Shown piece after piece: positions 1 to 64,000 of a stretch of DNA of 64,000 bases. Position numbers and translations under genes: made by a program. Under the pieces are notes generated by a model that was not told the origin of the DNA, did not search any database, and worked only from the letters and a program-made list of their open reading frames with translations. This DNA is from Spirochaetaceae bacterium (GTDB lineage: Bacteria; Spirochaetota; Spirochaetia; DSM-2461), in assembly GCA_051531975.1 (NCBI GenBank), contig JAOPTT010000005.1, forward strand, positions 256,001 to 320,000. Direction: 5' to 3'. Position 1 is the stretch's first letter; each line of letters begins with the position of its first letter.

Positions 1-209
1 TAGTCATTTAGTGAATTAAATTGATAAGGTAATCTATTATTAATCTCCTTGATAAATCCAATGGAATGTGCCATCGAAATTTTTGACTGGTATAATCTTG
101 GTTATACAGTAGTTCTATATTAAGTTGATATTAATTATTTGACTCCTAATTAGATGTAACATATTATTATAAATAATAATAAAATATATATAGGAAGTTA
201 AAATATTGT

Positions 210-1751
210 ATGAAAATTGAGTATAAATCTATTGTCCTTTCATTTCTATTACCCATAATATTTATTCTCGTTATAATCACAACATCTATATTATTAGTAA
301 ACTATCTCAAGGATATTCAAACTGAATCTATATCAACTATGTATCAGTGGGAGAAAATAACATCTTATGCTGCAGAGCGATATAGAATGGTTGGAATTAC
401 GTCAGAAGAAACTTATGATGTACTGATAAGAGATTTTAATGAATCTATATATGGGCTCTCTGATGTTCTTCCTGAATGGATAATTGGGAAAAAAATAACA
501 GACGAATTTGAAACATTTATTACATTTTGGGAATATATTAAAACTCTTATTTCTAGTAATGAGATTACTTATGAAGCATTATTAACAACTGAACTGGGGA
601 TATATTTATTAGAAAACAGTATTTCCACTGCTATTAAAGATACATCTATGTCAAATATGGAAATTCATAGATATGGATATTTTCTCTACAGTCACTTAGA
701 AGACAATTTCGATAAATTAATGAATTTTATAATATTTGAGTCCTATTTTGAAACTAGATTATTAGGCTATTCCAAGGCTATTGGCAGGATTGTTAACATT
801 TTAATAATAATAACTCTTATACTTGCAACTTCTATTTCAATTATTGTATTGATTTCTGCTAAAAATTATATAGGAAATATCTTCCTTGAGCAAAAAAAGC
901 AGGAGCTTGAACTAATAAACCATAAAAAGAACTTGGAAACCCTTGTGACCCAGCGTACTGATAAACTTCAGAATTCTTTGGATCAGCTGAAAGATACTCA
1001 AAAACAACTTGTAGAATCTGAAAAAATGTCCTCTTTGGGAAGTCTTGTTGCAGGAGTTTCCCATGAAATAAATACACCTGTGGGTATTGCTGTTACAGCT
1101 GCATCATATTTGGAAGATAAAACCCATGATTTTGATTCTCTGCTCGAATCAGATAAAATTTCTAGAAAATCTATTATTGATTTTATGAAGGTTGCAAAAG
1201 AGACCACTAAAATGATTTCATCTAATTTACAAAGAGCTGCCAGCCTAATAAATAGTTTTAAACAAGTGGCCGTAGATCAGTCCAGTGAAGAGATTAGAAA
1301 GTTTAATATTCATGCATATATAAAAGAAATCCTTATAAGTACTAATTCTAAGTTTAAACACACAAGTCATTCTGTTTCTGTTAAACAGAGTGAGGAATTT
1401 AGTGTTAAAACCTATCCTGGTGCATTAGCCCAGATACTTACTAATTTATTAATAAACTCATTAGTTCATGGTTTTGAGGAGATTGAAAATGGGAAAATTA
1501 TCATAGAGATAGAGAAGCTTGATGAGTCTGCTGTTATTCATTATAAAGACAGTGGAAAAGGTATCAGCCACGAGAATATAACAAAAATATTTGATCCTTT
1601 TTTTACTACAAAACGTGGTATGGGAGGAAGTGGTCTTGGAATGAATATCGCATATAATTTAGTTACACAAACATTAAATGGAAGTATTAATTGCACTAGT
1701 AAACTTGGAGAAGGAACAAAATTTACGATTAAATTTCCTCATAACAGTTAG
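210..1751 (+). CDS. Membrane sensor histidine kinase (two TM segments, HisKA + HATPase)
   Basis: H-box VSHEINTPVG, N-box NLLINSLVHG, G1 DSGKGI, F-box IFDPFFTTK, G2 GSGLG; hydrophobic segments near residues 8-30 and 195-216. Confidence 0.93.
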   Translation: MKIEYKSIVLSFLLPIIFILVIITTSILLVNYLKDIQTESISTMYQWEKITSYAAERYRMVGITSEETYDVLIRDFNESIYGLSDVLPEWIIGKKITDEFETFITFWEYIKTLISSNEITYEALLTTELGIYLLENSISTAIKDTSMSNMEIHRYGYFLYSHLEDNFDKLMNFIIFESYFETRLLGYSKAIGRIVNILIIITLILATSISIIVLISAKNYIGNIFLEQKKQELELINHKKNLETLVTQRTDKLQNSLDQLKDTQKQLVESEKMSSLGSLVAGVSHEINTPVGIAVTAASYLEDKTHDFDSLLESDKISRKSIIDFMKVAKETTKMISSNLQRAASLINSFKQVAVDQSSEEIRKFNIHAYIKEILISTNSKFKHTSHSVSVKQSEEFSVKTYPGALAQILTNLLINSLVHGFEEIENGKIIIEIEKLDESAVIHYKDSGKGISHENITKIFDPFFTTKRGMGGSGLGMNIAYNLVTQTLNGSINCTSKLGEGTKFTIKFPHNS

Positions 1752-1806
1752 AAATAAACATCCTTTTACCATGTGGTAATTTGCATTTAAAAAAAGGGAG
1801 AACAAA

Positions 1807-3105
1807 ATGAAAAAGATTTTTACTTTATTTTTATTATTTTCACTGATTGGAATTAATTCACTTTTCGCAAAAACTCAGCAGGAAGAAGATTTAAATAAAA
1901 TTAAGCTTATTGTTCCTCATCTTGGTTACAATGATGACCAGATAACAACTGAAAAGGCAAGACCCGGAGGTTTAACACCTCATGATGACTACTATATAGC
2001 AGTTAGAAAATCAGTTGAAGAGAAATATCCTGATTACGATGTTGATTGGGTAGACTGGGGTTGGGGGGAAGTTCTCGACCTGAAGCAACGGGCATTGATT
2101 ACTGCGGGGGATGTTCCAGATATTCTTTCCGGTGGTGAATATATATTGAATTATGCAAAAGAAGGAATTCTTGAGCCTCTACCAATGGATATTGTAGAGT
2201 CTATGAACCCTACATTTTTAGGTTATGACAGTGATGGTCAAGCTGTGGCTGTAGCGCATAAATCCTCTATATTTATGCTCTTTTACAATAAAGACCTAAT
2301 GGTCAAAGCTGGACTTGATCCAGAGCAGCCTCCAAAGACATGGGCAGAATTTAAGTCTATGTCTGATGCTATTACTAAAGCTGGAAATGGTGAATTCTAT
2401 GGTGGTGGAATCCCAACTTTCCCCCATTATGGTGGTTCTTTACGGGCGACCCCTTTCTTTCGTCAGAAGGATACAGACTTTGCAACAGCAGATGGACAAT
2501 CTAATCTTTCTGACCCTGCACTAATGGAAACATTGGAGTTTATTCGGGTCATGAATAATAACTTTCCTCCAGGTCTTGGTAATAACTCAGATGAGGGGCC
2601 ACTTTGGAGCGCTTTTCAGAACACTCAGACTGTTGCTTTTGTAATCAATGGAACATGGCAGGCAAGTAGTTGTATCCGTAAAGGTATGAACTGGGGAGTT
2701 GCGGTACTTCCGGTAGCCCATGGTGGTATAAATGGAAACTGTCTTGTAGGTTCTGTATTTAATTCTGTGCCAAAGGCTGGAAAAAACAGAGAAGCTTCTT
2801 TTAACTTAATAAGAGAAGCTTTATCAGTAGAGAATCAGAAGATCATGCTTGAAGATACAAATGCTGTAGGACTAAATGAGATTATTAACGATCCTTCTTA
2901 TTATGATGATAATGCAACTCTAATATCTGTTATGGACGCTTTAAGAAATGGAGAGTATTCATCGATAGCTACTTTTGCTAAGAACAGCTCTGCAGTTTGG
3001 GAAATTGTTCATCAGAAAGTATTAGCGAGACTAACTATGACAAACGATCCTATCTCAGAAATTATTAAAGATGCGGAAAAGGAAATAACACCTCTTCTTA
3101 AATAG
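1807..3105 (+). CDS. Carbohydrate ABC-type extracellular solute-binding protein (family 1), orphan
   Basis: Signal peptide MKKIFTLFLLFSLIGINSLFA; LFYNKDL...AGLDPEQPPKTW motif; SD GGGAG upstream. Confidence 0.88.
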   Translation: MKKIFTLFLLFSLIGINSLFAKTQQEEDLNKIKLIVPHLGYNDDQITTEKARPGGLTPHDDYYIAVRKSVEEKYPDYDVDWVDWGWGEVLDLKQRALITAGDVPDILSGGEYILNYAKEGILEPLPMDIVESMNPTFLGYDSDGQAVAVAHKSSIFMLFYNKDLMVKAGLDPEQPPKTWAEFKSMSDAITKAGNGEFYGGGIPTFPHYGGSLRATPFFRQKDTDFATADGQSNLSDPALMETLEFIRVMNNNFPPGLGNNSDEGPLWSAFQNTQTVAFVINGTWQASSCIRKGMNWGVAVLPVAHGGINGNCLVGSVFNSVPKAGKNREASFNLIREALSVENQKIMLEDTNAVGLNEIINDPSYYDDNATLISVMDALRNGEYSSIATFAKNSSAVWEIVHQKVLARLTMTNDPISEIIKDAEKEITPLLK

Positions 3106-3133
3106 TTTATTATCGGAAAGTAACATCAAAATG

Positions 3134-3172
3134 ACTGGTGTTTCCTTAAAAAGATGTAAAACACCAGTTTTT
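3134..3172. terminator. Likely bidirectional intrinsic terminator between convergent genes
   Basis: ACTGGTGTTT (3134-3143) / AAACACCAGT (3159-3168) stem with a T-run on the + strand. Confidence 0.6.
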
Positions 3173-3189
3173 ATTTACTTTTAATATTT

Positions 3190-4029
3190 TTATACCATTA
3201 AGTCTTTTCGTTTTGGTACTCTTAAATAGTTGTATTTAGGGTAACCTAAGGTGAATATAATTCCAAGTTTCATACCTTTGTCTAATTTTAAAGATTTAGC
3301 AACCGCTTTATTTCCAGAAGCATAATCTGCATAACCTACAACACAAGATTCTAAGCCAAATGTTCTAGCTTCTAACATCACATGTGCTGCAGCTAATGCT
3401 GAGTCTGTTTTTCCAAAAGAACCGGCAGATTTTGGATATGAGATAACAACAACAACGGGAGCTTTAAAGAATATTCTATCTATTGTGCCTTTTATAGTGT
3501 CTGTTAATACCCTTTTAAATGGCTTTACATAACTCTTTTTTGCATAACCTTTTATACCAATTATAGGGGATATAAACCTAACAATAGGGTTATCTAGTTT
3601 AGAGAAAATATTATATAGGGCCGTTGCAACTTTCAAAGATGCTAGGGCTACTTCTGAACCTTGTAGGTATGTTAGTTTGTAATGCCTACTATTTGAAGCC
3701 GTTGCTGTATGAGCCGCTGTATTGGCTAACTCTTTAAGTATGGTATCGTTTATAATATCAGTTTTATAGTGTCTAACTGAACGTTTCTCTCTAATTAACG
3801 ATCTAATACTAATACTATCTACATTAATATCTTTTCTATCTTCTAAAAATTCGCCATCGCAAGTAATAATGTTCTCAGGACATATAGCTGCACAATGCCC
3901 ACACTCTATACACTCGTTTGGATCAATTCGGTAACTACTCTCTTCAATTAATATTGCACTTAGTGCTGGGCAAACTTTTTTACATAAGCCACATGCAGTA
4001 CATTTTTCTTGTTCAATTTTGTATAACAT
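3190..4029 (-). CDS. Nitroreductase family protein with N-terminal 2x[4Fe-4S] ferredoxin domain
   Basis: CTACGLCKKVCP and CIECGHCAAICP; KRSVRHY nitroreductase motif. Start moved to ATG 4029 because TTGATT-17-TATTAT ends 6 nt upstream. Confidence 0.9.
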   Translation of the reverse strand: MLYKIEQEKCTACGLCKKVCPALSAILIEESSYRIDPNECIECGHCAAICPENIITCDGEFLEDRKDINVDSISIRSLIREKRSVRHYKTDIINDTILKELANTAAHTATASNSRHYKLTYLQGSEVALASLKVATALYNIFSKLDNPIVRFISPIIGIKGYAKKSYVKPFKRVLTDTIKGTIDRIFFKAPVVVVISYPKSAGSFGKTDSALAAAHVMLEARTFGLESCVVGYADYASGNKAVAKSLKLDKGMKLGIIFTLGYPKYNYLRVPKRKDLMV

Positions 4030-4285
4030 CCCAGAATAATACAAAAATTGATTAGAAGAATCAAGATTTTAATAGCTTTTGATATATCAAATATACCCAT
4101 CATAATGCCTGTATACTATTAAAAATTACACTTAAGTAGTATATACAAATATCAGTTTTAAGGTGAAAATTATAATAAATAATATATAAGGCAGTTATGT
4201 TTCAATTCACACAGTATAATATTATAAAGATTCTTAACATAGGACGGATCTTTATACTTGCTAACAAGATTTTAAGGATTAAAAA

Positions 4286-4715
4286 GTAAAAAACAAAATT
4301 GAATTAATACAATATAGTGATAATATTGCAAAAGATATTGCGGAAATGTGGACTCAAAGTGTAAACGGGCGGAACGGAATTGTATGGGGAGAGAGTGAAA
4401 GTTCTGTAATAAAAAAGGAAAATAGCCCATCCCACCAAAATCTCACTTTAGCAAGGGTAGATGACCTTAATGGGTATAACGATAAAAATATAACCTTTGA
4501 TTTTTCTAAAAGTGTTGTTGTAATGGATGAAATCCAGATGTAGAGCCCAAACAAAATAGAGTTTACCCTAAAAGTAAAATATAAGAGATCAGTTCCAGTT
4601 TCTTATATTTGCCATAAAAATTACATTTGAAGCCGGCATTGGAAACTAGTCGGTTTTGATTAAGAAAAGTGAGAATTATGAGATACTATATGGTGACTTT
4701 CTAGAGGGTTGTTAA
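4286..4715 (+). pseudogene. Decayed relic, probably the N-terminus of a large GNAT-family acetyltransferase joined to later fragments
   Basis: Frame upstream of ORF 4346 reads IELIQYSDNIAKDIAEMWTQSVNG..., which I recall resembling Firmicute large-GNAT N-termini. AAGGA SD is followed by GTA (possible mutated GTG). Several stops after 4543; terminator follows. Confidence 0.45.
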
Positions 4716-4728
4716 TCGATTATTAGTT

Positions 4729-4762
4729 ACAGAGGATTATTACAGTAATAGTCCTCTGTTTT
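4729..4762 (+). terminator. Intrinsic terminator
   Basis: ACAGAGGATTATTAC-A-GTAATAGTCCTCTGT stem followed by T residues. Confidence 0.7.
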
Positions 4763-4826
4763 CATATCTAATATAGAGTTTATATATATATACAAGTATA
4801 ATTATTTATATTATTTAGGAGAGTTT

Positions 4827-5552
4827 ATGTTTTACAAATCTATTTCAGATGTTTATGATTTTATTTTCCCTCAAAATAAAAAACAGCTTATCTTTATTGA
4901 TGGTATTAAAAATATATCAAAGGATGAAGTTATACTGGATGTTGGCTGTGCTACAGGAAATTTATCAGAACTTCTTGGAGAGAGGGCAGATAATGTAACA
5001 GGTATTGATCTGGACAGTTCACTTCTTTCAAAAGCAAATGATAAACATAATAATAGTCATGTTAAATATAAACTCATTGATATGTTAAAAATTGATAATC
5101 ATTTTTTAAAATGCAGTTTTGATAGGGTTGTCTGCTTTGGGAATACTCTTGTTCATCTGAATAACCGTAATGACGTAAAAGTTTATCTTCAGAAAGTATT
5201 TAAGCTTTTAAAGAGTGATGGTTTACTTATTGTTCAAATAATAAATTATAATAGAGTTATTAAAGGGAATATTACTAGTTTACCAACAATTGATAATAAA
5301 AAAATATCTTTTATCAGGAATTATGAATATCATAATAATGGTGATTATGTGGATTTCAATACAAAATTGACAATAAAAACTAATAATCAAGTTATAGAGA
5401 ATAGTATTCCACTATTGGCTTTGACTGATTTTGAGTTAAGGGAATATCTGAAACTTGTAGGATTTAAAAATATTACATTTTATGGTGATTTAAATGGTGG
5501 GAAGTTGTCACAAGACTCAATTCCTCTTTTGTTTAGTTGTGTAAAGACTTAG
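4827..5552 (+). CDS. Class I SAM-dependent methyltransferase
   Basis: Motif I ILDVGCATG, GIDLD, CFGNTLVHL; SD AGGAGAG. Confidence 0.9.
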   Translation: MFYKSISDVYDFIFPQNKKQLIFIDGIKNISKDEVILDVGCATGNLSELLGERADNVTGIDLDSSLLSKANDKHNNSHVKYKLIDMLKIDNHFLKCSFDRVVCFGNTLVHLNNRNDVKVYLQKVFKLLKSDGLLIVQIINYNRVIKGNITSLPTIDNKKISFIRNYEYHNNGDYVDFNTKLTIKTNNQVIENSIPLLALTDFELREYLKLVGFKNITFYGDLNGGKLSQDSIPLLFSCVKT

Positions 5553-5714
5553 CTATATTGCTAGTATTACACTGTTTTATCTATTTCTAATACCTAACAA
5601 TGGTTATCCATCATAGTATTACTTCAAAAAATCGAATAATAGATGATATAATTAAGAGAGTGTGGTGAATCAAGGTATTCATCAGAAATAAAAAGTTTAG
5701 ATAGAGGAGAAAAA

Positions 5715-6497
5715 ATGATAACTAGATATAAAAAATTTTTGATTTTTTACTTGATTTTAACTTTATTTCCATCAATTGGATTTGCAGAGGAAACCATCCG
5801 TATAGCTACTGGAGAATACCCTCCATTCTTGTCAGAAAATTTAAAACACAATGGAGTAGGGCTCCGTATCATTAGAGAAGCCTTTGAGATAGTTGGAGTA
5901 AAAGTTGAATATGGGTTTTTTCCATGGAAACGAAGTTACCAACTTGCCTTAGATGGAGATTGGGATGCCACAGCCACCTGGGCTGATAAGCCTGGACGTA
6001 CTGAAGATTTTTATTTTAGCGATCCGTTATATAAATCTTTTTCCGGCTTTTTTCACCTTAAAACTTACGATTTTGAATGGGAAACTCTGGATGATTTAAA
6101 AGACATACCTATGGGAGCTATTTTAGGGTACACTTATGATGAAGAATTTTTACAAGCGGATAAAGAGGGAAGCATAAATGTTGAATATGTTTCTACACAA
6201 AAAAAGAACTTTCAAAAACTGCTATGGGGACGAATTAAAATCTGTCGAGCGCATATCGATGTAGGATATGCAATACTTGCAAAAGACTTTTCAGAAGATG
6301 AAAGAGAATTGATAACTCATCATCCTCATACGTTCCCTAAAAATGATACTTTTCTAATCTTTTCTAAAAATATTGATAGAAACAAAGAGATGGTAAAATT
6401 GTTCAATGAAGGTTTAAAGCAGATGAAAGAAGATGGTAAGATTGAAGAATATTTCAAAGAGTCCCGTGCAGGTGAATATCTTTTACAGGAGAAATAG
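5715..6497 (+). CDS. Periplasmic amino-acid-type substrate-binding protein (PBPb/family 3)
   Basis: Signal peptide; IRIATGEYPPF, FPWKR, GAILGYTY, FNEGLKQMKEDG; stop overlaps the next GTG start. Confidence 0.88.
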   Translation: MITRYKKFLIFYLILTLFPSIGFAEETIRIATGEYPPFLSENLKHNGVGLRIIREAFEIVGVKVEYGFFPWKRSYQLALDGDWDATATWADKPGRTEDFYFSDPLYKSFSGFFHLKTYDFEWETLDDLKDIPMGAILGYTYDEEFLQADKEGSINVEYVSTQKKNFQKLLWGRIKICRAHIDVGYAILAKDFSEDERELITHHPHTFPKNDTFLIFSKNIDRNKEMVKLFNEGLKQMKEDGKIEEYFKESRAGEYLLQEK

Positions 6498-8377
6498 TGA
6501 TAATAGAAAAAGATAGTCATAACCGGTTAGCACGTCGCCTTCTTTTATATGTAGTGTTATGCAGTGTCGGTTTTACATTTCTGGTTGCCACAGTCCAACT
6601 GTTTGGGGAGTACAGTTCTGAAGTTGAATCTATTCACGATACTATGAGTTATATTGAGAACAGTTATGTCCCAAATATCGCATTGAGCATATACCTAGTA
6701 GAAGATGAATTAATAAAGGTACTCCTTGAAGGAGCTTTACATTTTAAGGAAATCCAATACTTGGAGATTCAAGAAAAGCGAGGTGGAGAGATAGTCACAA
6801 GATTTGCAGGAAAAGCGGATGCTGCAAGAGATATTGTCAAAGAGTATCAAATAAAATATCGTGGATCGTCAGGAGAAAATATTTCCTATGGTGTACTAAT
6901 CGTAGCAGCCAGTCTGGATGAAGTATATCAACGTCTCTGGAAAAAATCCTTAGACATATTGGTTACCACTGCAATGATAACGTTTTTTACTACCATGTGT
7001 GTATTCCTTTTAATCCAATTTATGATAACACGTCATCTTAAAACAATCTCTAAATACACACATACTCTTGACTTGGATAAAATTGGATTAAAATTAACAT
7101 TAAATCGTAAAGAATCTGTTGAAATAGATGAATTAAGTCAAGTTGTACATTCAATTAACACCATGCAGGAAAGATTGAAAAATGGCATCACTAAACGCAA
7201 ACAGGCCGAGGAAGAGAAGATTAACCTCCAAGACCAACTACAGCAATCCCGAAAAATGGACGCAATAGGTCAACTTGCCGGTGGAGTTGCCCATGACTTT
7301 AATAATATGCTCACTGGCATAATTGGTGCAGCTCAATTGCTTCAGAACCCAATACGAAACCTTGATGAAAAAGGATTGGCATATGTCGAGATGATTCTCG
7401 ATGCCTCAAATAGAGCCTCAGATTTAACCACAAAATTATTGGCTTTTGGACGAAAAGGTAAAATAATTTCTACCTCTATAGATATCCATACCATTGTTGA
7501 TGATACACTGGCACTTTTTAATAGATCCATCGATAAAAAAATAAGGATTTCAGCTTCTAAAAATGCAGAACAATCAACTGTAATTGGTGATAATACAGCC
7601 TTACAAAATTCATTGTTAAATTTGGGAATAAATGCCTCTCATGCAATGCCTGATGGTGGTGAGTTAACAATCGAGACAAGAAATATTATACTTAATAATA
7701 ATTATTGCAATTCAAGTCCTTTTGACATATCAGAGGGGAATTATATAGAAATTACAATTAGAGATACAGGTAACGGAATTACTCCTGATAATATAAATAA
7801 AATATTTGAACCATTTTTTACAACAAAAAAGCAAGGGGAAGGAACTGGGTTAGGATTAGCGTCTGTATATGGAACAATTCAAGATCATCACGGAGTAATA
7901 AATGTTTATAGTGAAATTGGGATAGGTACAGTATTTAATCTTTATTTACCTTGCTCAGATGATGTGGTTAAAAAAAATCCTATGGAAAAAATTGTATTAG
8001 AAGGTGCTGGTCAAGTTCTTCTCGTCGATGATGAAGAACTCGTTCGTATGACTGGTAAATATACCCTTGAAGAAATGGGCTACAAAGTTATCCTTGCTGA
8101 AAATGGACTAGAAGCAATCGATATATTTGAAAAGAATTTTCATGATATAGATCTTGTGATTTTGGATATGATAATGCCGAAAATGAACGGAACAGAAGCT
8201 TTTGAAAAAATGAAAAAAATTGATGAAAATTGCAAAATAATTATCTCTTCCGGTTTCACAAAAGATGAAAATTTGAATGAGTTGAGAAAAAAAGGTCTTA
8301 CCGGTTTTATTCAAAAGCCATTTCGAGATTATGAGTTGAGCAAATTGTTGTCTGAGATTTTAAAAATTAATAATTAA
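6497..8377 (+). CDS. Hybrid sensor histidine kinase/response regulator (TM, HAMP-like linker, HisKA, HATPase, REC)
   Basis: GGVAHDFNN H-box; FEPFFTTK, GTGLGL; receiver LLVDDE...LDMIMP...KPF. Confidence 0.93.
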   Translation: MIIEKDSHNRLARRLLLYVVLCSVGFTFLVATVQLFGEYSSEVESIHDTMSYIENSYVPNIALSIYLVEDELIKVLLEGALHFKEIQYLEIQEKRGGEIVTRFAGKADAARDIVKEYQIKYRGSSGENISYGVLIVAASLDEVYQRLWKKSLDILVTTAMITFFTTMCVFLLIQFMITRHLKTISKYTHTLDLDKIGLKLTLNRKESVEIDELSQVVHSINTMQERLKNGITKRKQAEEEKINLQDQLQQSRKMDAIGQLAGGVAHDFNNMLTGIIGAAQLLQNPIRNLDEKGLAYVEMILDASNRASDLTTKLLAFGRKGKIISTSIDIHTIVDDTLALFNRSIDKKIRISASKNAEQSTVIGDNTALQNSLLNLGINASHAMPDGGELTIETRNIILNNNYCNSSPFDISEGNYIEITIRDTGNGITPDNINKIFEPFFTTKKQGEGTGLGLASVYGTIQDHHGVINVYSEIGIGTVFNLYLPCSDDVVKKNPMEKIVLEGAGQVLLVDDEELVRMTGKYTLEEMGYKVILAENGLEAIDIFEKNFHDIDLVILDMIMPKMNGTEAFEKMKKIDENCKIIISSGFTKDENLNELRKKGLTGFIQKPFRDYELSKLLSEILKINN

Positions 8378-8527
8378 ATTCGAACACTAAAAAAGTATTT
8401 ACTAATGCTAAGAGTGATTCCAGAGTGTCTATAAGATAATTAATTCCTCTTCGTCCAGGACTTTCATTCAGAGGAATATGAATTCTATTGAATCTAAAAA
8501 AACAACACAGTCTCTAGGAGGACTTAC

Positions 8528-8977
8528 ATGAAGCTGAACATAAAAAAGAGCTTATACACAATTGAACCAATTATCCCTATATTGGGGGCATTATATTTAT
8601 TATAAGCCAATCTCTCCATATTCTGGGTCAATACCGATAAAGTCCACTTACCAGGCTTATGGGCAGTATTGACAACTATCCCAGTAATTCTGATTTTCTG
8701 CGTAGCAGCTCTTGCTCTCTTTTTTAGAATTAAGAGACCTGAAGACAACTCACAAAAATCAGTTTCTCCTCTATAGGCTTTACTTAATTTAGGACTAATA
8801 GCCTTTATTGTAATCACTTTTTTTGAAATGACCACTTTTGATACTTATCATCCTCTGTACGCTTCTGGAGCCTTTATTTACGGCAGCATGACCGGTCTTC
8901 TGCTCTTTTGTGCCAAGCTTTTAATCGACGCTCTTCGTATGGTGTTTACAAAGAAGACAGATGAACATTTTAAATGA
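8528..8977 (+). pseudogene. Small multi-TM membrane protein interrupted by two in-frame stops
   Basis: AGGAGG SD then ATG 8528; a single 150-codon frame to TGA 8975-8977 with TAA 8603-8605 and TAG 8774-8776; hydrophobic on both sides of each stop. Confidence 0.6.
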
Positions 8978-9063
8978 TTTTATATACTAATAATCCTTTT
9001 CTATGGATTTCATCTGATTTGTGCCTTCGTGCAGCCTGGCTATGAATTTCGGCTCTTTACTGA

Positions 9064-9828
9064 GAGAACTACTTTGCTGTTGCAGTTATTTTCTGTCTTT
9101 TAGGTGCTATCTCAATATTTCAAGGTGGACTATTCACCCGTGAGCGTGCTGGAAATCCTGCTCATGAGCATAAATTACACTTGAAAGACAATCTAAAGTC
9201 AATATTTGGCAATGTACCACTACTTCTTGTTTTACTCTCTCTTCAGATGGTTATGATGATGTATTTTGCAAAATACAACCTACAAAATGAAGATCTTATG
9301 ACAGTTATTGCGGGTATAAGTCTAGTATCTATGGCTATAGGTTCAGGTCTTGTTCCCTGGCTTTCAAAATATATTTCTGGAAAGAGACTTGTTCTTTTAA
9401 GTGGATTTGTTCTATCCATATTAGGGACTGTTATGTACTTTGTCGGTTATCATAATATTCTTGTATTCTACATTTTTGCCTTTTTATGGGGTATATTCAT
9501 GGGATTCCCTGAAGTTATACGTACTACAATGATAGCAAACACAGTTGAATGGATGGAGAAAAAAACTGGTAAACGTTGCGATGCAACCATATTTTCGACT
9601 CTAACATTCATTGGAAAACTCATTGCAGGGTTGTTACTTGCATATGTTGGTTTTAAGGCAAATGTCGTACAATCACCTGCCGTACTGGATACCCTTTTTC
9701 AAACTATGACAATAATTCCTGGTATTGGATCACTGATTATGATAATACCTCTGTTCTTTTATAATATTGATGAAAAAACTCATCAGAAACTTGTAGAGGA
9801 ACTATCTAATAATTCGGAAGTTTCATAA
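9064..9828 (+). pseudogene. 5'-truncated glycoside-pentoside-hexuronide (MelB/GPH-like) MFS sugar:cation symporter
   Basis: Frame open from 9064 (YFAVAVIFCLLG...FTRER...LKDNLKSIFGN) with no SD; GPH C-terminal motif MIANTVEWMEKKTGKRCDATIFS; only about the C-terminal half present. Confidence 0.75.
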
Positions 9829-9837
9829 TACTAAGCT

Positions 9838-9867
9838 GTACAGGCCCCAGTAATATGGGGCTTGTAC
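9838..9867. terminator. Hairpin between convergent genes (probable terminator)
   Basis: GTACAGGCCCCA / TGGGGCTTGTAC inverted repeat. Confidence 0.55.
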
Positions 9868-9881
9868 TATTGGAATTAAAG

Positions 9882-11486
9882 TTATTTTTCCAACTCCTGG
9901 CCTAACTTTTTAAGATTAAGTACACTCTGCTCACCAACATCTTTTACAATTGAACTCTCTTCTTCAAGAATTAACATCTTCTCCTGTGTATGTCCAATAG
10001 ATTCCAAAACTAATTCTGATGATTTTAGCTGTTGTACCATTGAGTGAGATATCTGTTGGATTTGATCATTTACATCTCTTATTCCGCTTCTTACTTCAGA
10101 TGTAGATGAGACGGATTGTGCATTACCGTTATTAATATCCTGTGTACCTGCGGAAAGTTCTGTAACTCCCGATAAGATCTCATCCATACCGGATACAACA
10201 TTTTTAATCTCTTCCCTTATCTGGTGGAATGAGTTAGTCGCTGTGCTATTTATATCAGTAGCTGAATTAATTGCTTCACTAATCTTTTTTAACATATCAG
10301 AGATAGTTTTAACGTTATTACCTGAGTTTTCAGATAGTTTTCTTATCTCATCTGCAACAACTGCAAAACCTTTTCCTGCATCACCTGCATGGGCAGCTTC
10401 AATTGCAGCATTCATAGCCAAAAGGCTGGTCTGGGACGCAATATTACTAATAACACTATTTACTTCACCTAAAGATTGTATTAGACCTTGTAAGTTCTCC
10501 ATAGCAGAAGTGGATTCTGATAGTACTTCTTCTGCTCTTTCAGCATTAACCGATAATTTAGTTACAATTAACTTTCTATCCTCTGCGATCTTAGCGATAT
10601 TATTTATTGAACTTGCCATCTCTTCAATTGCTGCTGAAGTCTGTTCAATTACAACAGTTTGGGTTTCACTGGATTTAGATACAACTTCTGAACTCTCTGC
10701 TATAGATGAACTAGACTGTTGTAAGACTCCTGTAGATTCAGAAAGTATAGCAACCTCCTGTTTAATAGAGAGAATCATATCTTTAACTTCTGTAACAGCA
10801 CTTGACATTTTATTTGAAGATTCCATAAGCTCCTCTCCAGTATCAAAATCCCCTTGTAGTTTACCAACAATAGTATGTAAATGCTTTGTTCTTTCTAGGT
10901 TTAAAGAGCTCTCTTTTGATATTGATTCAACAAGATTACGCCCCCGTTTATTAGAACTAATAACAATTATTCCTGAAAAAATTATTAATATCATTGCAAT
11001 AATAGGGTCATCTATAGTTGGTGCTTTATCGTTTAGATTCGCAGGTAAAGCCCTAAAAAAGTGATTAAAGATTATGGCTAAAGATCCAAGAACCATGACT
11101 ATAGCTGGTTCTTTCGGTTTTTCAGTAACTAATAGAGTGATAACAAGGACAAACATCTGAAGAAAAGCGATGAAATATACATCTACATATGATGCTATAT
11201 TCATTGTTAAAATTAGCATTGAGCAAGCAATGGATAAAAAAGTTATAGTAATTGATCTTGCTACATTCATTTTATTCATCTTAACTAAAAAAGTTATGGA
11301 CAGGGTTAAAAAACTCATAATCACCATATATGTTGGGGTCTTTTCCCCTTCGATAATTACAGAAAGAAGAATGAAAATACCTGTTAGACCTAATAATATT
11401 GAAACTAATGAAAAGGCCTGAGTATATAATACGTTATCATCTTCTTTATACCCGCTTAAATAAAACTTATCTATAATCTTTCTCAT
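9882..11486 (-). CDS. Methyl-accepting chemotaxis protein with a multi-TM N-terminal region
   Basis: Signalling hairpin [38 protein letters not shown]; about 6 N-terminal hydrophobic segments. Confidence 0.95.
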
Positions 11487-11542
11487 AATATAAAATTCTC
11501 CTTGTTAACTTAATAATAATCTTTATCTTTAATTTATAGTAT

Positions 11543-13714
11543 TTATTCAGATAAAAATCTATCTATAACTTGCTGACGATACTCTTTTGACAGAGAGGAA
11601 AAAAATGCTGAATATCCAGTTACCCTAATAACTAAGTCAGGGTGTTTTGAAGGATCTTCGTGAGCCTGCATCAATCTCTCTTTTGTAATACAATTTAAGT
11701 TTATTAATGTCCCACCCATATGGTTATGTGTTTTAATTAACGCCATTAAAGCCTCGATTCCACCTTCACTTTCAACTAGATTACTATCTATATCAAGGTG
11801 TAGTGGTGCGGAGTTCCCTAATCCTGGTTGTGTTTTAGCAACTGCTGTAGCTTTTAAGGATGGGGAAAAGGAGTTAATTCCTCTGGCAAAACCCGGGTCA
11901 GGGTCGTTTGAATGTGAAATAGGATCTTTATCAAATCGTCCATTTGGAGTTGCAGATAAACTTTTTCCGTAGGCATATACATCTCCATGGGAGAACATAC
12001 CGGGGATTATTCTTAACTGGTGTTTAGTTGTTGGGATTTTAGAATAATCCACAAAAAAATCACGTATTTTAAGTGCCCATTTTTCTGAGAGTGAGCCGGG
12101 AGACCCAAACCTGTCTATGTTTTTTAACATTAAACGTATATTCTCTTCATTTTCATAGTTTACATCTAATACATGGAGAAGTTTGTCCCAGGTTAGATTT
12201 TTTTCATTAACTACCCTTAACTCTATTGCAGCAAATGAGTCTGCAACAGTGGCAAGTGCAATACCATCGATACAGAAACTTATATTATCAACACCACCTT
12301 CCGCTACATTTAATCCACGTTCTATAGGACCGTGCATAAAGAGGTTTAAAACAATCTCAGGCTTATTTCTTGATATAACCTCATAGTGACAATCAAAACC
12401 ATCCTTTATTGAATCCAACATTATTTTTAAGTGATATGTAAACTTATCCCACAGAGTATCTAGATCTCTGGTTGTTAATGTTTTTAAATCACCTAGAGAT
12501 TCAACTAGAGCTGTTGCCATATTACATCTTGTTACATCCTGCATTGGATACTCAGTCCCTGGAAGAGCTGTCCAGTTACACCCAACTTTTGCTCTTAATC
12601 TAGCAGCCTGTATAGGAAATCCATTTTTTGAATAACCTTCTTCACACCCTATATTCAGTGAATAATCAACACCTGTTCCATCTGCAAGATTATATTCTAA
12701 ACTTCTGCGAAGTAATTCATCATCAACATCGTCATGCACTCTTAACGCAATGTTTACAGGTATTTTTATCTGGTGCATAGCTTCAAGGATTATATATGAC
12801 ATTTTACTTGTAACATCCCCTGAACCATCGGCCTTTAAACCTGCAATCTGGGAGTAGTGAGTATCATTAAAAAACAGACTTGATATATACCAGATAGCCA
12901 TATCATCTGTTAATATTCCATTTTTTATATCTCGATCGTAATATGGTTTTAATATTTCATCCAGCTGTGAAAGTGCTCCACCAGCAAAATAAGTCCTATC
13001 AAAAACTTGGAAATGTGCTAAAAACTGACACGATTCCCTAAGGGTTCTTGGAGGATTATCTATAAGCCATCTATTTATCTTGGCTATTTCTATATAATTA
13101 TTACGTTTAAAACTATCTTGCTCTGTCTCTGCAAGGTCTTCTGCGTAATTAGCATGATTCGTTATCCACTGCTTAATTCCCAGTAGTAGTAACTCTTCCC
13201 CATCATAAAATGAGGTATCGGTTGGATTGTTTTTGGCTCTATAATGTCTAACTTTATTAAGAAGGCCTGCCCAACCAAGTTCTAAACCTATATTCATATC
13301 AGGACCAAAGTGGTTCATAGCTCCAAATCCACTTTGCCAAATGTTGTATCTATTCCAAATCTTTTCCAGATGTAAAGGTCTGTCTTCAGGGATAATATCA
13401 ATTTTAACCCAGTTTTGAAGATAACCAACCCAGCATCCAGCTAGGGCACTATTTGCATTTATGTATTTTGGGGATTCATTGAGATATTTTCTAAAAGTTT
13501 CACCAATAGCTTTAGAACCATATATATAACCGTCTTTGTGATTTGGCTCTGCAGTAAAATTAAAATCCGGATGTAGAATAAATCCATGATCATCGACATC
13601 TATATATCCAAGTTTTTTAATTTTATCACTATTTATTGATATTTTATTTTTATGAAGTCCATTAATTAATTTTTTATATTTATCTGAAACTGTTATTTTC
13701 TCAAAATAGTTCAT
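11543..13714 (-). CDS. Glycyl radical enzyme (PFL superfamily), uncharacterised class
   Basis: C-terminal glycyl loop HPDLVIRVTGYSAFF; ATPNGR motif; single-Cys loop KVGCNW; adjacent activating enzyme. Confidence 0.92.
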   Translation of the reverse strand: MNYFEKITVSDKYKKLINGLHKNKISINSDKIKKLGYIDVDDHGFILHPDFNFTAEPNHKDGYIYGSKAIGETFRKYLNESPKYINANSALAGCWVGYLQNWVKIDIIPEDRPLHLEKIWNRYNIWQSGFGAMNHFGPDMNIGLELGWAGLLNKVRHYRAKNNPTDTSFYDGEELLLLGIKQWITNHANYAEDLAETEQDSFKRNNYIEIAKINRWLIDNPPRTLRESCQFLAHFQVFDRTYFAGGALSQLDEILKPYYDRDIKNGILTDDMAIWYISSLFFNDTHYSQIAGLKADGSGDVTSKMSYIILEAMHQIKIPVNIALRVHDDVDDELLRRSLEYNLADGTGVDYSLNIGCEEGYSKNGFPIQAARLRAKVGCNWTALPGTEYPMQDVTRCNMATALVESLGDLKTLTTRDLDTLWDKFTYHLKIMLDSIKDGFDCHYEVISRNKPEIVLNLFMHGPIERGLNVAEGGVDNISFCIDGIALATVADSFAAIELRVVNEKNLTWDKLLHVLDVNYENEENIRLMLKNIDRFGSPGSLSEKWALKIRDFFVDYSKIPTTKHQLRIIPGMFSHGDVYAYGKSLSATPNGRFDKDPISHSNDPDPGFARGINSFSPSLKATAVAKTQPGLGNSAPLHLDIDSNLVESEGGIEALMALIKTHNHMGGTLINLNCITKERLMQAHEDPSKHPDLVIRVTGYSAFFSSLSKEYRQQVIDRFLSE

Positions 13715-13723
13715 TTTATACTC

Positions 13724-14617
13724 CTATTTTATATTCAAACCACAAGCTTTAAGCTCAATTTTTGCTATTTCCACTTGTTCTTTTGTAGGTATTATAAACT
13801 TGTTATAATCCATTTCAAGCAGATTGTACTTATTTTCACCTAGTTTATGATAAGGAAGTATCTCTACACTTTTAATATTAAGAGGTTTTAATATATCTCC
13901 CATCTTCTTAAACTGATTTTCATTAACTCCAATAATAAGGGGGATTCTTATAATAATATCCTTATTATTCTCTGATAATTTTTTTAAGTTTTCCAATATT
14001 AAATAATTATCCACACCTGTATATTTTTTGTAGATATTTGTATCTGCAGCTTTAAGATCAAAAAGAAAAAGATCGGTAACATCCAAAATTCTTTCAAAAG
14101 AACTCCATGGGACATTTCCTGCAGTATCAATTGCGGTATGTATGTTCTCTTTTTTACAATCAGTTAAAATTGTCTCTAAAAACTCTATTTGAAGCATAGA
14201 CTCTCCACCGGAAAATGTTACACCACCATCTGAATTATTAAAATAATCCCTATCAGTTAGTATATTTTCTAAAACATTTTTTCGGTCTATATCTTTTCCC
14301 ACACCTACAATTGCTTCTGCAAAACAGTTCTGGGCACATTTAAAACATGCGGTACAGGAGTCTCTATCTATCTTATGAATGTTTTTATTATCCAACAGAT
14401 GAACACTGTTTTGACAAACATCAAAACAGTTATTACAAACGATACATTTATCAGGATAAAATTCTATATGATTTTTGTGTTTTATAGATTCAGGATTATG
14501 GCACCAGGAACATTTTAGGTTGCAACCTTTAAAAAAAACTACAGTCCTTATTCCTGGGCCATCATGAACAGAAAAACGTTGAATATCAAAGATTCTTGCG
14601 TTATTTATTTTTTTCAC
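13724..14617 (-). CDS. Glycyl-radical enzyme activating enzyme (radical SAM with ferredoxin insert)
   Basis: FDIQRFSVHDGPGIRTVVFFKGCNLKCSWCHNPES; CIVCNNCFDVC and CTACFKCAQNC; GGVTFSGGE; LPYHKLG. Confidence 0.95.
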   Translation of the reverse strand: MKKINNARIFDIQRFSVHDGPGIRTVVFFKGCNLKCSWCHNPESIKHKNHIEFYPDKCIVCNNCFDVCQNSVHLLDNKNIHKIDRDSCTACFKCAQNCFAEAIVGVGKDIDRKNVLENILTDRDYFNNSDGGVTFSGGESMLQIEFLETILTDCKKENIHTAIDTAGNVPWSSFERILDVTDLFLFDLKAADTNIYKKYTGVDNYLILENLKKLSENNKDIIIRIPLIIGVNENQFKKMGDILKPLNIKSVEILPYHKLGENKYNLLEMDYNKFIIPTKEQVEIAKIELKACGLNIK

Positions 14618-16976
14618 TTTCCAACCGCAGTTGTACTAGGACATCGGGACGTACACATACAAAATCCGGTCCTAAACTTTTCTGAACTTCCTGAAGTCTG
14701 TCCATTGACCAGTTCCAGTTAAGAACCCACGCTTCAATAAAATTCTCTCCACGTGTAGCAGCTTCACGGATTTCACCAGCCATATGTTCCACTCGTTCCT
14801 CTATAGGTAGAGAAGGAGCAAAAGAGGATGCTGAGCGACAGGCGACAACATCGTTTGGAGCTACCCTTGCACAAGCAGCACTAGGAGCACCTCCATAACC
14901 TGTAAAAATACCCTTTAGCTGACCTGTTGAGTGTTTTGCATATCTATCTTCCTCATCGTTTCCACCATTAATTAACCAGAGACAGGATGTATCAATCGAG
15001 CTCATTGCTTTCTCTGTCATTAAAGCATACTTTGTATATAGCTCTTCCCGCTGCTCTGGGTAGGCCATAAGATAAATTATAGGTTCTGTATATCCAACAC
15101 CAAGTCCACCAACAAGCAAGTCGTTTTCCGATGCTGTTCTAAGGTAATAATTAAGTACGGTCGGAGCCATCATAGCTGCAGATGGAGCAAATGACCAACC
15201 CATAGGAATTGAGCCTCGTTGTGTCTTATCCCACTGTAGTTCCCTAGTCTGGAGCATTAATGCCTCCCCAAGATTATCTCCATCGGACATTATATGTGTA
15301 TAATAAACTTTATCTGGATCCAGTTTAGGAACATTTGGTTTCTTGTGTTTATACCCTCCTGTTTCTACACCGGAGTGAATTGTCAGATTTGTTGCTTCAT
15401 GGGATGGGGTTAGTATTTTACCAAAAAAAGAACCAAGTAGAAGTCCAGGTTCTTCTAATACAGCATCAGCCATACGATCCCCACCTTCTGGAACATTTGG
15501 CATCCAGTCAAACCACCAGCCTATTATTGGAGTATTTGGTGGAGTTGAGGCCAATATACCTCGAAGAAGATTCTCTTCCGGTAAGGTTCTTGTCATTGGA
15601 AACCAGAAAGTAAATATTTTAAATGATACAAGGTAATCAGTTAACAGAAAGATTCCAGGATAACATGTCGCCAGTATATTATGATTCATTTTTGGGTAGA
15701 GTTCAGTGTATGCCCAGTGCATCATCTCGTACTGGGAGGACCACTTGCCTCTAACATCAAAAATAACTGGTAGATTTAATTTTTCATTCATCTGGGGGGT
15801 TACCGGTACAGCGTCCTCTATGGAACCGATCATCATAACTACATTGGTCTCATTTAGACTGTTTGCATATTTTTGTCCAATGTTATCCATGATTGAACCA
15901 TCGTAAATAACTGAACCGTTAATTTTATCCCTAAAAATATCCCATGTTTGAGACTGGGAAACCATTTTAGAGGTATAACCTTCAAAGTGCAGCTCTTCAA
16001 GCCACTCTCTATCCTGTCTGTCATACCTAGTATGAAGAAGGTATAAAGATGGTTTTTTCCGGTTTACAAGTCCCTGAAGTACCGAAAATGCAAACTCCTC
16101 CTGGGGTGTAGCACTACTTACATCAAGAATATAAAGTGTTTTGGCAGGTCTAGGTGATTGTGGCCATAAGTTTGGATAAGGTTTTATTCCAGTAACCGGT
16201 TCATAACCAACAGGTACATCTTGGAAAGGCTGAAAACTTCCAGTCTCATTAAGTCGGTATTCAAAAGAGTTTACCCAGGCTTTATCCCACTCTGTTGCAA
16301 ATGCATCATTTTTTAGACTTTCAAGGACAAGCCGGGTCTCTTCATCTTTTTTAGCAGAAGCGTATATCTCTAACAATGCAAAACGAGATAATATTCTACT
16401 AAGATTATCAGGACAATCCTCTATTAATTTGTTTAATTTCCAAGTAACATTATCTGGAGTATCTAAAATGTCTACTTGCCAACTAACATTCCATGGATCA
16501 TCTCCTGAGTGTATTTTTACTAATATAGTGTTTACTCCAGGTTTAAGGTGACATAGCATATAGTCGTATTGTAACCTTATACCAGGGTGGGGGATAGTTC
16601 TGTAAAGAGTTTGTTCTTCATTTATCCATGCTGCAACTATTGCTTCGGAACCTATAGTTATTTCCGCTATTTGTTCATATTTAACTTCAACTTCTAAATG
16701 TATGTAATAGACACTCCATGTCTCTCTATCATGATCCATTACAGAACCAGACTGCCACGGTGTAACTCCATTTTTCCCAGGATACTCTGAATTAGGATCG
16801 AAACCTTCTTCTGGTGGATAGGGTATAAATACTCCCTGATATCCGGCGTTCTCATATGGACCTGAAAAATGAAGACTTTTAGGTATTAATGTTGTCTTCT
16901 TTGGAAAACTTTTTTCAAGTAGAGTTTGCCATTTAGCCCTTGCAGTATTGTTAATATTATTAACTAATTGTTTCAT
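14601..16976 (-). CDS. GxGYxYP-family putative glycoside hydrolase with extra N-terminal beta-sandwich-like domain, no signal peptide
   Basis: LQGLVNRKKPSLY, TDYLVS, NLTIHSG, MSDGDNL, RGSIPMGWS and GGLGVGYTEP match the GxGYxYP N/C domain pattern. Confidence 0.78.
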   Translation of the reverse strand: MKQLVNNINNTARAKWQTLLEKSFPKKTTLIPKSLHFSGPYENAGYQGVFIPYPPEEGFDPNSEYPGKNGVTPWQSGSVMDHDRETWSVYYIHLEVEVKYEQIAEITIGSEAIVAAWINEEQTLYRTIPHPGIRLQYDYMLCHLKPGVNTILVKIHSGDDPWNVSWQVDILDTPDNVTWKLNKLIEDCPDNLSRILSRFALLEIYASAKKDEETRLVLESLKNDAFATEWDKAWVNSFEYRLNETGSFQPFQDVPVGYEPVTGIKPYPNLWPQSPRPAKTLYILDVSSATPQEEFAFSVLQGLVNRKKPSLYLLHTRYDRQDREWLEELHFEGYTSKMVSQSQTWDIFRDKINGSVIYDGSIMDNIGQKYANSLNETNVVMMIGSIEDAVPVTPQMNEKLNLPVIFDVRGKWSSQYEMMHWAYTELYPKMNHNILATCYPGIFLLTDYLVSFKIFTFWFPMTRTLPEENLLRGILASTPPNTPIIGWWFDWMPNVPEGGDRMADAVLEEPGLLLGSFFGKILTPSHEATNLTIHSGVETGGYKHKKPNVPKLDPDKVYYTHIMSDGDNLGEALMLQTRELQWDKTQRGSIPMGWSFAPSAAMMAPTVLNYYLRTASENDLLVGGLGVGYTEPIIYLMAYPEQREELYTKYALMTEKAMSSIDTSCLWLINGGNDEEDRYAKHSTGQLKGIFTGYGGAPSAACARVAPNDVVACRSASSFAPSLPIEERVEHMAGEIREAATRGENFIEAWVLNWNWSMDRLQEVQKSLGPDFVCVRPDVLVQLRLESEKNK

Positions 16977-17017
16977 TTAGTTCTCCTAAATATAAGTGTA
17001 TATATATAGATGTAATT

Positions 17018-17074
17018 TGTTATATCATTTGATTGCAATATGATATAACATATCATGGATACTGATAAAGTCAA
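17018..17074 (-). promoter_or_regulatory. Promoter of the GxGYxYP-GRE operon with overlapping inverted-repeat operator
   Basis: Minus strand TTGACT-16-TATGTT with extended TGn; TGTTATATCAT (17018-17028) / ATGATATAACA (17040-17050) inverted repeat; ATGATAT-AAC-ATATCAT palindrome (17040-17056). Confidence 0.55.
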
Positions 17075-17118
17075 GAAAAAGAACTTTTTATTACATCTAT
17101 ATTATTTACAAATTATTA

Positions 17119-17196
17119 TTGACAAACAGTATTGTTATTGTAATATTTTAGACGTAATAACTTGTATAATGAATCCAGATATTTGATATGTCATAT
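17119..17196 (+). promoter_or_regulatory. Candidate GH3 promoter(s) and operator box
   Basis: TTGACA (17119) -16- TAATAT; TATAAT at 17165; box TGATATGTCATAT (17184-17196) is 12/13 identical to the minus-strand box TGATATGTTATAT of the divergent promoter. Confidence 0.45.
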
Positions 17197-17229
17197 TTAT
17201 TCATTATATATAAGGGAGAAAAGGTTTCC

Positions 17230-19356
17230 ATGGCAGATTATAAAAAAATGGCTAACGATATAATTTCAGATATGACAGTAAAAGAGAAGGTTTCACAGAT
17301 GGTTCATGGAGCCAGGGGAATCTCCAGACTGCAGATCCCTGCTTATAACTGGTGGAATGAGTGTTTACATGGTGTTGGTAGAGCTGGTATTGCAACTGTA
17401 TTTCCCCAGCCAATAGGTTTGGCTGCTATGTTTGATGATAATTTTTTAAAAGAGATCGCTGAAGTTATTTCCGATGAGGTTAGGGCTAAATATAATGAAG
17501 TTAATATTGTAGATAAAAAGATACAATCATCAAAATTATTAGGAAAATTACAAGCTCATAAATTATGGTACAGAGGATTAACATGCTGGAGTCCAAACAT
17601 CAATATATTTAGGGACCCAAGGTGGGGACGTGGACATGAAACTTTTGGTGAAGATCCATATCTAACCAGTAGGTTAGGAGTCGCATTTATTAAAGGTCTA
17701 CAAGGTGAAAATCCAGAGTTTCTGAAAGTTGTTGCAACACCAAAACATTTTGCTGTTCATAGTGGTCCTGAGTTTAACAGGCATAGTTTTAACTCTGTTG
17801 TAAATAAAAAAGATCTATACGAAACATATCTTCCGGCATTTAAAGCCTGTATTCAGGAGGGTAAAGCCGCATCTATAATGACAGCATATAACGCTTTTAA
17901 TGGGGAACCTTGTGCATCAAGCGAAGAACTCCTACAACATATTTTAAGGGATGAGTGGGGTTTTAATGGTTTTGTTGTATCAGATTGTGGAGCAATTCAA
18001 GATATCAGAAAACATCATAAAAAGACAAAAAGTAATACTGTAGCTGCATCAATGGCTGTAAATGCAGGTTGTGATCTAAACTGTGGAACAATGTATAATT
18101 TCTTAGCTAATGCTGTAAAAAAAGGACTTGTTACAGAAGACACCCTAGATATAAGTTTAACTAGACTTTTTGAAGCACGTATTAAACTAGGAATGTTATC
18201 TTCTAGAACAAAAAATCCATATGATGAAATTAAACCTGATGTTATAAACTGTAAAAAACATCGGGATCTTGCTTTAGAAGCTTCAAAAAAATCACTTGTT
18301 TTACTAAAAAATGATGGTATATTGCCATTAAAAAAAGAGATAAAAAAAATAGCGGTTATAGGTCCAAATGCAGATTCTAAATCCGTACTTTTAGGTAATT
18401 ATAGTGGTGATCCTTCATCTTTTTCTACTATATTAAGTGGAATAAAAAAATCATTTTATGGTGAAGTTCTTTATACTCAAGGTTGCCACTTAACTAAAAC
18501 AAATACTAAAGATTTTAAAAAGGTTATAGCCCTCGCAAAAGAAGCAGATGTCGTTATATTAGCGATTGGTCTAGCTCCTGAAATAGAAGGAGAAGAGGGG
18601 GATGCATTTAATTCAGATGCTGCCGGGGATAAACTTACAATAAAATTACCTGGACTTCAGGAGAACTTAATTAAAACCCTTAATAATGTAGGAACTCCTG
18701 TTGTAGCTACTGTTTTAGCTGGTAGTGCCCTTGATTTAAGAGTGCTTGAAAAAAACTCTTCTGCAATTATTCAAGCATGGTATCCGGGGCAGGATGGAGG
18801 GGAAGCAGTTGCAAAACTAATCTTTGGTGAATACTCTCCATCAGGTAGACTTCCTGTTACTTTTGTTGAATCAGATAGTGATCTACCAGATTTTGAAGAT
18901 TATTCAATGGTAGGAAGAACATACAGGTTTTTAAATAAACCCCCACTGTATCCATTTGGTTTTGGATTAAGTTATACCAACTTTGATTATGATAACCTGG
19001 TAACATCCTGGACTGGTAGTGAAGAGAACAAAAGTCTGAAAGTTAGTATTACAGTTAAAAATACAGGTAATATAGACTCAGATGAAATAGTACAATATTA
19101 CTATAAATTTCATGACAAAGATAATAACTCTGCAAATTTCCAGCTATGCAAGTTTAGTCGAATAACTTTAAAAGTTGGTGAAACTGTAACCTTAGAGACA
19201 AATATTCCTTTAGAAATGTTTAAAGGTATAGATAACAATGGGAAATCAGTACTAAGAAATGGGGATTACACTATATTTGTTGGAGGTTCCGGGCCTGATA
19301 AAAGAAGTGAACAGTTAGTTAAAAGAGAAGTGCTAAAATTGAGCTTTAAATTATAA
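17230..19356 (+). CDS. GH3 beta-glucosidase/beta-xylosidase, cytoplasmic
   Basis: WWNECLHG, WSPNINIFRDPRWGRGHETFGEDP, KHFAVH, nucleophile region VVSDCGA, EGEEGD, YPFGFGLSY. Start placed at ATG 17230 after a purine-rich SD-like stretch. Confidence 0.93.
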   Translation: MADYKKMANDIISDMTVKEKVSQMVHGARGISRLQIPAYNWWNECLHGVGRAGIATVFPQPIGLAAMFDDNFLKEIAEVISDEVRAKYNEVNIVDKKIQSSKLLGKLQAHKLWYRGLTCWSPNINIFRDPRWGRGHETFGEDPYLTSRLGVAFIKGLQGENPEFLKVVATPKHFAVHSGPEFNRHSFNSVVNKKDLYETYLPAFKACIQEGKAASIMTAYNAFNGEPCASSEELLQHILRDEWGFNGFVVSDCGAIQDIRKHHKKTKSNTVAASMAVNAGCDLNCGTMYNFLANAVKKGLVTEDTLDISLTRLFEARIKLGMLSSRTKNPYDEIKPDVINCKKHRDLALEASKKSLVLLKNDGILPLKKEIKKIAVIGPNADSKSVLLGNYSGDPSSFSTILSGIKKSFYGEVLYTQGCHLTKTNTKDFKKVIALAKEADVVILAIGLAPEIEGEEGDAFNSDAAGDKLTIKLPGLQENLIKTLNNVGTPVVATVLAGSALDLRVLEKNSSAIIQAWYPGQDGGEAVAKLIFGEYSPSGRLPVTFVESDSDLPDFEDYSMVGRTYRFLNKPPLYPFGFGLSYTNFDYDNLVTSWTGSEENKSLKVSITVKNTGNIDSDEIVQYYYKFHDKDNNSANFQLCKFSRITLKVGETVTLETNIPLEMFKGIDNNGKSVLRNGDYTIFVGGSGPDKRSEQLVKREVLKLSFKL

Positions 19357-19443
19357 TAATATTAACCCAAATTATAGATCTTTTACTAATATTGTTATAT
19401 TGTACTTTCCTTTGTAAATAAAATAAAAATTATATTAGAGAGT

Positions 19444-20712
19444 TTGGTGATGGATATATATTTTGGTATCGATTTTGGTACAACAAATACTGTTATTTCT
19501 ATAGCAGGTAAAAAAGATAAAATAATTGATAGTTTCTCGGTTCCTACAATACTTTACATTCCGATGGATGAGAAAGGAATTAATAAGGTTTATATAGGTG
19601 ATGATGCAGTTGAAAGATATAGGATTGAGGGTGATGGAAGATATATACACTCAATTAAAAGATCTTTAATTGATTCTAACTTTAAACATACTGTTATCAA
19701 TTCAGTTAAAGTCTCTCTTGAGAATTTAATAGCAATATTCCTAAAAGAACTTAAAGAGCAAATATACCAAAAATGGGGTATATATCCAGTAAAAATAGCT
19801 TTAGGAAGACCAGTAAAATTTTCTGTAGATGAAGAGCATAATATTCTTGCTAATAACAGACTGCTTGATGGTTTTAAGTTGGCAGGTTTTGATAAAATAT
19901 TACAACTTGAAGAACCCATAGCTGCAACTTATGGAATAGATTCTAATACTAAGATAGAACAAGAAAATGTTTTAGTAATTGATATAGGTGGTGGGACTAC
20001 TGACTTAACATCAATGTATATAAACAACTCAAAAGATGGTATATCAAAATTTGAAGTAATGGATTTAGATGGTATTGATATTGGTGGTGATAATTTTGAT
20101 GAAGATATAATGTTTAAGGTTATAGCTCCATCTCTAGGTTTAAATGAAACCTATAAAAACTATAATAAATCCTATGAATTACCTATACATATTTTTACGG
20201 ATATATGCAAATGGAATATTATTCATAGATTTAATAGAGTAAAATTTCACGAAGAAATTAAAGATTATTTATATGGTTCTAGTAATCCTAAAGCTATAAA
20301 GATGTTAAAAAAAGTTTATACAGAACGACTTTCATCATTAATTTTAAGTATTATAAAAGACGCTAAACATATGTTTACCAGTAATAAGGTAGCTAACATT
20401 GATCTTAGTAACAGTAACTTAGATATATCAACAACACTGTTAAGGGATAGTTTAACAAATATATTGGATAAAAGTTTAGTTAAGATATCAGATATCTTAA
20501 GTGACTTTATGTCAAGAAAAGACGATAAATTTGACAAAATTATAGTAACAGGTGGAAGTTCTAAATTACCTATAGTAAAAAAAATAATAATTGATCTATG
20601 CCATCCTATTTTAATGGAATTTGATGATAATTATTATAGTAGTATATCTAATGGATTGGCTCTTTATTGTAAGTATAGTTATGAGGATAACAGTAGTTTA
20701 AGCAATAAATAA
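19444..20712 (+). CDS. Hsp70-family (YegD-like) ATPase lacking the substrate-binding domain
   Basis: GIDFGTTN, GRPVKF, EEPIAA, DIGGGTTD, IGGDNFD, TGGSS. Confidence 0.85.
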   Translation: MVMDIYFGIDFGTTNTVISIAGKKDKIIDSFSVPTILYIPMDEKGINKVYIGDDAVERYRIEGDGRYIHSIKRSLIDSNFKHTVINSVKVSLENLIAIFLKELKEQIYQKWGIYPVKIALGRPVKFSVDEEHNILANNRLLDGFKLAGFDKILQLEEPIAATYGIDSNTKIEQENVLVIDIGGGTTDLTSMYINNSKDGISKFEVMDLDGIDIGGDNFDEDIMFKVIAPSLGLNETYKNYNKSYELPIHIFTDICKWNIIHRFNRVKFHEEIKDYLYGSSNPKAIKMLKKVYTERLSSLILSIIKDAKHMFTSNKVANIDLSNSNLDISTTLLRDSLTNILDKSLVKISDILSDFMSRKDDKFDKIIVTGGSSKLPIVKKIIIDLCHPILMEFDDNYYSSISNGLALYCKYSYEDNSSLSNK

Positions 20713-20910
20713 CTTATAATACTGATATACCATAAAAACTCCAACAAACAGGAATATGGATGCACTTCTTTTCATGTTTTGTATTTTTTTATCTTGTTCT
20801 ACTTGCTCATCTTCTGTGGAGTTTTTAATTATGCCTTTTACTTTTAAATATAGATATGTACTGTATACAAGTGGTATTAGTGCAACCACAATTGCTAAAA
20901 TTTGTTTCAT
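20698..20910 (-). CDS. Small two-TM hypothetical protein
   Basis: 70 aa, two hydrophobic segments flanking a charged linker; AAGGA SD upstream. Confidence 0.65.
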   Translation of the reverse strand: MKQILAIVVALIPLVYSTYLYLKVKGIIKNSTEDEQVEQDKKIQNMKRSASIFLFVGVFMVYQYYKLFIA

Positions 20911-21037
20911 TTAAGATCCTTAGTTGGTATTTTGATTTAATATACTATATTTTTTTTATTTTGACTAATATATGTATATTAGAAATTTGTAAAAGCAAGA
21001 ATAGAAACATATAATTAATATTAAAAGAGGTTATAAT

Positions 21038-22807
21038 ATGAATATTAGGAAATTATTTTTATTCAGTACTGTTGTTCTTTTTATGTTTAATTTTTTTTCG
21101 TGTACTAAAAAACCTCTAAATGTAGTTGAAGAAGAAAAACCACTATTGGAAATAACAAAAGAGATAACTTTCCCAATTTTTACACCTGAAGAAGAGACTT
21201 ATATCAAAAACTTAAAAATGAAAGACTATCTAAGTGTAGCATCATATATAAGTCCAGGAAGTTTTGAGGTGGATTCAGATGGAAGATTCTCTGGATTTCA
21301 GTATGACTTAACAATGGAGTTTGCAGATTTCCTAGATGTTAAAGTTGAAATACAAACAATTCTATTTTCTGACATATTCTCCATAGACGGGATTATCCCT
21401 GATGATTTAAAAACAGATCCATCTTATACATATGTTCCTGATATTTTTAAAACTACAGATCTTTGTACCGGTTTTTTAACAATTCTTCCTTGGAGATTGC
21501 AGATTATGGAAATGATTTCATATCTACCTGTAAGGCAGATGCTTATCAGTAGAGGAGATAATCCGATAAGACAGTTTTCCGATCTAAAGGGAAAAACCAT
21601 AGGATATGGCAGTGGAACCTCCTATGAAGATACTATGATTAAATTAAACGAAAAGCAAAATAACTCCTTTTCACTAGAGTCCTTTGCCTTCGAGGAAAAC
21701 CTACTTCATGAAGTTAGTGAAGGGAATATTGATGGCACAGTTATTGATCTACAATACCTACTTTTATCATTAAAAAATTATCCAAATCTTGTTGCAGAGC
21801 TACCAGCTGCTGACTCTGAATATGTTTCATGGGGTGTGCAAAAAGGAAATACTCTACTTGCAGGATTAGTTCAGAAGTTTTTAAAATATGCCCATGAGAC
21901 CGGTATTATAGAACGTCTGTTCAGGAAACAATATACAGTTGGACTAGAAGACTACTATTCTCTAATAGAATTTGATGGTGTTGAATTACATGACCTGGAT
22001 CTTACCGCATCTGAAACATTGTGGCTGGATGAGAAAAGGAAAACTGGGAAACTAACAATTGCAACTGTTAATTCAAAAGAAACATATATGGTTAAAGAAG
22101 ATGGAACAGTTATCGGTTTTGATTATAATTTAATCAATAATCTAACACAGATCCTAGGATTACAACTGGATATAAATCTCCAGGAAGATATCACAGGTTT
22201 CTTTGCAAAAGATGGGATATTTGATATCGATGTTACTACAGACCCCAGTATCATATACACTCCCGACTTGCTTAATGAAGTTGATATATATGTAGGACCA
22301 TTCTCTATTGTCCCCTGGCGGGAGAAATTAATGACAATGGTACCTATGATGCCTATGGGACAGGTTCTAGCCGGAAGAGTTGGGGAAGAGATATTTGATA
22401 TTACAGAACTTGATGGAAAAAGGCTCGCCGTACTGGCAGGTTCATATCAGGAAACATTAATTTTAGGATTAATGGATGAAAAAGATTTTACTGTTGAATT
22501 TTCCTATATGGATAGTACAGATGATCCACTGGAATTTGTTAAAGCTGGAAAAGCGGATTATTTATTAGATGGTGCCGTTTATGTGGCAAAAGGTATGAAC
22601 AGTCTTGAAGAGATAGTTGTTTCACCTGTAAAAATTGATCTTGTTACTATCGGTTGGGCAGTTCGTAAAGATAACTGGCGGCTAGTGACGATACTGGAAA
22701 AATACATTAATAAATCCTTAGGCAATGGTAGTTTTGGTCGACTCTGGAAAGAAAACAATGGTGTTGATTTTGAATATTATCTGAATCTTATTAAGGAAAA
22801 CAGATGA
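21038..22807 (+). CDS. Lipoprotein with two tandem PBPb-type substrate-binding domains
   Basis: Lipobox-like FFSC; duplicated segments GFQYDL/GFDYNL, TDPSYTYVPD/TDPSIIYTPD, LPWR/VPWR, DLKGK/ELDGK, WGVQK/WAVRK. Confidence 0.8.
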   Translation: MNIRKLFLFSTVVLFMFNFFSCTKKPLNVVEEEKPLLEITKEITFPIFTPEEETYIKNLKMKDYLSVASYISPGSFEVDSDGRFSGFQYDLTMEFADFLDVKVEIQTILFSDIFSIDGIIPDDLKTDPSYTYVPDIFKTTDLCTGFLTILPWRLQIMEMISYLPVRQMLISRGDNPIRQFSDLKGKTIGYGSGTSYEDTMIKLNEKQNNSFSLESFAFEENLLHEVSEGNIDGTVIDLQYLLLSLKNYPNLVAELPAADSEYVSWGVQKGNTLLAGLVQKFLKYAHETGIIERLFRKQYTVGLEDYYSLIEFDGVELHDLDLTASETLWLDEKRKTGKLTIATVNSKETYMVKEDGTVIGFDYNLINNLTQILGLQLDINLQEDITGFFAKDGIFDIDVTTDPSIIYTPDLLNEVDIYVGPFSIVPWREKLMTMVPMMPMGQVLAGRVGEEIFDITELDGKRLAVLAGSYQETLILGLMDEKDFTVEFSYMDSTDDPLEFVKAGKADYLLDGAVYVAKGMNSLEEIVVSPVKIDLVTIGWAVRKDNWRLVTILEKYINKSLGNGSFGRLWKENNGVDFEYYLNLIKENR

Positions 22808-24315
22808 AATTCAGATTAAAACTACAGATGGCAGTCCTTCCCTTTATCATTTTACCAATTATACTCGCTGGTTATATCTATTCAAGTATTGGCCGTGATA
22901 TGTTACGAGAAAGACAATCTGAAATACTTCAACTGCGGCTGGATTCATTATACCGTTTTGCAGAAGATGAATATACATCTCTTAAAGATCTTGGCTTAGC
23001 TAATAGCAATTTTTTTAATAATAAATCCTGGAAATCAGTTGAGCAGTTTGCGACTCAATTACAGGTTCCAGGAGACCCTTTATTTATTATCAGAGCAGAG
23101 GACAACCAATTTGATCTATCTGGAGAATCTGGTTTCAGAATAGAACAATCAGATCTCTTTGGTGACAATAAAGTACATTTTTATTATTACAGAACATACT
23201 CTGAATGGAATATGATTCTGATCTCTGCAACGGTGGAACAATCTATATATAAATCCATAGAAAACGCTACAAGATTATTTATCCTTTTCTCATTGGTCAA
23301 TCTTCTATTGTCTATTATTATTGTTTTTGTGATTTCCAATAGGATAACAAAACCAATGGAAAAACTCACTGTTTTGGCAAAAGAGATGGCAAATCACAAC
23401 CTATCGGTCAGGGCAGAAATTAGTAGCAACGATGAAATAGGTCTTTTATCTGAAAATTTTAATATCATGGTAGAAAGGCTAGAAGAGTCGACAAAATATC
23501 TTGAAGATAAAGTTGAAATTAGAACAAAAGAACTTCTCAATTCCTTAAATAAATTACAAGTTACACAAAAACAACTGGTTGAAGCTGAAAAGATGGCCTC
23601 TTTGGGATCTCTTGTTGCAGCAATATCACATGAGATAAACACTCCAATTGGAATTGGGATTACAGCTATATCCTATCTGGAAGGCTATTTAAAGAAAGTC
23701 CATAATCAATTTTTACAGGAGAGTTTGAAAAAATCTGATTTAGATATAATGTTTTTGAAATGTATGGAATCTTCAGTTATTGCTCTTAACAGCCTACAAA
23801 GGGCGGGACAACTTGTATCCACATTTAAAAAAGTGGCTGTGGATCAACACATTGAGGAAAAATCCCTTTTAAATATGAAAGAGCAAATGGAAAATGTATT
23901 ATTAACATTAAAGCCCAATCTAAATAAAACTAGGGTATCTGTCACCATAAAAGCTGATTCCCAATTGGAACTTTACAGTTATCCTGGAGCAATATGGCAG
24001 GTAACCTCTAACATTATTCTCAATGCCCTTGTTCACGCCTTTGAACCTGCGGACAAGGGATCTATAATTATTTCATTGAAAGAAATTGACTCAACAATAG
24101 AATTAAGTATTTCAGATAATGGTAAAGGGATTCCTGAATCTGAAATATCAAAAGTTTTTGATCCTTTTTATACGACAAAACGTCATAAAGGTGGGACTGG
24201 GCTTGGTCTGAATATTGTCTATAATATTGTCACACAACTGTTTAAAGGGACCATTAAATGTTCCAGTGTTGTTGGTGATGGGACAATCTTTACCATATCC
24301 TTCCCTATAGATTAA
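22804..24315 (+). CDS. HAMP-domain sensor histidine kinase
   Basis: ITKPMEKL...DEIGLLSENFNIM HAMP; ISHEINTPIG; FDPFYTTK, GTGLGL; ATGA overlap with upstream gene. Confidence 0.93.
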   Translation: MKFRLKLQMAVLPFIILPIILAGYIYSSIGRDMLRERQSEILQLRLDSLYRFAEDEYTSLKDLGLANSNFFNNKSWKSVEQFATQLQVPGDPLFIIRAEDNQFDLSGESGFRIEQSDLFGDNKVHFYYYRTYSEWNMILISATVEQSIYKSIENATRLFILFSLVNLLLSIIIVFVISNRITKPMEKLTVLAKEMANHNLSVRAEISSNDEIGLLSENFNIMVERLEESTKYLEDKVEIRTKELLNSLNKLQVTQKQLVEAEKMASLGSLVAAISHEINTPIGIGITAISYLEGYLKKVHNQFLQESLKKSDLDIMFLKCMESSVIALNSLQRAGQLVSTFKKVAVDQHIEEKSLLNMKEQMENVLLTLKPNLNKTRVSVTIKADSQLELYSYPGAIWQVTSNIILNALVHAFEPADKGSIIISLKEIDSTIELSISDNGKGIPESEISKVFDPFYTTKRHKGGTGLGLNIVYNIVTQLFKGTIKCSSVVGDGTIFTISFPID

Positions 24316-24332
24316 GCAGGTAAATTAATCCT

Positions 24333-25130
24333 TTATATTCTATCTTTATAAGCCTTGAAAAACAGATCTCCAGGGATCTTAGGACTTGTACCAACCGGAG
24401 TCTGCTTTAATATTGAAACTATAGATGAATCAAAGGTTATACTCTCTCTGATTATTTTAGCAGCTTCATCTGGATTTCTCGTTTCGATAGCTAAAATGAA
24501 TCTGTTTATGATTAAACTTTCTAGTTTAATCATCTGCTCTGTATCATCTTCTTCTTCTATATTCTCCGTTGATACATCTCTAAATTTACGAAGACTTACA
24601 AGCACATCACCTAATAAAATTATTAATTTATTATGAGTGCTTATAAAAATAGTACTCATAAATAGAGCAAATGCTAATTTAGTTTTATCAAAGTCATCAT
24701 TAACATGTTTTTCAAATAGATCCAGGTAGTTTTTTCCAGCTTCTTTAATATTTGTAATATCTTTCTCTGTTGCTTCTGTTGCTGAAATAGATATTATCTG
24801 AGGTAAAAATATAGATTCAAATTGTTCAACATCCCAGGCAGTCGCGTTATCCCGTCTTAAACTTGTAAGTAGTGCATCAGTAAAAGCCTCAGTTTGGGAA
24901 CTGGATACATACATTCCTTTACCATGTTTAATAACAATAAGACCCTGGCCTTTTAACATTCTTACTGCATCCCTAATAACAGCTCTACTAACTCCAAACT
25001 GCTTCTCGAGTTCAGGTTCAGTAGGTAGAGGACTTCCTGCATCTAGTTCTCCACTTAATATAGACTCTTTTATTGCTTTAAACACTTTTTCAGGCAGTGT
25101 TTCCCGTATCCCAATTTTTTCAAAACTCAT
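24333..25130 (-). CDS. GntR family (FadR subfamily) transcriptional regulator
   Basis: wHTH LPTEPELEKQFGVSRAVIRDAVRMLKGQGLI...HGKGMYV; helical FCD-like C-terminus. Confidence 0.9.
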   Translation of the reverse strand: MSFEKIGIRETLPEKVFKAIKESILSGELDAGSPLPTEPELEKQFGVSRAVIRDAVRMLKGQGLIVIKHGKGMYVSSSQTEAFTDALLTSLRRDNATAWDVEQFESIFLPQIISISATEATEKDITNIKEAGKNYLDLFEKHVNDDFDKTKLAFALFMSTIFISTHNKLIILLGDVLVSLRKFRDVSTENIEEEDDTEQMIKLESLIINRFILAIETRNPDEAAKIIRESITFDSSIVSILKQTPVGTSPKIPGDLFFKAYKDRI

Positions 25131-26380
25131 TTCGATGTCCTTTTTTTACCCAAGGGTATTATTAAATATAATACTGCAGATATCATAATTATTATAGAAG
25201 CTACTATCCATGCAACTTTTATTGAGTATGTATGAGCTAGGTATCCATTAATAATCGATCCTGTAATGCCTCCTGCCTGCATAAAGAGTGATGAGAAAGA
25301 GAGCATCGTTGATCTTTTATCACTTGGTATTTCTTTATTAAACAGAGCACTTTCCGGGGAATTCTGCACACCATTAAACATAAAGAGTGTAATATAAAAA
25401 ATTGAAAATGGAATTATCCCATTCTGATACGCCAGGATGAAATATAGAATTCCCATTATTAATCTAGATGAAAAAAGAACCAAAACATAGTTATTTTTAA
25501 AAATACGACAGATTGGGTTTACTATTATATTTCCTAAACCCGCTGCAATAAAATAACCACATGTTAATAATCCAAATATCCATGTCCCAGTATCAGCACT
25601 TATAATACTTTTTACCTGTGGCTGCCATAGTTGTTCCAGTCCGGATATAGAGAAGCCCCATACAAATCCTGCTATTAATAGTATTAATATCACTTGGTGT
25701 TTAAGTCCATATTTTATGGATATTTCAATAACCTCAGGAATTTTTTTGAATCCGGCCATTATGGTATTATCTCTACCTTTAATTTTTTCCTCTTTTATTA
25801 AAATTGTAGTTAATAGATACTGAACTATTGCAGCTAATATCAAAGCTATGTAGTTTGATGAATATACACTGTCTAGAAATGTATTTTTTGTTAATACTCC
25901 AAGAGTCATGGGAAGATATCCACCCAGTAGAGATCCAATTCCTAGTGCAATAGGGATAAATACTCCAATTTTTGACATTTGTTTCTGCAGATTTACATCT
26001 GGGTCAATTTTATAAAACTCATCAATAAAGTAGGCATCCATAGTTCCTGAGGATAGGGCACGGGATGCTCCCTGAAATACAAAACATACTAATATCCCAT
26101 AAAATCCATTTGCAAGTATTAAAGCAATTGATCCAATTATCTGAAAAATAAGTGATATCTGATAGACCTTTTTTCGGCCTATAGTATCGGATAAACCTCC
26201 TGTTGGAAGCTCCAAAAGTGCTACAGTTCCACCATATACTGCAAACGCAATACCTACCTGTATTAATGTAAATCCTTTTTCAATTAAAAAAAGTGTCATT
26301 ACTGGAATAATTATACCAACAATGAACCAATGAAACCCCATATTTAAGCATGCTAGATTAGAAACTCGTTTAATAGTCAT
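25127..26380 (-). CDS. MFS transporter
   Basis: ELPTGGLSDTIGRK motif A, about 12 TM segments, PSDKRSTMLS; ATGA overlap with the gntR gene. Confidence 0.9.
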   Translation of the reverse strand: MTIKRVSNLACLNMGFHWFIVGIIIPVMTLFLIEKGFTLIQVGIAFAVYGGTVALLELPTGGLSDTIGRKKVYQISLIFQIIGSIALILANGFYGILVCFVFQGASRALSSGTMDAYFIDEFYKIDPDVNLQKQMSKIGVFIPIALGIGSLLGGYLPMTLGVLTKNTFLDSVYSSNYIALILAAIVQYLLTTILIKEEKIKGRDNTIMAGFKKIPEVIEISIKYGLKHQVILILLIAGFVWGFSISGLEQLWQPQVKSIISADTGTWIFGLLTCGYFIAAGLGNIIVNPICRIFKNNYVLVLFSSRLIMGILYFILAYQNGIIPFSIFYITLFMFNGVQNSPESALFNKEIPSDKRSTMLSFSSLFMQAGGITGSIINGYLAHTYSIKVAWIVASIIIMISAVLYLIIPLGKKRTSK

Positions 26381-26390
26381 AATATCTCCT

Positions 26391-26450
26391 TGTTATGACA
26401 TCATCATGTCATCATATGACTAGAATAACACAGAATAACTTATACGTCAA
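26391..26450 (-). promoter_or_regulatory. Promoter and palindromic operator of the MFS-GntR operon
   Basis: Minus strand TTGACG-17-TATTCT (26450-26422); ATGACAT-CATC-ATGTCAT (26395-26412) and GTCAT-CAT-ATGAC (26408-26420) lie just downstream of the -10. Confidence 0.6.
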
Positions 26451-26538
26451 TTCTAGGTATCCCATTGCTTTCAAATAATTTGAATAAATCCATATATCTT
26501 TTATTTATCATAATTTGTAAATGTTATATAGTAATCAG

Positions 26539-26823
26539 ATGAAAAGGTTTCTTGGAATAATATTAATTATACCAATTCGCATATATAAATTACTTATATC
26601 ACCACTATTACCTCCTAGTTGTATCTATCATCCCTCGTGTTCTAGTTATTGTATCGAAGGTATAAAGACCCATGGCCCATTCAGAGGTTTCTTATATGGT
26701 TTATTAAGAATCTTAAGGTGTAGCCCTTTTTTTAAAGGTGGTTATGATCCTATATCTGAGCCAACTACTATAAAGAAACAATTTGGAAAATTCAGAGAAT
26801 TTCGGAGAAAAGAGAAAATATGA
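26539..26823 (+). CDS. yidD: Membrane protein insertion efficiency factor YidD
   Basis: YKLLISPLLPPSCIYHPSCSSY...RILRCSPFFKGGYDP; start taken at ATG 26539, 6 nt after TATAGT. Confidence 0.92.
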   Translation: MKRFLGIILIIPIRIYKLLISPLLPPSCIYHPSCSSYCIEGIKTHGPFRGFLYGLLRILRCSPFFKGGYDPISEPTTIKKQFGKFREFRRKEKI

Positions 26824-27662
26824 AAAATATAACACGTGAAATTATATATAAATCACTTTACGATTCTGTCCTAAATGCAGGTGTAATATTACCAGATGAT
26901 GTAAACGATAAAATTATAGAATCTGCCAAAAGTGAAACAGGTCTATCTAAAACAGTGTTATCTAGTATTGTGGAGAATTTAGAGTGTGCAAAAAAAAATT
27001 GTCTGCCTATGTGCCAAGATACTGGAATGGTTTTACTATTTGTTGAGATAGGTAGAGAACTTAATTTAAGTGGTATTAACTTAGAAGAAGTTATTAATGC
27101 GGCTGTAGCTGATGCATATAAAGATGGATCATTTAGGAAATCTATTGTATTAGATCCATTAAATGGAAGAGTAAATAGCAAAACTAATCTTCCTGCAATT
27201 ATATATTATGACTTTATATCTGGAGATAAACTAAAGATCCAGGGAGTATTAAAAGGTTTTGGTTCCGAGAACTGTAGTAAAGTTTTTATGCTTAAACCAA
27301 CAGAAGGTAGATCTAAAGTAATAGAAGTCGTTCTTGAAACAATTAAAAGTGCAGGGGGATCACCATGTCCACCAACTGTATTAGGAATTGGAATTGGTGG
27401 AACAATGGATTATGCTGGAAAGCTATCAAAAAAAGCTCTTTTAAGAGAAATTGACGATGTTAACCCAGACCCATATTATAATGAGTTAGAAATAGAACTA
27501 CTTAGAAAAGTTAACGCATTAAATATTGGTCCTGGTGGATTAGGTGGAGGTGTTACATCTCTTGGAGTAAAAATTGAACACTATCCTACACATATCGCAG
27601 GTCTACCTGTAGCAATAAGTGTTAACTGTTGGGCAGATAGAAAAGTAAAGGTTGAATTATAA
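26820..27662 (+). CDS. Fe-S fumarate hydratase / tartrate dehydratase alpha subunit
   Basis: PMCQDTG, KGFGSEN, GSPCPP, GPGGLGG, HIAGLPVA, CWADR. Confidence 0.92.
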   Translation: MKNITREIIYKSLYDSVLNAGVILPDDVNDKIIESAKSETGLSKTVLSSIVENLECAKKNCLPMCQDTGMVLLFVEIGRELNLSGINLEEVINAAVADAYKDGSFRKSIVLDPLNGRVNSKTNLPAIIYYDFISGDKLKIQGVLKGFGSENCSKVFMLKPTEGRSKVIEVVLETIKSAGGSPCPPTVLGIGIGGTMDYAGKLSKKALLREIDDVNPDPYYNELEIELLRKVNALNIGPGGLGGGVTSLGVKIEHYPTHIAGLPVAISVNCWADRKVKVEL

Positions 27663-28183
27663 TGAAAAAGATTAAATTACCCCTAACAGATAATATAATT
27701 GAAGATCTTAAAATGGGGGATGAGGTTCTGCTATCTGGTTCTATTTTAGTTGGTAGAGATCAGGCACATAAAAGACTATGTGATCTATTACTAGAAAAAA
27801 AAGAACTACCTGTAAACCTAAAGGGACAAGTCATATATTACATGGGTCCATCTCCAGCTCCAGAGGGAGATATTATCGGGGCTTGTGGTCCAACCACTTC
27901 TTCAAGAATGGATGCATTTGCACCAACACTAATGGATATTGGGCTAAAAGGTATGATTGGAAAAGGTCCTAGATATGGGGATGTTGTTGAATCTATAGTT
28001 AAGAATAAAAGTATATATTTTTACTCATTTGGTGGATGTGGAGCACTTTATGCTGGAAAAGTGAAAAGTAGTACTGTTGTGGCATTTAATGAATTGGGAC
28101 CAGAAGCAATTAGAGAACTAATCGTTGAGGATTTTCCAGTAATTGTTGCAATAGATTCTAAGGGTAATAATATTTATAATTAA
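27662..28183 (+). CDS. Fe-S fumarate hydratase / tartrate dehydratase beta subunit
   Basis: GRDQAHKR, GPTTSSRM, MIGKG, ELGPEAI, DSKGNN. Confidence 0.92.
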   Translation: MKKIKLPLTDNIIEDLKMGDEVLLSGSILVGRDQAHKRLCDLLLEKKELPVNLKGQVIYYMGPSPAPEGDIIGACGPTTSSRMDAFAPTLMDIGLKGMIGKGPRYGDVVESIVKNKSIYFYSFGGCGALYAGKVKSSTVVAFNELGPEAIRELIVEDFPVIVAIDSKGNNIYN

Positions 28184-28872
28184 GTATGAAAAACCTTATT
28201 TAAATCTACTCTTTTACTAAAAACAAAATGAATATATAGCAAAAACATTGCTATTGGAGTTAATGATGCAAAAGGGATTATGGACCATGTAATATGCATT
28301 TCCCCATATATAAAATTTTGTATTATTAAGTCTACAAAAACATTAAATATTGCAATCGCTATTAGTATATAACCTGCTAAATTAAAACCATGGGCACCAC
28401 TTTTTTTAGTTATTATAATTACAGTAAAGGATAAAACTGAGGCTGAAATACTAATTGGTAATGAGATCATTAGAAAGAAATTTTTAACAGGAATAAATAT
28501 ATCTAGAACAAATAACAGCGCCAAAGATAATAACAGAATTAAACCTATTTTAATAAGACCTTTTGTATATAGAGACACTGTGGTTATTAATGCCATTGTT
28601 ATAACAGTTGTTATGGGGTATATCGACCAATTTATACTTTTGTCTAAAAGAAGATCAATTGTTAAACATATTGATGAAACTAATACAGCAAAGAATATTG
28701 TACTTATATTAAAAATTTCAACCTTTATAGATTTTGGCAGGTCTAATTTTTTTTGCTCAGAATCAACAGAGTGGCTAAATGGGACTTTGTGGATATCTTG
28801 TTTAATTATATATGAACATAGTGGACAATTGTTGCTTTCTACTTCAACACCACATTGGGGACAGTACGGCAT
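28180..28872 (-). CDS. Zinc-ribbon membrane protein (DUF6320-like)
   Basis: YCPQCGVE...CPLC N-terminus followed by about 6 TM segments. Confidence 0.75.
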   Translation of the reverse strand: MPYCPQCGVEVESNNCPLCSYIIKQDIHKVPFSHSVDSEQKKLDLPKSIKVEIFNISTIFFAVLVSSICLTIDLLLDKSINWSIYPITTVITMALITTVSLYTKGLIKIGLILLLSLALLFVLDIFIPVKNFFLMISLPISISASVLSFTVIIITKKSGAHGFNLAGYILIAIAIFNVFVDLIIQNFIYGEMHITWSIIPFASLTPIAMFLLYIHFVFSKRVDLNKVFHT

Positions 28873-28959
28873 ACCTAAATACTAGCACCATTTTTTTTAA
28901 TTATCTATAAATAAAAGAATTTCTTTGTAATATTTCTCATTAAATACAATAATCTATGT

Positions 28960-31356
28960 ATGAGTAAACAATTAAAGGTGTGTGTATTTGCTCCAGAAAT
29001 TCATGACACAATTTCTGGTGAGATAATTTCAGGCATATTAAATAGGTCAGTTACACTTTCAGTCGAGATAACTATCGTATCTGCAGGTAAGGCTGTAAAT
29101 CAAAAGGAAGATTTTAATAAAAGTAAACTTTATAAAGATGTTATAAAAAATTCTAACTTTGATGGAATTATAATTTTAACAGGAGCTTTTACTAGTGGTG
29201 AAATAACAAGTAAGGAGTTAGAGTCATTTCTTACATTTATACCTAAATCCCTTCCAGTTGTTTCCCTCTCGGTGAAACTAAATGGTTTTGTCTCCATCTT
29301 ATCTGATAATACCACTCCAATATTTAACATTGTTAATCATTTAATTAATGTTCATGATAAAAAAACTATTATGTTTATTAAAGGCCCTGAAGGTCAACCT
29401 GAAGCTGAAGATCGGTTTAAAGGTTATTGTTCCGCATTAAAAGAACATGACATTGAGATAGATGAACAATATATATTCAGAGGTGATTTTACTCCCCATA
29501 AAGGTGCTAATGCAGTTAAAGATCTATTAGAAATGGGTATAGCAATTCCTGAGGCTATAGTATGTGCCGACGACGATACTGCACTTGGTGTTTATGCCGA
29601 ACTTAAAAGAAATAAAATTGATTTTAGTAATGGTGGAATTGCTATTACAGGTTTTGATAATATGGGTTATACAAGGACTATGGACCCACGGTTAACAACT
29701 GTGGCACAATCTTTTACGACCCAGGGTATTATCGGGTTAAACACTCTAATTTCAGTTATTGGTGAAACAGAATTAAAAGATACATTTTATCAACCAAAAG
29801 TTTTATATAGAGAGAGTTGTGGTTGTACTCCACTGTTTCATACTGAAGAAAAGTATACTGACCTTAGTAACAAAGAGATAATATCAAGTCGTTTTGATGA
29901 TGTTAATATTGATGGGTTTGAGGATCATATAGATAGTATTGATCAGAATATAAATCAGTTTGTAATAGATGATACCCATAATTTTATACCAATTATTGAA
30001 GAGTATATTCGAATGTATAGATATAAAGGGTATAATCTAAAGATTTTATTAGAAGTTATACATCAGATATCAGGACGAGTAATACTAAAATTAGATAGAG
30101 ATCAGCTAATATATTATCTAAATCAGGTAGAACAAGTCACCGAGTTAATTGTTGAAGCCATAAATAATGAAAAATCTAGGGAGTTTAGGAATTTTAGTGA
30201 ACAGAGTTCGGAACTAGACTCAATATTAATGAATTTAGCAACTTGTATGTCCTATTCTGAGCTTAAAAGTAAATTAGATGGTAATTTTTTCTATTTAGGT
30301 ATTAAATCAATAAGTCTTAATTTTAATGGAAATATTTCTAGGGGTTTAGAAGTATTAGATGGAGTGGTTTTTGAAAAAGATGATTCATTAAATAGATCAA
30401 AAAAACAGTATTGTTCACTTTATCTACCGATATCATCTAAAAGTCACACTGGATACTGTAATCTAAGAATATTATTAAATAGCTTTCATATTGGTGAAGT
30501 TCTATCTTTTCAGATCTCTAGGGCTCTATATTTAATTGATCTATTTAATAGCTTAAATGATAAGATTCATGAAGTTGAATCTTCATATTCTGACTTAAGA
30601 AGTGCAAAAGATATGTTAACCCAGAGTGAACAGCTGGCAACATTAGGTGGTCTTGTTGCAGGTTTTACCCATGAAATTAGTACTCCTATAGGTGTAGGTG
30701 TAACAGCAACTTCTTATGCATCAGAGGAATTTAAATCTCTTAAGAAAGCATTTGTTAGTAACAAACTAAAAAAGTCAGATATGGGTGATTTTATAGAAAA
30801 TACAGAAAAAACATTAGATATAATAATGACTAATTTAAAAAGAACTTCAGCCTTAATTAATGGTTTTAAACAGATAGCAGTTGATCAAGCAAGTGAGGTT
30901 AAAAGAGAGTTTGAATTAAGTAGTTATATAAACGATGTTTTTAGCTCTTTATCACCTATGTTACATAAAGAGCGCTATAATATTATTGTGGATGTTCCAG
31001 GTGATATTGTTGTAAATAGCTATCCTGGAGCAGTCAGCCAGATAATTACAAATTTAGTACAAAATAGTATTAGACACGGTTTTGAAAACCAAGATACTGG
31101 GGAGATTCATCTTTTAGTAAAAAAAACTAAAAAGAACTTACTTGTAACTTATAGTGATACAGGTTGTGGTATTAATAAAGAGAACTTATCTAAAGTATTT
31201 GAGTCCTATTATTCTACTAAAATTGGTAAAGGGGGTAGTGGATTAGGTCTCTCTATTGTAAAACAGTTAGTAGAGGAAAAATTAGGTGGAACTATAGCTT
31301 GTGAAAGTATTGTAGGAAAGGGTACTAAGTTTATTTTAACTATAGCCTATCCATAA
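28960..31356 (+). CDS. Cytoplasmic histidine kinase with N-terminal LacI-type sugar-binding domain
   Basis: HLINVHDKKTIMFIKGP, AIVCADDDTALG, ITGFDN, LTTVAQ, RESCGC; H-box FTHEISTPIG; GSGLG; no TM segment. Confidence 0.88.
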   Translation: MSKQLKVCVFAPEIHDTISGEIISGILNRSVTLSVEITIVSAGKAVNQKEDFNKSKLYKDVIKNSNFDGIIILTGAFTSGEITSKELESFLTFIPKSLPVVSLSVKLNGFVSILSDNTTPIFNIVNHLINVHDKKTIMFIKGPEGQPEAEDRFKGYCSALKEHDIEIDEQYIFRGDFTPHKGANAVKDLLEMGIAIPEAIVCADDDTALGVYAELKRNKIDFSNGGIAITGFDNMGYTRTMDPRLTTVAQSFTTQGIIGLNTLISVIGETELKDTFYQPKVLYRESCGCTPLFHTEEKYTDLSNKEIISSRFDDVNIDGFEDHIDSIDQNINQFVIDDTHNFIPIIEEYIRMYRYKGYNLKILLEVIHQISGRVILKLDRDQLIYYLNQVEQVTELIVEAINNEKSREFRNFSEQSSELDSILMNLATCMSYSELKSKLDGNFFYLGIKSISLNFNGNISRGLEVLDGVVFEKDDSLNRSKKQYCSLYLPISSKSHTGYCNLRILLNSFHIGEVLSFQISRALYLIDLFNSLNDKIHEVESSYSDLRSAKDMLTQSEQLATLGGLVAGFTHEISTPIGVGVTATSYASEEFKSLKKAFVSNKLKKSDMGDFIENTEKTLDIIMTNLKRTSALINGFKQIAVDQASEVKREFELSSYINDVFSSLSPMLHKERYNIIVDVPGDIVVNSYPGAVSQIITNLVQNSIRHGFENQDTGEIHLLVKKTKKNLLVTYSDTGCGINKENLSKVFESYYSTKIGKGGSGLGLSIVKQLVEEKLGGTIACESIVGKGTKFILTIAYP

Positions 31357-31747
31357 CCCCAAGCAGAGTTTTCCAAGGAAGTATTGCACAGCTTTTTCTT
31401 GCAGGGAAATCTCTTAATTCTGTAAATACTTCTAAAACCTGTTCTGCATTATCAAATATATAGGCCTCACCATCTAACATTGATAAGAAATTTTTAATAA
31501 TATCTCTTGGTTTATCTTTTTGGATAATAGTACTGCACATGATATCTGCAGAAGCCATACTAATTGCACATCCATTTCCTGTAAAACTAATATTGTCTAT
31601 TATACCGTCTGTTATATCTGTAAAAATGGTTATATTATCTCCACATGAGGGATTCACTCCATCCATAATGTTTGAAGCCTCTGGATTTTCAAATTTATGT
31701 ATAGGATTTCTGTAGTGTTTCATTAATGTCTCTTTATATAAACTCAT
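31340..31747 (-). CDS. sufU: SufU/IscU-type Fe-S scaffold / sulfur-transfer protein
   Basis: NPSCGD, GCAISMAS, PARKSCAILPW. Confidence 0.9.
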   Translation of the reverse strand: MSLYKETLMKHYRNPIHKFENPEASNIMDGVNPSCGDNITIFTDITDGIIDNISFTGNGCAISMASADIMCSTIIQKDKPRDIIKNFLSMLDGEAYIFDNAEQVLEVFTELRDFPARKSCAILPWKTLLGVMDRL

Positions 31748-32937
31748 AGAAAAAACTCCTTAATCTCTTTAATTGTATTAATTAGAATATCAATTTCAGA
31801 TTTGTTATTATATATACCTAAAGATACTCTTATAACTCCTGATTCTGACAAATTTGTGAAAAAAGGTGATGCACATAAATTACCAGTTCTAAGAAGTATA
31901 TTATTATTATCAAAAAACTCAGATGCATCGTGGGGGTGTATCCCTTCAATATTAAAACTAATAATTGCTCCTGGTACAGAGTAGATTATAATACCAGTCT
32001 CTTTCTTTAATTCACTTATTAGATACCTTCCAAGTTCTAGGGTGTAATTATGACTCTCAAATATTGGATATTTTTCTAGAAAGTCTAATACTGAGTTAAA
32101 TGCATAAATAGCTGCAGGGTTTTGTGTACCTGATTCTAATCTTGTAGGAATATCTTTATATTTAACATCTGTTTTATTTGTTATATATGAGACCATATTC
32201 CCCCCATATTTTGTTGGAGTAAATTGATCTAAAAGTTCTTTTTTACCATATAATATACCTAAGCCAAATGTCCCATAAATTTTATGAGTTGAAAAGACTA
32301 GGAAATCAATATCTAAGCTTGTAACATTTATAGACCTATGATTAATTAGTTGGGCTGCATCTACTAAAATTTTACTGCCTTTTTCATGGCATTTCTCTAT
32401 GATCATCTCTAGGTCGATCTCTTGTCCTGTTAAATTAGACATCCCTGTAATTGATGTAATTATTGTATTTTCATCTACAAGATTTAAAATATCTTTTGGA
32501 TCTAGTTTATAATCCTGAAGTGGTGCTATCCTACACTCGATATTTTTGTTTTTTGCCAGTTCTATCCATGGTACATAATTTGAATGATGTTCTAACCCTG
32601 TTATTACAATGTTAGATTTTTTATTTAAATTATTAGAGATATAACTATTTACTACCATATTAATACTATCTGTAGTATTTGAAGTAAATATAATCTGATC
32701 TTGATCTGTCGAACCTATAAACTCAGAAATACGGTACCGGATATTTTCCGTAATACTTGTTGTCTTATATGTATGTAAACTAGTACCTCGACCTGTATTT
32801 ATACCCAAATCTGTATAATATCTAGTCTGAGCATCTAGAACAGTTTGTGGTTTTAAACTAGTAGCTGCAGAGTCAAAATATATAAGATCTTTTTGTAAAA
32901 ATGGAAATAATAATTTTATATTTTTATTGTCTAACAT
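31744..32937 (-). CDS. sufS: SufS-type (class II) cysteine desulfurase
   Basis: YFDSAATSLKP, LEHHSN, VDAAQ, FSTHKIYG, ESGTQN, HPHD, RTGNLCA. Confidence 0.85.
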   Translation of the reverse strand: MLDNKNIKLLFPFLQKDLIYFDSAATSLKPQTVLDAQTRYYTDLGINTGRGTSLHTYKTTSITENIRYRISEFIGSTDQDQIIFTSNTTDSINMVVNSYISNNLNKKSNIVITGLEHHSNYVPWIELAKNKNIECRIAPLQDYKLDPKDILNLVDENTIITSITGMSNLTGQEIDLEMIIEKCHEKGSKILVDAAQLINHRSINVTSLDIDFLVFSTHKIYGTFGLGILYGKKELLDQFTPTKYGGNMVSYITNKTDVKYKDIPTRLESGTQNPAAIYAFNSVLDFLEKYPIFESHNYTLELGRYLISELKKETGIIIYSVPGAIISFNIEGIHPHDASEFFDNNNILLRTGNLCASPFFTNLSESGVIRVSLGIYNNKSEIDILINTIKEIKEFFL

Positions 32938-33027
32938 TGTATAAATATATCCTTTTAAATAATAAAATGGAATAAGTAGTAGTTTCGCTATATAGAGTGT
33001 ACTATGTTTATTAACAAGGAGATATAT

Positions 33028-34071
33028 ATGCCTACATATTTACTAAAATCGATAAGAAATTTACTTCTGTTTTTAACAGTTATTGTTGTTCTATATGCGA
33101 TGAAAAGTTTAGGAAAAATAATGCTTCCTTTGGTTGTAGCTATTATGTTTATTTTACTCTATGAACCTATATATACAAAAATGCATAAAAATAAAATTCC
33201 TCTGTTATTAATTACTCCTATATTAGCTGTGAGTACAATAGTAATTCTTGTTTTTGTAATAAATATCTTTGTTGATGCTGCCCAGACAATCTTTGCTGAT
33301 AGGGAGGTTTTAGGTGAACTACTATACGACAAAATATTGTCGATATTAACATATTTTAATTCCGTAGTTCCATTTGATCTAGATGAAGACTTATTAGAAT
33401 CCTGGATTGAAAGGCTAGTATCTAGTAGCTCTATATCATCTTTTGCAGGTAGTAGTTTTTCAGCATTAAGTTCTTTTAGTTCCTCATTTTTTATGTTTAC
33501 TCTTTATTTTTTAATACTTTTATTTAGTATGCCTGGTTACAATAAATATATTAAATATATTGCAGGTAGTGATAAAAGGTTTTTATTAACATCAAAACAT
33601 ATTCAGAAATCAATAGGTTCTTATATGACAGTAAAATTTATTGTTAGTTTAATAACTGGTCTAATTGCATTGTCAGCCTGTAGTATCTTTGGTGTAAAAT
33701 ATGCAGTTTTCTGGGGATTTATGACATTTCTTCTTAACTTCATACCAACAATTGGATCTATAATTGCAACAACACTTCCTGCCTTAATGGCAATAGTTCA
33801 ATTTGATTCTCCATTTAGAATCATTCTTTTTATCTTAATCCTCTTTGGAGTACAAATATCTATAGGTCAAGTTATTGAACCTAGGATAATGGGGAACAGA
33901 CTAAGTTTAAATACTGTAACAATTATATTTGGTCTTGTTTTTTGGTCGTTTATTTGGGGAATACCAGGAGCATTTTTATCTGTACCACTATTGGTGATTT
34001 TAAAAATATTTTTACAGAATAATGAATCTTTTGTATTTATGAGCCGAATTATGGGGCAGCCAGAAAAGTAA
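33028..34071 (+). CDS. AI-2E family transporter
   Basis: FLLNFIPTIGS, EPRIMGNRLSL, WGIPGAFLSVPL; AAGGAG SD before ATG 33028. Confidence 0.88.
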   Translation: MPTYLLKSIRNLLLFLTVIVVLYAMKSLGKIMLPLVVAIMFILLYEPIYTKMHKNKIPLLLITPILAVSTIVILVFVINIFVDAAQTIFADREVLGELLYDKILSILTYFNSVVPFDLDEDLLESWIERLVSSSSISSFAGSSFSALSSFSSSFFMFTLYFLILLFSMPGYNKYIKYIAGSDKRFLLTSKHIQKSIGSYMTVKFIVSLITGLIALSACSIFGVKYAVFWGFMTFLLNFIPTIGSIIATTLPALMAIVQFDSPFRIILFILILFGVQISIGQVIEPRIMGNRLSLNTVTIIFGLVFWSFIWGIPGAFLSVPLLVILKIFLQNNESFVFMSRIMGQPEK

Positions 34072-34079
34072 CATATATA

Positions 34080-34109
34080 AGATCCCATTAAATATATTTA
34101 ATGGGATCT
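34080..34109. terminator. Perfect 30-bp palindrome between convergent genes
   Basis: AGATCCCATTAAATA|TATTTAATGGGATCT. Confidence 0.65.
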
Positions 34110-34116
34110 AAAATTA

Positions 34117-36048
34117 CTAAACTGTTAATGCTAATTCATATGCAGTATTAATGCCTTCTATAGCCTTTCCAACTTCCATTGCATCACCAATTATTGAGGT
34201 TTTGTATCTATCTTTAATACTATTTCCCAATATATCATTTGGCTTCGATCCTGTTGCTAAAACAACCTGATCAGCATTTATAGAAATTACACCTTCTGGA
34301 GTTTCTACACTAATTGTATTGGTATTAATTTCTAATACCTTTGCACTAGTAATTATTTCAACACCATTATCTTTTAATGATTCTAGTAGGAACTGCTTTG
34401 CACCACCTTCCATATCAATTGCAATTTCAGGTAACATTTCAACTATTGTAACTTTTTGGTTTAAAACAGCTATATGTTGAGCTGTTTCTACTCCAACTAA
34501 ACCACCACCAATCATAACAATGTTTCCAGCTAAGTCTACTTCACCTTTTAATACCTGTTCTGCACTAAATACATTTGCATTTTTAATTCCTGGAATAGGT
34601 GGGAATGTTGCTTCTGAACCTGTTGCTGTAATTATATGATCCGGATTTATTGAATTTATTAACTCTTCAGAAACCTCTGTATTTAGAACTATTTTAGCCC
34701 CAGATTTCTCTAGTTCATTTTTTTGCCATACAGTAAGAGTATTTAATAACTCTTTTCCTGGAGGAACTGCAGCTAATAGCCACTGTCCACCAAGTCTATC
34801 TGCTTTATCGTATAGAGTTACATCGTGACCTCTTTTAGCAGAAACTATTGCAGCTTGCATACCAACTGGTCCACCACCAACAACCATAACTTTCTTTTTA
34901 TCAGATGTTTCTTTAATTGCATAACTTTCTTCTTTACCTGTTAAAGGATTAACTAAACAAGAGATAGGTTTATTTTGTAATAAGTGGCTCCAACAACCCT
35001 GTCTACAACCAATACAGTGGAGAATTTCATCTGTTCTGCCTTCTTTAGTTTTATTAGGTAACTGAGGGTCAGCAATAGAAGCACGACCCATAGCTATAAA
35101 GTCTGCCTTCTTCTCTCTTAATAAGGATTCTGCAACTTCAGGATAGACAATTTTGTTTACAGTAATAACAGGAATATCTACAACTTTTTTGATCTCTTTA
35201 GAAAAATTTGAGAAGACAGCTGTATTAACAGAAGTTGTTGCACATAACATAGCATTACTTTTATATACACCACCAGAAGCATGAATTGCAGCAATACCTG
35301 CATCTTCAAGTTCTATTGCAATAACTTTAGTATCTTCTATAGAAAGGCCACCTTCTACCAACTCTTCTGCTGAAATTCTATAAGTGATTGGGTAGTCTAT
35401 TCCAACTAACTCTTTTGCTCTAGCTATTATTTCTAGCGGGAATCGCATTCTATTGTTAAAGTTTCCACCATATTTGTCAGTTCTTTTATTTGTAAAAGGT
35501 GAAACAAACTGATTAATAAGGTATCCATGAGCACCGTGAATTTCAACCGCATCGTAACCAGCATCTTTTCCACGTCTAATAGCCTGTGCAAATTTTTCTA
35601 CAAGGTCTTCTACTTCAGATGTAGTTAACTCTCTTGGAGTCTCAGGTAGAATAGGGTCTTGTATTGGAGATGGGGCAACAGGTCTTTCTCCAATTATAGA
35701 ACTATGAGACTGCCTACCTGCATGGTAAACTTGTAGTGCTAATTTTGCACCAGCAGCATGAACTCTTTCTACTAATTCTTTGTGTTCAACCATCATGTCA
35801 TCTGACCAGACAGCTGGTATACATTTAAATCCAGATCCAAGTTTATCAACTACATTATCCTCACAAATAATTAATCCCCAACCACCTTTGGCTTTCTCTT
35901 CATAATACCGAATGTATCGTTCTGTCAGTCTACCATCTTCAGCAGCGAACTCTGTTAACATTGCAGGTACAATCAATCTATTTTTGATTTCTAAAGTACC
36001 AATTTTTCCTGGTTTAAAAATTTCTTTAAACAACTTAAATCTCCTCAT
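34117..36048 (-). CDS. NADH:flavin oxidoreductase (old yellow enzyme TIM barrel + 4Fe-4S + FAD/NAD domains; 2,4-dienoyl-CoA reductase/BaiCD-like architecture)
   Basis: EIHGAHGYLI, NKRTDKYGG, CIGCRQGC...CLVNP, VVGGGPVG, IGGGLVG. Confidence 0.9.
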   Translation of the reverse strand: MRRFKLFKEIFKPGKIGTLEIKNRLIVPAMLTEFAAEDGRLTERYIRYYEEKAKGGWGLIICEDNVVDKLGSGFKCIPAVWSDDMMVEHKELVERVHAAGAKLALQVYHAGRQSHSSIIGERPVAPSPIQDPILPETPRELTTSEVEDLVEKFAQAIRRGKDAGYDAVEIHGAHGYLINQFVSPFTNKRTDKYGGNFNNRMRFPLEIIARAKELVGIDYPITYRISAEELVEGGLSIEDTKVIAIELEDAGIAAIHASGGVYKSNAMLCATTSVNTAVFSNFSKEIKKVVDIPVITVNKIVYPEVAESLLREKKADFIAMGRASIADPQLPNKTKEGRTDEILHCIGCRQGCWSHLLQNKPISCLVNPLTGKEESYAIKETSDKKKVMVVGGGPVGMQAAIVSAKRGHDVTLYDKADRLGGQWLLAAVPPGKELLNTLTVWQKNELEKSGAKIVLNTEVSEELINSINPDHIITATGSEATFPPIPGIKNANVFSAEQVLKGEVDLAGNIVMIGGGLVGVETAQHIAVLNQKVTIVEMLPEIAIDMEGGAKQFLLESLKDNGVEIITSAKVLEINTNTISVETPEGVISINADQVVLATGSKPNDILGNSIKDRYKTSIIGDAMEVGKAIEGINTAYELALTV

Positions 36049-36059
36049 GATTTTATATC

Positions 36060-37400
36060 TTAACGGTTTACCACTCGAACTTGAGCAAACTGTCTATGCC
36101 CTTCTGGTGAACCGTGGAATCCAAATCCACTCTGTTTTGCCCCAACCCAAGGTGCATCTCCTGAACCTCCAACACCCTGATTGATACCGATCATTCCAGC
36201 TTCTAACTCATCTGCGACCCTGTTGGCATCCTTTTTTCCAAAAACCACAGCTCCCAGACCATAATTAGAGTTATTTGCTCTTTTAATAACATCCTCAATA
36301 GAGCTGAATCTACTTATGGCAATTACTGGTCCAAATGTTTCGAATTCTTCCATTAACATTTCTGAAGTCATACCTGTTAATACCACTGGCTTTATATAAG
36401 GTGGCGTCTGTTCTGGGCTACCAAGTAAAAAGTTTGCACCTCTGTTTTTTGCATCTAATAGATGATCGACTATTTTATTAAACTGCTTCTTATTGATTAT
36501 TGGACCTATATTTACCCCTGGTTTATCCCAGGGACCTACACTGTACTGTCCAGCTAATTGTGTAACCATTTTCTCAAACTTATCTGCAATATTTTCATGA
36601 ACATAAATTCGTTCTGTTGCTATACACATCTGTCCAGCATTTTCAAAACTGCTACCTGCTGCAAATCTTACAGCCCCTTCTATATCTGCATCTTCTAAGA
36701 CAATCATTGGATCGTTTCCACCTAACTCCATAACTAGACGTTTAAGTCCACTAGAAGCAGTTTTCATTATCTGTTTTCCAACAGCCATAGAACCTGTAAA
36801 TGCTATTAAATTCAGGTTTGATTCAACCAATGCTTGACCCTGTTCTCCATCCCCATAAATTATCTGAAGAAGGTTTTTAGGCAGGTGTTCATTTAAATAT
36901 TCAACATATTTTTTTGCAATTAATGGAGTCTCTTCCGATGGTTTAAAAACAACAGCATTTCCAGCAATTAAACTAGGAACTATTAAGTTATTTGCCATAG
37001 ATAGTGGATAGTTCCAAGGAGATATTACTCCAACAACACCTAGAGGTTTATACTCAATAAATGAACCACTACCTAAACTAGTTGTTTGTAGTGCTTCTTT
37101 TGCTGAACTTGCTATCCAACTACCACCAAATATCGTCCCTCCAACTTCTCCTGAGGAACGCCTAATATCTTTACCCATCTCTCTACTTAAGAGCTGAGAT
37201 AACTCTTGTTGATATGGTTCTAAAGAGTTAAAAGCCTTAGAAATAATATTACATCTCTCATCAATGTTTTTTTCTCTCCACTTCTTACTGGCTATATGGG
37301 CGTCATCTACTATCTCTGTTATCTGTGGTATAGAAGTCGCTACCACTGAATCAACTATTTCCCCTGTTGCTGGGTTATATGAATTAAATTGTCCTTCCAT
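36060..37400 (-). CDS. NAD(P)-dependent aldehyde dehydrogenase
   Basis: ISPWNYP, KPSEETP, FTGS, ELGGND, GQMC, EEFETFGP. Confidence 0.94.
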   Translation of the reverse strand: MEGQFNSYNPATGEIVDSVVATSIPQITEIVDDAHIASKKWREKNIDERCNIISKAFNSLEPYQQELSQLLSREMGKDIRRSSGEVGGTIFGGSWIASSAKEALQTTSLGSGSFIEYKPLGVVGVISPWNYPLSMANNLIVPSLIAGNAVVFKPSEETPLIAKKYVEYLNEHLPKNLLQIIYGDGEQGQALVESNLNLIAFTGSMAVGKQIMKTASSGLKRLVMELGGNDPMIVLEDADIEGAVRFAAGSSFENAGQMCIATERIYVHENIADKFEKMVTQLAGQYSVGPWDKPGVNIGPIINKKQFNKIVDHLLDAKNRGANFLLGSPEQTPPYIKPVVLTGMTSEMLMEEFETFGPVIAISRFSSIEDVIKRANNSNYGLGAVVFGKKDANRVADELEAGMIGINQGVGGSGDAPWVGAKQSGFGFHGSPEGHRQFAQVRVVNR

Positions 37401-37411
37401 CTCTTTTCTCC

Positions 37412-38506
37412 TTAAATGAATTGCTTAATTATTTCTTCAGTAAAAGTTTCAACATTTGATATGGTTATGTTGTAGTCACCTATAGATTTCTTAACAAGTT
37501 CTAGTTTGTAATTGTCTTTTAGATCATTTAAGTTGTTAAAAATACCTATTCGGCGACCAACCATAAAGTACATCCGCTCTACAGAGCTTAAGTTTAAAAA
37601 ATCTTCAATTGGGTTTATTATGTTTTGTCTTTCTTGGGGGAATTGACCTTCTGATTCTTGCAGCAAGTTAAGAATGTGGTCACTTTTTACACTGCTGGTA
37701 ATACCCTTTAAATTTGTGAGGAACAGGTGAATCTCTTTAACTTTATCTATATCTCCAAGTGGGATAAACTTTCCATTTGAAACATCCAAGGATAGTTCTA
37801 CATCTCCAGGGATACCAAGTGTTCTAATTCTAATAAAGTCAGGATTTATCTGGTTAATAATATCTGCTGTTTCTAATGCATTCTCTTTAGATAACTCTTT
37901 ACCACCTAAACCAGGCATAAAATATTCTGATAACTCAATGCCAGCTTGTTTTACTTTTATACCTGCAATAATTTGGGTCTCTTTATCAACACCTTTATTT
38001 ATAAATTCTAGTACCTTTGGACTTCCAGATTCCATACCGATATGAATTCTATTTAGGCCAGCAATTTTTAATCTCTTCATATCTGTATCAGAAATTTTTG
38101 AAACAGATTGTGCTCTTGCATAGGATGTTACTCTTTTTACTTTTGGAAAAATGACTCTGATATGTTCAAGAACTCTAACTAAAGTATCTGGTTTAATAAC
38201 CAATGTATTTGCATCTTGTAAAAAGACAGATTCCATTCCTGTTTGTAGCCATCTATTAACCATGGATAAGATTCCAGAGTCAACATTAGGTTTCTCTCCT
38301 AGTAATAATGAGTCAACTATCTGTTTAATTTTATTAATATCTTTAATTACATCTTCTTCTGACCTAATACTAAATTTTGTATCATTGTATAGACCACAAA
38401 ATTTACACTTATTCCAAGGACAGTTTCTTGTCACCCGAACCATTAAACTATTGGCTTCGCTTGGAGGGCGAATAGGTCCTATTTCAATTCCGTTGTATTG
38501 TTCCAT
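37412..38506 (-). CDS. Radical SAM protein of unknown function
   Basis: GPIRPPSEA, CPWNKCKFC cluster motif, FLQDAN, GMESGS, SDHILN. Confidence 0.88.
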   Translation of the reverse strand: MEQYNGIEIGPIRPPSEANSLMVRVTRNCPWNKCKFCGLYNDTKFSIRSEEDVIKDINKIKQIVDSLLLGEKPNVDSGILSMVNRWLQTGMESVFLQDANTLVIKPDTLVRVLEHIRVIFPKVKRVTSYARAQSVSKISDTDMKRLKIAGLNRIHIGMESGSPKVLEFINKGVDKETQIIAGIKVKQAGIELSEYFMPGLGGKELSKENALETADIINQINPDFIRIRTLGIPGDVELSLDVSNGKFIPLGDIDKVKEIHLFLTNLKGITSSVKSDHILNLLQESEGQFPQERQNIINPIEDFLNLSSVERMYFMVGRRIGIFNNLNDLKDNYKLELVKKSIGDYNITISNVETFTEEIIKQFI

Positions 38507-38525
38507 TATTAGTCCTTATTTACTA

Positions 38526-38539
38526 ACCTACTAGTAGGT
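38526..38539. promoter_or_regulatory. TetR operator 2 (upstream of the radical SAM gene)
   Basis: Perfect palindrome ACCTACTAGTAGGT. Confidence 0.75.
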
Positions 38540-38560
38540 AGGGTTCATGGTTAAAAAAAA

Positions 38561-39124
38561 TTATACTATCCAGGTTTTAATCATTTGAATTGCTGTTTTT
38601 GTAAATAATTCATCTCCGCCAAATGCTCTAGCTGATACCTGCGTCCCAATTAAAAATGAGTAGTATAGGTATGCTACATCTGTTGCATCCTGGTCAAATG
38701 TTAGAGATCCATCATCTTTTCCTTGTTTAAATGCCTTAGAAAATATGTGTACTGTGTTTTTTATAGTCTTTTCTAGTATCTCTTTTGAATTATCCTGTAA
38801 GGAGTTAAGATCGGCGCTAAATGTTCCAACTAGACATAGCTGCTGTTTTACAAGACCGTCTCTAAATATATCAGCGAGTTGTTGTAATTTTTCTGGTGCA
38901 CTGATATTACTCTCGACTATTGATCGATAGTTATTACCGTAGATTGTATCACATCTATTTAATAGCGCCTCTACTAGATCTTCTTTTTTAGGATAGTGGT
39001 GGTGAATACTAGCTTTTTGCATACCGATGGCTTCACTTATGTGTTTATAACTCATACCATTTAAGCCATATTGTCGAATTAAGTTTTCTGCGATATCCAA
39101 AATTTGTAATTTTGTGCTTGTCAT
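38561..39124 (-). CDS. TetR/AcrR family regulator (NemR/LmrA-like)
   Basis: HTH GMSYKHISEAIGMQKASIHHHYPKKEDL; LCLVG motif. Confidence 0.92.
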   Translation of the reverse strand: MTSTKLQILDIAENLIRQYGLNGMSYKHISEAIGMQKASIHHHYPKKEDLVEALLNRCDTIYGNNYRSIVESNISAPEKLQQLADIFRDGLVKQQLCLVGTFSADLNSLQDNSKEILEKTIKNTVHIFSKAFKQGKDDGSLTFDQDATDVAYLYYSFLIGTQVSARAFGGDELFTKTAIQMIKTWIV

Positions 39125-39130
39125 AAGCCT

Positions 39131-39159
39131 AATCTACCAACTAGTAGGTAGATTGTCAA
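39131..39159 (-). promoter_or_regulatory. Leaderless tetR promoter with embedded operator 1
   Basis: Minus strand TTGACA-17-TAGATT-6nt-ATG; AATCTACCAACTAGTAGGTAGATT 24-bp palindrome (1 mismatch) spans the spacer and -10. Confidence 0.8.
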
Positions 39160-39167
39160 TATTTATT

Positions 39168-40112
39168 TTATATATAACCTAAACTCTTCAGTATAAAAAT
39201 TCCACCACCAATAGTAAAAATTGATCCTAAAGTTGTAATTAAAATTATATTGGCAGCTAATTCACTGTTACTACCCATGGCTTCTGCCATAACATAACTG
39301 GATACTGCTGTTGGTGCCCCTAAGATAATAAATATAGCGCCTAAAGATACTCCTCTAAACCCTGCAACTATTAATATTAATGCAGCAAGTGCTGGATATA
39401 TAATTATTTTAATTACTGAAGCTGAAATAGCTATAGATATGTCTTTCTTAAATGAGTGAAAACTTAATGAACCACCGACGCCTAATAAAGCTAAAGGAAG
39501 TGTCATTCTAGCAATATAATTTAAGTATTTATTAACAATTATTCCGGTTTCTATATTAAAAATTGAGAAGGGAAGTGCTACTAATGCAGCAATTATTAGA
39601 GGGTTTGTAATAATAGCTTTTAGTATCAACAGTCCGGAGCCTTTTCTACCATTTTCTAGGGATATAGTTAAAACTAAAACAGCGTATATATTATACAATG
39701 GGAATGTAAAAAGCATTAAAATAGAGCTTTTAGTAAGACCAACCTCACCAAATAAGTTGTAAATTATCGCTAAACCAATAATTGCTATATTACTTCTAAA
39801 AGCACCTTGAATAAATACTCCTCTAGAAGCACCATCTTTAATAATGAATCCAGAAACTATAAATAGTATCAAAACTGTTACAGACACAATAATAATAATA
39901 AACATGATCTCTTTAGGGTTTATGGCCTGGGTAAAGTTTGATTTACTTATATTTAAGAATATTAAAACAGGTAGAGCTACTTTAAAAACTAGTTTGGAGG
40001 CTTTTGATATAAAATCAGCATCAATTAATTTTACCTTTTTAAGTACAACACCAGTTACAATTAAAAGAAACACTGGTAGTACGGCGTTTAGTGAGTATAT
40101 AAGATTGTTCAT
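39168..40112 (-). CDS. AEC (auxin efflux carrier) family transporter
   Basis: VFKVALPVLIF, AFRSNIAIIGL, NPLIIA, PLALLGVG, PTAVSSYVMA. Confidence 0.9.
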   Translation of the reverse strand: MNNLIYSLNAVLPVFLLIVTGVVLKKVKLIDADFISKASKLVFKVALPVLIFLNISKSNFTQAINPKEIMFIIIIVSVTVLILFIVSGFIIKDGASRGVFIQGAFRSNIAIIGLAIIYNLFGEVGLTKSSILMLFTFPLYNIYAVLVLTISLENGRKGSGLLILKAIITNPLIIAALVALPFSIFNIETGIIVNKYLNYIARMTLPLALLGVGGSLSFHSFKKDISIAISASVIKIIIYPALAALILIVAGFRGVSLGAIFIILGAPTAVSSYVMAEAMGSNSELAANIILITTLGSIFTIGGGIFILKSLGYI

Positions 40113-40151
40113 ATTTCTAATTATATATATTAATTATAAATATAAAACACC

Positions 40152-41609
40152 CTAATTATCTTGTATCGCTTTATCACCACGTCTTTTAATATTTAATATT
40201 GTTGTATCAAGGTCTTGAAGTGTAAGAAAGTATTTTTCAACTTCTTCTTTAATTATTAATTCATAAGCTAAACTGTTTGGTCCTGTTACTTTCTCAGTTA
40301 TAATATCTATATCAGGATTTGCTAATACAGATTTAATAACATCGGCTGGTAAACCTTCTACTTGTAAATCAAAACCTATTCCGGAGTAGATATCATGAGA
40401 GTTAGCTAATTGGTAAGCTTCAGGAGTAGATTCTGCATAAATAGTTGCAAATCTGACTAATTCAATAGCAATTTCTAATGCTAATTTTGGGTTTCTAGAA
40501 GTCCTTGAAATACCAAAACCGTTTACAATACCCCAAGAAGAGGCCGTTTTAGCACCAGCGGGTACTGGAAGAGGGGCTACCCCTATATTCCACTCCCTAG
40601 GGTAAATGTCTTCTTTACCATATTTAGCCTGAAGTCTAGCAAAATCCAAGTACTCATTACCAGCAATCAGCATTCCGTATTGTCCATTCATAAATTCAGG
40701 AGCAACAGTATGAGGTATTGTAAGATCGACATAGGGCGGGATTGAGTTATCAGCATGTAACATTCTAAAAGTTCTCTCTAATGCTTTTGAAAAAGCAGGG
40801 TCTTCGATATTAGATAGTCCCTGTTTATTATAGAACATTTCTCCACCACCTAGCTCCTGAATAGCTTCACCATACCAGTAGATTGGCCATGTTTTGTGAA
40901 GTGCACCATAGAATTTTACGGGATCTTCAGTGAGATCTTCTATGGGATCTTCTATAGGATCTTCTATAGGATCTTCTATAGGATCTTCTATAGGATCTTC
41001 TATGAGTTCATCTATAGGTTCTTCTATGGTAGTTAAAGCCGCAGCAATTTTTGTATATTCATCCCATGTCATTGGTTTTTTAACATCAGGATAAGTTATT
41101 CCAGCACTGTCGAAGATCGCCTTATTATAATATAAAACCCATCGAGTTATTTCGTGGGGTACAGAAAAATATTGATTATTGTATTTTGCTTTTAAATGAA
41201 AGTTACCAAAAGTGGCTTTATAATCTATACCTAATTCATCTATATACTGATCTAATGCAATTAAGATTCCAGCTTTTGCCCATGTCCCTTGGATAATCGG
41301 GTTAGTTATAGCAACTATGTCTATCTGTTCACCACTAGCAATACTAATAGGAAGGTTTGTATTAAACTCTTCAACCGAAGGTAAAATATCGAAGTCTACA
41401 TAACTAAATTTCTCCAACTTAATAAGTTCGTTTAAAGCTTTTTCTAATTTAAGCACCTCTTGCATTTTATCTAATGCAATTACTATTTTAACCCTTTTTT
41501 CAGGAACAGGGGTTGGTTCCCCATTGTTACTACTAAAAGCAGTTGCAACGAAAAAAAACATTAAAGCAAATAAAAATGTTACTCTTTTCATAATAAATTT
41601 ATTCTCCAT
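40152..41609 (-). CDS. Carbohydrate ABC solute-binding protein with acidic tandem-repeat insertion, orphan
   Basis: Signal peptide; LYYNKAIFDSAGITYPD...TWDE; internal (PIED)n tract. Confidence 0.85.
   Translation of the reverse strand: MENKFIMKRVTFLFALMFFFVATAFSSNNGEPTPVPEKRVKIVIALDKMQEVLKLEKALNELIKLEKFSYVDFDILPSVEEFNTNLPISIASGEQIDIVAITNPIIQGTWAKAGILIALDQYIDELGIDYKATFGNFHLKAKYNNQYFSVPHEITRWVLYYNKAIFDSAGITYPDVKKPMTWDEYTKIAAALTTIEEPIDELIEDPIEDPIEDPIEDPIEDPIEDLTEDPVKFYGALHKTWPIYWYGEAIQELGGGEMFYNKQGLSNIEDPAFSKALERTFRMLHADNSIPPYVDLTIPHTVAPEFMNGQYGMLIAGNEYLDFARLQAKYGKEDIYPREWNIGVAPLPVPAGAKTASSWGIVNGFGISRTSRNPKLALEIAIELVRFATIYAESTPEAYQLANSHDIYSGIGFDLQVEGLPADVIKSVLANPDIDIITEKVTGPNSLAYELIIKEEVEKYFLTLQDLDTTILNIKRRGDKAIQDN
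40921..41028. repeat. In-frame 12-bp tandem repeat, 9 units (GGATCTTCTATA consensus)
   Basis: Four identical units at 40945-40992 flanked by degenerate units; encodes IEEP-IDEL-(IEDP)n-IEDL-TEDP. Confidence 0.95.
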
Positions 41610-41672
41610 TTTTACATCAAATATCCTGTATACCTAATGCTAGCATATATTCCCCAGAAGGGTATTAACATT

Positions 41673-42116
41673 TTATAACTTTTTGATAACTTCTATGGTA
41701 TCTCCAGGGTTAACTTTTCCTCCAGATATTACCTTAGTAAAGATTCCTTCCCTAGGCATTACACAATCTCCAACTTGATGATAAATTGCACAGTGCTTGT
41801 GGCATTCTTTTCCTATTTGAGTAATTTCTTGAACAGTTTCTCCAATTCTCAGATGTGTACCTACTGGAAGTTCATACAAAATTATACCTTCAGTTGTTAA
41901 GTTTTCTGCAAATCTACCTGTGCAGAGACCTGTTACTCCCTGTTTTCTAATTTTTTCAATGCTCTCATCACCTAAAAGACTTACTTGTCTATGCCATTTA
42001 CCTGCATGGGCATCTCCTTCTATCCCAAAATCCTCTATAAAATTAGCAGATTCGATAGCTTGTTTTGGAACTCCCTTTTTTTCACTTATATTTATTGCAA
42101 TAATTCTACCTGACAT
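41673..42116 (-). CDS. MOSC domain protein
   Basis: GIEGDAHAGKWHRQVSLL, FAENLTT, TQIGKECH...C...DCVMPREGIF; start at ATG 42116 after GAGGAG. Confidence 0.9.
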   Translation of the reverse strand: MSGRIIAINISEKKGVPKQAIESANFIEDFGIEGDAHAGKWHRQVSLLGDESIEKIRKQGVTGLCTGRFAENLTTEGIILYELPVGTHLRIGETVQEITQIGKECHKHCAIYHQVGDCVMPREGIFTKVISGGKVNPGDTIEVIKKL

Positions 42117-42117
42117 T

Positions 42118-42597
42118 TTACTCTCCTCGTTTGTAATGGCCTGACTTTCCACCAATTTTCTCTAATAATTTTATATCGCTAATTAACATCTCTTTATCAA
42201 TTGCTTTGCACATGTCATAAATTGTAAGGGCCGCAACAGATACAGCAGTTAAGGCTTCCATTTCAACTCCAGTTTTTCCAACAGTTTTGACTATAGCTTC
42301 AATTTCTATAAAACACTCTTCTTGTTTAATATTAAAGTTCAGATCTACACCATGTAGATTCAGGTTATGACACATAGGAATCAGATCACTTGTTTTTTTT
42401 GCTCCCATAATTCCAGCAATTTGAGCTACAGAAATTACATCTCCCTTTTTCATATCCATTGTTTCTATTTTATTCATTGTATTTTTACTAACAAATATTT
42501 TTCCAACAGCAGTTGCAACTCTAAGTGTTTCATTTTTATCTGCTACATCAACCATATGGCCTTTGCCCTGGTTATTAAAATGTGTAAAGTCGTGCAT
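42118..42597 (-). CDS. moaC: Cyclic pyranopterin monophosphate synthase MoaC
   Basis: HMVDV, KKGDV, LIPMCH, TGVEMEALT, YDMCKA, GGKSG. Confidence 0.96.
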   Translation of the reverse strand: MHDFTHFNNQGKGHMVDVADKNETLRVATAVGKIFVSKNTMNKIETMDMKKGDVISVAQIAGIMGAKKTSDLIPMCHNLNLHGVDLNFNIKQEECFIEIEAIVKTVGKTGVEMEALTAVSVAALTIYDMCKAIDKEMLISDIKLLEKIGGKSGHYKRGE

Positions 42598-43560
42598 TTA
42601 TCCTCCAATCTTATTCATGTTTCTAGTTATAGGTTTATAATTTTCTTCTAAAATATTATGTTCCTTAGGTTTATTTAAAATACACTCACTAAAAAAGTTC
42701 TTTAACTTATTCTCATCTGATAAATAGGGGAATATATTATACTCTGTATCTGTGTGTAGACACGGCTTAATATTTCCATCAGATGTTAATCTAAGTCTAT
42801 TACAACTACTACAAAATTTCCCAGAAAGTGTATCAATCAGACCAATTGATATATCTAAATCTTTGTTATAATATTTTTTTACTCTTTTTGCTTTGGAATC
42901 TTTATCCTTAGATAGGGAAGTGTGGGATTCTAGTAATTTCTGACCATTTATAAAATTATCTTTTGCCCAACTACTTACTTCACCAATAGGCATTAACTCT
43001 ATTAAGCGCCAACTAATACTGTTCTTAGAAGCAAACAACATAAAATCATCTATTTCTGAATCGTTAAAACCACCTATAAGTACAGTATTAATCTTAATTA
43101 CAGGGAATTTATTTTTTAAGGCAGCTTTTATACCATCTAATACCTTGTTTAAGTCTCCACCTCGGGTCATTTCTCTATATTTATTTGCATCTAAACTATC
43201 TAAACTAATATTTAATCTACTTAAACCAGCTTCTTTTAGATCTTTGGCATATTTTGATAATAGAACTGCATTTGTAGTCATTCCAATATCTTCTATACCA
43301 TCTATCTTACTAATACCAGATATAAGCTTTATTATCCCTTTTTTTATTAGCGGTTCCCCACCAGTTATTCTAATTTTTTTAATACCAAGGGTTGCTGCTA
43401 CTTTAACAATTTCTATTATCTCTTCTAATCTTAATATCTGTTTATGTTCTAACTTATTTACACCATCTACCGGCATACAGTATTTACACCTCTGATTACA
43501 AAGGTCGGTAACTGAGATTCTTAGATAATCTATAACTCTTCCATGGTTATCTATATTCAT
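42598..43560 (-). CDS. moaA: GTP 3',8-cyclase MoaA
   Basis: YLRISVTDLCNQRCKYCMP, FCSSCNRLRLT...KPCL, C-terminal IGG. Confidence 0.96.
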   Translation of the reverse strand: MNIDNHGRVIDYLRISVTDLCNQRCKYCMPVDGVNKLEHKQILRLEEIIEIVKVAATLGIKKIRITGGEPLIKKGIIKLISGISKIDGIEDIGMTTNAVLLSKYAKDLKEAGLSRLNISLDSLDANKYREMTRGGDLNKVLDGIKAALKNKFPVIKINTVLIGGFNDSEIDDFMLFASKNSISWRLIELMPIGEVSSWAKDNFINGQKLLESHTSLSKDKDSKAKRVKKYYNKDLDISIGLIDTLSGKFCSSCNRLRLTSDGNIKPCLHTDTEYNIFPYLSDENKLKNFFSECILNKPKEHNILEENYKPITRNMNKIGG

Positions 43561-45440
43561 ATCTTAATTATACTTCCGGAATTTGTCGTATCGTAACCAC
43601 CAATGGATTTTAGTGTATCTTTAAAATAGTTAGATTTTAAAATATCTATTAGTTTCGTAATCAGAGGCGAGGTTAGTACACATTCTTCTAATAAAAAGTC
43701 GTAATCTTCATAGGTTATCTCTACAAATCCAAGTCCCATTGATTCTGCAGCAGCTTTAATACCTAAACCTACATCAGCTGTTCCAGATTGTACTGCTATT
43801 GCAACTGCCATGTGGGTAGGCATCATTCTCTCATAACCAATTATTTTTTCTGAGTCTATATTTTTTGATTTTAGATGAAAATCTAATAGTAGCCGGGTTC
43901 CAGCACCTCTTTGACGGTTTACATAACGTATATTATGTTTAATAAGATCAGAAAATGTTTTTATATTTTTAGGATTCCCCGGTTGTACAATAAATCCCTG
44001 AGATCTTTTTACACCTTTTATTAGAACCATTTTTTTCTCTTTAAAGTACTTTTTAACATAGGAAATATTATATTCCCCAGACTCTGAATCTAGTAGATGA
44101 ATTGGAGCTATGTGACACTCTTTTTGCCTTAGAGCCATAATTCCTCCAATACTTCCTACATGTGAGGAAGCTAAAGGCATTTTATCTCGTAATATATCCA
44201 TAACTATATCGTGACTACCAATACTAACTAGAGTATTTGTAATTTCTGACAGTGGTTTTAACAGTTCAACTTCTATATTTTCTCCAGCCTCTAAACCTTC
44301 TATATTTTTTGGAATGGTTATTATTCCATCAGCTTTAACTAGGCTCATTGTAGTTCCAGCACCACGACTTAAAGGAACAGCCACATATTTATTTCCTATA
44401 TAACCGATAGTAACTCTAAGCTTTTCTTGGTGTTTAAAAGATGAAACCACTCTTTTTGATAAAGTTACTTGAATTTTTTTTGATACATCGGTTTTTAGAC
44501 CACTATAACTTAGTAAAAGAGGTTTTACGAAATTTTCATATGATATGTAAGCTGAAACTGGATATCCAGGGATTCCTATAATCGGTTTATTGTTTATTAT
44601 TCCTAAAATAGTAGGTTTCCCAGGTTTTATTGCGATACCATGAATTATAACTTCACCTAACTCTTTTATTAGTGTTGCTGTGAAATCCTTGGTTCCAGCA
44701 GAGGACCCAGCATTAACGATCATTATATCATTTTCATCTACACCCTTTATTATTGCCTCTTTTAAGCTATCAAAATTATCCTCTGTTGGTCTGTATCTGT
44801 TAGGGTTTCCTCCATTTTCAGTTATTAACCCTTGGAACATTGCAGAGTTAGAATCTATTATTTTTCCCACAGCAATGTCATCTTGATTATTTATTATCTC
44901 GGTTCCTGTTGGTAGAATACCTACTGATATTTGTCTAAATACCTCTACTTCCTTAACTCCACCAGAAAGAAGTGCACCTAAATCTATACCTCTTATTTTA
45001 TGGTTAGATGGTAAAATCATCTCGTTTGCAACAATATCTTCACCAATTGGTCTGATATGTTGCCAGGGGTGGGCAGCTGTAATTATACTTATTTCTCCAT
45101 CTTCTAAACTTGTTACATCTTCAATCATTATAACAGCATCGTAGGGTTGGTTTATTACATTTCCTGTATTTACATATATAAAGTCTATAGTCTCTTTTAA
45201 TTTAACTGGGTTAATTTCAGAGGCACCATTTGTTCTTTTACATATAACAGCAATTCCATCCATAGCACTCGCATTATAATAGGGTGATGAAAAGTTTGCA
45301 TATATAGGGCCTCTTGTAACCCTTCCTAAGGCACTGTTTACAGAGATATATTCAAACCTCGGTTTATAATTTAATGCTAAGTTATAAGTCTTTTTTGCAA
45401 CATCTAAATCTATGTTGTCAATATATATATTTCTATCCAA
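43557..45440 (-). CDS. MoeA fused to a C-terminal PBP/LysR-substrate-like domain
   Basis: SAMDGIAV, AGSSAGTKD, IKPGKP, GIPGYPVS; C-domain GSHD, VNRQRGAGTR, THMAVA. Confidence 0.92.
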   Translation of the reverse strand: MDRNIYIDNIDLDVAKKTYNLALNYKPRFEYISVNSALGRVTRGPIYANFSSPYYNASAMDGIAVICKRTNGASEINPVKLKETIDFIYVNTGNVINQPYDAVIMIEDVTSLEDGEISIITAAHPWQHIRPIGEDIVANEMILPSNHKIRGIDLGALLSGGVKEVEVFRQISVGILPTGTEIINNQDDIAVGKIIDSNSAMFQGLITENGGNPNRYRPTEDNFDSLKEAIIKGVDENDIMIVNAGSSAGTKDFTATLIKELGEVIIHGIAIKPGKPTILGIINNKPIIGIPGYPVSAYISYENFVKPLLLSYSGLKTDVSKKIQVTLSKRVVSSFKHQEKLRVTIGYIGNKYVAVPLSRGAGTTMSLVKADGIITIPKNIEGLEAGENIEVELLKPLSEITNTLVSIGSHDIVMDILRDKMPLASSHVGSIGGIMALRQKECHIAPIHLLDSESGEYNISYVKKYFKEKKMVLIKGVKRSQGFIVQPGNPKNIKTFSDLIKHNIRYVNRQRGAGTRLLLDFHLKSKNIDSEKIIGYERMMPTHMAVAIAVQSGTADVGLGIKAAAESMGLGFVEITYEDYDFLLEECVLTSPLITKLIDILKSNYFKDTLKSIGGYDTTNSGSIIKI

Positions 45441-46662
45441 GGAAGTACCCCTTAACTATCTCTCCTGAGTTTAGCCCCTCTTTAAAGTCGTCTATAATGA
45501 TATAACCAGTTGCACTAGCAAGTAGGGATATCATTCCAGATTTTCCATATTTTGGTACTACTTTGTACCCAGTTTCATCCTCTTTTAGTGTTATTAACTG
45601 ATAAGTTGTTTTTCCTGGTGATGAATGAATATTTTGTGTCAAAGTACCAATAAAATCTATTTTTTTATCTGGTTGATGTAGAAGTCTTCTCATATAGATA
45701 TCAATAAAAGCTTTATATACTATAATTGATGAAACAGGATGGCCAGGTAGACCTATTATTAACTTACCTTTTCCTTTTCCAATAATAGTTGGTTTTCCAG
45801 GTTTTATGGAAATTCCTTGAACATCAATTTTACTATTTTCTAAGCTGTTTATTACATCATAAGTATAATCTCTTGTTCCAACTGAACTACCTCCTGAAAG
45901 TAAAACTATGTCTGAGTCATCTGCTGCTCTATTTACAGCATTAAAAAGGGAATCATAATCATCTGGAATTATCTGTTTATTTATTACTAAACCGCCACTT
46001 TCTGTAACTAAATTTTCTAATACATAACTATTTATATCGTATATCTGACCAAGACTAATGACCTGGTCTATATCAATAATTTCATCCCCTGTTGAAAATA
46101 TTGAAACCGTAATTTTTTTAAATACAGATACTTCAGTTATACCTAGAGCTGAAAGTACTCCAATATCCAGGGCTGTAATCTTTTTAAATTTAGGTAGGGC
46201 TGTTGTATTGTTTTTTATATCATCACCTTTGTAGATTATATTATCTCCAATAGCAATCGATTTTTTTAAGCAGACAGTGTTATCATCAAGTAGTTCTGTA
46301 TCCTCTATCATTATTACACCATCTGCAGAATCTGGCAGCATACCCCCAGTTGGTATATACATCGTTTCAGATTTTTTTATATCATAATTAACTTCTTTAC
46401 CCATCTCTATTGTTCCAACTAGGTCAATAATCCCTGGGATCGAATCTGTGGCCCCATGACTTTCTGAACTGACTATTGCATAACCATCTACTGTAGATCG
46501 ATTAAATGATGGAACATCTGCACCCGACAGTACGCTTTCTGATAGTATTCTGCCTAAAGTAAATTTTGTAGCTATTTTTTCAGAACCTAAAGAGTATTCT
46601 ACAGCTAAGTTACTTAATATATCTAAAACTTCAGTTTGACTTTTAACGTTAAAAAACTTCAT
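45433..46662 (-). CDS. moeA: Molybdopterin molybdo/tungstotransferase MoeA
   Basis: RSTVDGYA, PTGGMLP, STGDE, SGGSSVG, KPGKP, GLPGHPVS. Confidence 0.93.
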   Translation of the reverse strand: MKFFNVKSQTEVLDILSNLAVEYSLGSEKIATKFTLGRILSESVLSGADVPSFNRSTVDGYAIVSSESHGATDSIPGIIDLVGTIEMGKEVNYDIKKSETMYIPTGGMLPDSADGVIMIEDTELLDDNTVCLKKSIAIGDNIIYKGDDIKNNTTALPKFKKITALDIGVLSALGITEVSVFKKITVSIFSTGDEIIDIDQVISLGQIYDINSYVLENLVTESGGLVINKQIIPDDYDSLFNAVNRAADDSDIVLLSGGSSVGTRDYTYDVINSLENSKIDVQGISIKPGKPTIIGKGKGKLIIGLPGHPVSSIIVYKAFIDIYMRRLLHQPDKKIDFIGTLTQNIHSSPGKTTYQLITLKEDETGYKVVPKYGKSGMISLLASATGYIIIDDFKEGLNSGEIVKGYFLG

Positions 46663-46682
46663 GTTTACCCCTTATACCAACA

Positions 46683-47288
46683 TTATAGATATACTATTTT
46701 ATCTGTTAGTAATTTTGCTTGTTTTAAGTCGTGGGTGACAAAAACTACTGTTTTACCACCTTGTGCATACTCAATAATTGTTTTTTCTATCACTTTTTTA
46801 GATTCATAATCTATGTTTGATGTTGATTCATCTAGCATTAATAATTCTGGTTCAAAAACTAAAGCTCTAGCGAGGGCGCATTTTTGACTCTCACCACTAG
46901 ATAGTTTTGTACCTTTTTTATCAGATAAATTAGTTATTTCAAGCTTGGACATAATTGAATTAACTTTATTAATAATATCACTACCCTGGAAACCTCTTAC
47001 TTTTAGTGGATAGGCTATATTTTCATATACAGATCTATTAAGAATATAAGGTTTCTGTGTTACTAGTGTTATTTTATTCGCTATGTTTTTTGAATACATT
47101 TTATGGTTATAAGTTATGCATCCACTTTGGTAATCTAAGTGGCCAGAGAGAATATCTAATAGTGTTGTTTTTCCACAACCATTAGGGCCTAAAATACATG
47201 TTAAGCCAGTATTTAGCGTTAATTTATCTAAGTCTAAGACTTTTTGTTTACCATACATTTTAATAAGACCAGATATACTAATATTCAT
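46683..47288 (-). CDS. tupC: Tungstate ABC transporter ATPase
   Basis: GPNGCGKT, LSSGESQK, LDE, VTHD; context with tupAB. Confidence 0.82.
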   Translation of the reverse strand: MNISISGLIKMYGKQKVLDLDKLTLNTGLTCILGPNGCGKTTLLDILSGHLDYQSGCITYNHKMYSKNIANKITLVTQKPYILNRSVYENIAYPLKVRGFQGSDIINKVNSIMSKLEITNLSDKKGTKLSSGESQKCALARALVFEPELLMLDESTSNIDYESKKVIEKTIIEYAQGGKTVVFVTHDLKQAKLLTDKIVYL

Positions 47289-47964
47289 ATTGGCTCCTTA
47301 ATATAATGTTTATAACCAAAGAAATTATTAAAAGTATCAGACCTAATGCAATTGCGATTTCATAATCACCCATAGAATTAAACATGACAATAGAAGTGGT
47401 TATTACTCTTGTATGTCCCTTTATATTTCCACCAACGATCATAACTGCTCCAACTTCAGATATCGCCCTAGAAAATGAAGTTAATATAGCCATCATTATT
47501 TCTACCTTAAGTTCTTTAGCTACTAAAATAATCAAATGTAGTTTTCTAGCACCTAATAAGCGGCCTGTATTTTCTATTACTTTCCCACGTTTTTTTACAA
47601 TCGTGAAGATTAAACCAGTCATAAGTGGACTAACTAATACATATTGGGCAATCACCATTGCTGTTGGAGTATACATTAATTCTAACCAACCTAATGGTCC
47701 TCGCCTTGATAGAAGTAGTGCTACTAATAGACCAACTAAAACAGATGGTATACTCATAAAAGTATAAAGAAGTCGGGTATATATTTTTTTTAATTTGAAA
47801 TCTTTAAGTCCAAGATATATTGCTGTAGGTATTGTTGTTATAGCTGACAATAGGGTAGCTGAAACAGAGATAATAATAGATAGAGCTATAATTTTATATA
47901 ACTCTAAGTCTAAAGATAATATTAATTTAAAGGCTTTTGAAATGCCATTTATTATATAATCCAA
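47278..47964 (-). CDS. tupB: Tungstate ABC transporter permease
   Basis: LLSRRGPLG, TPTAMVIAQ, RAISEVGAVMIVGGNIKGHTRVITT. Confidence 0.9.
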   Translation of the reverse strand: MDYIINGISKAFKLILSLDLELYKIIALSIIISVSATLLSAITTIPTAIYLGLKDFKLKKIYTRLLYTFMSIPSVLVGLLVALLLSRRGPLGWLELMYTPTAMVIAQYVLVSPLMTGLIFTIVKKRGKVIENTGRLLGARKLHLIILVAKELKVEIMMAILTSFSRAISEVGAVMIVGGNIKGHTRVITTSIVMFNSMGDYEIAIALGLILLIISLVINIILRSQYEY

Positions 47965-47988
47965 TCTGATATAGTCCTATATTAAGTT

Positions 47989-48810
47989 TTACTTTGCATT
48001 TGGAATAAATAGAGGAATTCCAAACTTTTTAACACCATATGTTCCAATAGTTGCCTGAGTTTCATCTGATAATAACCATGTAACAAATAATTCAGCTCCA
48101 TTTTTATTAATTAATTTATTTAGTTTTGGATTAACTGGAATAACACCGTATTGGTTAAATAGTTGATCATCCTTTTCTAATAAAATGTATAATTCTAACT
48201 TATCCATCATATTCAGATATGTTGCTCTATCAGTCATGGTGTAAGCTTCCATCTCGTTAGCCATTATTAGAACATCACCCATTCCTTTTCCAGCAGAAAT
48301 ATAAGTTTTACCCTTTGGTGTTATTTTTGCTTTTTTCCATAAAGATATCTCTTTTTTATTAGTACCAGAGTCATCACCTCTAGATACAAATTTAGATTTA
48401 GAATTGTATATTGATTTAAGACCAAGAATTACATTGTTTGCCGCAATTTTATTTATTTTAGATGGATCGGATTTTGGACCAACAATAACAAAGTCATTAT
48501 ACATAACATCGTATCTTTTAGTTCCATAACCATCTTTTACAAATTTAACTTCTGAAGCTTTTGCATGTACTAAAAGAACATCAACTTCTGCATCTTTACC
48601 CATTTGTAAAGCTTTACCAGTTCCAACAGCTATTACTTTTACTCCAATCCCAGTTTTTTTTGAAAAATCATCTAAAATGTAGTCTAATAATCCACTATCC
48701 CTAGTACTTGTTGTTGTTGCGAGTAGTAGTGTTTTCTTTTTTTCAGCAAACATACTAACAGATAACATTAATAATGTAATAATTAATATTTTTGGTAATA
48801 AATTGTGCAC
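47989..48810 (-). CDS. tupA: Tungstate-binding protein TupA
   Basis: TupA signature ATTTSTRDSGLL, VGTGKAL, SRGDDSGT, DRATY; start GTG 48810 after GGAGAG. Confidence 0.9.
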   Translation of the reverse strand: MHNLLPKILIITLLMLSVSMFAEKKKTLLLATTTSTRDSGLLDYILDDFSKKTGIGVKVIAVGTGKALQMGKDAEVDVLLVHAKASEVKFVKDGYGTKRYDVMYNDFVIVGPKSDPSKINKIAANNVILGLKSIYNSKSKFVSRGDDSGTNKKEISLWKKAKITPKGKTYISAGKGMGDVLIMANEMEAYTMTDRATYLNMMDKLELYILLEKDDQLFNQYGVIPVNPKLNKLINKNGAELFVTWLLSDETQATIGTYGVKKFGIPLFIPNAK

Positions 48811-48876
48811 AGCTCTCTCCACTAAAATATAGGTATTCACCGTGTTTGATAGTTATGTTTATAAGACTATAAACAT

Positions 48877-48905
48877 AAAAAAAGCTCTTCCTTTAAGGGG
48901 AGAGC
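48877..48905 (-). terminator. Intrinsic terminator in the tupA leader (putative expression platform)
   Basis: Minus strand GCTCTCCCC-TTAA-AGGAAGAGC-TTTTTTT. Confidence 0.75.
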
Positions 48906-48966
48906 ACACTTCACTAATTAATTGTTATAATTAATTAGAAAACCCCTAGAGTAATAGGGTAAAGCG

Positions 48967-49062
48967 ACCTTCTTTCCAAACACGGGAGGCACAACCATTT
49001 CTAGTTTTACCCATCGGTTAAAATAACATAGCTTAAACCTTAGTTATTAAAACTCGAAGAAT
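48967..49062 (-). ncRNA. Moco RNA motif riboswitch candidate lacking P3 (Tuco-type)
   Basis: Minus strand CUUCGAG...ACUAAG...UAUGU...AACCGAUGGG...GAAAU...GCCUCCCGUGUUUGGAAAGAAG matches Moco motif hallmarks; directly upstream of the tup/moe/moa operon. Confidence 0.85.
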
Positions 49063-49257
49063 CTATATTAAATATTTTAATAATAAATCATTGTTTATTG
49101 TTGACAATTTTAACATGAGTTTAACTTTTGTACAAGGATTATTATTTAAAAAGATCTTAATAGGGCAGACACAACTTTCTGTTAGAATTATTTTGTTTGA
49201 TGATGTTATGAAATCTTCTAGGTACTTCGATCATTAATTCCTAGGAGGGAAGAGGGT

Positions 49258-49369
49258 AAAAAAAAAGGACCATGCAACGTAACACGAGCAACTGGTCCTT
49301 CAGAGTAAAATATGAAAAAGTTTATTTAAAAACTGTAATGAATATAATGCTAAAACTAAAACATGACAA
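49258..49369 (-). ncRNA. Candidate small RNA (about 75 nt) with its own promoter and terminator
   Basis: TTGTCA-17-TATATT (49369-49341); terminator AAGGACCA...TGGTCC followed by a 9-T run ending at 49258. Confidence 0.45.
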
Positions 49370-49410
49370 CCCTTAAAGTACGTTTTATGTTTATTTTACC
49401 ATAATTATTG

Positions 49411-49950
49411 TTATTTTTCGTTTGATACAACTCCAATATAGGGTAAATTACGATATTTTTGTGCATAATCTAAACCCATTCCTCCAACAAAATGGTCCTC
49501 AATATCAAAACCATTATAATCTATAGTAACTACTTTTGTCCTGCGGGATGGTTTATTTAATAGTGTACAAATTTTCATAGACTTTGGATTCCTAGTTGCT
49601 AATATACTCTCTATTTTAGTTAGCGTTATTCCTGTATCTATAATATCTTCTACAATTAGTACATCTCTACCTGAAATATGAGTCTCAATATCTTTTATTA
49701 TTGTAACTTCAGTATTTTCCATAGAGTCTCCGTAGCTAGAAGCTATCATGAAATCAACTTGAAGAGGGGTTAACATCTCTTTAACTAAATCTGACATAAA
49801 TATAAAAGACCCCTTTAACAGTCCAATTACAATTAATGGTTCAGTAATATTTTTATAGTTTTCATCAATTACTGATGCAAGCTCTTTAATTCTATTTTGA
49901 ATAGTATCTTTATCAATTAATATACTTTCAATTCCTTGGGGTAATTTCAT
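49411..49950 (-). CDS. hpt: Hypoxanthine phosphoribosyltransferase
   Basis: GLLKGSFIFMSDL, VLIVEDIIDTGITL, LDYAQKYRNLPYIG. Confidence 0.95.
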   Translation of the reverse strand: MKLPQGIESILIDKDTIQNRIKELASVIDENYKNITEPLIVIGLLKGSFIFMSDLVKEMLTPLQVDFMIASSYGDSMENTEVTIIKDIETHISGRDVLIVEDIIDTGITLTKIESILATRNPKSMKICTLLNKPSRRTKVVTIDYNGFDIEDHFVGGMGLDYAQKYRNLPYIGVVSNEK

Positions 49951-50056
49951 CTATTAGCTCCTTTTACTATATTTATTATATATCAAAAAATAAAAAGTAA
50001 CAGCTTCACATGTAAATGTGTTTAATAATTAGATATGAAATTATCTGGAGGACATA

Positions 50057-50581
50057 ATGAAAAAACAAATAATAATTCTTATTTTAGTAGCACTTATCTT
50101 TTGTGGTAATATTTCGGCTCACTCAAATCATAACTATAACGCTTTGTCAGTTCAAAGTAGCTATATTCTTCCAATTGAAGAATCGGATTTTAGTTCAAGT
50201 TTAGTTCTTGGTTTAGGTTATGAGTTTTGGGGTATTTTTGAATTTGTTGGAAATGCCTATTTAGAGATTGATAGTAGTGAAGATGGATTTTTCGAAAGCT
50301 TTCAAACTCCAAACGTAGTCTCAACAGGAATAGGAGTTAATATTCCACTTGGTGGATTTTATGCTAAAGGTGATTACCAGAGATTCTTTTCGTTTGATTC
50401 AGAATCATCAGAACTGATGTTATCTAATTATACTGATTCATATAAATATGGAATTGGTATGAATATAGGTAATGATGTTGAGATCGAATTTTATCAGAGA
50501 GTTCTTTTTAACGGTGAAACTTACTCTGATGATGAAGACTACCAGAGTTTTCTAGGGTTAGGAATTAAGTTCTACTTATAG
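50057..50581 (+). CDS. Exported hypothetical protein, possible small outer-membrane beta-barrel
   Basis: GGAGG SD; signal peptide; alternating aromatic/glycine strands; C-terminal LGLGIKFYL. Confidence 0.6.
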   Translation: MKKQIIILILVALIFCGNISAHSNHNYNALSVQSSYILPIEESDFSSSLVLGLGYEFWGIFEFVGNAYLEIDSSEDGFFESFQTPNVVSTGIGVNIPLGGFYAKGDYQRFFSFDSESSELMLSNYTDSYKYGIGMNIGNDVEIEFYQRVLFNGETYSDDEDYQSFLGLGIKFYL

Positions 50582-51547
50582 AAAGTTTTTGAATCGTGTT
50601 ATTAGTTCTGCTTTAACACTTTTCAATTCACCAGCTGTTGCAAATCCTGAGGCTCTTTGGTGGCCACCACCACCAAAAGTCTCAGCTAACTTTCTAACAT
50701 CAACATCTTGAATACTTCTTAAACCAACTGTACATTTACCTGGGGATTCTTGTCTTACAACAGCAATAGCTTCTACACCACTAATACTTAACATTGCCTG
50801 ATAAAGTGTATCAGAATCTCTATCTTCTGCCTTTAACTCTTCTCGATCAGCAATATCTTCCCAGGAGACTAACAGTTTACCATTATAGTGTTCTTCACAC
50901 CTTTCTAAGATTCTACCTAGAAGTCTCCTTGAAGAGAGAGTTTTTCCCCCAGTGATTACTTTAAATGTATTTTTAGGTGATGCACCATATCTAACCATAT
51001 TGGCAGCTTTTTCTATATATAGTTCTGAACCTTTATCTAAGTGTCTAAAAAAACCTGTATCAGTACAGAAACCAAGAAATAACATTTCAGACTCATATGG
51101 TGTAGGAGCCTCATTAAATGACATTATTAAATCTTGGATCATTAGAGTTGTTGATGGGTAACTTGGGTCAACCCAGGGAAAGGAACCAAAGTCTGATTCT
51201 GTTGCATGATGATCAATAATCATCACAGGTAACTCTGTAATTTCATTTTCTAAAAAGCCAACTCTATCTGGGCTGTTACAATCTACAATTATAACAATTG
51301 CATCTTTTTTATCTTCTTCAGTGAGTGAAGTCGTTTTAAATTTATCTGCTAGGTGTAGTGTTTCAATTCTAGTAAAAGGTCCTGCAGTATATAAAGATGT
51401 CTCTTTACCCATTCTAGATAAAAATGATTCTAAAGCTAATGCAGAAGTTAGAGTATCAGCATCTGGCTGCTTATGAGCCATTACGATAAATCTTTTATTA
51501 GAGTTTATATTTTTAGTAATTATTTCCGGTATCATCATTTTGCTCAT
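50576..51547 (-). CDS. nrnA: DHH/DHHA1 phosphoesterase (NrnA-like oligoribonuclease/pAp phosphatase)
   Basis: HKQPDAD, IVDC, IDHH, TDTGFF, GGGGHQRASG. Confidence 0.88.
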   Translation of the reverse strand: MSKMMIPEIITKNINSNKRFIVMAHKQPDADTLTSALALESFLSRMGKETSLYTAGPFTRIETLHLADKFKTTSLTEEDKKDAIVIIVDCNSPDRVGFLENEITELPVMIIDHHATESDFGSFPWVDPSYPSTTLMIQDLIMSFNEAPTPYESEMLFLGFCTDTGFFRHLDKGSELYIEKAANMVRYGASPKNTFKVITGGKTLSSRRLLGRILERCEEHYNGKLLVSWEDIADREELKAEDRDSDTLYQAMLSISGVEAIAVVRQESPGKCTVGLRSIQDVDVRKLAETFGGGGHQRASGFATAGELKSVKAELITRFKNFL

Positions 51548-51560
51548 ATTACATCCTTAT

Positions 51561-51591
51561 AAAAAAAGGCAGACTTTAAGTCTACCTTTTT
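51561..51591. terminator. Intrinsic terminator-like hairpin
   Basis: AAAAAAAGGCAGAC-TTTAA-GTCTACCTTTTT. Confidence 0.6.
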
Positions 51592-51610
51592 ATTATATAT
51601 TGATTAGTTA

Positions 51611-52015
51611 TTAAAAATCAAATTTTAAGTCAGGATTTTTAAAATTTTCATCATGGGCTGTAGGGTTCTGAAATACTCCCCATGTTATATCATTAAAATC
51701 ACTTTTTAAATATAACTTTACATGAGAGAATTCACCATTGTTCCAAAAAACAGTCATATATGGATATGCTTTATCGTATCCTTTAAATATTTTTGATCTA
51801 TCTACATCTTTAGTAAAGAGTTCATTTGGTAAATAAATTTCTCTATATTCAAGATTATTAGCCATATAAATTACTTTATAACCTAATTGGTGTGGATAGA
51901 TTCTAGTTATAACTACATGTTTAGTATAATAAGGGGATTTTGTTGCCGATGTAAGCATAAGAGTTGTTAATAGTAGTATTAAAATTGTTAAAGCTCGTTT
52001 ATATTGTCTGTTCAT
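51611..52015 (-). CDS. Conserved hypothetical exported protein
   Basis: GGGAGGAG SD before ATG 52015; signal peptide; VVITRIYPHQLGYKVIY. Confidence 0.7.
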   Translation of the reverse strand: MNRQYKRALTILILLLTTLMLTSATKSPYYTKHVVITRIYPHQLGYKVIYMANNLEYREIYLPNELFTKDVDRSKIFKGYDKAYPYMTVFWNNGEFSHVKLYLKSDFNDITWGVFQNPTAHDENFKNPDLKFDF

Positions 52016-52069
52016 TAAAATGCTCCTCCCTTGAATGATATAATTATTTTGCAAATAGTCAAGAAATAA

Positions 52070-53008
52070 TTAAATTAAAACATACATAATTGCTTTAATT
52101 GAGTGTTTTCTATTCTCTGCTTCATCCCAAACTACAGAATTTTTTCCTTCTAAAACATCAGTGGTTACTTCTAATCCTCTAACAGCTGGTAAACAGTGCA
52201 TAAATATAACATTTTTGTTATTTGAAAGTTTTAATGATTCGTTATTTACTTGGTAAGGTTGTAAAAGCTCAATACGTTCTTTAGATTGACCCTCTTCACC
52301 CATAGATACCCATACATCAGTATATATTACGTCAGCTTTATCAAATCCTTCTTTTACATTTGATGTTACTTTTACAGATGAACCGGAGATTTTTCCCTGA
52401 TCTATAGCATAGTTTAAAACATCTTCCATCGGGGATAAAGTTGTAGGGCAAACAATAGTTATGTTCACACCCATCTTAGCACAACCAATCATTAAAGAGT
52501 GAGCCATGTTATTTCTACCATCACCAACATATACTAATTTTTTACCGTCTAAGGTTCCAAATTGTTCTTCAACAGTCATTAAATCTGCTAATATTTGGGT
52601 AGGGTGGTATAGATCAGTTAGTCCGTTAAAAACAGGCACACCAGAGTAATCTGCTAGTTTATCTACGGTCTCTTGTTCAAAGCCTCTATATTGTATTCCA
52701 TCAAACATTCTTCCTAATACTCTAGCAGTATCTTCAACTGTCTCTTTTGCACCTAATTGAATATCTTTTAATGAAAGTAGAACTGGATGTCCACCTTCTT
52801 CTCCAAAAGCTGTTTCAAAAGCACACCTAGTTCTAGTAGATGGTTTTTCAAAAATCATAGCAAGAGATTTACCTTTAAACATTTCATGGTTAATACCATT
52901 TTTTTTATCGGCTTTAAGTTTATGTGCAGTATCTAATATATATCTGATCTCATCTTTACTAAAATCCTTTAGTGTTAAAAATGATCGTCCCTTTAATTTC
53001 TCTTTCAT
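52070..53008 (-). CDS. argF: Ornithine carbamoyltransferase
   Basis: STRTR, HPTQ, DVWVSMG, HCLP, AENR. Confidence 0.94.
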   Translation of the reverse strand: MKEKLKGRSFLTLKDFSKDEIRYILDTAHKLKADKKNGINHEMFKGKSLAMIFEKPSTRTRCAFETAFGEEGGHPVLLSLKDIQLGAKETVEDTARVLGRMFDGIQYRGFEQETVDKLADYSGVPVFNGLTDLYHPTQILADLMTVEEQFGTLDGKKLVYVGDGRNNMAHSLMIGCAKMGVNITIVCPTTLSPMEDVLNYAIDQGKISGSSVKVTSNVKEGFDKADVIYTDVWVSMGEEGQSKERIELLQPYQVNNESLKLSNNKNVIFMHCLPAVRGLEVTTDVLEGKNSVVWDEAENRKHSIKAIMYVLI

Positions 53009-53076
53009 AATGTACTCCTAGAATAAATATTGTATTATTATACATAAATGGTGCAACAATATCCACCCCGGGGAGT

Positions 53077-55569
53077 TTATTTAAAAGTATCAGGTGGGAA
53101 AAGACTATAAATAGCTTCTTCTACCCTTGAGTAACTATTAAAAGTTATTTTATCAGTTATCTCTTTTGGTATATCTTTAATATCTTTTTTATTGATTTCA
53201 GGTATTAAAACAGTAGTAGAACCATTCCTTGCTGCGGCTAAAACTTTCTCTTTTAACCCACCTATTGGAAGTAGTTGACCAGTTAATGTAATTTCTCCGG
53301 TCATAGCTGTTTTTTTATTAATGCATATATTTTTTAATGCAGAAATCAGAGCAGATGTAATTGTAATACCAGCTGATGGTCCATCTTTTTTTATAGCACC
53401 TTCTGGGGCATGAATGTGTATATCAGTTTTATTATCAAATTCAGGATCTATTTTAAACAGTTTATAGTGGGATTTAACATATGAGATAGCAATTTGAGCA
53501 CTCTCTTTCATTACATCTCCGAGTTGACCTGTTAATATAATTTTTCCTTTACCCTTAGATAAAGTTATCTCTATAGGTAAAACTGTACCACCAACTTGAG
53601 TCCATGCAAGACCTACCGAAATACCAGGAACAGTAGAGTCTTTTACATCTCCTTCAGGAATTAAATCGTCTCCTAATAGACTATTTAAGTTATCATTTGT
53701 AACACTAAAATTTATGTTCCCAGGATTAAACTCTGCAGGTTCAGTACTCTTTTTAAAATAATCTGGATACTTTCTTATATAGTCTCCATTAAAATATTTT
53801 GTGCCCTGGGGGCTTGTTTCAAAGTCTTCTAGTTCTAATCTTGCAATTTTACGAAGTGCTGTTGCTATATTTCTATTTAAGTTTCTAACACCTGATTCTC
53901 TAGTAAATTTTCTGATTATTTTTAATAAACTCTCATCAGTAAATTTTATATTTGCATCCTTTAAACCTAAAGCCTTAAGTTGTTTAGGTATTATGAATCT
54001 CTTTGCAATCTCTGTTTTTTCTATTTCTGTATATCCCTGAATTTCAATAACTTCCATTCTATCTAATAATGGTGCTGGAATTGGGTTTAATGAGTTTGCA
54101 GTCGCTATAAAAAGAACATCAGATAGATCAAATGGTAGTTCTATATAGTGGTCAGTAAAAGTATGATTTTGTTCAGGATCTAAAACTTCTAAAAGTGCGG
54201 AGGATGGATCTCCTTTATAGTCTGATGATATTTTATCTATTTCATCTAAAAGTATAACTGGATTTTTTACACCAGTTTTTTTAACTGCCTGTATAATTTT
54301 ACCAGGAAGGGCACCTATATATGTTTTTCTATGACCTCTAATTTCAGCTTCGTCTTTTACACCACCTAGAGCTATCCGGCCAAATTCTCGTCCTAGTGAG
54401 TTAGCAACTGATTTACCTAAGGATGTTTTACCAGTTCCTGGAGGACCAACTAAACATAAAACAGGAGATTTTTTTTCTGTATCAAACTGTCTTACTGCTA
54501 TAAAGTCTAAAATTCTGTCTTTAGCTTTTACCATATTGTAGTGGTCGTTATTAAGTACTTCTTTTGCTTTATGTAGGTTTTTCTGATCTATTGTAGTTTT
54601 ATTCCAAGGTAGTTCAACTATTGTTTCCAAATAAGTCCTTAAAATACCAGCTTCTGGAGATATTGGTTGTAGTTTTGTTAACCTATGGGCATCTTTTAAC
54701 AGTTTATCTTTATCTTTTTGATTAAGAGCAATATTATCAATTTGTTTGGTCAGCTCATTAGATCCATTTGGATCATCTTCTTTACCTAACTCTTTATTTA
54801 TCTCTTTCATCTGCTCATTTAAAAAATAGTCACGTTGAGTTTTTTCTAAATTCTTTTTTACTCTACCATGTAATTTTTGTTGTAATTTAAGTATTTCAAT
54901 TTCAGATTTTAATGTAACAGCAATATTTTCAAGGTTTATATAGTTATTACCTTCTAAAAAATATTTCATTTTAATTTTGTAGGGTAGAGGGGTTACAAAA
55001 CATATATTTCCTAATAGTTTATTTGCAGAATCTGATCGATCTATTGTAGAAATAACCTCTTCAGGTATTTTCCCGTGAATAGAACTAAATTCTGTAAATA
55101 TTTTTTTAACAACTTCTATAAGGGATGTTATTTTAGGGTCACTGCTTTCAGATTCATTTAAAAGTTTACAATCTGTAGCATAATAATCTGAGAATGTAAT
55201 TCCTTTAATAGTTACTTTATTTATACCTTCAACTAATAATCTAACAGTTCCATCTGGTAATTTAAGAATTTGTAAAATATTACAAAGAGTTGCAGTCTTA
55301 TATGTATTATTAAGAGATTTTCCCTTTGTTTTATTTATAGGGTAACCAATTACGAATTTTTTATTAGATTCCATAGCTATTTCATAGGCTTTTATATCAC
55401 TTTTGCCATTTATAAAAATTGGAGCTATAGTATTTGGAAATATAACAGTCTCCCCTAATGTTATGTAAGGGAGTGTCTGTCTACCTCTATTTATCCCCTG
55501 GGGCTTTGTAGAGTTCTCTAGGCCAGTCGTGGATTTCTTCTTCAGTATCTTGTATAATAGGTTCTTCAT
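53077..55569 (-). CDS. lon: ATP-dependent protease La (start uncertain, overlaps clpX)
   Basis: LON N-domain, [15 protein letters not shown], catalytic DGPSAG and GGLKEK. Confidence 0.95.
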
Positions 55570-56767
55570 TATCTGTTATCACTTCTTTTGTTATTATTAC
55601 TCGCTTAGCAGTTTTTGTAGAAGGAACTTCGTACATCATAGAATTAATACGACTTTCTACAATAGTTCTAAGACCCCTTGCTCCAGTTTTTCTTACTTCT
55701 GCTAACTCTGCAATTGCTTTAATTGCTTCAACTTCAAAATAAAGATCTACGTCATCAAGTCCTAATAGAGCTGTATACTGTTTAACAATTGAGTTTTTAG
55801 GTTCAGTTATAATTCTAACTAAAGCATCCTGATCCAAATTATTTAAAGAAACATTTATAGGAAGTCGACCAATAAACTCAGGGATTAAACCAAATTTAAC
55901 TAAGTCATCTGCTTCTAAATCTGTTAATAAATCTGCTAGGTCTTTCTCTTTGGCAGTTCTAATATCTGCTCCAAAACCCATACTGTTTTTACTAACTCTT
56001 TTCTCAATAATTTTATCTAAACCGACAAATGCACCACCACAAATTACTAAAATGTCTTTTGTGCTAATTTTAAGCATGTCTTGGTTTGGGTGTTTTCTTC
56101 CACCCTGTGGAGGAACAGAAGCTTCTGTTCCTTCTATGATTTTTAAAAGAGCCTGCTGTACACCTTCACCAGATACATCTCTAGTTATTGAAACATTTTC
56201 ACTCTTTTTTGATATTTTATCTATCTCATCTATATAAATGATACCTTTTTCAGCTTTTTTAATATCATTTCCAGCATTTTGTATAAGCTTTAATAGAATA
56301 TTTTCTACGTCTTCACCTACATAACCTGCTTCTGTTAATGTTGTTGCATCAGCTATTGCAAAAGGTACTTTAAGTTTTCTAGCTAAAGTTTTTGCTAATA
56401 AAGTTTTACCAGTACCAGTTGGTCCAATTAGTAGAACATTAGATTTCTCTAACTCTACTGAATCGTCTAGTTTATGTCCCGATAAAATTCTTTTATAATG
56501 ATTATAAACTGCAACTGAAAGAGTTTTTTTTGCTTTCTCTTGTCCAATTACATAAGTATCTAAATGTTCTTTAATCTCTTTTGGAGTAGGTAGATTTTCA
56601 TCTATTTCTAAAGCTTCTGTAGAAGTTTCTTCATCTACGATTTTTGTACAAACATCTATACATTCGTCGCATATGAATACACCTGGTCCAGCTATTAATC
56701 GTTTTGCTTCATCGGAAGATTTACCACAAAAAGAACATGATTTATCTTTTGATTTATTTTTTGCCAT
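55487..56767 (-). CDS. clpX: ATP-dependent Clp protease ATPase ClpX
   Basis: CSFCGK...ICDEC zinc finger, [35 protein letters not shown] loop. Confidence 0.98.
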
Positions 56768-56768
56768 A

Positions 56769-57362
56769 CTAGTCCCTTACTAAAACTTTATCTACTAAAC
56801 CGTATTCAACAGCATCTGCTGATGTTAGAAAGAAGTCTCTTTCAAGGTCTTCTCCTAACTCTTCTACAGTTTTACCTGAGTGTTTTGCAAGATACTCTAT
56901 TAGTAGTACTTTTAATCTAGATATTTCCCGTGCCTGAATACCAATATCTCTAGCCTGACCTTGAACACCACCCCAAGGTTGGTGAATCATGATTCTAGAG
57001 GATGGAAGACTGAATCTTTTACCAGCGGCTCCACCATTTAATAGTATAGCACCCATACTTGCAGCTTGACCAATACAGATTGTTTGAACATCTGGTTTAA
57101 TCCACTGCATAGTATCGTAAATTGCTAACCCAGCAGTTACAGAACCACCAGGAGAGTTAATATAAAGACTTACATCCTTATCAGGATCTTGAGATTCAAG
57201 AAATAGTAATTGGGCAATAATTAAGTTAGCTGTTGTATCGTTCACTTCACCATCTAAAAAAACAACTCTATCTTTTAACAATCTAGAATATATATCGTTT
57301 CTTTCCCAACCAGAACCAGTTTGTTCTGTTACTTGTGGAACTATATAATTTTCAACTTTCAT
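56769..57362 (-). CDS. clpP: Clp protease proteolytic subunit
   Basis: [25 protein letters not shown]. Confidence 0.98.
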
Positions 57363-57386
57363 TATTACCCTCTTTATTTATAAGTA

Positions 57387-58745
57387 TTATTTACCTAATA
57401 AAAAATCTGCATAATCAACTTTGTCACCTTTAGTAACAGTAGAAGATTTTAACAGATCTTTAATAAGTTTCTTAGTTTTAATATCTCTTGTTAAGTATTC
57501 CATCATGCCATTTTTCTCAAATGTTTCTTTTAATTCATCAACTGGCATTTTGTACATTTCAGATTGAGTTTCAATCTCAGCAGCAATGTCTTTTTCTGTT
57601 ACTTTAATCTCTTCTTTATCTAGAATCTTTTCTAATAAAATCTGAGACTTAACAGTTTTTTCAGCATCTTCTTTCCAAGTTTCTTTTAAACCATCTTTAG
57701 TTTGACCCTGTAGTTGTAAGAACATTTCAATGTTCTCCTCAGTCATTCTAGATTGCTGCATAAAGTTTTGCCATCTGTTATCAAGTTCTGCGCTAACCAT
57801 TGAAGTTGGAATAGTTAATTCTGAGTTTTCAACAATTTTTAACAGTAAGTTATCAGTTTTAATGTTATCTACTCTCGTAGCAACTTCATCTTTCATTTTC
57901 TTTTCGATAGATGCCTTTAAGTCATCTAAAGTATTAAAATCTTCTGAAACGTCCTGAGCTAATTCATCATCTAAAGCAGGAAGTTGTTTCTCTTTTACCG
58001 CTTTAATTTTAACCCTAATTTTTTTAGTAGTTTCTGCTAATTCTTTTACTTCAAAATCAGAAGGATAAGTTTTTTCAATTACTTTTTCCTGGTCAACTTT
58101 CATTTTAATAACGTCGTCGTCTAATTTGTAGTAGTTATATCCAGTACCTACAGTGAAAACAAAATCTTCTCTCTTAGTATCTTCTATAATATTTCCATCA
58201 GCATCTAACTCTGCATAGTCCATTGTTACAATGTTCTCTTTTGCAATAGTTTTACTAGCTTTATCCATTACAACAGAGTTCTGCTCTTGGATTTTTACTA
58301 ATTCAGCATCCTTATGCTTTTTAAGAATACTAACTTTAGGTTCAGTAATTGCTAAACCTCTATACTCTCCAAGTTTTACCTCTGGGAATACATCGTATTT
58401 AATAGTAAAAGAAAATTCTTTGTCTTGATCAAAATCTAACTCTCCAATAAGTTCTGGAGTAGCCATACCTAATGGTTTTTCTTCAATATCTTCAACTGCT
58501 GCTTTAAAAGCTTTTTCTAGTAAGTTACTTGCTGCTTCTTGTTTAAGACTTTCACCAAAACGTTGTTCTAAAATTGATGTAGGTACTTTTCCTTTTCGGA
58601 AACCTTTAATCTGTACTGATTTAGAGTATTTACCGATTAAAGAATTATACTCTTTTTTTGATTCTGCTTTCTCAACTGTTACAGAAAGCTTAACTGCTGA
58701 GTTTTCCAGCTTCTCAATGTTTTTTTTAGAAATCACGTGTTCCAT
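57387..58745 (-). CDS. tig: Trigger factor
   Basis: GFRKGKVP ribosome-binding motif; tig-clpP-clpX-lon synteny. Confidence 0.96.
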   Translation of the reverse strand: MEHVISKKNIEKLENSAVKLSVTVEKAESKKEYNSLIGKYSKSVQIKGFRKGKVPTSILEQRFGESLKQEAASNLLEKAFKAAVEDIEEKPLGMATPELIGELDFDQDKEFSFTIKYDVFPEVKLGEYRGLAITEPKVSILKKHKDAELVKIQEQNSVVMDKASKTIAKENIVTMDYAELDADGNIIEDTKREDFVFTVGTGYNYYKLDDDVIKMKVDQEKVIEKTYPSDFEVKELAETTKKIRVKIKAVKEKQLPALDDELAQDVSEDFNTLDDLKASIEKKMKDEVATRVDNIKTDNLLLKIVENSELTIPTSMVSAELDNRWQNFMQQSRMTEENIEMFLQLQGQTKDGLKETWKEDAEKTVKSQILLEKILDKEEIKVTEKDIAAEIETQSEMYKMPVDELKETFEKNGMMEYLTRDIKTKKLIKDLLKSSTVTKGDKVDYADFLLGK

Positions 58746-58767
58746 CCTTTAATAAAAATAAAGTAAT

Positions 58768-58800
58768 AAAAAAAAAGCGATTCGACTAGATCGAATCGCT
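58768..58800 (-). terminator. Terminator after the tRNA cluster
   Basis: Minus strand AGCGATTCGA-TCTAG-TCGAATCGCT followed by a long T-run. Confidence 0.75.
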
Positions 58801-58812
58801 AAATAGTTTTAA

Positions 58813-58884
58813 AGCGAAAGACGGGAGTCGAACCCGCGACATCCACCTTGGCAAGGTGAAGCTCTACCACTGAGCTACTTTCGC
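58813..58884 (-). tRNA. tRNA-Gly(GCC)
   Basis: GCGAAAGTAGCTCAGTGGTAGAGC...CTTGCCAAG...GGTTCGACTCCC...; CCA not encoded. Confidence 0.95.
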
Positions 58885-58914
58885 ATTAGATCTGGTCTTA
58901 ATTAAAAAACCGAT

Positions 58915-58996
58915 TGCGAGCGGAGGGACTCGAACCCTCACACCGCGAGGCACTAGATCCTAAGTCTAGCGTGTCTACCAATTTCACCACGCTCGC
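58915..58996 (-). tRNA. tRNA-Leu(TAG)
   Basis: GCGAGCGTGGTGAAATTGGTAGACACG CTAGA CTTAGGA TCTAG, long variable arm, GGTTCGAGTCC. Confidence 0.95.
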
Positions 58997-59060
58997 AATT
59001 GAATGTTGTTAAACAACTCGTTACCGAAGTAACGCTATGTTAGCTTGTAAACAAGCTATA

Positions 59061-59134
<74 letters not shown>

Positions 59135-59141
59135 AAGAAAG

Positions 59142-59215
59142 GGTGAATGACGGGATTTGAACCCGCGACAACCAGAACCACAAACTGGCGCTCTACCAAC
59201 TGAACTACATTCACC
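59142..59215 (-). tRNA. tRNA-His(GTG)
   Basis: G(-1)GTGAATGTAGTTCAGTTGGTAGAGC...TTGTGGT...GGTTCAAATCCC...CACC. Confidence 0.95.
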
Positions 59216-59391
59216 ATATGGGCATATTAAAATAAGATGCCTTTTTGTAACCATTTCACTTTGAATTATTTGAACTTTTTTGTCAATACCGAAATATGGT
59301 ATCGAAGTTTAAAATAATCCTTGTTACTCAGCGAGATGTATAATTCCATAAACAGGTATTTTTGTCAAGTAAACCACTAAAAAAAATGGAA

Positions 59392-61551
59392 TTATTTATT
59401 TGCACTTAATATTAAATGGTTCGTAATCCAAGTAATTTCTTTTTCTGTTATTAATTCTTTTAAACATCTTACTGTTTCTTCTTTCTTATCTTCAATATTT
59501 AAAAATGCCATCGCTTTACCAAAATCACCACTAAACCAGAGATCAATATTCTCTTTTTTTATTACTCTTCTTTCAGTAATAGTTATATTGGATGATTCTA
59601 TATTAGTAAAACCCAACTCTTTTATCTTCTCTATTAAATCCCCAGAACTCCAGTTTGTTAATAAATTTTCTGGATTACTAAATATAATTTTCTCTATAGA
59701 TTCTAATGTATCTTTTAACAAATCGTTATTTACAATTAAATCTGATAACCTTGTCGATAATATAGGTAGTACTTGAGTTAGAGAGATAGCACCCTGGTTT
59801 TTTAGTTTTTTGTAGGCAGTAGTTAATATATCACTACTTTTTGTGAATTGTGTAAGTCTATTTTTTAATATTACAACTTCAAAGTCCATATCAACATCTG
59901 GTTTATCCGCATGTAAAAAATTAGGCCTATCTATAGAATCTAATGTGGAAACATAATAATTAAGAATATCCATGCTCTCTTTGTTTTCTAGACAAGATAA
60001 AACATAACCTTCTGGAACCTTTTTAAATGCTTCGAAGGTTAATGTTCCTCCTTCGTCACCTAAAAGCAGTATATTGTAATGTCTAGATATATCTAAATTT
60101 TTAAATATTTCAGATTTAATTTCATCTAAACTCTCTTTTAAATCACCCTGGGTTCGTTTAATCCATTTTTCTCTCTGTTTGTTATTAGGTGAGAAAGTCA
60201 AAACTTCCTGTGGGGCAGGTTCCATCATTATACTTAGCTGTTGCTCTCGTTTACTTAATACAGAGTTTTGAATTGTTTTCTCCCAACCTTGGTCTGATGG
60301 TTTATAAAATATTCTTCCTCTTAAAGCTTCTGGTAGATACGCCTGGGATACCCAGTGGTCTTTAAATGCGTGAGGGTATTTGTAACCCTCTCCGTGTCCA
60401 AAGCTATGTTTATCCCTAGATCCATCTTTTAAATGGTTAGGTACTTCTGTTTTTTCATCCTCAACAGCTTTTGCTGCATCAAAGTATGCCATTGTTGTAT
60501 TAGTTTTTTTAGTTGTTGCTAAATATAGTGTTGCTTGAGTTAGAAAGAATGCACCTTCAGGTAGTCCAACTCTATCAAAGGCCTGTGCGCAGCTATTTAC
60601 AACTTGTATAGCATTAGGGTCTGCTAGGCCAATATCTTCACTTGCTGATATTAACAGTCGTCTTAAAATAAAGTTTGGAGCTTCTCCGGCTCTTAACATT
60701 CTTGCAAGCCAGTATAAAGCCGCATCTGGGTCACTTCCCCTTACTGATTTAATAAATGCACTAATAGTATCGTAGTGATAGTCACCTTCTTTGTCGTATA
60801 AAATAGCTTTTTGCTGAATGCTCTCTTCTGCAGTTTCTAGATTTATTATAATTTTTTCACCATGGGGTGGGGGGAAGCTATCAGGAGTAGTTTCTACTGC
60901 AAGTTCAATTGCATTTAGTAAACTTCTGGCATCACCTGATGCTTTTTCAACTAAAAGCTCTAATGCTCCCTGAATAAACTCAACGTTCCAGTTGCCATAA
61001 CCTCTTTTTTTGTCAGCAAGAGCAGCTTTTGCTACATCAAATAGGTCAGAATCTTCTAGTTGTTTTAACTGAAATACCCGACTTCTACTAACTAAAGCGG
61101 AGTTAACCTCAAAATATGGGTTTTCTGTTGTTGCTCCAATTAATACAAATGTTCCATTTTCTACCCAGGGTAATAGGGCATCTTGTTGAGATTTATTCCA
61201 TCTATGAACCTCGTCAACAAATAATATTGTACGTTTACCATATAGTTTTCTATTTTCAGATGCTTCTTCTATGGCTTCTCTTATCTGTTTAACACCACTT
61301 AAAACAGCATTTATACTCAAAAATAGGCTTTTTGTTGTGCCGGCTATAACCCTCGCTAAGGTTGTTTTACCAGTTCCTGGTGGTCCATAAAATATTAGTG
61401 ATGATAGCTGGTCTCCCTTAATAGCCCGCCGGAGAAGCCTACCTTTACCAACAATATGATGCTGACCAAAATACTCATTTAAGTCCCTTGGTCTCATTCT
61501 TGCAGCTAGAGGTTCAGTATGGCTATCGTTTACACTATCAAAAAGATCCAT
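59392..61551 (-). CDS. rarA: Replication-associated recombination protein RarA/MgsA with about 270-aa C-terminal extension
   Basis: [64 protein letters not shown]. Confidence 0.92.
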   Translation of the reverse strand: MDLFDSVNDSHTEPLAARMRPRDLNEYFGQHHIVGKGRLLRRAIKGDQLSSLIFYGPPGTGKTTLARVIAGTTKSLFLSINAVLSGVKQIREAIEEASENRKLYGKRTILFVDEVHRWNKSQQDALLPWVENGTFVLIGATTENPYFEVNSALVSRSRVFQLKQLEDSDLFDVAKAALADKKRGYGNWNVEFIQGALELLVEKASGDARSLLNAIELAVETTPDSFPPPHGEKIIINLETAEESIQQKAILYDKEGDYHYDTISAFIKSVRGSDPDAALYWLARMLRAGEAPNFILRRLLISASEDIGLADPNAIQVVNSCAQAFDRVGLPEGAFFLTQATLYLATTKKTNTTMAYFDAAKAVEDEKTEVPNHLKDGSRDKHSFGHGEGYKYPHAFKDHWVSQAYLPEALRGRIFYKPSDQGWEKTIQNSVLSKREQQLSIMMEPAPQEVLTFSPNNKQREKWIKRTQGDLKESLDEIKSEIFKNLDISRHYNILLLGDEGGTLTFEAFKKVPEGYVLSCLENKESMDILNYYVSTLDSIDRPNFLHADKPDVDMDFEVVILKNRLTQFTKSSDILTTAYKKLKNQGAISLTQVLPILSTRLSDLIVNNDLLKDTLESIEKIIFSNPENLLTNWSSGDLIEKIKELGFTNIESSNITITERRVIKKENIDLWFSGDFGKAMAFLNIEDKKEETVRCLKELITEKEITWITNHLILSANK

Positions 61552-62130
61552 TTAAAATAGAGCTTCTAGTTGTTCTGTCGTCTGTTTAATATAAGCCTTG
61601 TAGTGCGTATCTAATTGTTCTTGTTGCCCTCGATGAAAAGTAATAAAGTCTCTATCAGTTTCAGGTTCTATCGGTTCTACTTTTCCTGTCTGTTGTGCTA
61701 ATTGCATTGCCTTTTGTTGTAATTTTGGAGCAAATTCTGCTTTGCTCTGTTCTAATAGTTTTTGGCTATTATCAATATATTGCTGATAAACTGAGATTAA
61801 AGTTGTGAAAATCTGTTCAATTTCAGGTCCATCTGGTTTTAATATTAGAAATCCTTCTTTAATTTTTATAAGTTTATCAACGTCAGCTGTTGTATTAGGT
61901 AGATTTATATTTCTTATTAATACCCATATACTACCTTTTATTGAATCTATTTTTTCTGCTTCTGGGAGCTCTTCTAACCATTTATTAAAATTATATTTTG
62001 GTTTGTTTAAAAAACTAGACCCTGCTTCTTTACCAGTCTTCTCTAACTCTTTTCGTTTTAGTTCTGTTTTATCTATTGTTACTTTGCTAGCTCTTTCCAT
62101 TGCAAGCTCATACGCCGATTTAATTGCCAC
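61552..62130 (-). CDS. Conserved hypothetical helical protein (DUF6657-like)
   Basis: N-terminal IKSAYELAMER motif; GTG start with AGGAG SD; operonic between neighbours. Confidence 0.7.
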   Translation of the reverse strand: MAIKSAYELAMERASKVTIDKTELKRKELEKTGKEAGSSFLNKPKYNFNKWLEELPEAEKIDSIKGSIWVLIRNINLPNTTADVDKLIKIKEGFLILKPDGPEIEQIFTTLISVYQQYIDNSQKLLEQSKAEFAPKLQQKAMQLAQQTGKVEPIEPETDRDFITFHRGQQEQLDTHYKAYIKQTTEQLEALF

Positions 62131-62701
62131 TATCTGCTCCTATTGTATATGTATTGTCTTCAGTTATTACAAAGTCCATTTCTATATCCCAATCTTCTGT
62201 TGGAATATTTGTACTTAACTGTAAACTATATGTTATTCCTATTTTTATTACATCTTTATGTACTGCTAAATACTTATCGTAGTACCCAGCACCTCTGCCA
62301 AGTCTATTTCCTTTAATACTAAATCCTAAACCAGGAACTAACATTAAACTTTTGTTTGTTGGAGTTGAAACTTTCAGATCTTTTGATGGTTCTAAAATAC
62401 CATAACTATTTTTTATTAGTTCATCTCTGCTTATATTATCAATTCTATAAAAATCCATAGAAGTTCCATTTATGGTTGGAGCGTATACCTTTTTATCATA
62501 GGCAATTGCTAAGTCGATTATTATGTCAGTTTCTACTTCGGTTTTAAAATTCAAAAAAAGATATATTTTCGTACTTTCTTGCCACTCTTTAGTATTTATT
62601 ATGTTCTGAGCAATTTTGTAAGAATGTGATTCTCTTGTATCTTTATCCAATGTTGAGAGTTTCTGTTCAATTTCTTTCCGAAGGGTATTCTTAATATTCA
62701 T
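62120..62701 (-). CDS. 5-formyltetrahydrofolate cyclo-ligase
   Basis: KNTLRK, EVET, YGILEP, LVPGLGF...RLGRGAGYYD, WDIEMD. Confidence 0.93.
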   Translation of the reverse strand: MNIKNTLRKEIEQKLSTLDKDTRESHSYKIAQNIINTKEWQESTKIYLFLNFKTEVETDIIIDLAIAYDKKVYAPTINGTSMDFYRIDNISRDELIKNSYGILEPSKDLKVSTPTNKSLMLVPGLGFSIKGNRLGRGAGYYDKYLAVHKDVIKIGITYSLQLSTNIPTEDWDIEMDFVITEDNTYTIGADSGN

Positions 62702-62722
62702 AATCTATCTTAATATATAATC

Positions 62723-63283
62723 ATGGATAAAGAAAAGATTGAAAGAGCAGTTCGTGACATTTTAGAAGCTATTGGAGAGAATCCAGATAGAGAAGGGTTA
62801 CTTGATACCCCAAGACGTGTAGCTAAAATGTATGAAGAGATTTTTAGTTCTGTGGGAAAAGACCCTGCTGAAGATCTTCAAGTTTTTTTTGAAGAGGATG
62901 GTCACGAAGAGTTAATTCTTGTAAAAGACATTCCTTTTTATTCTTGTTGTGAACATCATCTGGTTCCCTTTTTTGGAAAAGCTCATATAGGTTACATTCC
63001 AAGGGATGGGAAAATTACTGGTTTAAGTAAACTAGCAAGGGTTGTAGATACAGTATCTAAACGTCCACAACTACAGGAGAGGTTTACTACTCAGATATGT
63101 GATGCATTAGAGAAACAATTACATCCTTTAGGGGTAATTGTTGTTGTTGAGGCTGAGCATATGTGTATGACAATGCGTGGTGTGAAAAAATCCGGTTCTA
63201 AAACTATAACTAGTGGTGTTAGAGGTTGTTTTCAAACTGATGCTAAAGCTAGAGCAGAGGCTCTACAACTTATAAAATTCTAA
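62723..63283 (+). CDS. folE: GTP cyclohydrolase I
   Basis: [40 protein letters not shown]. Confidence 0.97.
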
Positions 63284-63284
63284 T

Positions 63285-64000
63285 ATGAAAGATCTACGAT
63301 ATTCTCCAGTAATTAATAGTGTCACAAAATGGCGCAGTTTTAACTTTAACTGGGGAGAAAGAACATATATTATGGGAATTCTTAATGTTACTCCAGACTC
63401 ATTTTCTGATGGAGGAGAATTTAATAATATTCAAGATAGTCTAATTAAAGCAGAACTTATGATTAATCAAGGTGCTGACGTTATTGATGTAGGTGGTGAA
63501 TCAACTAGACCTGGAGCCGCCTCTGTATCTGTTTCAGAAGAGATAAATAGAGTTGTTCCAGTAATAAAAGTCTTAAAAGAAAAATTTTCTGTTCCAGTAT
63601 CTTTAGATACTTCTAAATCTGAGGTTGGTTTAAAGGGGTTAGAAGCTGGTGCCGACTTAATAAACGATGTTTGGGCATTCCAAAGAGACCCAAAACTTGC
63701 AAATGTTACTGCTGATTTTAATGTTCCGGCTATTTTAATGCACAATAAAGTAGATTCTAATTATTCTAAGGATATTATAGAATCCATGAAGTTATTTTTT
63801 AATAGATCTTTAGAAATTGCTTTTAAAGCTGGAGTTGCCGAGGATAAAATAATCTTAGATCCAGGTATAGGTTTTGGTAAAACCCAAGAACATAACAGAG
63901 AAGTACTATCTAGGTTAGGGGAGTTACATTCTCTAGGGTTTCCTCTACTTTTAGGAACTTCTAGAAAGTCTATAATTGGAACTATTTTGGATTTACCTCC
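63285..64000 (+). CDS. folP: Dihydropteroate synthase (partial, runs off the window)
   Basis: Not in the ORF track. ATG 63285 reads ...YIMGILNVTPDSFSDGG...DVGGESTRPG...INDVW...LDPGIGFGK...GTSRKS. Confidence 0.95.
   Translation, partial: MKDLRYSPVINSVTKWRSFNFNWGERTYIMGILNVTPDSFSDGGEFNNIQDSLIKAELMINQGADVIDVGGESTRPGAASVSVSEEINRVVPVIKVLKEKFSVPVSLDTSKSEVGLKGLEAGADLINDVWAFQRDPKLANVTADFNVPAILMHNKVDSNYSKDIIESMKLFFNRSLEIAFKAGVAEDKIILDPGIGFGKTQEHNREVLSRLGELHSLGFPLLLGTSRKSIIGTILDLP

Follow-up and report, generated by a model that had tools for sequence, protein, structure and literature searches.

A glycyl radical enzyme of an uncharacterised Cys-Asn-Trp clade in a candidate carbohydrate-catabolic operon with a GxGYxYP-family protein

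Cleavage of sugar C-O bonds by glycyl radical enzymes (GREs) has a precedent in the 'isomerases' YbiW and PflD (PMC13450708), which act as C-O lyases on 1,5-anhydroglucitol-6-P and 1,5-anhydromannitol-6-P in 'anhydroglycolysis'. According to that source, the Glu of their C-x-E thiyl loop deprotonates the C2-OH, and the characterised GRE eliminases and isomerases all keep this loop, its Glu serving as the base; the 1,2-eliminases (B12-independent glycerol dehydratase, 1,2-propanediol dehydratase, CutC, HypD, IslA and HpsG/HpfG) are among them. The GxGYxYP family (PF14323), represented by BT2193 (PDB 3SGG), has been associated with mannosidase genes by Rigden et al. 2014 (PMC4071793), who report that assays of members from mannan PULs gave no activity; no member of the family has a known activity. 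The window, i.e. the 64,000-nucleotide stretch of a Spirochaetaceae genome that was analysed, carries an operon in which members of both families meet. The sequence-only reading of this DNA knew of no described operon of the kind, which fits our literature searches: no paper was found that combines 'glycyl radical enzyme' with 'GxGYxYP'.

The operon lies on the minus strand and, according to the ORF list, begins with the gene of the GxGYxYP-family protein, a putative glycosidase (14601..16976, 791 aa), followed by that of the GRE-activating radical SAM enzyme, or activase (13724..14617, 297 aa, GTG start), and by the gene of the oxygen-sensitive GRE (11543..13714, 723 aa). The first two genes overlap by 17 bp (14601-14617), which suggests translational coupling, and a 9-bp gap (13715-13723) separates the last two; we infer that all three are co-transcribed. 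A GH3 glycosidase gene is read divergently on the plus strand (17188..19356, 722 aa from the longest ORF), its likelier start being 17230 because an AAGGGAG ribosome-binding site precedes the ATG at this position. The arrangement is thus exactly the one claimed from the sequence alone, and the shared intergenic region, put at about 250 bp, measures 253 bp with this start (16977..17229) and 211 bp from the longest GH3 ORF. The three-gene operon was not found among 60 relatives and is therefore regarded as accessory; it was probably acquired horizontally. No intact sugar transporter lies beside it, only a truncated GPH symporter.

The GRE retains complete radical machinery: Gly700 lies in RVTGYSAFF, Cys379 is present, and the enzyme has its own activase. 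Pfam recognises a PFL-like domain (219 bits) and a Gly_radical domain (48.6 bits), and the motif R697-V-T-G700-Y (11612..11626, minus strand, translated RVTGY) matches the glycyl radical fingerprint RVxG[FWY] as given in PMC13450708. The thiyl loop G378-C379-N380-W381 (12572..12583, minus strand, translated GCNW) aligns with the loops of CutC and PflD, which read G-C-V-E, and has neither the Glu of C-x-E nor the second Cys of PFL (C-C). All four of its residues are invariant in alignment A1; 76 of the 77 family ORFs taken from the loci described below contain GCNW, RVTG[YF] occurs in 77 of 78 ORFs of these loci, and each motif is found in 119/119 database relatives. Since the loop reads Cys-Asn-Trp, we regard the active site as new. 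The likeness to known enzymes lies elsewhere: CutC is the best PDB sequence match (E 6e-45), with PflD (8yjo, E 2.2e-38), HpsG and glycerol dehydratase also among the best, and the best fold matches include PflD (TM 0.76) and, among the 1,2-eliminases, 5i2g and 1r8w (TM 0.75 in Foldseek). The AlphaFold model (pLDDT 74.5) is about as close to one GRE class as to another (TM 0.67-0.76), at 14-20% identity, about 18% for YbiW/PflD. The best NCBIfam model, TIGR01774, gives 180.6 bits against a cut-off of 678.2, the models of the 1,2-eliminases give 129-181 bits against 678-1100, and all equivalog scores fall 4 to 20 times under their cut-offs; furthermore, the protein is shorter than these eliminases (723 aa versus about 780-850 aa). 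On sequence and predicted structure together, the GRE is placed outside every characterised class, as had been proposed, in a large, uncharacterised 'Cys-Asn-Trp' clade. The same genome encodes a second Cys-x-Trp GRE, beside URO-D-family genes.

Relatives of this clade were encoded by 474 of 505 candidate stretches of genome contigs (185,579 species genomes), and we examined the 80 best-scoring loci, a choice that biases the sample toward the window's relatives. In 61 of the 67 loci with at least 950 bp of upstream sequence, an activase gene lay directly upstream of the GRE gene, on the same strand and within 700 bp. The window's own activase exceeds the cut-off of TIGR02494 (336.1 versus 174.35 bits), contains the Radical_SAM and Fer4 families of Pfam, a CNLKCSWC motif (residues 32-39) and a two-cluster ferredoxin-like insert (residues 52-100), and is thus of the same type as that of the 1,2-eliminases. 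As to the carbohydrate connection first suspected, it is borne out by the neighbourhoods, as the clade sits mostly among sugar-import, glycosidase and sugar-oxidoreductase genes: a recurrent carbohydrate cluster of some kind occurred in 46 of 65 informative loci, and in up to 53 with weaker calls. ABC sugar permeases were the most frequent (27/65), followed by U760 (16/65), GFO/IDH/MocA oxidoreductases (14/65) and GH38 (13/65). Of the 19 loci left, seven have CBM9, GH59, GH2/UxaC, PA14/LamG, an FGGY kinase, a sulfatase or an SGNH esterase, and a carbohydrate neighbour was absent from 12 to 14 of the 65. The loci of named isolates have GH106-like, GH65, GH15, GH32 and SDR/enolase-type sugar-acid genes in addition, and regulators of the sugar-type GntR-PBP, LacI and AraC kinds lie near the clade's GREs. 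The U760 model (pLDDT 84) has matches in GH35 (an exo-beta-glucosaminidase), in GH42 and in GH164 (a beta-mannosidase), with E 7e-18 to 4e-11, so that U760 is predicted to be a new GH35/42/164-like protein. The partner glycosidases are highly diverse and no single glycan stands out. The substrate may differ between GRE subclades.

In the GxGYxYP protein, the four Pfam domains of the family (GxGYxYP_N, _N_2nd, _N_3rd and _C) all score over their cut-offs between residues 281 and 783; residues 1-280 matched no known family, and the protein no NCBIfam model. It shares the domain set of BT2193 (3sgg, E 6.6e-9), and E509, D565, D567 and N568 align with E272, D331, D333 and N334 of that protein; this conserved Glu/Asp/Asp triad, with the Asn that follows, is putatively catalytic. 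The association with mannosidase genes is again found, here with GH38 in the loci of relatives. Three things set the window's protein apart from BT2193: its rare subfamily, with a length of about 800 aa and an additional N-terminal region (280 residues, unknown fold), the lack of a signal peptide and a location outside Bacteroidota PULs. The full-length subfamily comprises 112 clusters at 90% identity (E<=1e-20) in 5.8 billion, all unnamed or 'hypothetical', and was not found in any of 250 further genomes from one class of Chloroflexota.

How far the GxGYxYP and GRE genes belong together is less simple, and the coupling first postulated stands only in part. A gene of this very rare subfamily adjoins that of the GRE in 4 of the 80 loci (L064-L067), all from Chloroflexota. 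In the GRE tree the window's enzyme and a Lachnospiraceae GRE are sisters (support 99) within a Bacillota clade of 61 rows (support 100), outside the 8-row Chloroflexota clade; because the Chloroflexota GREs form a separate clade, the pairing looks independent in the two cases. Moreover, GH38 alpha-mannosidase, U760 and GFO/IDH/MocA oxidoreductases are found elsewhere as partners of the GRE clade as well as of the GxGYxYP subfamily. Against a conserved coupling, those four loci are the only ones, and a GRE lay beside the gene in none of the nine metagenome loci ascertained through GxGYxYP, the downstream sequence reaching 2 kb or more in four of them; the flanks of the nine carried U760 (5/9), GFO (4/9) and GH38 (1/9). 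The sugar utilisation loci of Clostridia and Chloroflexota with GH38, GH-A-like and GFO genes repeatedly adjoin both families, whereas none of these genes is in the window, where the GRE is accompanied by GxGYxYP alone and perhaps by GH3, and U760 was not found in the window's genome (98.5% complete).

The inclusion of the GH3 gene in the system is not supported. Apart from one weak match (68 bits, about 6 kb off), GH3 was linked to the GRE in 0 of 80 loci, and it has no close counterpart within the same genus. The protein carries Glyco_hydro_3, Glyco_hydro_3_C and Fn3-like domains (Pfam) and scores 805.6 bits with Xyl3A (cut-off 1250), which suggests a xylosidase/glucosidase-like enzyme. Neither hydrolase shows an apparent signal peptide, in agreement with the earlier claim, as judged by hydropathy (highest Kyte-Doolittle mean of any 12-residue stretch up to residue 60: 0.23 for GxGYxYP, 0.66-0.94 for GH3), and both look cytoplasmic. 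The ABC sugar importers of the relatives' loci fit with import followed by hydrolysis in the cytoplasm.

We therefore propose, with moderate confidence, that the operon serves carbohydrate catabolism in the cytoplasm, with the activase and the GRE at its core, and that it is accessory and probably came by horizontal transfer. A glycoside or oligosaccharide would be imported and, once in the cytoplasm, trimmed by the GxGYxYP protein, or in relatives by GH38, U760 and other glycosidases. The activated GRE would then take a hydrogen atom from the released neutral, sugar-derived molecule and bring about a C-O bond-breaking rearrangement or dehydration, as YbiW/PflD or the diol dehydratases do, though with other acid/base groups, and the product would enter central metabolism. 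The cytoplasmic route, the sugar-derived substrate and the C-O chemistry are what we infer; the sequence-only reading likewise envisaged new GRE chemistry on a released sugar, polyol or aglycone. By analogy, YbiW/PflD are also GREs with a dedicated activase acting on a sugar in carbohydrate catabolism; however, their substrates are phosphorylated, whereas the present clade, with mostly ABC importers in its loci, would act on unphosphorylated ones. The reaction type may also differ from that of known C-O-cleaving GREs, because their base Glu is missing here. The operon is thus a promising place to look for new sugar chemistry in anaerobic metabolism.

Could the functional unit be the activase and the GRE only, with GxGYxYP and GH3 as accidental island neighbours that do not make the GRE substrate? 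The activase and GRE genes are the sole strictly conserved pair, GH3 and GxGYxYP being as scarce in the GRE loci as reported above and the GRE missing from the loci ascertained through GxGYxYP; besides, one Chloroflexota genome (G065) carries its GRE and GxGYxYP genes on different contigs. However, the 17-bp overlap, the recurrence of the same rare subfamily next to a GRE of a second clade and the common U760, GH38 and GFO partners speak for a real association, and we consider this explanation unlikely, though worth keeping in view. It seems improbable that the substrate is not a carbohydrate at all (an aglycone, a sulfur/methyl compound or an amino-acid derivative), the sugar context being its source only or a coincidence. 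The loci devoid of carbohydrate neighbours would agree with this, as would the gene of a Cys/Met-type PLP enzyme that immediately precedes the activase gene in L019 and L029, and the URO-D-family genes near the GRE in L007, L077 and L080 as well as beside the second Cys-x-Trp GRE of the window's genome; yet most loci have sugar ABC importers, glycosidases and sugar-type regulators.

Alternatively, the GRE could itself act on an intact glycoside and break its glycosidic C-O bond, or one in the ring, by radical elimination; such a 'radical glycoside lyase' would work in parallel with the hydrolases rather than downstream of them. With Asn and Trp next to the catalytic Cys, and with many Trp, His and Asp positions invariant across the clade, the enzyme recalls sugar-binding sites, and GFO oxidoreductases, xylose-isomerase-like TIM proteins and GH4, which cleave glycosides by redox-elimination, are frequent neighbours. 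A ring C-O bond is also already cleaved by YbiW and PflD. Nevertheless, GRE active sites are small, buried and narrow in substrate scope, according to PMC13450708, and no base equivalent to the C-x-E Glu was identified in this GRE, so that we hold such a reaction to be quite improbable. As for a divergent member of a characterised class (PFL, dehydratase/eliminase, isomerase, decarboxylase or X-succinate synthase), the common fold and radical motifs and the best matches with CutC, PflD, HpsG and glycerol dehydratase would be explained, but the low equivalog scores, the invariant C-N-W in place of C-x-E or C-C and the low identity to solved GREs disfavour it, and the operon has no space for small-subunit genes; we find it hardly credible.

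At the borders of the proposed carbohydrate-catabolic operon, two further elements were noted. In the divergent intergenic region, where promoter-like matches were not above chance (50 found versus 54.5 expected), a perfect inverted repeat with 11-bp arms (17018-17050), single in the window and absent from all 100 shuffles, is a candidate operator. At the other end, no terminator-like site was found between the GRE gene and the methyl-accepting chemotaxis protein gene (9882..11486, minus strand, MCPsignal 100 bits in Pfam), which starts 56 bp past the GRE stop codon with its own AAGGAG and is possibly a fourth member of the transcription unit.

The three minus-strand genes are tightly packed. 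In transcription order they encode a GxGYxYP-family protein (14601..16976, 791 aa), a GRE-activating enzyme (13724..14617, 297 aa) and a glycyl radical enzyme, or GRE (11543..13714, 723 aa), and the ORF listing joins them by a 17-bp overlap between the first two and a 9-bp gap between the activase and the GRE. This arrangement, claimed by the sequence-only reading, is borne out by the listing and by the Pfam and NCBIfam identities of the products. The GH3 glycosidase gene lies on the plus strand (17188..19356), as an ORF of 722 aa in which the ATG at 17230, preceded by AAGGGAG, is most likely the translation start, to judge from the sequence. With this start the shared spacer would measure 253 bp, in line with the divergent transcription across about 250 bp that had been described. 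The proposed lack of signal peptides also holds, as far as the hydropathy of the N-termini goes: a hydrophobic N-terminus is absent from both the GxGYxYP protein and GH3, and both hydrolases appear to be cytoplasmic.

A promoter and terminator scan returned 50 promoter-like sites versus 54.5 in shuffled sequences and 5 terminator-like sites versus 6.0; since these counts are no higher than in the shuffles, the scan is uninformative on transcription units. The GxGYxYP/GH3 intergenic region contains a perfect inverted repeat (17018-17050) whose 11-bp arms flank an 11-nt spacer, found in 0 of 100 shuffles, and a related half-site lies close to the GH3 start (17184-17196). This repeat is a possible operator, with no regulator gene adjacent to it. 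Downstream, a methyl-accepting chemotaxis protein (MCP) gene (9882-11486, minus strand) starts 56 bp past the GRE stop with its own ribosome-binding site; the scan found no terminator-like site between the two genes, and the N-terminal ~300 residues of the MCP match no Pfam family.

The GRE carries the features of its superfamily, namely the glycine fingerprint, the loop cysteine, the ten-stranded barrel fold (in the model) and an activase gene 9 bp upstream. It matches the Pfam PFL-like family with 219 bits and the Gly_radical family with 48.6 bits (cut-off 22.2). Its radical motif, R697-V-T-G700-Y-S-A-F-F, places the radical glycine at Gly700 and fits RVxG[FWY], given as the C-terminal fingerprint of the superfamily in the sections of the 2026 GRE review at hand (PMC13450708). 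Aligned to CutC and PflD, C379 falls on their loop Cys, and it is invariant in the clade alignment. The thiyl loop reads G-C-N-W (C379-N380-W381), and G378, C379, N380 and W381 are all invariant among the 15 members aligned. According to the same sections, the six C-O eliminases all keep C-x-E, as do the three isomerases, the sugar-acting YbiW and PflD among them, and the Glu of C-x-E hydrogen-bonds or deprotonates the substrate (PMC13450708, sections 5.6.1 and 5.7), while two cysteines on the Cys loop are found in PFL and TdcE only. Neither arrangement is present here: C-x-E is absent from the Cys loop, and the second adjacent Cys is missing. The enzyme thus differs from the GRE 1,2-eliminases and isomerases (GD, PD, CutC, HypD, IslA, HpsG/HpfG, HplG, YbiW, PflD), which have C-x-E where it has C-N-W, and from the formate lyases PFL and TdcE, which have two adjacent Cys where it has a single Cys followed by Asn. 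It differs also in gene organization from HPAD, IAD and the X-succinate synthases, which have genes for small accessory subunits, whereas the overlap and gap of the present operon leave no room for one inside it.

The class-specific models point the same way. None of the NCBIfam equivalog or subfamily cut-offs for 1,2-eliminases and isomerases is reached: the GRE scores 180.6 bits against TIGR01774 (cut-off 678.2), 171.5 against HpsG (1000), 159.9 against HypD (1100) and 129.6 against CutC (1050), and it likewise scores 102.7 against HPAD (1150), 92.7 against IAD (1100) and 43.5 against the PFL model TIGR01255 (994.2). BSS and MASS are weak PDB sequence matches. The AlphaFold model (pLDDT 74.5, pTM 0.80, with low confidence in the Gly and Cys loops) resembles 91 PDB chains at E<=0.001, all of them GREs among the matches listed, and is about equally near eliminases, isomerases, X-succinate synthases and decarboxylases (TM 0.67-0.76, 14-20% identity). 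The activase matches TIGR02494 (PFLE_PFLC) with 336.1 bits (cut-off 174.35), has the radical SAM motif Cx3Cx2C (C32-x3-C36-x2-C39) and a ferredoxin-like insert (Fer4 families at residues 52-100), and stays under every substrate-specific activase cut-off in NCBIfam (e.g. 333.9 versus 425 for the HypD activase).

How widespread is this loop? A protein database search with the GRE scored 7998 proteins, 1144 of which reach E<=1e-10; the best 120 of these are of ~720 aa, share 59-71% identity with it and are named only 'pyruvate-formate lyase' or 'formate C-acetyltransferase'. GCNW is found in all 119 listed database relatives and in 76 of the 77 family ORFs from the fetched loci, the 77th being a fragment that begins past the loop and a 78th clustered ORF being a different GRE. 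For 185,579 species, each represented by one genome, a scan found 474 stretches encoding a relative, spread across gut and environmental Clostridia and Chloroflexota. Cultured carriers among the genome hits include Robinsoniella peoriensis, Eisenbergiella tayi DSM 26961, Anaerocolumna sp. AGMB13025, Scatolibacter rhodanostii and Gallintestinimicrobium propionicum. A more distant relative from a same-class genome (41% identity) carries G-C-H-W, and a second GRE of the present genome, on contig C7, carries G-C-Q-W, which places the Cys-Asn-Trp clade within a wider Cys-x-Trp branch. One locus (L055, 9352-13789) has tandem duplicate Cys-Asn-Trp GREs behind a single activase. In another (L061, 6211-12172), one activase-GRE pair follows a second such pair, and the GRE of the first pair is a different one of 674 aa. 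Open frames of ~760 aa run antisense to the GRE gene in L018, L026, L043, L049 and L065, as does a 273-aa frame to the MCP gene of the window (10243-11064, plus strand); these long antisense frames are most likely mechanical artefacts.

For the neighbourhood census, ORFs from the 80 best of the 474 loci were clustered and the cluster representatives annotated. The five loci just named were left out of the census and of the motif count and tree, as the antisense ORF had been picked instead of the GRE, and a further ten, with less than 6 kb of flank, were also kept out of the census, which leaves 65 loci with at least 6 kb. An activase gene lies on the same strand at most 700 bp upstream of the GRE in 61 of the 67 loci with enough upstream sequence; five of the six exceptions are Chloroflexota, and activase homologues occur elsewhere in the genome in all four cases searched. 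The commonest architecture comprises a GntR/PBP regulator, two ABC sugar permeases, a 590-aa binding-protein-like gene, U760 (a recurrent neighbour protein), the activase, the GRE and a GH38 alpha-mannosidase. The second consists of AraC, the activase, the GRE and two GFO/IDH/MocA (GFO) oxidoreductases, to which GH4, an ABC importer or a DHDPS-family aldolase is often added. One or more recurrent carbohydrate clusters lie near the GRE in 46 of the 65 loci: ABC permeases in 27, U760 in 16, GFO oxidoreductases and the 590-aa gene in 14 each, GH38 in 13, the GntR/PBP regulator in 11, GH4 in 4, and the xylose-isomerase-like TIM and GxGYxYP proteins in 3 each. For the 19 other loci, 59 of the 81 neighbour ORFs were annotated with Pfam, and seven of these loci proved to have carbohydrate-related genes (L002, L013, L014, L017, L070, L077 and L080), L077 and L080 being the weaker calls. 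Named-isolate loci contribute more of this kind: in E. tayi a GH106-like protein accompanied by SDR and enolase-superfamily genes, in Herbinix GH65 and GH15, and also GH32. In the tree, these context types track the GRE subclades. In L007, L077 and L080, the genes near the Cys-Asn-Trp GRE include members of the URO-D family.

U760 has no Pfam match even at E<=1, and the Atlas gives it GH42 and GHL10 as leads only (0.92-0.93). Its model (pLDDT 84) resembles, at 10-11% identity, a GH35 exo-beta-glucosaminidase, GH42 enzymes and a GH164 beta-mannosidase, and on this predicted fold U760 is taken to be an undescribed clan-GH-A-like glycosidase.

The GxGYxYP protein shows four GxGYxYP Pfam domains over residues 281-783 (125.8, 46.3, 35.1 and 33.0 bits versus cut-offs of 27, 24.4, 24.5 and 23.9). 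Residues 1-280 have no Pfam match and a best Atlas score of 0.87, below the trust level. In a phmmer alignment to 3sgg, E509, D565 and D567 match E272, D331 and D333 of BT2193 (chain and BT2193 numbering differ by 21, as deduced from the SDGDN motif), the Glu/Asp/Asp site proposed as catalytic for the family by Rigden et al. 2014 (PMC4071793). The parts of that paper at hand report failed activity assays on family members and already note GH38 and GH92 mannosidase genes adjoining GxGYxYP genes. We found no glycoside hydrolase activity for any PF14323 member in the literature, including that after 2014.

Is the GxGYxYP-GRE linkage recurrent, as the coupling claimed from the sequence alone would have it? 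In part. Four loci (L064-L067), all from Chloroflexota, have full-length GxGYxYP homologues of 57-67% identity directly upstream of the GRE, with no activase between. The L064 cluster (Anaerolineae), with GFO, U760, GxGYxYP, GRE and GH38, also holds APH/fructosamine-kinase-like and creatininase-family genes (2225-3921). The subfamily comprises 112 proteins at E<=1e-20, none functionally named; it turned up neither in the 250 other genomes searched from L064's class nor in three same-genus genomes, and gives one weak match in 36 same-family genomes. None of nine metagenome loci found through GxGYxYP has a GRE, four of them with at least 2 kb downstream. These nine loci have U760 directly upstream in five, GFO in four and GH38 in one, along with xylose-isomerase-like TIM and ABC components. 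The shared U760, GH38 and GFO neighbours suggest that the GRE and the GxGYxYP protein are each tied to the same set and only sometimes to each other. Their link is a modestly supported new detail.

In a quick IQ-TREE phylogeny (midpoint-rooted for drawing, fragments left out), the window's GRE is sister to a Herbinix GRE (support 99), both inside a 61-row Bacillota clade (support 100). GH38 and an ABC importer lie at the Herbinix sister locus, in a genome that lacks a GxGYxYP homologue. The other GxGYxYP-linked GREs sit in a separate 8-row Chloroflexota/Latescibacterota clade; as the window's GRE falls outside it, the pairing seems to have arisen at least twice, the alternative being an ancient linkage subsequently lost in lineages.

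The GH3 part of the coupling is not borne out. The protein has both GH3 domains (N, 180.8 bits; C, 182.4 bits) and scores 805.6 against the Xyl3A (xylan 1,4-beta-xylosidase) equivalog (cut-off 1250), so that it counts as a GH3 without an assigned specificity. Near the GRE clade, the 80 best loci give a single weak GH3 match (68 bits, ~6 kb off), and three same-genus genomes have no close counterpart (33-38% identity only). On this count and comparison, a place for GH3 in the system was rejected as unsupported, and its relevance as a neighbour is unproven. Directly after it, a YegD-type Hsp70/actin-fold protein is encoded (19444-20712, plus strand; PRK11678 136 bits, below cut-off).

The Cys-Asn-Trp clade is absent from 60 relatives of the present genome at E<=1e-150, the 41%-identical GCHW enzyme being the sole match, and close relatives lack GxGYxYP and GH3 as well. 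Within the window, G+C peaks in the 14-16 kb bin (0.383 versus 0.284-0.367 elsewhere). We read the operon as an accessory acquisition.

What, then, would the operon do? The radical machinery of the GRE is intact, its activase dedicated, its active-site loop new and the context of its clade carbohydrate-related. On balance, we lean towards an accessory cytoplasmic carbohydrate-catabolic operon in which a GRE of this clade would act on a sugar-derived substrate: a glycoside would be imported and then trimmed by the GxGYxYP protein, and the base used by the GRE would not be the canonical Glu. So varied a set of partner glycosidases (GH38, GH4, GH2, GH32, GH59, GH65, GH15, GH106-like, U760, GxGYxYP) speaks against one glycan; it agrees either with a metabolite shared further downstream or with substrates that differ between subclades. 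Much more tentatively, the Cys-Asn-Trp GREs, and the Cys-x-Trp branch with them, might be a new functional class acting on neutral unphosphorylated sugars or glycosides, with the Trp stacking on the sugar ring, a non-Glu base, and the GxGYxYP protein as supplier of the substrate. Such an enzyme could be, for example, a radical C-O lyase/dehydratase for mannose-type or anhydro-sugars, or act on the glycosidic bond itself.

That the activase-GRE pair stands beside GxGYxYP and GH3 by accident is unlikely; the isolation of GH3 and the GRE-free metagenome loci speak for it, the overlapping genes and the Chloroflexota loci against it. A non-carbohydrate substrate, for which the loci with no carbohydrate-related call leave some room, is distinctly unlikely in view of the 46 that have a recurrent carbohydrate cluster. 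Direct cleavage of a glycoside by the GRE through radical chemistry is quite improbable. As to membership of an already known class, it was rejected on the NCBIfam scores, the PDB matches, the invariant C-N-W and the GCNW count among relatives, and is hardly credible.

GREs catalyse some of the hardest reactions in anaerobic metabolism. In the sections of the 2026 review at hand, only several dozen are characterised among thousands of sequences, only YbiW and PflD act on sugars, and a Cys-x-Trp class does not appear (PMC13450708); the part of the 2018 addendum to Levin et al. at hand is silent on the clade (PMC6219649). In the literature searched, we found no paper linking a GRE to GxGYxYP, GH38 or GFO genes, nor one on this clade with glycoside hydrolase gene clusters; it may correspond to an unnamed cluster in the Levin et al. 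2017 network. What is new here is the GRE's catalytic loop, which departs from those of the known classes, and the metabolic setting in which the enzyme occurs. A large clade with another loop and a consistent carbohydrate context is a concrete target for new radical sugar chemistry, the cultured carriers allow direct testing, and the placing of two orphan putative glycosidase families, the GxGYxYP subfamily and U760, in the gene network of the GRE narrows the substrate search. If the tentative new-class proposal were true, anaerobes would have a hitherto unknown radical entry into glycan fermentation, and the orphan GxGYxYP family a first function, as a substrate-supplying glycosidase.

The genome itself holds further related genes. 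Its five other PFL-like genes encode one PFL (CCVS), three C-x-E enzymes and one GCQW enzyme; U760 was not found in it with the query used. The GCQW enzyme (G000:C7:143000-162000, L109), a second Cys-x-Trp GRE of 754 aa with the glycine motif KVTGY, has an activase of its own and shares its locus with an AraC regulator, two URO-D-family genes and an MCP; genes for a DeoR regulator, a class II aldolase, GH123 and a fucose isomerase are found nearby. Some 82 kb ahead of the window, its contig carries a second, distant GxGYxYP paralogue (G000:C5:172717-174156, L089; 28% identity, a 532-aa frame without the N-terminal region). Finally, next to the MCP gene of the window, a GPH glycoside-pentoside-hexuronide symporter at 9064-9828 (plus strand) retains the C-terminal half only (MFS_2 profile 242-427 of 427); as its N-terminal half is not in frame upstream, it is probably a truncated or decayed transporter gene.

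What the first reader, a model, noticed from the sequence alone, without database searches (positions are those of the whole stretch)
11543..13714. Compact GRE with an atypical GCNW cysteine loop
Seen: 723 aa; Cys loop AKVGCNWTALPG (about 12570-12590); glycyl loop RVTGYS (about 11610-11627). Known: PFL has a Cys-Cys pair; eliminases such as CutC, HypD and glycerol/propanediol dehydratases have GCxE with a catalytic Glu; arylacetate decarboxylases have GCxE or GCxQ; BSS has a different loop. Asn-Trp after the Cys fits none of these, so this is not a PFL and it lacks the usual general base. Inference: different substrate and mechanism.
Basis: partly seen in the sequence, partly recalled or inferred. 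Interest (0 to 1): 0.75.

Follow-up and report, generated by a model that had tools for sequence, protein, structure and literature searches.

The report
Uncharacterised glycyl radical enzyme, Cys-x-Trp loop
This gene encodes an intact glycyl radical enzyme from a large, untested branch of the family in which a tryptophan replaces the usual catalytic glutamate, and it sits among sugar-degrading genes, so it probably does radical chemistry on a carbohydrate that nobody has yet identified.

Summary
ORF 11543-13714 (-) encodes a 723-aa glycyl radical enzyme (GRE) with AKVGCNWTALPG (Cys379) and RVTGYS (Gly700). Cys379 is the thiyl cysteine: it is invariant in 130 of 130 aligned GREs. It aligns without gaps on the GC of PflD, HpsG and glycerol dehydratase, so Trp381 takes the place of their Glu. 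GCNW is not a one-off. All 120 best homologues carry it, and in a tree of 86 GREs the 31 Cys-x-Trp sequences form one clade (support 100). That clade has no characterised member, no curated family model and no solved structure above 20% identity. A dedicated activase lies directly upstream, preceded by a cytoplasmic GxGYxYP putative glycosidase. In 53 of 72 related loci, sugar transporters, glycoside hydrolases or sugar oxidoreductases lie within four genes.

The equivalents of glycerol dehydratase His164, Tyr339 and Asp447 are kept (His135, Tyr287, Asp393).

Best reading: a radical C-O-cleaving enzyme for a sugar-sized substrate, with Trp381 as a stacking platform. Substrate and reaction are untested. 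It is a new variant of a known kind and a good target for enzyme discovery.

The parts
11543..13714 (-). Glycyl radical enzyme, 723 aa (P0001), Cys-x-Trp clade
   Evidence: ORF and translation. Pfam PFL-like 1.5e-64 and Gly_radical 1.3e-12. AlphaFold2 model with pLDDT 94.9 and pTM 0.94. Foldseek matches to solved GREs with TM 0.74-0.85.
12557..12592 (-). Cys loop AKVGCNWTALPG. Cys379 (12578-12580) is the predicted thiyl site; Trp381 replaces the Cys-loop Glu.
   Evidence: Cys379 is invariant in 130 of 130 GREs. It aligns without gaps to GC-x-E of PflD, HpsG and GD. In the model it is at the tip of a hairpin between strands 375-376 and 382-383.
11609..11626 (-). Glycyl radical loop RVTGYS, Gly700 (11615-11617)
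   Evidence: Gly700 is invariant in 130 of 130. It is at the hairpin tip between strands 695-697 and 702-704. RVTGYS occurs in 118 of 120 homologues and RVTGFS in 2 of 120.
13724..14617 (-). GRE-activating radical SAM enzyme, 297 aa (P0272); ends 9 nt before the GRE start
   Evidence: TIGR02494 1.6e-100, 336 bits against a cutoff of 174. It carries CNLKCSWC (CX3CX2C) and two ferredoxin-type Cys motifs. A GGAG sequence precedes the GRE ATG. An activase lies directly upstream on the same strand in 51 of 69 related loci.
14601..16976 (-). GxGYxYP-family putative glycoside hydrolase, 791 aa (P0271); overlaps the activase start by 17 nt, so it is the first gene of the operon
   Evidence: Pfam GxGYxYP_C 3.2e-36 plus three N-terminal GxGYxYP domains. 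The N-terminus is hydrophilic with no signal peptide by eye. SDGDN and an aligned Glu match the putative catalytic triad of BT2193/3sgg (PMC4071793). The same pairing with the GRE occurs in locus L064 only.
17188..19356 (+). Divergently transcribed GH3 beta-xylosidase-like gene, 722 aa; a neighbour, with membership of the system unproven
   Evidence: Pfam Glyco_hydro_3 N- and C-terminal domains and Fn3-like. NCBIfam Xyl3A 805 bits, below the cutoff of 1250.
9064..9828 (+). C-terminal half of a glycoside-pentoside-hexuronide/MFS_2 sugar symporter, apparently a gene remnant; any link to the GRE is uncertain
   Evidence: Pfam MFS_2 profile positions 242-427 only. TIGR00792 positions 213-436 only. 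Upstream membrane-like fragments lie in other frames.

Best explanation
The gene encodes a functional glycyl radical enzyme of an uncharacterised, monophyletic Cys-x-Trp clade. It is made as the last gene of a three-gene operon: cytoplasmic GxGYxYP glycosidase-like protein, activase, GRE. Proposed working: (1) the radical SAM activase installs a radical on Gly700; (2) Gly700 oxidises Cys379 to a thiyl radical; (3) the thiyl radical abstracts a hydrogen from a carbohydrate-derived, ring-sized polyhydroxylated substrate. That substrate could be a sugar, an anhydro- or methyl-sugar, an alditol or a cyclitol, released or imported by the surrounding sugar genes. It is held against Trp381, the residue that replaces the Cys-loop Glu, with Trp148 and Tyr389 and a very polar pocket. 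(4) The substrate radical loses an adjacent C-O substituent (dehydration, ring opening or ether cleavage). Acid/base help comes from residues kept from the dehydratase lineage (His135 = GD His164; Asp393 = GD Asp447) or from clade-specific acids (Glu388, Glu453) instead of the Cys-loop Glu. (5) The product radical takes the hydrogen back from Cys379, giving a deoxy-keto product that enters fermentation. Steps 1-2 rest on homology and conserved anatomy (about 0.85). The carbohydrate nature of the substrate is inferred from gene neighbourhoods and residue make-up (about 0.6). C-O cleavage with a relocated base is a reasoned guess (about 0.35).
For: GRE anatomy is complete. Cys379 and Gly700 are invariant in 130 of 130 sequences, both at hairpin tips of a high-confidence model, and the fold matches solved GREs with probability 1.0. 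The activase is adjacent and has all its Cys motifs. An activase lies directly upstream in 51 of 69 loci, and one clade member, P0130 (1052 aa), carries an N-terminal radical-SAM Cys motif, so it appears fused to an activase.

The clade is real. The 31 Cys-x-Trp rows form one side of a branch with SH-aLRT 100, and GCNW is present in 120 of 120 close homologues.

The Glu to Trp replacement is positional. Alignments to PflD, HpsG and GD are ungapped across G-C-x-[E/W]-x-x-x-P-G, and in every solved eliminase and isomerase that Glu hydrogen-bonds the substrate (review PMC13450708, sections 5.6 and 5.7).

Dehydratase-like residues are kept: His135 aligns with GD His164, Tyr287 with Tyr339 and Asp393 with Asp447, whereas GD His281/Ser282 become Gly246/Ala247, which leaves more room. 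Clade-specific residues are aromatic and charged: Trp148, Arg240, Trp381, Glu388, Tyr389, Asp393, Glu453.

Context: in 53 of 72 loci at least one sugar ABC transporter, glycoside hydrolase, GFO/IDH/MocA oxidoreductase or sugar-metabolism gene lies within four genes. Separately, sugar ABC transporters occur in 24 loci, glycoside hydrolases in 24 and GFO/IDH/MocA in 12. In this window the partners are a cytoplasmic GxGYxYP protein with its putative catalytic residues and a GH3.
Against: No substrate or activity was tested. The neighbourhoods are heterogeneous (GH38, GH2, GH43, GH36, GH4, GH65, GH78, GH95, GH99, GxGYxYP, unknown proteins of 735-815 aa), so no single sugar is indicated. 19 of 72 loci show no carbohydrate gene within four genes. 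No background rate for such genes in these sugar-rich genomes was measured.

Annotation used one representative per neighbour cluster; 19 clusters and ORFs under 170 aa were left unscanned.

Glu453 and Arg240 may lie outside the active site. The roles of GD Asp447 and Tyr339 are recalled, not taken from a call. Only the GCNW family's neighbourhoods were examined, not those of the other Cys-x-Trp subclades.
Confidence: 0.5

Rival explanations
1. A new reaction class that needs no heterolytic step at all. Examples are radical epimerisation or isomerisation of a sugar by hydrogen-atom shuttling, or a C-C bond rearrangement. The Glu would have been lost because no hydroxyl has to be deprotonated.
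For: Trp at Cys+2 occurs in 31 of 31 clade members and 0 of 55 others. All characterised eliminases and isomerases keep CXE. GREs without that Glu in the review (PFL) use different chemistry. The clade is deep and distinct.
Against: The equivalents of GD His164 and Asp447 are retained, and the clade has invariant acids, which is unexpected if no proton transfer is needed. No second conserved hydrogen donor was found: Cys357 is not conserved.
Confidence: 0.2
2. An ordinary small-molecule 1,2-eliminase (glycerol, propanediol, ethylene-glycol or amino-alcohol type) with the base moved elsewhere. The sugar genes nearby would then be incidental or only supply the small diol.
For: The closest folds are propanediol and glycerol dehydratases and CutC. 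His135, Tyr287 and Asp393 match GD residues. 19 of 72 loci lack sugar genes nearby.
Against: GD His281/Ser282 are replaced by Gly/Ala and the pocket residues are bulky aromatics plus many polar groups. The TIGR01774 score is 180.6 against a cutoff of 678.2. No microcompartment shell, aldehyde dehydrogenase or alcohol dehydrogenase genes of the usual diol pathways appeared among the annotated neighbours.
Confidence: 0.12
3. A decarboxylase- or X-succinate-synthase-like GRE acting on a non-sugar substrate.
For: GREs without the Cys-loop Glu exist (PAD has Gln484).
Against: There is no room for small-subunit genes: gaps of 9 nt and 56 nt flank the GRE. No fumarate, beta-oxidation or aromatic-acid genes were seen in the neighbourhoods. 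In the tree the clade sits among the eliminase-like GREs.
Confidence: 0.04
4. A true pyruvate or 2-ketoacid formate-lyase, as public sources name its homologues.
For: Source names such as 'pyruvate-formate lyase' and 'formate C-acetyltransferase'.
Against: There is a single Cys on the loop, whereas PFL and TdcE need two. TIGR01255 scores 43.5 bits against 994 and matches only the C-terminal part. E. coli PflB is the long outgroup branch in the tree.
Confidence: 0.02
5. The real thiyl cysteine is Cys357 in the upstream IGCEEGY (a GCxE look-alike), or the protein is catalytically dead.
For: GC[EDC]-type motifs occur 22 residues upstream in 83 of 120 homologues.
Against: Cys357 is neither invariant nor near-invariant in 19 sequences, whereas Cys379 is. 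Cys379 is invariant in 130 of 130. Cys357 lies in predicted helix 354-363 and aligns with the non-Cys 'FNDE' region of PflD.
Confidence: 0.02

Closest known systems
B12-independent glycerol dehydratase (PDB 1r8w/1r9d) and propanediol dehydratase (5i2g), the C-O-cleaving GRE 1,2-eliminases
   Same: Same barrel fold (Foldseek E 1.9e-36 to 3.3e-36, TM about 0.83). Cys and Gly finger loops, and a dedicated two-ferredoxin-motif activase. GD His164, Tyr339 and Asp447 align with His135, Tyr287 and Asp393.
   Different: GD Glu435 becomes Trp381, and His281/Ser282 become Gly246/Ala247. Identity is only 17-18%. The protein is about 60 aa shorter. It falls below the TIGR01774 family cutoff (180.6 against 678.2). 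It lies in a sugar-gene rather than a diol or microcompartment context.
GRE isomerases PflD and YbiW (1,5-anhydromannitol-6-P and 1,5-anhydroglucitol-6-P ring-opening enzymes; 8yjo, 8id0, 8id7)
   Same: They are the only characterised GREs acting on sugar rings (review section 5.7). PflD is the second-best sequence match (2.2e-38) and shares the Asp at Cys+14. Both belong to carbohydrate catabolism.
   Different: They keep CXE: Glu433 in the S. dysgalactiae PflD (8id0; the aligned residue in E. coli PflD is Glu421) and Glu443 in YbiW. They act on phosphorylated substrates and, in E. coli, lie beside PTS components and fructose-6-phosphate aldolases. Here the neighbours are ABC transporters and glycosidases with no such aldolase. 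In the tree they fall outside the Cys-x-Trp clade.
Choline trimethylamine-lyase CutC
   Same: Best sequence hit in the PDB (6.1e-45) and the same fold.
   Different: CutC has GCVEP with the essential Glu491, scores 129.6 bits against a cutoff of 1050 for the CutC model, and has a different genomic context.
Pyruvate formate-lyase (the name most sources give the homologues)
   Same: Superfamily, Gly loop, activase partner.
   Different: PFL has a Cys-Cys pair and this protein has one Cys. Only the C-terminal about 185 residues match the PFL model.

Membership tests
Glycyl radical enzyme superfamily (PFL-like, IPR004184) | C-terminal fingerprint RVxG[FWY] holding the radical glycine | tested here: met
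   RVTGYS at 697-702. Pfam Gly_radical 1.3e-12. Gly700 invariant in 130 of 130. The fingerprint is as quoted in PMC11528403.
Glycyl radical enzyme superfamily (PFL-like, IPR004184) | Conserved mid-protein Cys on a finger loop | tested here: met
   Cys379 is invariant in 130 of 130, lies at a hairpin tip in the model, and aligns on the thiyl Cys of PflD, HpsG and GD.
Glycyl radical enzyme superfamily (PFL-like, IPR004184) | Ten-stranded beta/alpha barrel with the Cys and Gly loops meeting in its centre | tested here: inconclusive
   The fold matches solved GREs (probability 1.0, TM 0.74-0.85; model pLDDT 94.9).
Glycyl radical enzyme superfamily (PFL-like, IPR004184) | Adjacent radical SAM activating enzyme with CX3CX2C | tested here: met
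   P0272 lies 9 nt upstream. TIGR02494 scores 336 bits against a cutoff of 174. It has the CNLKCSWC motif and two ferredoxin-like Cys motifs.
Glycyl radical enzyme superfamily (PFL-like, IPR004184) | Formation of a stable glycyl radical (EPR, oxygen-dependent cleavage) | not testable with these tools
   Needs anaerobic biochemistry.
GRE 1,2-eliminases and GRE isomerases | [quoted passage not shown] | tested here: not met
   The loop is C379-N380-W381, and Trp aligns on the Glu of PflD, HpsG and GD. The motif definition is from review sections 5.6 and 5.7.
GRE 1,2-eliminases and GRE isomerases | NCBIfam TIGR01774 (PFL2/glycerol dehydratase family) score at or above 678.2 bits | tested here: not met
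   180.6 bits. Several Cys-x-Glu representatives pass with 699-913 bits.
GRE 1,2-eliminases and GRE isomerases | His equivalent to GD His164 (proposed proton donor to the leaving group) | tested here: met
   His135 aligns with GD His164. The position is kept in 90% of the clade. The role of His164 is from the review.
Formate lyases (PFL, TdcE) | Two adjacent Cys on the Cys loop; equivalog model score | tested here: not met
   There is one Cys (GCNW). TIGR01255 scores 43.5 against 994.2. The two-Cys rule is from the review.
GRE decarboxylases | Acid or amide at Cys+2 (Glu505 in HPAD, Glu502 in IAD, Gln484 in PAD) and, for HPAD, a small Fe-S subunit gene | tested here: not met
   Trp is at Cys+2. 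HPAD and IAD models score 102.7 and 92.7 bits against cutoffs of 1150 and 1100. There is no space for a small-subunit gene next to the GRE.
X-succinate synthases | Accessory beta and gamma subunit genes and a hydrocarbon/fumarate pathway context | tested here: not met
   Only 9-nt and 56-nt gaps flank the GRE, and the neighbours are sugar genes. The XSS Cys-loop sequence itself was not inspected.
Cys-x-Trp GRE clade (defined here) | Trp at Cys+2, with Asp at Cys+14 and Glu at the position of Glu453; falls on the clade's side of the tree branch | tested here: met
   Trp381, Asp393 and Glu453 are each present in 31 of 31 clade rows. The clade has SH-aLRT 100 and the window protein is nested in its GCNW[T/V/C] subfamily.

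The most novel reading that the evidence does not exclude
The Cys-x-Trp clade is an additional functional class of glycyl radical enzymes. It would perform radical chemistry directly on unphosphorylated carbohydrate rings (sugars, anhydro- or methyl-sugars, cyclitols) inside plant-biomass-degrading anaerobes. The tryptophan that replaced the catalytic glutamate would serve as a sugar-stacking platform, and the reaction would have no counterpart among the seven current classes. Candidates are radical deoxygenation, ether or ring C-O cleavage, or epimerisation.
Probability: 0.3. Interest if true: 0.85.

Novelty: new variant of a known kind. Interest (0 to 1): 0.65.

Why it matters
Each newly assigned GRE has so far revealed an anaerobic pathway that was invisible to annotation, such as choline to TMA, hydroxyproline, isethionate, and the anhydroalditol phosphates. 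The 2026 review notes that whole clades remain untested. This clade is easy to recognise by one residue. It is widespread in rumen, gut, termite, digester and sediment anaerobes, as judged from the record titles of the loci. It is wrongly named pyruvate formate-lyase in public records. It is embedded in glycan-utilisation loci. Assigning its substrate would correct many annotations. It could also expose a radical route for a carbohydrate that fermenters otherwise cannot use. Finally, it would test whether GRE eliminase chemistry can run without the Cys-loop glutamate.

Tried and rejected
1. Thiyl at Cys357 (GCEE): rejected, because it is not conserved, lies in a helix and aligns to a non-Cys region.

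2. PFL identity: rejected.

3. Fused forms that might betray the substrate: a 'longer' search (1267-3615 aa) found none at E <= 1e-30, which is weak evidence. The only fusion seen is activase-GRE, P0130.

4. ESM Atlas: returned only generic 'pyruvate-formate lyase' clusters, with no structure search possible.

5. Labelling reference GREs by NCBIfam among 55 representatives: only one equivalog passed its cutoff (HpsG, P0247). E. coli YbiW, PflD and PflB were therefore fetched as tree anchors.

6. Naming the recurrent unknown neighbours (clusters 10, 89, 70, 19, 46): no Pfam hit better than E = 0.01.

7. The GFO/IDH/MocA pair downstream in some genomes resembles inositol, levoglucosan and glycoside 3-dehydrogenases only weakly, all below cutoff. 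The DHDPS-family neighbour scores as a true DapA, so it is probably unrelated.

8. Promoter and terminator scans were at chance level. Base composition of the cassette is not atypical.

9. Active-site geometry, pocket volume and docking could not be done, because the model's coordinates are not exposed to scripts.

The original YbiW/PflD paper was not in the searchable library, so its active-site details come only from the review.

11. Eight of 79 loci (L039, L041, L044, L063, L067, L071, L075, L079) were dropped from the context counts because my simple ORF caller did not recover the GRE there.
Full report
**Observation**

The minus-strand ORF 11543-13714 encodes 723 residues. Translating 12557-12592 gives AKVGCNWTALPG, and 11609-11626 gives RVTGYS. 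Pfam finds PFL-like (1.5e-64) and Gly_radical (1.3e-12). No curated NCBIfam model accepts the protein. The broad PFL2/glycerol-dehydratase model TIGR01774 gives 180.6 bits against a cutoff of 678.2, and every equivalog model (HpsG, PflD-type, HypD, CutC, HPAD, IAD, PFL) is far below its cutoff.

**Which cysteine is the thiyl cysteine**

- phmmer against the PDB aligns kvGCnwtalPG on vvGCvelsiPG of E. coli PflD and on sGCtetrmP of HpsG. A second search aligns it on iiGCvepqkPG of glycerol dehydratase, with no gap between Cys and the PG.
- In a 130-sequence alignment that includes many canonical GREs, only five columns are invariant: Cys379, Gly592, Arg593, Pro688 and Gly700.
- The AlphaFold2 model (pLDDT 94.9, pTM 0.94) puts Cys379 at the tip of a hairpin (strands 375-376 and 382-383) and Gly700 at the tip of another (695-697 and 702-704). 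These are the two 'finger loops' of GREs.
- A look-alike GCEE lies 22 residues upstream (Cys357). Cys357 is neither invariant nor near-invariant among 19 close homologues. A motif of that type is present in only 83 of 120 homologues. It lies in predicted helix 354-363 and aligns to a non-Cys stretch of PflD.

**The motif defines a clade**

- The word-indexed protein search returned 1144 relatives among 7998 scored candidates. The best 120 (695-759 aa, 59-71% identity apart from the query itself) all carry GCNW: 120 of 120. 118 have RVTGYS and 2 have RVTGFS.
- The exhaustive search of 50%-identity representatives found 299 proteins at E <= 1e-30. Among its full-length hits the loop reads GCNW, GCHW, GCQW, GCFW, GCGW or GCYW down to about 25% identity.
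- A maximum-likelihood tree was built from 86 rows: 9 GCNW-family members including the window protein, the representatives of 640-960 aa, an HpsG equivalog, and E. coli YbiW, PflD and PflB. It used IQ-TREE LG+G4 with a quick search and SH-aLRT support only. All 31 Cys-x-Trp rows fall on one side of a branch with support 100, whereas Cys-x-Glu needs at least 7-9 changes.
- The clade lies among Cys-x-Glu eliminase-like lineages, with an SCNNP sequence as its sister. The backbone forks are weakly supported and the PflB root is a long branch, so I claim only the clade's unity.
- Clade lengths are 677-775 aa. Other GREs of 699-737 aa exist, so compactness is not diagnostic.

**What changed and what was kept in the active site**

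Residues present in at least 87% of the clade but rare elsewhere:

| Residue | In clade | In the other 55 GREs |
|---|---|---|
| Trp148 | 94% | 4% |
| Arg240 | 87% | 4% |
| Trp381 | 100% | 0% |
| Glu388 | 94% | 20% |
| Tyr389 | 94% | 16% |
| Asp393 | 100% | 18% |
| Glu453 | 100% | 2% |
| Pro637 | 90% | 4% |
| Thr699 | 94% | 11% |

The residue-by-residue alignment to glycerol dehydratase (GD) gives these equivalences:

| This protein | GD residue | Status |
|---|---|---|
| His135 | His164 | kept |
| Tyr287 | Tyr339 | kept |
| Asp393 | Asp447 | kept |
| Trp381 | Glu435 | replaced |
| Gly246/Ala247 | His281/Ser282 | replaced |

According to the 2026 review, in every solved eliminase and isomerase the Cys-loop Glu hydrogen-bonds the substrate. 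In GD, Glu435 deprotonates C1-OH while His164 protonates the leaving hydroxyl (PMC13450708, sections 5.6 and 5.7 read in full). That GD Asp447 and Tyr339 contact glycerol is my recollection, not a call.

The enzyme has thus lost the canonical base but not the whole acid/base apparatus. It has gained aromatic and charged residues of the kind that bind sugars. The GCNW family additionally has an invariant, very polar strand, N283-D-T-H-Y-S-Q289, at the position of the GD Tyr339 strand.

**Surroundings in the window**

- The GRE start is 9 nt downstream of a 297-aa activase and is preceded by GGAG. The activase scores 336 bits on TIGR02494 against a cutoff of 174. It carries CX3CX2C and two ferredoxin-type Cys motifs.
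- The activase start overlaps by 17 nt the end of a 791-aa GxGYxYP-family protein.
- That protein has a hydrophilic N-terminus with no signal peptide by eye. It keeps SDGDN and an aligned Glu. With an offset of 21 that I inferred between chain and paper numbering, these correspond to the putative catalytic Glu272, Asp331 and Asp333 of BT2193 (passages of PMC4071793).
- A GH3 beta-xylosidase-like gene is transcribed divergently. A chemotaxis receptor and a remnant of a GPH sugar symporter lie downstream.
- GC content is about 33% throughout the region.

**Surroundings in relatives**

One scan of species-representative genomes matched 205 stretches, of which 178 encode relatives. The best 80 gave 79 loci. 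These include Ruminiclostridium cellobioparum, Anaerocolumna spp., Robinsoniella peoriensis and Eisenbergiella tayi, many rumen, gut, termite and digester MAGs, and also Anaerolineae, Latescibacterota and others at 51-55% identity.

I called ORFs with a simple longest-ORF method, clustered them by BLASTP, and annotated one representative per cluster with Pfam. The GRE was recovered in 71 loci plus the window. Eight loci were dropped.

| Feature near the GRE | Loci |
|---|---|
| Activase directly upstream, same strand | 51 of 69 |
| Activase within four genes | 53 of 72 |
| Sugar ABC transporter components within four genes | 24 of 72 |
| Recognised glycoside hydrolase within four genes | 24 of 72 |
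| GFO/IDH/MocA oxidoreductases, often a pair directly downstream | 12 of 72 |
| URO-D-like proteins | 9 of 72 |
| At least one carbohydrate-related gene | 53 of 72 |
| No carbohydrate-related gene | 19 of 72 |

The glycoside hydrolases include GH38, GH2, GH43, GH4, GH36, GH59, GH65, GH78, GH95, GH99, GH106-like, DUF2961 and GxGYxYP. GxGYxYP next to the GRE recurs only in L064.

No background rate was measured, and the glycosidase families differ from genome to genome. The pattern is a mobile activase-GRE pair inserted into varied glycan-utilisation loci, often beside one large glycosidase-like protein. This argues for a substrate that is common to many such pathways rather than one particular glycan.

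**Comparison with what is known**

- Foldseek finds only the known GRE structures, at 16-20% identity and TM 0.74-0.85. Propanediol and glycerol dehydratases, an Archaeoglobus GRE, CutC and PflD rank first.
- The review lists seven classes. PFL and TdcE have two Cys. All eliminases and isomerases have CXE. HPAD has Glu505, IAD Glu502 and PAD Gln484. No Cys-x-Trp enzyme is mentioned, and the review states that entire clades lack validation.
- Six full-text searches found no paper on this clade. The search terms were: glycyl radical enzyme with GxGYxYP; with glycoside hydrolase and gene cluster; all 2024-2026 hits; anhydroglucitol; sequence similarity network with carbohydrate; polysaccharide utilization with Lachnospiraceae (listings and abstracts only, except the papers named above).
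- The aminoacyl-radical enzyme paper (passages) concerns Gly-to-Ala, -Ser and -Thr variants, not this protein.

The library omits most subscription journals, so absence of a paper is not proof.

**Verdict**

The sequence observation is correct and statistically solid. The protein is a complete, almost certainly active GRE that belongs to no characterised class. It belongs to a coherent, widespread Cys-x-Trp clade that public records mislabel as pyruvate formate-lyase.

The most likely role is radical transformation of a carbohydrate-derived, ring-sized substrate. I favour C-O cleavage using retained dehydratase residues (His135, Asp393) with Trp381 as the binding platform. A truly new reaction type remains open at about 0.2-0.3. 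It is a new variant of a known kind and a worthwhile target for experimental work.

Noticed in passing
window 8500-9828 (+): A glycoside-pentoside-hexuronide/MFS_2 sugar symporter appears broken. Only the C-terminal half (profile positions 242-427) is in the ORF at 9181-9828 (open frame from 9064). Hydrophobic fragments that could be the N-terminal half lie in other frames (8606-8776, 8777-8977).
   Followed up: partly
P0130 (representative): A 1052-aa member of the Cys-x-Trp clade (loop GCNWF) carries an N-terminal radical-SAM Cys motif, so activase and GRE appear fused in one polypeptide.
   Followed up: no
L052 9986-12156 (Anaerocolumna sedimenticola): The GRE homologue is split into a 527-aa ORF and a separate 196-aa ORF that holds the Gly_radical domain. 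This is a frameshift, a pseudogene or a sequencing error.
   Followed up: no
L059 (Latescibacterota MAG): Two copies of the GRE lie in one locus on opposite strands, with a URO-D-like gene between them.
   Followed up: no
L003, L012, L033, L043, L049, L054, L059, L061, L074: Uroporphyrinogen-decarboxylase-like (URO-D family) proteins recur within four genes of the GRE (9 of 72 loci), several directly downstream. Their role is unknown.
   Followed up: partly
L001, L017, L046, L050, L064, L065, L070, L078; L019/L030; L035/L072: Large neighbour proteins of 735-815 aa without any Pfam family (my clusters 10, 89, 70) sit beside the GRE, often with GH38. They may be unrecognised glycosidases.
   Followed up: partly
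window 14601-16976 (-), residues 1-280 of P0271: The GxGYxYP protein has an N-terminal region of about 280 aa with no Pfam match ahead of its GxGYxYP domains.
   Followed up: no
L049: A contig assigned to a 'Candidatus Methanoperedens' MAG carries a bacterial-type activase-GRE pair (52% identity). This could be a binning artefact or gene transfer.
   Followed up: no
window 5715-8377 (+) and 9882-11486 (-): A solute-binding protein gene followed by a CHASE5 hybrid histidine kinase/response regulator, and a methyl-accepting chemotaxis protein directly downstream of the GRE. No link to the GRE was examined.
   Followed up: no
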